Shown: positions 1 through 20,342 of the stretch, one piece after another
How the letters are laid out: every line of letters begins with the position of its first letter
Position numbering within the stretch: position 1 is the stretch's first letter
Source: Chthonomonas calidirosea
Lineage (GTDB): Bacteria > Armatimonadota > Fimbriimonadia > Fimbriimonadales > Fimbriimonadaceae
Assembly (NCBI GenBank): GCA_945859975.1
Contig: CAMAPH010000046.1
Location: 1-20,342, forward strand
Reading direction: 5' to 3'
DNA length: 20,342 nucleotides
Notes under the pieces: model-generated
Seen by the model: only the letters and a program-made list of their open reading frames with translations
Told to the model about the DNA's origin: nothing
Databases searched by the model: none
Made by a program: the position numbers and the translations under genes

Positions 1-132
1 CTGGATGAGTTCTTCATCGAACTAGATGCCCTGCTTAAAGCGAGCGAAGAGCCCAACATGCCCGCCATCGCGGCTTTGCACGAAAAGTACCGTATGGAAC
101 TCCTGGGTCCGCCACTTGCGGCTCTTGGTTAG
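1..132 (+). CDS. Partial CDS (3' end), probable cupin-domain protein C-terminus
   Basis: Frame 1 is open from the window edge: LDEFFIELDALLKASEEPNMPAIAALHEKYRMELLGPPLAALG*, with TAG at 130-132. The 'FFxEL...ALxEKYxMELLGPPL' ending resembles small cupin / quercetin dioxygenase-like proteins. Not in the ORF track because the start is outside the window. Confidence 0.6.
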   Translation: MDEFFIELDALLKASEEPNMPAIAALHEKYRMELLGPPLAALG

Positions 133-239
133 GAACTTTTTGAGGGCAAGTACTGCCAAATGTGTACAACATAGTTTTCTGGACTCGGTTACGGCTTCTG
201 GATAAACATCCGTGCGCGAGTGAAAGCATCGATGAATCA

Positions 240-1436
240 ATGAAGATTTACACTCCCGTTCTAGTTGGCCTGCTGGCAATGTCCGGTTCCGGATGCCGAC
301 CCGATCCGGCAGTTTCCCCCGAGGTCGTCTCGGTCCCAACCAGTTCTCAGGGCCAAATGGGCACCCAGGCAAAGCCGCTTTTCCTAAACGGCGTCTTCCC
401 GATCGGCGTCTTTTCCCAGCCGCAGGAGTCTTTCGCAAAGTGGAAGTCGCGCGGAATCAACACCATTCTTGAAGTGCCCCAAGGACACGACCCGGTGAGT
501 TGGGACAAAGCGGCCCGAGCCGCGGGCTTGTTCACCATTCGGCGACCAATGGCTGATCCTAAGCAAGACATCGGCCGCAAGGACCTCTTGGCTTGGTCTC
601 ACTGGGACGAACCCGATGCGGCCGGGCGCATCGCGCAATGGACGCCGATGTTTGAGAAAACGGCTAAAGAGTGGCGTGCCATCGATCCCAACCGCCGAAT
701 CTTCCTTAACTTCGCCGGCCCCGATCTCAGCTGGTTTACCACCCAACGCGACGCCTATTCGACCAACTACGCATCCCACTACCCGCGATTGTTGGCTACG
801 GCGGACTGGATAGCCAACGACCTGTATCCTTGTGGCGGCTGGCTGAACCAAGCTCATGCCCGCCGACGCGGAGACATCACCCTGCTCGGGGAGCCCATCA
901 AAATCCTGAAGCGGATGACGACAAAGCCCCAGTTCGCTTTCATTGAAGCCAGCGAAATCGAACGCGGAAACGTCGAGGCTGCGCGTTGTCCGACGGCGGC
1001 GGAGTTCAGAGCTGAGATTTGGTACGCAATCACCCAGGGTGTTCGTGGCTTGTTCTACTTCCCTGCCGTCGTCGGCAAAAGCGGCTTCTCATTTGATGGC
1101 GCTCCAACCGAAATCGTCGCGGAAATGACAAAGCAAAACGCGATCATCCAGAAGATCGCGCCGCTGCTCCAAACCGAGATCAACCCACCCGGGTTCGGAG
1201 CGGAAGTGCCCGAGGGCATTTCCATCGGTTGGCGAGTAAGCAACGGAAAGCTGGTGGTGATTCTTGTGAACACCAAAGGCTCTGCGGTGAATACCCGAAT
1301 CAAACTTAACCGATTAGAGCAAGTGAGTTCTGGTGTTTCGCTGAGCACGGGCGCGCCGGTTTCATTACAATCTGGTGTCCTCAATGAGACGTTCGATCCG
1401 CACGAAGTCCAAGTTCTGATGTTCGAGTATCGCTGA
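240..1436 (+). CDS. Glycoside hydrolase-like (clan GH-A / TIM-barrel) lipoprotein of unassigned family
   Basis: The track ORF is 162..1436, but ATG 240 gives MKIYTPVLVGLLAMSGSG-C, a lipoprotein signal with lipobox, followed by a Pro/Ser linker. Motifs WSHWDEPD, WIANDLYP, FAFIEASE and EIWYAITQGVRGLFYF, plus a C-terminal beta-rich domain, resemble GH42/GH5-like barrels. Confidence 0.7.
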   Translation: MKIYTPVLVGLLAMSGSGCRPDPAVSPEVVSVPTSSQGQMGTQAKPLFLNGVFPIGVFSQPQESFAKWKSRGINTILEVPQGHDPVSWDKAARAAGLFTIRRPMADPKQDIGRKDLLAWSHWDEPDAAGRIAQWTPMFEKTAKEWRAIDPNRRIFLNFAGPDLSWFTTQRDAYSTNYASHYPRLLATADWIANDLYPCGGWLNQAHARRRGDITLLGEPIKILKRMTTKPQFAFIEASEIERGNVEAARCPTAAEFRAEIWYAITQGVRGLFYFPAVVGKSGFSFDGAPTEIVAEMTKQNAIIQKIAPLLQTEINPPGFGAEVPEGISIGWRVSNGKLVVILVNTKGSAVNTRIKLNRLEQVSSGVSLSTGAPVSLQSGVLNETFDPHEVQVLMFEYR

Positions 1437-1465
1437 TACTCAAGCGATTCCTTGAGAATGCTAGC

Positions 1466-2323
<858 letters not shown>

Positions 2324-2335
2324 TCAGTAGAGCAA

Positions 2336-3406
2336 CTACGCAAACAGCGGTTCGCAAGCTTCAAGCCGCGGACCTTTCTCGTCACAAACCGCAAACTGCG
2401 ACCGTCCGCTCATGCAGACTCCGGCGTAACGCCCCTGTTTGTCTAGGACGTAAAAGTTAAGGCCGAAGTTCGGTCGCCCACCCGGTCCGAGCAAGCGCTT
2501 TTCTTTGGTGTTGCTTACGACGCGCTTTAGCGCTTCCAGCCCGGCGTCCTTCGGGTGCTTCCCACGTCTAAGCTCCTCGACAATCAGATAGGAGCACAGG
2601 TTGTACAGGTTCGCTTCTCCTCGTCCGGTTGATCCCGCCGCGCCGACTTCGCCGTCCACGTACAGTCCTGCCCCCAGAATTGGCGAATCGCCCACCCGAC
2701 CGGGAATCTTGAAGGCCAAGCCGCTGGTCGTGGTTACGCCGCAAATCTCACCCTTCGCGTTCATGCCGTTGCAGTTGATCGTGCCCCAAACGTGCTCGGG
2801 GTCGAGAATCCCTTCCTCCGCCATCTGCAGGGCCACCGCAAGTCCATCGCGCTTCGTTGGGTCCAGGTAGTGCGTTGGGTCGGTTCGCCGCTTCCACTCC
2901 AACCACTTTCCGCGACTGTTTGGAGTGTTCAAATCGGGCTCAATCGTCATGCCCATGCCGCGCGCGAACCGTTGCGCGCCTTCGCCGACGAGGAGGTGAT
3001 GGTCGGTGCTCGCCGCCACCGCTTTCGCCACCAGCGACGGCGTCCGAATGCCCTCCAGCCCAGCCACGCCGCCGGCCCATCGCTTCGGCCCGTGCATCAC
3101 GCACGAATCGAGCTGAACGACACCTTCGGCATTCGGCAGTCCGCCGTATCCCACCGAGTCATCCTGCGGGTCGAGTTCAACGATGTTCACTCCGGCGATC
3201 ACGGCGTCGAGGACATCTGCCCCTTCGGTAATCATCCGGAAAGCCCGCTCCACGCAAGTCTCCGTCCCGCCGTTTTTAAACTGATATCCGTTGCCGGAGC
3301 TCACCACCAGCGGCCGCGGCGCGGACTTTGGGATGAAGGAGAATCCAATCGAAGGCTGCAGGGCCAAGGCAGCAGAACTCGCTAAAACGTCGCGGCGGGT
3401 GAGCAT
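2336..3406 (-). CDS. Tat-exported Ntn-hydrolase, N(4)-(beta-N-acetylglucosaminyl)-L-asparaginase / type-2 asparaginase family
   Basis: TRRDVL twin-arginine signal; SVGYGGLPN, QLDSCVM, TTTSGLAFKIPGRVGDSPILGAG and STGRGE motifs; autocleavage site WG|TINC. Confidence 0.9.
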   Translation of the reverse strand: MLTRRDVLASSAALALQPSIGFSFIPKSAPRPLVVSSGNGYQFKNGGTETCVERAFRMITEGADVLDAVIAGVNIVELDPQDDSVGYGGLPNAEGVVQLDSCVMHGPKRWAGGVAGLEGIRTPSLVAKAVAASTDHHLLVGEGAQRFARGMGMTIEPDLNTPNSRGKWLEWKRRTDPTHYLDPTKRDGLAVALQMAEEGILDPEHVWGTINCNGMNAKGEICGVTTTSGLAFKIPGRVGDSPILGAGLYVDGEVGAAGSTGRGEANLYNLCSYLIVEELRRGKHPKDAGLEALKRVVSNTKEKRLLGPGGRPNFGLNFYVLDKQGRYAGVCMSGRSQFAVCDEKGPRLEACEPLFA

Positions 3407-3412
3407 CCGACT

Positions 3413-3418
3413 ATCTTA
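3413..3418 (-). promoter_or_regulatory. Putative -10 box (TAAGAT) of a leaderless transcript
   Basis: TAnnnT hexamer 6 nt upstream of the asparaginase ATG (3406); no Shine-Dalgarno sequence. Confidence 0.5.
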
Positions 3419-3442
3419 ACAACAAACGGTGAGAAACCACCC

Positions 3443-4360
3443 TCACGGTCGAACGCCTCGGCGAAATCCGCCAAACCCGAACTTGCTTGGGTTGTATTCA
3501 CCCACTAAAGTAACGTCTGCTGTGGCCGGCACCGCCGAGCCGCTTGCCCAGTAAACGCTATTCACAATCATCCGCCGGAAACCGGGGTTCACAAAGTCCG
3601 TCGCCGCGCCCATGGTGCACGTCACCACGCGGTTGGTCACTCCCGCGGAGTTCACCGGCTCCCGAACCCAGAGGATCGGCATCATCGGCTCGTTCACGTC
3701 CTGTTCCGTGCCCTTCGCCGTCTTCTTGCTTCCCTTAAACTTCGGGTCACCCGAGGCCATCCCCGCGACCACTTCTCCGCGCATCAAGACTTGCGCGTTC
3801 TCGGGTGGAGCCGCTTCATAGACGTCGGTGGTGCCGAAAACATCGGACACGCCGTTCAAAATCGGATGCTTCGCCACGGCGACGGCGCGCGTGCCCTGCG
3901 AGCCATGGTCGCCCCAATGCGAAACCCAAGTTTCGCCCAAGACTTGCTTCCCAAACCCGCCTGGCCAGGCCTGCGAGTTAAAGGAAAAGCGTTTGTAGGC
4001 GCTCTTGGAGTCGGCCGGATAAGCAAAAGCGTGGGTGCTGGTTCGGATTCCGATGATCGGCTTTCCGGCCAAGTAGTAGTCAACAAAATGCTTCATCGAA
4101 GCATCGTCCCACTGCCGGAACCGCAGCATCATCACGCACACGTCGGCGGTCTTCAGCGCCTCGAGCCCGGGCTGATTCTTTTGGTTCTCCGGGTCAATCT
4201 CGCCCTTGTCGTTTACCGAGTAAAGAACGGTGCAGCGAAACCCTTGCTTCTCGAGAATCTTCGCGAGCTGCGGCAGCATCTCTTCCGAGCGATACTCCTC
4301 GTCCCCGGCCAGGAGAACGGCATGCATCGGCGGCTTCACCATTGCCAGTAGCTCGATCAT
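3443..4360 (-). CDS. ThuA-like (trehalose utilization / class I glutamine amidotransferase-like fold) protein
   Basis: LAGDEEYRSEE, PGLEALKTAD, LRFR, GIRTSTHAF, WVSHWGDH and TMGAATDF motifs typical of ThuA-like domains. The ATG directly abuts the upstream stop codon (0 nt gap). Confidence 0.75.
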   Translation of the reverse strand: MIELLAMVKPPMHAVLLAGDEEYRSEEMLPQLAKILEKQGFRCTVLYSVNDKGEIDPENQKNQPGLEALKTADVCVMMLRFRQWDDASMKHFVDYYLAGKPIIGIRTSTHAFAYPADSKSAYKRFSFNSQAWPGGFGKQVLGETWVSHWGDHGSQGTRAVAVAKHPILNGVSDVFGTTDVYEAAPPENAQVLMRGEVVAGMASGDPKFKGSKKTAKGTEQDVNEPMMPILWVREPVNSAGVTNRVVTCTMGAATDFVNPGFRRMIVNSVYWASGSAVPATADVTLVGEYNPSKFGFGGFRRGVRP

Positions 4361-5203
4361 TTAGCCCTCGCAAACCACGCGGAAGCCTGCGAAGGGCGCG
4401 TCCGAAAGCCACCAGCGGCTCTTTGGCATTTGCGGATCGGTCTCCTGCCAACTTGGCTGCCAACGGCGACGCGTATTTGGCGAAACCGCGTTGAGCGGGT
4501 CGCGGAAAGTCGGTCCGCAGAGCAAAGGCTTCCCTTCGGCGTCCGTCGTCCACTCGCCCACGTTGCCCAGCATGTCGTAAAGGCCAAACGGGTTTGGCGC
4601 TTTCTTTGCCACCGGCATGGTCATCTCGTCGGTGTTGGTCACGTTCCAAGACTGCTTTTCGATCGCCGCTTTGTCGGCCTTCCAAGGTCCAGCGACTCCG
4701 CCGCGAGCGGCCATATCCCACTCGGCTTCGGTCGGCACGCGGTACTTCTTGCCGGTGACCGAAGACAGCCAGCGGCAGAACATCTCGACGTTCGTAAAGC
4801 TGAGGTTGATCGCCGGATATCCGCGGTGACCCCAACCGAGGTCGGGGAGGATGTAGCTCTTGCTGGGTCGCGCGATGGCGTCAGCGGTGTACTCGGTCTG
4901 GTCGTACGGTTTCGAGGACGGCCCGCTGGCAAGGAAAACATCAAACGCTTCCCACGTCGTTTCGGTGGTGGCGATGAAAAACGGCTTCAGGGTCGTGGTT
5001 TTTCCACCGACCGTCGAGTTTCCACCCGCAATCGGCACCATCTTAATTTTTACGACCGACTTAGGTAGCGTTACCTCGTAGGGCGCGGGCGCCGCTGGAT
5101 CCTGAGCAACGCCCAAGCCTGCAAAAGAAGCCATGGTGATTACCAAGCCAAACGTGGAAAAAGTTCTAGCTCGAAGTCTTCGTGGGGTGGTCGCTTTACT
5201 CAT
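4361..5203 (-). CDS. Formylglycine-generating enzyme (FGE/SUMF1)-fold secreted protein lacking the catalytic Cys pair; start uncertain (ATG 5203, TTG 5146 or ATG 5134)
   Basis: TETTW, YPAINLS, FCRWLS..TGKKYRVPTEAEW, PNPFGLYDMLGNVGEW and GFRVV motifs; signal peptide ending GVA-QD. Confidence 0.9.
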   Translation of the reverse strand: MSKATTPRRLRARTFSTFGLVITMASFAGLGVAQDPAAPAPYEVTLPKSVVKIKMVPIAGGNSTVGGKTTTLKPFFIATTETTWEAFDVFLASGPSSKPYDQTEYTADAIARPSKSYILPDLGWGHRGYPAINLSFTNVEMFCRWLSSVTGKKYRVPTEAEWDMAARGGVAGPWKADKAAIEKQSWNVTNTDEMTMPVAKKAPNPFGLYDMLGNVGEWTTDAEGKPLLCGPTFRDPLNAVSPNTRRRWQPSWQETDPQMPKSRWWLSDAPFAGFRVVCEG

Positions 5204-6140
5204 GGCGTCGTATGCTCTGACGGCTACCGCCCATTCACCGGTTCGGCAAGAGCCTGCAGAGCTAAGCCGTTTTACCTTAGTGGAATATCACATGGGCATC
5301 GATGCCCGGATCATCCTCTACGCCCCAGATCAGAAAACGGCCGAGGTCGCGGCAGAAGCGGCATTCAAGCGCATCGCGGTCTTGGAGGATGTCATGAGCG
5401 ACTATCGTCCCACCAGCGAGCTGATGCGCCTCTGCGCGAAGCCAGCAAAGACTCCCGTAAGGATTTCTGCCGATCTCTTTAAGGTTCTAGAAGAAAGCCA
5501 GAAGATTTCGTCTCAGACGGGCGGCGCTTTTGATGTCACCGTTGGTCCGCTGATCCAACTTTGGCGAAAGGCTCGGAAAGAGGTCAAGCTCCCCGATCCG
5601 CAGCTCATCCGTGCGGCCAAGAAGTTGGTTGGCTATCGCAAGCTTAAACTCAACGCGAAAGATCAAACCGCCACCCTCGCAGAGAACGGTATGCGACTCG
5701 ATCTCGGCGGAATTGCTAAAGGCTTTGCCGCGGACGAAGCCCTTATCCAGCTTCAGAAGAACGGCGTCAAAAGCGCTCTGATCGAAATGGGCGGCGATAT
5801 CGTTCTGGGCGACGCCCCACCAAAAACCGAAGGCTGGCAAGTCATCGTGCCGAACAATACTTCGGGCAAACCGGAGATGACCCTGAAGAACTGCGCCATC
5901 TCAAGCTCGGGCGATACAGAGCAGTTCGTGGTCATCGGAGGCAAACGCTACTCACACGTCGTTGATCCTAAGACAGGCAATGGACTGACCCGCCGAGTTC
6001 AGGCAAGCATCATCGCCCCAAACGGACTCACGTCCGATCCGATCTCCACCGCGCTAACGGTGCTGAACGAACGCGGACGTGAGCGTTTGTTGCGAAATTA
6101 TCGGACGTCGAAGGTGTTCATCAAAACCGCCTCCGACTAA
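5133..6140 (+). CDS. apbE: FAD:protein FMN transferase ApbE (start uncertain: ATG 5133, GTG 5187 or ATG 5202)
   Basis: HMG, MSDYRPTSEL, GAFDVTVGPL, DLGGIAKGFAAD, EMGGD, SSSGD, YSHVVDPKTG and SDPISTAL motifs; hydrophobic N-terminal export signal. Confidence 0.95.
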   Translation: MVITKPNVEKVLARSLRGVVALLMASYALTATAHSPVRQEPAELSRFTLVEYHMGIDARIILYAPDQKTAEVAAEAAFKRIAVLEDVMSDYRPTSELMRLCAKPAKTPVRISADLFKVLEESQKISSQTGGAFDVTVGPLIQLWRKARKEVKLPDPQLIRAAKKLVGYRKLKLNAKDQTATLAENGMRLDLGGIAKGFAADEALIQLQKNGVKSALIEMGGDIVLGDAPPKTEGWQVIVPNNTSGKPEMTLKNCAISSSGDTEQFVVIGGKRYSHVVDPKTGNGLTRRVQASIIAPNGLTSDPISTALTVLNERGRERLLRNYRTSKVFIKTASD

Positions 6141-6144
6141 ATCC

Positions 6145-7521
6145 TCAATACTCGCGATCGATGACGATGCCTGGCTGCGGAACCGGATACTTTCCGGTCG
6201 CGTCTGGCATCAGCGGCGAATCGGAAGTCGAGGTCAGCTTGTCCACGTTTGGCGCGAACGAGTGCTCGCAGTTGAGCATCTGATCGTACGTGATGACCTG
6301 GCCGGTGTGCGCGGCCATTCGTCCCATGCTCGTAGCAACGCTCGCCTGAACGCCGCGTGGCACTTCGTTGTAAGGAGTGTTGTTTCGAATCGCCTTCATC
6401 AGCGTTTCCCACTCGTTCTGGTACGGATTCGTTCGGTCCGTTGCAATCCACTTCGGCGTGCCCGTGAGAGTCTGGTTCGAGAAGATCGCCGCTGGGCCGC
6501 CACAGTCGCCGGTTCGGGCGGCGATAGCCGAGCCCTTGGTTCCGTGAATGTAGCTGGAGAACTGGCCGTGAGCGCCGTTTACGCAGCGACCATCGAAGAA
6601 GAACTTCGAGCCGTCAGCATAGGTGTACTCCACCGAGTACGAGTCAAAGTTCTGGTCGATGAGCGGAACGCCATCGGAGTTGACGCGGTAGTGCCGTCCG
6701 CCAAGGCCCTGAGCCGAGACTGGCCAGCCGTTCTTCATCCAAGAGAGGTGGTCGATGTGGTGGATGTAGAAGTCGCTGAAGCAGCCGCCACTGGCCCAAA
6801 GGAAGCTGTGGAACCGTCGGATCTGGTACTCCAAGTGGCTCATGTTGTCTGGCTTCGGAGTCGATTCAAACGATGCCGCCGGACCGTGCATTCGGTAACC
6901 GCGCATCAAAATGATCTCGCCCAACTCGCCGCTGCTCACCTTATCGTGAAGCTGCTGAAGTCCAACCGTGTGGCGGGACATAAGACCAACGCCGACCTTA
7001 AGGCCAGCCGCGCTCGCCTGTGCGGCGAGTTCGAGCATCTTCTTGCTCGTGGGGCCGTCGGTGGTGACCGGCTTCTCCATGAACACGTTCAGCTTCTTCG
7101 AAATGGCGTACTGGAAGTGGACCCATCGGAAGGCCGGTGGCGTCGTAAGGATGACCACATCGCCAGGGTTCAGCGCATCCATGGCTTGCTTGTAACCATC
7201 AAAGCCGACAAACTGCTTCTCTTTCGGTACTTCCATCTGGCCCGCAAAGTTCTTGATGAGGTTGCCGTGGCAGTCATCAAGTCGGTCCTGGAAAACGTCG
7301 GCCATCGCGACCAACTTCATCGGTCCTTGCTTGGTGGAGAGGGCGTTTGCGGCTGCGCCGCCGCCTCGTCCACCGCAGCCCACAAGAGCGACCTGAATGG
7401 TGTCGGCTCCTGATGGATGAACGTTACCGAAACCGATGTTCGGAAGCAGCGCACCCGCGGCAAGGGTTCCAGAGGCCTTAATGACCTGGCGGCGGGATAA
7501 ATTTGGGTTCGAAAAGTCCAT
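6145..7521 (-). CDS. Tat-exported Gfo/Idh/MocA family NAD(P)-dependent oxidoreductase
   Basis: Start reassigned from 7569 to ATG 7521, which has GAGGA 9 nt upstream. SRRQVIK Tat motif, ALVGCGGRG Rossmann loop, LTTPPAFR, FMEKP, DFYIHHID and C-terminal PVPQPG. Confidence 0.92.
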   Translation of the reverse strand: MDFSNPNLSRRQVIKASGTLAAGALLPNIGFGNVHPSGADTIQVALVGCGGRGGGAAANALSTKQGPMKLVAMADVFQDRLDDCHGNLIKNFAGQMEVPKEKQFVGFDGYKQAMDALNPGDVVILTTPPAFRWVHFQYAISKKLNVFMEKPVTTDGPTSKKMLELAAQASAAGLKVGVGLMSRHTVGLQQLHDKVSSGELGEIILMRGYRMHGPAASFESTPKPDNMSHLEYQIRRFHSFLWASGGCFSDFYIHHIDHLSWMKNGWPVSAQGLGGRHYRVNSDGVPLIDQNFDSYSVEYTYADGSKFFFDGRCVNGAHGQFSSYIHGTKGSAIAARTGDCGGPAAIFSNQTLTGTPKWIATDRTNPYQNEWETLMKAIRNNTPYNEVPRGVQASVATSMGRMAAHTGQVITYDQMLNCEHSFAPNVDKLTSTSDSPLMPDATGKYPVPQPGIVIDREY

Positions 7522-7644
7522 GGTTTGAGGTCCTCGTAGATCTCGGGTAATCGATACGATACCGCGCAATTTAGGACTACGGTGAATCGTCGTTTTAACG
7601 CGCGACTTTGAACTCGGTTTAACGTTCCGTTAACCCGCTTCGGC

Positions 7645-7650
7645 TAGTCT
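7645..7650 (+). promoter_or_regulatory. Putative -10 box (TAGTCT) of a leaderless transcript
   Basis: TAnnnT hexamer 7 nt upstream of ATG 7658, at a divergent gene junction; no Shine-Dalgarno sequence. Confidence 0.45.
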
Positions 7651-7657
7651 GCAAGCA

Positions 7658-8866
7658 ATGAGTCTTGTGCAAACCACTCTCGCAATGATCCTTTCCATCA
7701 ACGGAATCGGACAGCAGGCCCCCGACGCAATGGGCGACGCGAACCCTCCAACCCAGGTCCGAATTTCCTACGGCGAAGATCCAACCCGAATGATGCGCGT
7801 AGTTTGGCAAACCAAGACCCCAACCAAATCGCTGGTTGTAAAGTACGGAACGAGCGACAAGCTTGAGCAAATGGCCGTCGGCAACCGCCCCACCTACGCC
7901 TACGAAACCGGTGCTCTCGCCGAAGCAACCCTCTACAACTTGAAGCCAAACACGACTTACTTCTACCGCTGCGGTAGCGATCAGGGCGGCTGGAGCGATG
8001 TACAGTCTTTCCGCACGGCCGATCCGAATCCGAAAGAGTTTGTCTTCACCGCCTTTGGCGACCATGGCGTTTCCGCGGACGCCGTTTCGAACGTGAAGAA
8101 CGTGCTGTTCGAAAAGCCAGCCTTTCACCTGCTGCTCGGAGATATCTCTTACGCGAACGGGAATCAGCCGATCTGGGACACGTATCTCGCTCAAATCGAG
8201 CCGATGACCCGCTCAATCCCTTACATGCTTGCGTACGGAAATCACGAGAACGAGGACATCACGGTGGACGGAAAGAAGCTGGACATCGGCTACATCGCCA
8301 CCATGACGCGATTTGCCATGCCTGGATTCGAACAGAGCTACGAGTTCGATTACGGCAATGCCCGCTTTGTGACGTTCAACTCGGACGACTATGAAAATCC
8401 GGTTCAGCAGATGTGGCTTGACCGAACACTAGCCGAGGCGCGGCGGAACAAGAAGGTCAAGTGGCTCATCGTTTTTGAGCACCACCCGCTCTACGGCACC
8501 TCAAAAGGTCGCGGTGATAACGCGGGCCTCATCAAGGCAATCAGCCCGATCCTGGATCGCTACAAGGTCGACCTAGTCCTCGCCGGTCACGACCACCACT
8601 ACGAGCGGCAGTATCCGATGCGCAATCAGCAGATCACGAGCACGCACAAGAGTAAGTACAAGAAAGGTGACGGAACCCTATACATGATTCAAGGAGGAGG
8701 CGGAAGAAGCCTTTATGACTTCACGGATCCCAAGCCCGCCAAGTGCGCGGTCCGAGAGAAGACCAACGGCTACGTGCGTATCACGGTGCCAAAGAAAGGT
8801 TCTCTGAAAATTGAGGCAAAGAGAGTCGACCGGTCCTTGATCGAAGTGATCGAAATCGCAGACTGA
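7658..8866 (+). CDS. Purple acid phosphatase-type metallophosphoesterase with N-terminal FN3-like domain
   Basis: All five PAP metal-binding blocks are present: GDHG, GDISY, GNHE, FEHHP and GHDH. N-terminal domain has MRVVW and LKPNTTYFYRCG; C-terminal GGGG and GYVRITV. Confidence 0.9.
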   Translation: MSLVQTTLAMILSINGIGQQAPDAMGDANPPTQVRISYGEDPTRMMRVVWQTKTPTKSLVVKYGTSDKLEQMAVGNRPTYAYETGALAEATLYNLKPNTTYFYRCGSDQGGWSDVQSFRTADPNPKEFVFTAFGDHGVSADAVSNVKNVLFEKPAFHLLLGDISYANGNQPIWDTYLAQIEPMTRSIPYMLAYGNHENEDITVDGKKLDIGYIATMTRFAMPGFEQSYEFDYGNARFVTFNSDDYENPVQQMWLDRTLAEARRNKKVKWLIVFEHHPLYGTSKGRGDNAGLIKAISPILDRYKVDLVLAGHDHHYERQYPMRNQQITSTHKSKYKKGDGTLYMIQGGGGRSLYDFTDPKPAKCAVREKTNGYVRITVPKKGSLKIEAKRVDRSLIEVIEIAD

Positions 8867-8882
8867 TTCTCAGGAATTGAAC

Positions 8883-8914
8883 GCGGGGCAGAGTGATCTG
8901 CCCCGCTTTCTTTT
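8883..8914 (+). terminator. Rho-independent terminator of the phosphatase gene
   Basis: Perfect 10-bp stem GCGGGGCAGA/TCTGCCCCGC with a GTGA (GNRA) loop followed by TTTCTTTT, lying between convergent genes. Confidence 0.88.
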
Positions 8915-8915
8915 A

Positions 8916-9317
8916 TCAGGCTGGCATCAAGACGGTGTCGATCACGTGGATCACGCCGTTCGAGGCTTCGACGTCGGCCGTGGTGACCGTCGCGTCGTTG
9001 ACTTTCACGCCATTTGCTGCGTCAATCGCAACGTCCGAACCCTGGACGGTGGTTGCGGAGGTGAGCTTCACCACATCAGCGGCCATTACCTTTCCGGCAA
9101 CGACGTGATAGGTGAGGATCGCGGTGAGCTTTTCTTTGTCGGCAAGTACTGCAGCAAGGGTTTCGGCTGGGATCTTTGCAAAGGCATCATCGGTTGGAGC
9201 GAAAACCGTGAATGGACCCTCGCCCGAAAGCGTTTCGATGAGACCCGCGGCGGTAAGGGCGGTTGCGAGCGTCGTGAATGATCCGGCTTCGACGGCTGTT
9301 TCAATGATATTTTTCAT
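8916..9317 (-). CDS. Single-domain fasciclin (FAS1) protein
   Basis: [19 protein letters not shown] (H1), ILTYHVV and [12 protein letters not shown] (H2); AGGA Shine-Dalgarno upstream of ATG 9317; no signal peptide. Confidence 0.95.
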
Positions 9318-9380
9318 GGTGTTCCTGCGAATCTCAAGATTCGCATTCCTTGCTACGTGCCCAGCTTTAGGTTCAATCGG

Positions 9381-9404
9381 GATTGTTTTGAAATCTTAAC
9401 AATC
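9381..9404. promoter_or_regulatory. Inverted repeat GATTGTT-N10-AACAATC in an AT-rich patch; possible operator for the fasciclin gene
   Basis: Perfect 7-bp arms at 9381-9387 and 9398-9404, about 64-87 nt upstream of the fasciclin start. Confidence 0.35.
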
Positions 9405-9470
9405 AATATATTTCAGAGATTTTTGCCGATGTTTGGGCTCATCAACCCGTACGCGCTGACGCCAAAGGTG

Positions 9471-9956
9471 TCACTTCTTTTTCGGCTTAGGTTGTGGTGC
9501 AACTACCTTTCCGATGGAGATCACGGCTTCCCGGTCGCCCATGACTTCGGTAGGGGCTGGCACTGGCTTCGGCGATCCCATGACCGGCTTCGTACTATTC
9601 GGAGTCGAACTTTTAACGGGCACGGCGACCTTGCCAACCGCCGATTCTCCAACGACCGGATCGGTACAGCCAGCCATCCCGGCCGCAATTGCACCGGTCA
9701 AAACCAACCGAGAAACCCACCCATCGCGCGTCAGAATTCCCTTAGCGGGGTCCGCCAGGATCCGCGTGCAAACCTTGGTTTCGGCCTGCAGGAGCGCTTC
9801 AACCTCCGAAGCCGGCATTCCGGCCAAGTTGTGAACGTGACAGCCGCAACCGGCGCACAACCGCTTGTCCTCGCCCCCCACCATCGCATCCCAACTCTCG
9901 CCACACGGCTTCGGGATCGTTACCATCACCAATTCGCTCAACTGTCGCTTTCGCAT
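9471..9956 (-). CDS. Hypothetical membrane protein with Cys-rich N-terminal motif (PC-x3-W-x2-M...CxxC...C) and low-complexity tail
   Basis: IPKPCGESWDAM...RLCAGCGCHVHNL...VC, then the hydrophobic segment LVLTGAIAAGMAGC and a Pro/Val/Lys-rich tail. Fits neatly between neighbours on the same strand. Confidence 0.75.
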   Translation of the reverse strand: MRKRQLSELVMVTIPKPCGESWDAMVGGEDKRLCAGCGCHVHNLAGMPASEVEALLQAETKVCTRILADPAKGILTRDGWVSRLVLTGAIAAGMAGCTDPVVGESAVGKVAVPVKSSTPNSTKPVMGSPKPVPAPTEVMGDREAVISIGKVVAPQPKPKKK

Positions 9957-10040
9957 GCAAGTGAGTGCTTTGATCTCCGAGATTCGTTCAAAGCACCCTT
10001 AAACTTTTGGCGAGAAGTTGGCATGCCAAGTCGAATGCGA

Positions 10041-11330
10041 CTACATCTTGACGCGCATGATCACGGTGCTTCCGCGACCGGCTTGGTTCGCGACACTCTG
10101 GATGGTCCAAAGATCGGTGAGATTGTCGCCGTCAACGACCGAGCCGCTGTAGTCGCCCCAAGCGCCGCCTTCGGTCGCGGCGACTCCGGTTCCGATCTCA
10201 AAAATCTCGCGCAATGTGCTCTTCTTATCCGCCGCCTTTCGCCAGGCAACGCGCGGCGAGATGAACATGTCTGGGCCGGTTTCTTGGAATCCGACCAACA
10301 CGTCGTTCCGCTTATTGACCGCAATCGTGGTCTGGATGTAGCTGTTCTTCGAGTGCTCAATGACTCCGCTTTGAACAAACTGGCCGTCCAACGTGACCTG
10401 GTGCCACTGAACTCCGGCTCTTCCATTGACATTCACCGCCTGCGAGAACCAGAGATGCTTGCCTTGCACTACGAGGTTCTTCGGGTTGCGGTCACCGCTC
10501 GAAGTTTTCGCGGCGGTGCCCTTCATCGGTGACTGCGGGGGCCAGCCGAAGTAGCGGAAGCCATGGGGAGCCTTCTTAACGGACTTCACCACCGGCGTTC
10601 CCTTGCCGTTGTCACCAACCGTAGTTAGCTCGATCTCCTTGTCCGTCAAGTTTACAAAGAGCAGATCGTCTGACTTGTCCTGATTCGAAACCGGGTGGCC
10701 GAGGCTGCCTGCAAAGTGATAAACCGTCGCTGGTTTGCCGGCTTTGGCTTCCGCAGTTTTCATCACAAACGTACGCTCTTCGCCACCTGGGAACGAGTAG
10801 CCAATCCACTTTCGGCTGTAGCCAATGCCGCCGCCATCCACGCCATTAGGAATCGAAACGGGATAGGTGTTCCAAGCCTTCGTCGGGTCAGATGACTCCG
10901 AAATCGAAATGTTTACCGGCTTCAACTTAGCCTCATCCCACGGATTCCAAAGATCAAAGCCGAACACTTTGTTGTGCGGATCGAAGAAGAGCTTCGGGTC
11001 GATGCCGTTGTTGAATTCCGACTGCGGCACGCCATCGACGTAGTTGCCCTTCTTGTCGTAAATCACCAAGCCGCTGTTCGTGCCATGAAAAACGAACCCT
11101 CCGCCGACCGCGATCTGCGGGTCGACTTGGCGGTTGCCATCCGTCGAACCATCGAATACGAGGTGACCGCCAACCGTGCGCGGATTTCCGCCCTGCACGC
11201 GCTTCTTCGCCTTTCCGCCCTTGTTGAAGCTGGCATTTCGAATCGGAACGACGACTTCCGTGCGAACCGGCTCAATCGGCGTCTGGGCGAACGGAAAAAG
11301 GGCAAGCGCTAACACAGCGGTCACGGGCAT
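10041..11330 (-). CDS. Hypothetical secreted protein, probably beta-rich (propeller-like)
   Basis: 429-aa ORF with hydrophobic N-terminus (MPVTAVLALALFPFA-Q); motifs VDPQIAVG, DPKLFFD, SESSDPTKAW and WGDYSG; protein-like composition. Confidence 0.75.
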   Translation of the reverse strand: MPVTAVLALALFPFAQTPIEPVRTEVVVPIRNASFNKGGKAKKRVQGGNPRTVGGHLVFDGSTDGNRQVDPQIAVGGGFVFHGTNSGLVIYDKKGNYVDGVPQSEFNNGIDPKLFFDPHNKVFGFDLWNPWDEAKLKPVNISISESSDPTKAWNTYPVSIPNGVDGGGIGYSRKWIGYSFPGGEERTFVMKTAEAKAGKPATVYHFAGSLGHPVSNQDKSDDLLFVNLTDKEIELTTVGDNGKGTPVVKSVKKAPHGFRYFGWPPQSPMKGTAAKTSSGDRNPKNLVVQGKHLWFSQAVNVNGRAGVQWHQVTLDGQFVQSGVIEHSKNSYIQTTIAVNKRNDVLVGFQETGPDMFISPRVAWRKAADKKSTLREIFEIGTGVAATEGGAWGDYSGSVVDGDNLTDLWTIQSVANQAGRGSTVIMRVKM

Positions 11331-11373
11331 TCCCGAATTAAACCCGCGAAATCCGAACGGGCCAATGTGCGAC

Positions 11374-11379
11374 TAAAAT
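11374..11379 (+). promoter_or_regulatory. Putative -10 box (TAAAAT) of a leaderless transcript
   Basis: Near-consensus hexamer 5 nt upstream of ATG 11385, in a 54-nt divergent intergenic gap. Confidence 0.5.
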
Positions 11380-11384
11380 GAGCC

Positions 11385-12620
11385 ATGAAGAACTGGGCGG
11401 GAAATCAAACCTACAGCACCGATGTGGTCGCTGCTCCCAATTCGGTCGAGGCACTGCAGCAGGTGATCCGAAACGCGAGCAAAGTGAAGGCACACGGCAG
11501 CCGACACTCGTTCAACACCATCGCGGATACCAACGGAACGATTATCTCGCTGGAGAACTTTCAGGAGATTTCTGAACCGAATCCCGAAACGCGAACCGTC
11601 ACGATCGGAGGCGGGGTTCGCTATGGCGAGTTGGCTGTCCGTCTCCAAGAAGCAGGCTGGGCCTTGCACAACTTGGCATCTCTCCCGCACATTTCGGTTG
11701 CTGGGGCGATCGGTACCGCGACGCATGGTTCCGGATATCGAAACGGCAACCTCAGCACCGCCGTGGTCGGGCTCAAGTTCGTCGACGGTCGAGGCGAGGT
11801 GCACGCGTTGGATGAAAGCGATCCCAAGGCGCTCGACTCCCGAATCGTTCACTTAGGCGCGCTCGGCATTATTTACGAGCTCACGCTGCGAATCCAGCCA
11901 ACCTTTGAGATTCGGCAAACCGTTTTCGAAAATCTGCCGTTCCAAACTGGCCTCGAACACCTAGCCTTCATCGCACAACTCGGCTACTCCGTGAGCCTGT
12001 TCACGCGTTGGTCGGAGCCCGTTTTCGAGCAGATTTGGCTAAAAAGCGAAAGCGAGCTACCCGTCCCAACGGAGATTCTCGGAACTCTTCCTGCGACGAG
12101 AAAGCTACACCCACTTGCCGAGCTACCGTCCGAAAACTGCACCGATCAGCTCGGCGTTCCCGGCCCCTGGCACCAGCGATTGGCGCATTTCAAGATGGAG
12201 TTCACCCCAAGCGCGGGTGAGGAACTTCAGTCCGAGTACTTCGTTTCGCTGGAGGACGCTCCTTCAGCACTTGCAACGCTCTCCGTTCTCGCGCCAGAAC
12301 TGGCTCGGTTGGTGTTTGTCACCGAGGTCCGGTTCATCGCTGCCGATAGCCTGCCCATGAGTCCGGCGTACGAACGCGACGTCGTCGGAATTCACTTCAC
12401 TTGGAAGCCACTCTGGGCCGAAGTCGAGCCGATGTTATCTCTCATCGAGACACTGCTTGACCCGTTCAATCCGTGCCCGCACTTCGGAAAGCTGTTCACC
12501 TTGCCAACGGAGCGGCTGAAGGAGGTCTATCCTCGACTCCCCGAATTTGCAGATATCGCTGACGAGCACGATCCACACGGCAAGTTCCGCAACGACTTCC
12601 TAGAGAACATTCTTGGATAA
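11385..12620 (+). CDS. xyoA: FAD-linked alditol (xylitol) oxidase, VAO/PCMH family
   Basis: NWAGN, GSRHSFN (covalent FAD His), LHNLASLPHISVAGA..TATHGSG, HFKMEFTPSAGEELQSEYFV, EVR, HFTWK and PHFGKLF match Streptomyces AldO/XyoA as I recall them. Confidence 0.85.
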   Translation: MKNWAGNQTYSTDVVAAPNSVEALQQVIRNASKVKAHGSRHSFNTIADTNGTIISLENFQEISEPNPETRTVTIGGGVRYGELAVRLQEAGWALHNLASLPHISVAGAIGTATHGSGYRNGNLSTAVVGLKFVDGRGEVHALDESDPKALDSRIVHLGALGIIYELTLRIQPTFEIRQTVFENLPFQTGLEHLAFIAQLGYSVSLFTRWSEPVFEQIWLKSESELPVPTEILGTLPATRKLHPLAELPSENCTDQLGVPGPWHQRLAHFKMEFTPSAGEELQSEYFVSLEDAPSALATLSVLAPELARLVFVTEVRFIAADSLPMSPAYERDVVGIHFTWKPLWAEVEPMLSLIETLLDPFNPCPHFGKLFTLPTERLKEVYPRLPEFADIADEHDPHGKFRNDFLENILG

Positions 12621-12661
12621 CAAAAAGCGTCCAGCCTGAAGCTCAGGCTGGACGCTTTTTG
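12621..12661. terminator. Bidirectional rho-independent terminator
   Basis: Perfect 19-bp inverted repeat CAAAAAGCGTCCAGCCTGA-agc-TCAGGCTGGACGCTTTTTG with A5/T5 tracts, between convergent genes. Confidence 0.92.
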
Positions 12662-12677
12662 ATGGTTGTGTCGGTTC

Positions 12678-13424
12678 TTAAGCCGAAGGAGGAGCCGGTG
12701 CGAGTTCTTCGAACGGTTGAATAACCACGAAGCCTTCGCCCTGGAACTTCATCTGGAAGGTTTCGCCGCCGCCCCGTCCGAAGATCGCCTTCATGTTGAC
12801 ATCGGAGTGCATCTCGGGCGTCAGATTCCCGCTCCAAGCAACCGTTGCGTTCGGGTCGGTGAAGACAGGATCGCCTGGTCGTACTCGAAGGGTTAGTGGC
12901 TTGCCATGGGTAACGATGGCAACCATTCCGCTGCCGCTGAGGGCGGCCGAGAACAATCCGCCTGCCATCATTCCTGCAACTCGCTTGTGCATCGTGATGT
13001 TGTAAGTCACGGTGTCTTCGAACGCGAGCAGGTCGTTTCCGCTGACGTTGATCGTGTCTCCGCTCAACCGAAGAATGGTGATTTCCTTTCCGGCGTCTGC
13101 CAGATAAACCAAGCCGTCTCCTTCGATCTTGGCGAGCGGGGACATTTCACCGCTGACCATTCGCATGAACGCTTTGCCAAGGCCGCCTTCCATCATGCCT
13201 TCGCGCACAAACTTGACGTTTCCGCGATAGGCAACCATCGCGCCCAGCTTGCTCCAAATTCGGCCGCGAACTCGGGCTTCAAGCATCTTCGAACTTTCGA
13301 GTTCGAAAACATCGCCCGGGTTGTCCCGCTCTGCGGTCGCCGCTAAGAACTCGGCAATGCTGTGCGTCGCAACTTGATTCGAATTCGAAGGCCCATTGAC
13401 GGGTGGTGGAGGAGGCACGTTCAT
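12678..13424 (-). CDS. AIM24 family (TRAP-like fold) protein
   Basis: Start reassigned to ATG 13424 because the longer track ORF overlaps the upstream gene. Motifs GAMVAYRG, GDGLVYLAD, LLAFE, GGLF, VFTDPNATVAWS and GETFQMKFQGEGFVVIQPFE. Confidence 0.9.
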   Translation of the reverse strand: MNVPPPPPVNGPSNSNQVATHSIAEFLAATAERDNPGDVFELESSKMLEARVRGRIWSKLGAMVAYRGNVKFVREGMMEGGLGKAFMRMVSGEMSPLAKIEGDGLVYLADAGKEITILRLSGDTINVSGNDLLAFEDTVTYNITMHKRVAGMMAGGLFSAALSGSGMVAIVTHGKPLTLRVRPGDPVFTDPNATVAWSGNLTPEMHSDVNMKAIFGRGGGETFQMKFQGEGFVVIQPFEELAPAPPSA

Positions 13425-13482
13425 AAGCCGCTTTTTACCCAAGAACTCATATTCGTTCGCCGCTAGGCTTAGGACCGAAACA

Positions 13483-14520
13483 TCAGAAGTCGAACTGGTC
13501 GATGTTCTCTTTGTTGAAGGTGATCGTGCCGCCGAGCATGACGTTGTCACCGACGACTTTCTTCTCACCCAAACGTCCTGCGGCCAGCGTGGTGGAACCC
13601 GCTTTGAGCTTTCCGTCCACTAGTTCGCGCGCGGCAAAGACAGTCAGGTAGCCGAGGTCCTTCGTGTTCCAAAGAATCACCGATTTGACCACGTCTTCCT
13701 TGACGTAGGTCTTCATATCGTTTGGCGTTGAGAGCCCGGTGACGAGCACCTTGCCCGCTTTGCCTGCCTGCTTCACTGCCTCTGCCGCTCCGGGGAAGGC
13801 GACCGAGCTGATCGCAAAAACACCCTTCAGGTTTGGATAGACCTTCATGAGGTCTTGGGTCACCGAGAACGCGAGCTTCTGGTCTTCGTTAGACGGCTTC
13901 GTCGCGATGAGCTTCAGGCCCGGATACTTCTCAAGTCGGACCTTCATAAACTTGATCCACTCGTTCTGATTTGCCGCCGTAAGCGAAGCGGTAACAATGG
14001 CGACTTCTCCCGTCGCCGAGTCTCCGCCAAGGTCCTTCGCCATCGCATCAACCAAGGAGTTTCCGATCTCCTCTGGAGTCGCTTGGTTCACAAGAAACTC
14101 TCGGTTCGCCGCATCCGCGTCGGCGTCCCAGGTCAGAACCTTAATTCCGGCATCGCGAGCGCGCTTCATCGCGGGGCCGAGAACGGCTGGGTCGTTTGGA
14201 GAAACCGCAATAACGTCCACCCCTTGCGCCGTCCACTGGTCAATCAGCTTGACCGCGTCGGCCGCATCCCCGCTGGTTGGGCCATCGTAAATCAGCTCAA
14301 CGTTTCCGAGTTCCTTGGCCGCTTCCATCGCACCTTCGGAGCAGCTCGTGAAGTACGGCACGCCCTTTTTCTTCGGCAGCATCGCAACCGTGATTTGCTT
14401 GCCTTCGGACGCCGCAGTGCTGCCCGGCTTATCAGTCGGCGATTCCGACTTGGCGGCATCTCCGCCAGAACAGCCAACAAGGACAATAGCGAGGGCACAG
14501 AGGGCGAAAAGGTTTTTCAT
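13483..14520 (-). CDS. Sugar ABC transporter substrate-binding lipoprotein (RhaS/LsrB-like)
   Basis: Lipobox LVG-C; LPKKKGVPYF, IYDGP, AVSPND, TWDAD, ANQNEWI, TGLSTPN and ILWN..DLGYL; ends FNKENIDQFDF. ATGA overlap with the permease gene. Confidence 0.92.
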   Translation of the reverse strand: MKNLFALCALAIVLVGCSGGDAAKSESPTDKPGSTAASEGKQITVAMLPKKKGVPYFTSCSEGAMEAAKELGNVELIYDGPTSGDAADAVKLIDQWTAQGVDVIAVSPNDPAVLGPAMKRARDAGIKVLTWDADADAANREFLVNQATPEEIGNSLVDAMAKDLGGDSATGEVAIVTASLTAANQNEWIKFMKVRLEKYPGLKLIATKPSNEDQKLAFSVTQDLMKVYPNLKGVFAISSVAFPGAAEAVKQAGKAGKVLVTGLSTPNDMKTYVKEDVVKSVILWNTKDLGYLTVFAARELVDGKLKAGSTTLAAGRLGEKKVVGDNVMLGGTITFNKENIDQFDF

Positions 14521-15476
14521 GGTTTTGCAGATGCGGGGTTGACGGGTTGCGGCTTGCGGTTCTTTCGAAGCTCCGCGATGTTTTCGAGGAGGACGGTGAG
14601 AATCAGCAAGCTGCCGATAACGACTAGATTAAGCTCATTTTGCTTCCAATGCCAACTGACAAACTCGCGCGTTTCATGAATCAGTATCAGGCCAAGGACC
14701 AAACCGGTCACCCGGCCCTTTCCGCCGTGAATGCTGGCTCCGCCAAGGACGACCGCCGTGATCGCATCGAGCTCTAATCCGGACGCCAGGTCGGCCTTCG
14801 CGGTGTTGTTTCTCGCCACCAGCAAGATGGCCGCGATTCCGCAAATGAGCCCGGAGAATCCGTAAAGCCAAAGTTTCACACGATCGACCGGAATCCGGGA
14901 GAACCGGGAAACGTTCTCTTCGGTGCCGATGGCCAGCACCCAGCGCCCGAAGTAGGTTCGGGTCATCACTAAGTGCGTGCCGAGGGCTGCGAGGACAAAG
15001 ATGACGACGGGCGTCGGTCCCTGCAAGGCACTCAGTAACCAGTCTGGGTAGCCGGAGATCGCGCGGGCCGTGCTTATTCCTTCCGCCATCCCGCGATATG
15101 CCGCCAACGTTGCGAGGGTGACCAGCAACGGGTGAACTTTCATCTTGGTGACGAACCAGGCATTCAGGCCGCCTAGTAGCGTTCCTATCACCACGGTCAG
15201 GGCAACCGCCACCACTGGCGGCACGTTTCGCTCGAACATCAAACCGAAGCTCACCGCGGAGAGCGCAACCATCGAGCCGACCGAAAGGTCGATCCCGGCC
15301 GTGATCACGATCAACAGCATCGGGATCGCGACCAGCGCAAGCTCCCAAAGGTGCGTCGCCAACAGGGTCTGCGCTCGTACGGTCACAAACTTAGGCTCCA
15401 GAACACTGGCCGCTGCCATTAGGCACGCCAGCAGGACGATCAAAGTCAGTTCTCTTGACCAGCGAAGCGTTCTCAT
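14517..15476 (-). CDS. Sugar ABC transporter permease (RbsC/RhaQ/LsrD-like)
   Basis: ITAGIDLSVGS, LVTLATL, FGRWVLAIG and ELDAITAVVLGGASI.GGKG; multiple TM segments. Start at ATG 15476 (ATGA overlap, AAGGAGG upstream). Confidence 0.92.
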   Translation of the reverse strand: MRTLRWSRELTLIVLLACLMAAASVLEPKFVTVRAQTLLATHLWELALVAIPMLLIVITAGIDLSVGSMVALSAVSFGLMFERNVPPVVAVALTVVIGTLLGGLNAWFVTKMKVHPLLVTLATLAAYRGMAEGISTARAISGYPDWLLSALQGPTPVVIFVLAALGTHLVMTRTYFGRWVLAIGTEENVSRFSRIPVDRVKLWLYGFSGLICGIAAILLVARNNTAKADLASGLELDAITAVVLGGASIHGGKGRVTGLVLGLILIHETREFVSWHWKQNELNLVVIGSLLILTVLLENIAELRKNRKPQPVNPASAKP

Positions 15477-17890
15477 CGTGCCGCCCTCCTTCGCCAAATC
15501 TGATCACCGAGAATCGCGACGAGGATAAATCCACCCTGAATCGCTCGCTCCCAGTAAGTTGCAGAATCGCCGAGCTTCAGGAAGATCAGCACCGTGGAGA
15601 CGATGCCAAGGGTGATCGCACCAAGGATCGTTCCGAGCACCGTCCCGCGTCCGCCCTGAATCGAGGTTCCGCCGACAATCACCGAGGCGATCGCGACCAG
15701 CTCAAAACCAGAGCCGAAGCCCGACTCAATGACCTGGAGCTGGGTCGCGCTGAAAAGCGCAGCAATTCCTGCCGCGAGCCCGGTCAGCATGAACACGCAC
15801 AGCTTGATCCGATGTTCCGGGACGCCACGCAGCCTGGCCGCGCTCGGGTTGCTGCCGAGCGCGAAGACCTGAACGCCGAACCGCGTTCCTTTCGCGAGCC
15901 ACCAAGTGAACAAGGCGAACGCTATCGCCATTAGCACGCTCAAGGGCAGCCCGAGCCAGTTGCCGGTTCCAAAGGAGCGCAGTCCATCTGGCAGTTTTTC
16001 GATCCACTTTCCACCCATCGTGCGTTCGGTGACGCCGCGCAGAATGGTGAGCATCCCGAGGGTGACGATGATCGACGGCACGCGGCCGAAGGTGACGAGG
16101 AGCCCGTTGATGAGTCCGCCAAGGACCCCTACGCCGAGGCAAATGCTCACCCCAACTGGTACCGGCAGACCCATTCGATCGGTTGAGCAAGCAACGCCGA
16201 GACATGCGGCGCAGAGCCCCATCAGCGAGCCGACGGAGATGTCAATTTCCCGAGCCAGGATCACCAGCGTCATCGCGCAGCCGACAATGAGGGCGGGCGC
16301 GACCTTTACGAGCATGTCGAGAATGTTGCCCACCGCAAGGAACTGCGGATTCAGCCCGGCAGCGAGCGCGAGCGTGGCGATCAGCAATCCGCCCACTCCA
16401 ACTTCCGGCCTTAGACTCTTCTTTGGCACGGTTGTGGGTGGCGCAAGTTCTGAAAGTGTCTCCGATGGCAGAGCCAACGCGAGCACCTTTTCCTGAGTCG
16501 CCTCCTGGCGGCTGAGCTCGCCGGAGATTTGGCCCTCCCGCATCACCAAGATTCGGTCCCCGAGGCCAAGTACTTCCTTGAGTTCGCTCGAGATCACGAG
16601 CACCGCTACGCCAGAAGCCGCGATCTCGGCGACCAACTCGTGAATCTGCGCCTTTGCCCCGACGTCGACCCCTCGCGTGGGCTCATCTAGAATCAGCACG
16701 TTGGGCTTTGTGGCCAGCCATTTGCCGAGTAGGACCTTCTGCTGGTTGCCTCCAGACAGCGATTGCGCCGGGACTTCGTCGGACGGTGCTTTGATCGCCA
16801 ACCGCTCCATGAAGCCGCGCGATGTTTCAGCTTCTTTAGCGCGGGGAATCAGGCCCGTTCCCGCCGGAGCCATGGCCATGTTGTCCCGAAGTGAGAACGG
16901 CAGATGAAGCCCCTCGTGCTGCCGGTCCTCGGGCACGAGCGCGATTTTGTCGCCGCCGATCCAGACCTGCCCATACTCGAACGAATCGATGCCAAATATA
17001 GCGCGGGCTACCTCGGATCGGCCCGCGCCGACAAGTCCGGCCAAAGCCACGACTTCCCCTCCCCGAACTTCGAAATTAATGTTCGAAAACTTGCCCGGCG
17101 AGGAAAGTCCGGTAACACGCAGCCGAACTGGCCCCGGTTCCGTGGCGCGAATCTCGGGCGATGCAACTTCTCTGCCCACCATTGCCTGCACCAAATCTGC
17201 GGGTATGACTTCAGCGATCGGGCGCGTCACAACATGGCGGCCATCTCGGAGCACGGTCACGCGATCGGCGAGCGCGAAAATCTCGTCCATGCGGTGGCTC
17301 ACGTACATCACCGCGACTCCCTTCTCTCGAATCGCCCGGACGCTTCGGAACAAGGCATCGGTCTCGCGGCTGGAAAGCGACGCGGTTGGCTCGTCAAGAA
17401 TCAGAAGTCGGCAATCCGTAGCCAGCGCACGGGCGACCATCACCATTTGTCGTTGGGCCAGACTCCTTTGCTCCAAAGGCAAGTCTAGGTCAAACGTTTC
17501 GCCGAGTTCCTGAAGGGCGGCTTGAGTTCGCGCCTTCATCTCGGCACGGTCGATGAGAAGACCGCCGAATTTTGTCGGCTCTCGCATCAGTTGGTGGTTC
17601 TCCACCGCTGACATCGACAGGAAGACCGCCGACTCCTGATGGACCATCGAGATTCCCGCCGCTTCGGCACTCGTGACGGAGCCGAAAGAAACGGCCCTGC
17701 CATCGAGCTTCACCGTGCCCGAGGTTGGCTCGACCATGCCGGCAAGGATTCTGTTGAGGGTCGATTTACCCGCCCCGTTCTCACCGCAAATGGCATGGAC
17801 CTCCCCGGCGGCGATATCAAGATCGAAACCATCCAGAGCTAGCACGCCGCCGTACCGTTTGGTCAGGCCGCGGATTTCAATCGTTGCCAT
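15473..17890 (-). CDS. Fused sugar ABC transporter: tandem ATP-binding domains (RbsA/RhaT-like) plus permease (RbsC/RhaP-like)
   Basis: Walker A GENGAGKST, ILDEPT, VSH; second NBD GLVGAGRSE, VPEDR, LSGGNQQKV, LDEPTRGVD, ISSEL; then an in-frame permease with EIDISVGS, IVTLG and ELVAIASVIVGGTS..GGRG. Confidence 0.92.
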   Translation of the reverse strand: MATIEIRGLTKRYGGVLALDGFDLDIAAGEVHAICGENGAGKSTLNRILAGMVEPTSGTVKLDGRAVSFGSVTSAEAAGISMVHQESAVFLSMSAVENHQLMREPTKFGGLLIDRAEMKARTQAALQELGETFDLDLPLEQRSLAQRQMVMVARALATDCRLLILDEPTASLSSRETDALFRSVRAIREKGVAVMYVSHRMDEIFALADRVTVLRDGRHVVTRPIAEVIPADLVQAMVGREVASPEIRATEPGPVRLRVTGLSSPGKFSNINFEVRGGEVVALAGLVGAGRSEVARAIFGIDSFEYGQVWIGGDKIALVPEDRQHEGLHLPFSLRDNMAMAPAGTGLIPRAKEAETSRGFMERLAIKAPSDEVPAQSLSGGNQQKVLLGKWLATKPNVLILDEPTRGVDVGAKAQIHELVAEIAASGVAVLVISSELKEVLGLGDRILVMREGQISGELSRQEATQEKVLALALPSETLSELAPPTTVPKKSLRPEVGVGGLLIATLALAAGLNPQFLAVGNILDMLVKVAPALIVGCAMTLVILAREIDISVGSLMGLCAACLGVACSTDRMGLPVPVGVSICLGVGVLGGLINGLLVTFGRVPSIIVTLGMLTILRGVTERTMGGKWIEKLPDGLRSFGTGNWLGLPLSVLMAIAFALFTWWLAKGTRFGVQVFALGSNPSAARLRGVPEHRIKLCVFMLTGLAAGIAALFSATQLQVIESGFGSGFELVAIASVIVGGTSIQGGRGTVLGTILGAITLGIVSTVLIFLKLGDSATYWERAIQGGFILVAILGDQIWRRRAAR

Positions 17891-17908
17891 GCGTGTGAGC
17901 CCGGACGA

Positions 17909-18583
17909 TCACCAAGGGAGAAACGGCCCAACGACCTTCTTCCAAATCTTATAGCCATCAGCATTCATATGCAGTCGGTCGGAAACGAAGATCTCCGGCC
18001 GAGGTCCGCCCGTTTCGTTTAGCATTGCGGGGAAAACATCTATAAATACTAAGTTCTCGCCATCGATGGTTTGCTTCCGAATGAGGTCATTTGCCTTTCG
18101 GAACTCCGGCCACCTTGCCTCGCGCACAGGGGAAGGGGACAACGAAATGAAAGCGATACGCACGTTCGGAAGTTCTGCCCGAACCGTGGAAACGAACTTG
18201 CCAAAATCTGCGGCGACCGTCTCCGCGGTCTTGCCGCTCGCGATGTCGTTCGTGCCGGCAAACAGCACAATCATTTTCGGCTTATATGGCGTGATGATCC
18301 GCTTAGCGAACTTGATCGAGTCGCTGAGCTGTGAACCGCCAAACCCGCGTCCGATGACATTCTTTCCGGGAAAGTCCTGCTTGAGGGTCTTCCAAAGCTT
18401 GATGCTGGAACTGCCGACGAACACGATGCCGTCTTTCTGAGGCGGATTCACCTTGTCTGCCGCTTCGTAGGCGACGATTTCAGGTTCGAAAGGAGACTCC
18501 TGCGGCCCACCGGCGATCGAAAGGCTACCAAGCCCAAGGCCGCAGGCCAACACCCAACTCACGCACCGTCGCGTATTCATCAC
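17909..18583 (-). CDS. SGNH/GDSL hydrolase (putative carbohydrate acetylesterase), secreted
   Basis: Blocks FVGSSS, RGFGGS, AGTND and DRLH; signal peptide; start GTG 18583 or ATG 18580; ends 18 nt before the ABC ATPase start. Confidence 0.9.
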   Translation of the reverse strand: MMNTRRCVSWVLACGLGLGSLSIAGGPQESPFEPEIVAYEAADKVNPPQKDGIVFVGSSSIKLWKTLKQDFPGKNVIGRGFGGSQLSDSIKFAKRIITPYKPKMIVLFAGTNDIASGKTAETVAADFGKFVSTVRAELPNVRIAFISLSPSPVREARWPEFRKANDLIRKQTIDGENLVFIDVFPAMLNETGGPRPEIFVSDRLHMNADGYKIWKKVVGPFLPW

Positions 18584-18627
18584 ACGTTCTTACCCAACTA
18601 CCGCTTCCCTTATCTGAGGTGCGCTAG

Positions 18628-18633
18628 TACAAT
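18628..18633 (+). promoter_or_regulatory. Putative -10 box (TACAAT) for the rhamnosidase gene
   Basis: Near-consensus hexamer 12 nt upstream of ATG 18646, in a divergent intergenic region. Confidence 0.5.
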
Positions 18634-18645
18634 CGCGTCACGCAC

Positions 18646-20342
18646 ATGGTAACGCTCCTGCCGTTCGTCGCTTCAAGTTCCGTTTTTGCCTACGATTTAA
18701 GGTGCGAAGCGCTAGAAAATCCGCTCGCCATCGAGTCGGCCAAGCCAGTGCTCAGTTGGAAACTGAAAGAGGTGAGCAAAGGGGCCAAGAACCTCCAGCA
18801 AACTTCGTACGAGATTCTTGTCGCAACGAGTCCAGCGAAGCTTCAGGGCACTCGGGCCGATCTCTGGCGATCTGGCAAGATCCTGTCGAACGACTCCTTT
18901 AACATTCCGTACCGGGGTCGAGCATTACGCCCAGGCGAAAAGGCGTTCTGGACGGTCCGAGTTTGGGACCAAAACTCGATGCCCAGTCGGTTCGCAAACG
19001 CCGCAACGTTCTCTGCCGGACTGAAAGCATGGAGCGCAAGTTGGATTCATGGTGCCAAACCGGGTGCTACCCAAGAAGCCCTCAAAGATGCGATCTGGAT
19101 CGGACCTTCAAGCTCCACCAAGACCGACGCTCCTGCCGGAACTTATGTCTTCACGCGACGATTTAATCTCGCCAAACCAACGTCCGGCAAGATTCAGCTG
19201 ACCGCCGACAACACCTTCGTCTTGAGCCTAAACGGCGTTCGACTTAAGGCCACGACCGAGGTCGAAGGGTGGCGGAAACCAGAATCCGTCGACCTCACCA
19301 AGCACCTCAAGGCCGGAGAGAACGTGCTCGAAGTCTCCGTCAACAACGCGACCCAGGGGCCAATAGGACTCCTCGCCGCAATTACGATCAAGGACGGCAG
19401 TGCAACAAAAACGATCTACTCGAACAAGCAGTGGCAGTCAGAAATGGCACCGGCGAGAGAGATTGGTAAGAACGGCGTCGGCCCATGGAATGCGGTTCGA
19501 GACGGTCAATTAGTTAAAGCTCCGGCCCAATACTTCCGCAAATCGTTCCGGTCTGCAGGCAAAATCACCCGCGCTACCGCGTACGTCACTGCCCTTGGGA
19601 TTGTCGATTTCTCGGTTAACGGAAAGCGCGTCTCGGAAGACCTGTTCACTCCCGGCTGGACCAACTACGCCAAGCGCACCCACTACCGAGCCTTTGATAT
19701 CACCAAAAGCTTAAAGCCCGGGCAGAACCAGCTCGACGCGATTCTTGGCCAAGGTTGGTATGCCGGCTACATCGCTTGGGGCCTTCAGCGCGAGCACTAC
19801 GGCTCGACACCCATGCTGAAGGCGCAGGTCGTCCTCGAATACGCCAACGGCAGCAAGCAGACGATCAAGACCGACGGCACCTGGCAGGTTGCCGAGGGCC
19901 AAATTCTTGACGAACACTTCCTCCACGGCGAAAAGTACGATGCGCGAAAGGCGCCATCCAACTGGAAACCGGCAAAGATCGGCAAGTACGCCACTAAGCT
20001 GGAAGCCTTCCCTGGTAACCCGGTTCGCGCCTACACCACCGTCAAGGCCAAATCCATTAAGCGCCAAGCCGACGGCACCTATCTCATCAACTTTGGCCAA
20101 AACCTCAGCGGGTTCGTCAGGCTGAAGTCGAAAGAATCCGCCGGTAAGACGATCACGATTCGCCATGCAGAACGGCTAGACAAGGACGGCCGGGTTTACA
20201 CCACCAACCTCCGCGCGGCGCAGGCCATCGACACCTACACGTTCCGTAGCAATGCCGTCGAGACCTGGAACCCGCGATTCACTTTCCACGGATTCCAGTA
20301 CATCGAAGTCGCTGGCGTCTCCAAACCGCCGACCGCCGAGAC
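18646..20342 (+). CDS. Alpha-L-rhamnosidase, GH78 (N-terminal ~565 aa; truncated by window end)
   Basis: Manually translated frame from ATG 18646: MVTLLPFVASSSVFAYDLRCEALENPLAIESAKPVLSW...YEILVA...DLWRSGKI...WTVRVWD...YFRKSF...AYVTALG...FTPGWTNYAKR...LGQGWYAG...GEKYDAR...INFGQNLSG...IRHAERL...NLRAAQAIDTY...PRFTFHGFQYIEV. The start and the last motif are in the same frame. Missing from the ORF track because there is no stop codon in the window. Confidence 0.92.
   Translation, partial: MVTLLPFVASSSVFAYDLRCEALENPLAIESAKPVLSWKLKEVSKGAKNLQQTSYEILVATSPAKLQGTRADLWRSGKILSNDSFNIPYRGRALRPGEKAFWTVRVWDQNSMPSRFANAATFSAGLKAWSASWIHGAKPGATQEALKDAIWIGPSSSTKTDAPAGTYVFTRRFNLAKPTSGKIQLTADNTFVLSLNGVRLKATTEVEGWRKPESVDLTKHLKAGENVLEVSVNNATQGPIGLLAAITIKDGSATKTIYSNKQWQSEMAPAREIGKNGVGPWNAVRDGQLVKAPAQYFRKSFRSAGKITRATAYVTALGIVDFSVNGKRVSEDLFTPGWTNYAKRTHYRAFDITKSLKPGQNQLDAILGQGWYAGYIAWGLQREHYGSTPMLKAQVVLEYANGSKQTIKTDGTWQVAEGQILDEHFLHGEKYDARKAPSNWKPAKIGKYATKLEAFPGNPVRAYTTVKAKSIKRQADGTYLINFGQNLSGFVRLKSKESAGKTITIRHAERLDKDGRVYTTNLRAAQAIDTYTFRSNAVETWNPRFTFHGFQYIEVAGVSKPPTAE

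Follow-up and report, generated by a model that had tools for sequence, protein, structure and literature searches.

Results

Organisation of the locus

The window, that is the whole 20,342-nucleotide stretch of Chthonomonas calidirosea DNA that was analysed, carries a gene for a 280-residue FGE-fold protein at 4361..5203 (minus strand, stop codon included; Pfam FGE-sulfatase), the proposed FMN carrier of this study. Directly after its stop codon lies a ThuA-like gene with no obvious signal peptide (3443..4360, minus strand; Pfam ThuA, 1.5e-10), which is probably in one operon with it; a ThuA homolog is found in 12 of 37 related loci. On the plus strand, 5133..6140 encodes a divergent ApbE of the FAD:protein FMN transferase family, whose N-terminus is signal-like (Pfam ApbE, 2e-70, 237.8 bits). 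A TAT-signal Gfo/Idh/MocA (GFO) oxidoreductase, assigned from its GFO domains and proposed here as the redox client, is encoded at 6145..7569 on the minus strand. Its TAT_signal match (3.4e-4) is below the cut-off, and an SRRQVIK motif is visible.

The FGE-fold protein has a signal-like N-terminus and resembles PvdO

FGE-sulfatase (PF03781) matched residues 62-222 of the protein with an E value of 1.7e-26 and 93.9 bits (cut-off 23.3). It was the sole family matched; no Pfam match was obtained to the acceptor domains known so far (FMN_bind, NqrB/RnfD, DUF2271, DUF3570, Flavodoxin_4 and FMN_red). Foldseek with the AF2 model (mean pLDDT 88.3) returned PvdO (8.9e-13), 2y3c, CarF, pFGE and FGE, all with probability 1.00. 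The protein shares its fold and a G-N-V-x-E-W core with FGE/SUMF1, but its family lacks the copper-binding Cys pair, has an extra loop and carries a W-rich C-terminal motif, DPQ.PKS.WWL.D.PF.GFR. Sequence matches to FGE span residues 126-221 only. Among 83 family members no Cys column reaches 90% conservation, let alone invariance, and so the protein is not an FGE enzyme as judged by the family columns, rather than by an explicit alignment of the FGE cysteines.

PvdO (PDB 5hha), a periplasmic protein of pyoverdine maturation, is the best solved match both by sequence (1e-15) and by fold. NCBIfam names it dihydropyoverdine dehydrogenase. Presumably it lacks the FGE cysteines, and we know of no link between PvdO and ApbE. 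The window protein is not itself a PvdO, since it scores 65 bits against the 500-bit cut-off of the PvdO model.

The N-terminus (about residues 1-33, 5105..5203, minus strand) reads like a signal peptide (...FSTFGLVITMASFAGLGVA/QD). By a hydropathy heuristic, in place of a dedicated predictor, the N-terminus is strongly hydrophobic in 232 of 274 family members. The signal-like N-terminus points to an extracytosolic location of the putative acceptor protein. More than 4,000 proteins were listed by a word-based search for the family, which occurs in Armatimonadota, Planctomycetota, Bacteroidota and other phyla.

A conserved loop resembles the ApbE target motif

To our knowledge, flavinylation by ApbE occurs on six domain types, all of them found through [ST]GA[ST]. 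The full target motif is D-x-x-[ST]-G-A-[ST] (review PMC12052999). In the window protein this motif is unmatched: the segment DAIARPS (D108-A-I-A-R-P-S114; 4862..4882, minus strand), proposed as a non-canonical flavinylation motif, retains the terminal Ser, the Asp and the distance between them, and S-G-A is replaced. The codon of Ser114, the putative FMN acceptor, is at 4862..4864 (minus strand). The segment sits between TTETTW and YPAINLS, in a family-specific loop of about residues 93-126 (4826..4927, minus strand) delimited by alignment and conservation. Generic FGE-like proteins are gapped here in the alignment, and the segment is thus an insert. A six-frame scan of the window gave three [ST]GA[ST] strings, and no cluster gene has one in its reading frame.

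In relatives with residues at the site, P113 and S/T114 are present in 310/310 (Ser in 278, Thr in 32), R112 and D108 each in 295/310, and Y117 in 305/310. P113 and S/T114 are both found in 73/73 members of an unselected phylum sample. Conservation of the motif is far beyond chance; related genomes are not independent samples, and these counts, like those of synteny and co-occurrence below, are to be read accordingly. The insert also carries a conserved ...Y117..P-D-x-G-[FW]-G125-H126, so that Y117, D121, G125 and H126 are further conserved positions, and a Lys/Arg is conserved near Ser/Thr114. In the AF2 model of the lone protein the loop has low confidence (67 for block 101-110 and 59 for block 111-120).

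An invariant hydroxyl residue beside an invariant Pro, a conserved Arg and a Lys/Arg, in a fold that hosts diverse chemistries, could also be a catalytic nucleophile or a site of another modification such as phosphorylation or glycosylation, the protein then being an enzyme of unassigned activity. We consider this highly improbable. The neighbourhood holds no conserved kinase or glycosyltransferase, and such a role would explain neither the ApbE linkage nor the SGAT variants described below.

The canonical motif occurs at the same column in homologs

The full canonical motif was seen at the aligned column of three homologs, as DAVSGAT (L089), DVVSGAT (L096) and DGVSGAT (L158), and L094 reads DAVAGAT. 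Further homologs read DAISGPT, DGITGPT, DAVARAT, DGITRAT, DAVTAPS and DVISKPS. GA, GP, RA and RP all occur at this column, D(-6) and S/T(0) being kept; as the same column holds SGAT, AGAT, GPT, RAT, APS and KPS forms, GA grades into RP. L089 (GA type) and L087 (RP type) have almost the same flanks.

In the four GA-type operons the canonical motif is confined to the FGE-like protein. Its presence in the GFO or TIM-barrel neighbours was considered and rejected: the GFO proteins have it in 0/4, the TIM-barrel protein of one GA-type operon has two motif strings, both in the TAT signal region, and a second TIM-barrel protein checked has none. In giant multi-domain FGE proteins a [DNEQ]xxxRP[ST] string was found in 3/77, in none of them in register.

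The initial annotation had placed a DAIARPS insert between TETTW and YPAIN, had read the cluster proteins as free of canonical [ST]GA[ST], and had expected the segment to be conserved among homologs. The insert is present as residues 108-114 of 4361..5203, the six-frame scan agrees on the motif, and the invariance of P113 and S/T114 (310/310) fits the expectation. Its statement that related proteins have DAxSGAT or DAxxRPT here was confirmed by the homolog alignment, in which the column alternates between SGAT and xRP[ST] with the Asp (295/310) and the terminal Ser/Thr (310/310) retained.

The loop might instead be a docking or structural element that contacts the GFO protein or stabilises the fold, the likeness to an ApbE motif in some homologs being incidental and no covalent modification taking place. 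PvdO has D..TRP at the aligned site with no hydroxyl residue: its loop reads D-G-D-T-R-P-G, with Gly at the acceptor position compared with Ser114 in the window protein, and the R-P dipeptide may come from inheritance of the fold and not from ApbE. The conservation of Y117, D121, G125 and H126 suggests a wider functional surface, and the GFO gene accompanies the FGE-like gene as faithfully as ApbE does. In four independent homologs, however, this very column reads D-x-x-[SA]-G-A-T in full. The exchange of Ser for Thr, with no other residue allowed, fits a requirement for a hydroxyl group, and the co-occurrence and cis linkage with ApbE would be left unexplained. We regard a purely docking or structural role as quite unlikely.

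The neighbouring ApbE belongs to a group linked to FGE-like proteins

The window genome has a single ApbE copy. Among solved homologs it matches FmnB (7esa, 5.5e-42) and Ftp (4xdt, 3.3e-34). The E. coli-type equivalog has a cut-off of 498 bits, and with a score of 126.5 bits the window ApbE is a member of the family but not that equivalog. In V. cholerae ApbE the catalytic His, acting as general base, is His257 (review PMC12052999). Y-S-H-V-V-D-P of the window ApbE contains H275, which in the alignment with FmnB stands opposite the second His of Y-H-H-I-L-D-P. In 30 FGE-linked ApbEs, H275, S257, S259, G260, D261, Q264, G221, D222 and D302 are invariant, the SGD..Q motif included. FGE-linked ApbEs have signal-like N-termini, and in a tree of 43 rows the FGE-adjacent ApbEs of several phyla lie on one side of a 96% branch.

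ApbE is present in 45/57 RP-type loci, as against none of about 65 generic FGE-like loci without the loop. It is found in cis in 0/4 GA-type loci. ApbE is missing from eight RP-type loci that have enough flanking sequence on either side (L021, L032, L038, L078, L087, L090, L170 and L171). In seven Armatimonadota genomes no ApbE accompanies the gene in the 2-4 kb fetched per side, some of these genes lying among housekeeping genes, and in the Bacteroidota genome G198 the RP-type protein coexists with a lone ApbE located elsewhere. A strict need of the RP type for a cis-encoded ApbE thus holds only in part. Signal-less ApbE homologs adjoin TAT-GFO genes with no FGE-like gene at all, and a link between ApbE and GFO independent of the FGE-like protein is therefore apparent.

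ApbE occurs without FMN_bind in genomes with the FGE-fold protein

Across 151 Armatimonadota genomes, 70 have the FGE-fold protein and 100 have ApbE. ApbE is present in 70/70 genomes with the protein compared with 30/81 without it (overlaps read from tables), and adjoins the FGE-fold gene in at least 55 of the 70. FMN_bind was detected in 6/151 of these genomes and in 0/70 carriers of the FGE-fold protein. In the window genome, which is 95.8% complete, searches for FMN_bind, for NqrB/RnfD and for DUF2271 found none; the search for DUF3570 was uninformative, the control genomes being silent as well. A hidden canonical substrate in this genome was rejected: ORFs of at least 80 residues contain eight D..[ST]GA[ST] strings, about the number given by chance. 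The proteins concerned are a GH2 enzyme, a phosphoesterase, a pilin-like protein and propeller proteins, none of them of redox type, the remaining strings lying in spurious frames.

The predicted ApbE complex places the loop at the interface

The complex of ApbE, FAD and Mg with the FGE-like protein had a predicted-complex score of 0.76, compared with 0.14 for the best of three controls; the score is the model's own confidence, and the alignments and riding ligands used depart from the calibration of the tool. In that calibration the 0.76 mark is reached by 116/157 solved complexes and 2/215 mismatched pairs. Contact agreement between runs was at least 85%, and partner pLDDT at least 85. On the partner side the predicted interface comprises residues 91, 97, 99-102, 106-116, 120, 257-258 and 262-265. 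The ApbE side includes the conserved motifs at 220-221 (GGD) and 256-264 (SSSGDTEQ). Partner residues 107-111 are predicted to run along the ApbE strand 235-240.

Either of two single substitutions in the canonical motif, G to A or A to V, brought flavinylation down to about 50%, and Thr serves better than Ser as the acceptor (review PMC12052999); a canonical ApbE should therefore modify R-P-S poorly. The RP[ST] loop could be a decayed and unflavinylated relic of an ancestral SGAT site. ApbE would then serve the TAT-GFO protein or an unrecognised target, or would be a periplasmic FAD pyrophosphatase or flavin-trafficking protein. R-P differs from G-A at the positions where conservative changes halve flavinylation (PMC12052999), T. 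pallidum Ftp, the solved homolog 4xdt, has been described as an FAD pyrophosphatase (PMC4767422), some RP-type genes have no ApbE nearby, and the signal-less ApbE homologs beside TAT-GFO genes manage without FGE-like genes. A relic, however, would not hold P113 and S/T114 at 310/310 and 73/73. ApbE is linked in cis with the RP type (45/57) and not with the canonical GA type (0/4), it is retained in all 70 genomes with the protein, the GFO proteins checked lack [ST]GA[ST], and the predicted ApbE interface is the loop itself. Decay of the site is in our view unlikely.

A GFO dehydrogenase is a recurrent neighbour

In three phyla, Armatimonadota, Planctomycetota and Bacteroidota, a GFO gene adjoins the FGE-like gene, and it is found in 45/57 RP-type and 4/4 GA-type loci. 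No [ST]GA[ST] was present in the GFO proteins checked. The window GFO protein scores 31 bits compared with the 750-bit cut-off of the BT_2158 model. In two protein clusters (P0205 and P0272) a cytochrome c'-like domain with CxxCH is fused to the FGE-like domain; the Cytochrom_C_2 match of P0205 is just under the Pfam cut-off (25.8 vs 26.5 bits). Such fusions are rare: a search with P0205 gave one further fusion, P0272, among the 120 matches listed, and a search for longer fused forms using the window protein's loop region gave one candidate and none that scored.

Discussion

We favour the reading, with a probability of roughly 65%, that the loop D-A-[IV]-[ATS]-R-P-[ST] is a diverged ApbE site, and that the protein would be exported and receive FMN on Ser114 from the neighbouring ApbE. 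The initial annotation had likewise proposed a divergent flavinylation site; the variants at the column, synteny, the orphan ApbE, the 70/70 co-occurrence and the predicted complex speak in favour of that proposal. The signal peptide suggests that the FGE-fold protein would first be exported through Sec. The exported divergent ApbE would then bind the flexible loop and move FMN from FAD to the Ser114 hydroxyl, as motif homology, synteny, the phyletic pattern and the predicted complex suggest. Finally, the tethered FMN may re-oxidise the NAD(P)H held tightly by the TAT-exported Gfo/Idh/MocA sugar dehydrogenase and pass the electrons to an acceptor. For this redox service, to which synteny and the rare cytochrome fusion point, we see nearly even odds.

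The case parallels known acceptors in several respects. Like the window protein, DUF2271 and DUF3570 proteins are extracytosolic, free of FMN_bind and linked to apbE where other substrates are absent; they are single- or few-site acceptors, and 'orphan' apbE genes led to their discovery (Meheust et al. 2021, eLife, PMC8238504). They carry canonical [ST]GA[ST] in unrelated folds, whereas the window protein has x-R-P-[ST] in an FGE-sulfatase fold. The FMN_bind proteins NqrC, RnfG, NosR, PceC and PplA, as described in the review PMC12052999, share with the present proposal a periplasmic Ser/Thr that is the seventh residue counted from an Asp, an exported ApbE and a role in electron transfer. Their fold differs, however, and the window family has R-P for G-A and Ser far more often than Thr (278 vs 32). 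FMN_bind members of the same phylum read R-A-L-[ST]-G-A-T. We know of no flavin binding by the FGE fold. According to a preprint on Flavodoxin_4 and FMN_red, ApbE sites emerge in folds, and in structural contexts, that are unrelated; those two folds were flavoproteins already (Huang et al. 2024, 10.1101/2024.03.13.584918).

Periplasmic glycoside 3-dehydrogenase systems (BT2158-type; ThuAB) resemble the window locus in having a TAT-exported GFO enzyme, and the B. thetaiotaomicron operon as described there is without an FGE-like gene (Liu et al. 2021, PMC8121099). As in these systems, related loci often have a xylose-isomerase-like TIM-barrel partner and the window has a ThuA-like gene. What re-oxidises the bound NAD(P) of BT2158 was left open in that account (PMC8121099).

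No earlier report was found in the literature that joins ApbE or flavinylation with FGE-sulfatase, formylglycine or SUMF1, nor one that joins Gfo/Idh/MocA, formylglycine-generating, xylose isomerase-like and 3-keto. The main text of Meheust et al. 2021 (PMC8238504) does not mention FGE, sulfatase or ThuA. PF03781, FGE-sulfatase, PF06283, ThuA and PF01408 are absent from its supplementary text; an FGE entry is possible in its large tables, which lie outside this check. The FGE-fold protein is likely to be a new kind of flavin carrier and the loop a new attachment site. More tentatively, and at somewhat less than an even chance, the widespread exported FGE-fold family would form a new class of covalent flavoproteins, in which FMN on the long, flexible loop acts as a tethered 'swinging' cofactor for glycoside or polyol dehydrogenases of the TAT-exported Gfo/Idh/MocA kind, re-oxidising the NAD(P)H that they bind tightly, and a dedicated ApbE clade accepts x-R-P-[ST].

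An x-R-P-[ST] site would escape motif-based surveys, and 670 genomes with orphan apbE remain unexplained in the survey of Meheust et al. 2021 (PMC8238504). If Ser114 is flavinylated, the FGE fold joins the covalent flavoproteins and the specificity of ApbE is broader than thought, which would bear on 'flavin-tag' protein labelling (review PMC12052999). If the redox role is true as well, the protein would be a concrete candidate for the re-oxidant of bound NAD(P) in periplasmic Gfo/Idh/MocA sugar dehydrogenases, and would account for the turnover of NAD(P)-loaded dehydrogenases in a periplasm that has no nucleotide pool.

Sequence of the proposed flavinylation loop

ORF 4361..5203 on the minus strand has a 280-aa product that matches FGE-sulfatase in Pfam (E 1.7e-26). 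The initial annotation had placed a motif, D-A-I-A-R-P-S, at 4862..4882 and stated that the cluster proteins have no canonical [ST]GA[ST]. Both points were borne out. On the minus strand, 4862..4882 encodes D-A-I-A-R-P-S (residues 108-114), flanked by TTETTW and YPAINLS, and of the three [ST]GA[ST] strings found by a six-frame scan of the window, not one is in frame with a cluster gene. The ApbE gene (FAD:protein FMN transferase family; 5133..6140, plus strand; Pfam 2e-70) is divergent from the FGE-like gene, and both products have hydrophobic, signal-like N-termini. The longest ORFs of the two share 71 nt at the 5′ ends (5133..5203), hence the true start codons of both genes are uncertain. 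The same overlap of divergent ORFs is seen at loci L002 and L003, and in P0002, a 95% identical relative of 257 aa, the start was called at an internal Met so that the signal peptide is missing.

Convergent to ApbE is a Gfo/Idh/MocA oxidoreductase (GFO) gene (6145..7569, minus strand). Its product has the twin-arginine (TAT) signal SRRQVIK, with a TAT_signal match of 3.4e-4 that is below the cut-off. A ThuA-like gene (3443..4360, minus strand) starts directly after the FGE-like stop codon; its product has no evident signal peptide, whereas the neighbours are exported, and a ThuA homolog was present in 12 of 37 related loci. The window also encodes a purple acid phosphatase (7658..8866), a fasciclin-domain protein (8916..9317), a D-arabinono-1,4-lactone-oxidase-like FAD enzyme (11385..12620) and an asparaginase_2 (glycosylasparaginase-like) protein (2336..3406).

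The canonical ApbE motif occurs at the same column

The family alignment was scanned against metagenome contigs and the encoded proteins were then aligned. At the DAIARPS column, the proteins of three loci have the canonical ApbE motif (GA type): V-D-A-V-S-G-A-T-T-P-Y at L089, D-A-V-A-G-A-T at L094 and D-V-V-S-G-A-T at L096. The flanks of these loops are almost the same as in proteins of the RP type (x-R-P-[ST]), such as L087, which reads D-A-V-T-R-P-T-P-P-Y-T-D-M-S-F-G-M-G. The L089 protein had 11 matches in 201 sampled Bacteroidota genomes, with the loops DGVSGAT, DAISGPT, DAVARAT, DGITRAT, DAITRPT, DAVTRPT, DAITRPS, DGLTRPS, DAVARPS, DVISKPS and DIISLPS; DGITGPT (P0215) and DAVTAPS (L098, L103) were found in addition. 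GA, GP, RA and RP all occur among the homologs and D(-6) and S/T(0) are kept, so the alternation between SGAT and xRP[ST] that had been anticipated for this column was observed. Within the four GA-type operons, only the FGE-like protein has the canonical motif (GFO proteins, 0/4). The interchange of GA and RP provides the strongest evidence for the loop as a putative flavinylation site, of which RP[ST] would be a diverged form.

L089 lies on a metagenome contig in a Bacteroidota-like PUL, where the operon of FGE-like, GFO and xylose-isomerase-like TIM barrel (TIM) genes adjoins a SusC/SusD pair; after it come genes for a nitronate-monooxygenase-like FMN enzyme and for a flavoprotein resembling amine oxidases. 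At L094, a di-haem cytochrome c peroxidase is encoded 1.5 kb downstream.

Conservation of the loop in the family

Word-based searches retrieved 1,649 FGE-like relatives at E <= 0.001 from 2,856 candidates, and more than 4,290 at E <= 1e-10 with the distant member P0205 as query. An exhaustive search of cluster representatives gave 636 matches at E <= 1e-30, and many of these are multi-domain proteins. All 312 retrieved proteins shorter than 600 aa were aligned, 310 of which have residues at the motif site; these rows were picked for their likeness to two queries and are non-independent. P113, S/T114 (S 278, T 32) and G125 are present in all 310. D108, A/T/S111, R112 (otherwise K 7, Q 4) and H126 occur in 295 each, Y117 in 305, K/R115 in 287, A109 in 282 and I/V110 in 261. 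A less selected sample was drawn from 151 Armatimonadota genomes, whose 75 matches were reduced to 73 by leaving out the window gene and its paralog; P and S/T were found in 73/73 and R in 67/73 (H 2, A 2, L 1, Q 1). The motif was absent from 77 giant multi-domain FGE representatives, save for a stray string in three, and generic FGE-like proteins align with a gap at the loop position.

At five loci (L221, L230, L233, L238 and L248, of genomes G020, G126, G144, G097 and G054) Arg112 is replaced by H, A or Q; here ApbE is never divergently adjacent, being 2.5-5 kb downstream or in the same orientation.

Linkage of the FGE-like gene to ApbE

The window's genome (3.12 Mb, 95.8% complete) has one ApbE, and neither FMN_bind nor NqrB/RnfD nor DUF2271 was found in it; the DUF3570 search was equally silent for its control and is thus uninformative. 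Among the 151 Armatimonadota genomes, the FGE-like protein is present in 70 (E <= 1e-30), ApbE in 100 and FMN_bind in six. When the overlaps were compared by eye from the tables, ApbE was present in 70/70 genomes with the FGE-like protein and in 30/81 without it, and FMN_bind in 0/70 with it. Families of mixed presence had matching counts (f1, 11 and 11; f3, 1 and 1; f19, 2 and 2; f22, 3 and 3). ApbE lies within about 1.5 kb of the FGE-like gene in at least 55 of the 70 genomes, 2.5-5 kb away in five and 24 kb away in one; seven have none within 2-4 kb on each side, and in two the neighbourhood is cut by contig ends.

Loci were pooled by loop type across samples, L023 included. ApbE was found at 45/57 RP-type loci; at the remaining 12, the flank was too short in four and had room in eight. 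It was absent from all GA-type (0/4) and RA-type (0/2) loci and from all of about 65 generic FGE-like ones. In the RP-type Bacteroidota loci L167, L168 and L172 it lies inside the operon (FGE-GFO-ApbE-TIM), and it is near the operon at the KP-type Bacteroidota locus L175. Where the locus has no ApbE, one was encoded elsewhere in the genome in 10/10 cases checked.

In a tree of 67 ApbEs, 43 rows fell on one side of a branch with 96% SH-aLRT support, every one of them FGE-adjacent; the label 'other' on L031 and L033 only reflects FGE genes truncated at contig ends. Across the branch are signal-less ApbEs, the divergent pair L167/L168 and two ApbEs fused to FMN_bind. As the tree has no Nqr/Rnf-linked ApbEs, it does not set the FGE-adjacent clade apart from those.

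Predicted structure and complex

AF2 modelled the FGE-like protein alone with pLDDT 88.3 and pTM 0.81 (83-row alignment). Only the N-terminus and the loop had low confidence (67 for residues 101-110, 59 for 111-120), and the model describes a loop that is conserved yet apparently flexible. Foldseek matches were PvdO, Treponema variable protein, CarF, pFGE and FGE. No Cys is conserved in the family, hence the protein is not a formylglycine-generating enzyme. The neighbouring ApbE aligns with FmnB (7esa, 5.5e-42) and Ftp (4xdt) and keeps H275, GGD, SGD..Q and D302, none of which varies among 30 FGE-linked ApbEs.

A complex of ApbE (40-335), FAD, Mg and the FGE-like protein (36-280) was predicted with a score of 0.76 (runs 0.73, 0.76 and 0.78), the best of three controls scoring 0.14; custom alignments and riding ligands depart from the calibration of the tool, in which the score mark was reached by 116/157 solved complexes and 2/215 mismatched pairs. 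Contact agreement between runs was at least 85% and partner pLDDT at least 85. The predicted interface on the FGE-like protein comprises residues 91, 97, 99-102, 106-116, 120, 257-258 and 262-265. Pairs of least error link its residues 107-111 with ApbE 216-223 and 235-240, and ApbE 220-221 and 256-264 are also in predicted contact. We know of no solved or docked ApbE-target complex, and it therefore seems unlikely that the score came from model memory. None is described in a 2025 review (PMC12052999).

Evidence against a flavinylation site

In the canonical motif, G to A and A to V substitutions each leave about 50% of flavinylation, and Ser is a worse flavin acceptor than Thr (PMC12052999, section 8). 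When PvdO (PDB 5hha) is compared with P0001 over residues 104-118, its A-D-G-D-T-R-P-G-R aligns to A-D-A-I-A-R-P-S-K of the window protein, and the PvdO loop DGDTRPG has no hydroxyl residue at the acceptor position. The R-P may, to judge from this alignment, come from the fold. The D..xRP element may be older than the proposed flavinylation site in the PvdO/FGE-like branch.

Also counted against flavinylation, some RP-type genes are unlinked to ApbE and GFO, for example beside der and yceD, and in Armatimonadota signal-less ApbE homologs adjoin TAT-GFO genes, with ThuA or DUF6807 and no FGE-like gene (L050, L051, L053, L054, L058 and L065, of G028, G014, G068, G055, G135 and G049; both ThuA and DUF6807 at L058). 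An ApbE-GFO connection thus exists independently of the FGE-like protein. The targets of these ApbEs could be GFO proteins or another protein, and these enzymes may work on TAT substrates ahead of export or serve another role. At L060 and L063 (G062, G099), a signal-less ApbE is directly upstream of an Nramp metal transporter and beside a large Met-zincin (DUF4953) gene.

Proposed flavinylation on the FGE fold and its possible role

Six ApbE acceptor domains are known: FMN_bind, NqrB/RnfD, DUF2271, DUF3570, Flavodoxin_4 and FMN_red (PMC8238504; 10.1101/2024.03.13.584918; PMC12052999). The FGE fold is not mentioned in the accessible portions of these three sources. NCBIfam has no model for the FGE-like subfamily, and no report tying ApbE to FGE-like proteins was found in a literature search that, in the case of Meheust et al. 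(PMC8238504), covered article text. The interpretation of the loop as a flavinylation site is supported by the motif-column test together with independent genomic and modelling evidence. The system is best described as predicted ApbE flavinylation in which both fold and motif are new.

A TAT-signal GFO gene is beside the FGE-like gene at 45/57 RP-type and 4/4 GA-type loci, mostly directly downstream, and a TAT-signal xylose-isomerase-like TIM barrel is often next. The window's genome has a second such module (contig C4:42542-45519), in which TAT-GFO and then TAT-TIM genes follow a paralog that is 44% identical, has a signal peptide and reads DAVSRPSKPY. This module is without ApbE, and as the genome has only one, the window ApbE would have to serve both modules. 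Two relatives, P0205 (474 aa) and P0272 (481 aa), have an N-terminal cytochrome c′-like four-helix domain with CxxCH (CVTCH; Pfam match 25.8 bits, just below the 26.5 cut-off) fused to the FGE-RPS domain, the only such fusions among the 120 relatives listed. TAT-exported GFO enzymes have been argued to carry tightly bound NAD(P), the re-oxidant of which is left open in the part of that study available (Liu et al. 2021, PMC8121099). Synteny and the rare cytochrome fusion tentatively suggest a redox-partner role for the GFO dehydrogenase, for which we would put the odds a little below even; the flavinylated FGE-like protein would then be the re-oxidant of GFO-bound NAD(P), which is chemically sensible.
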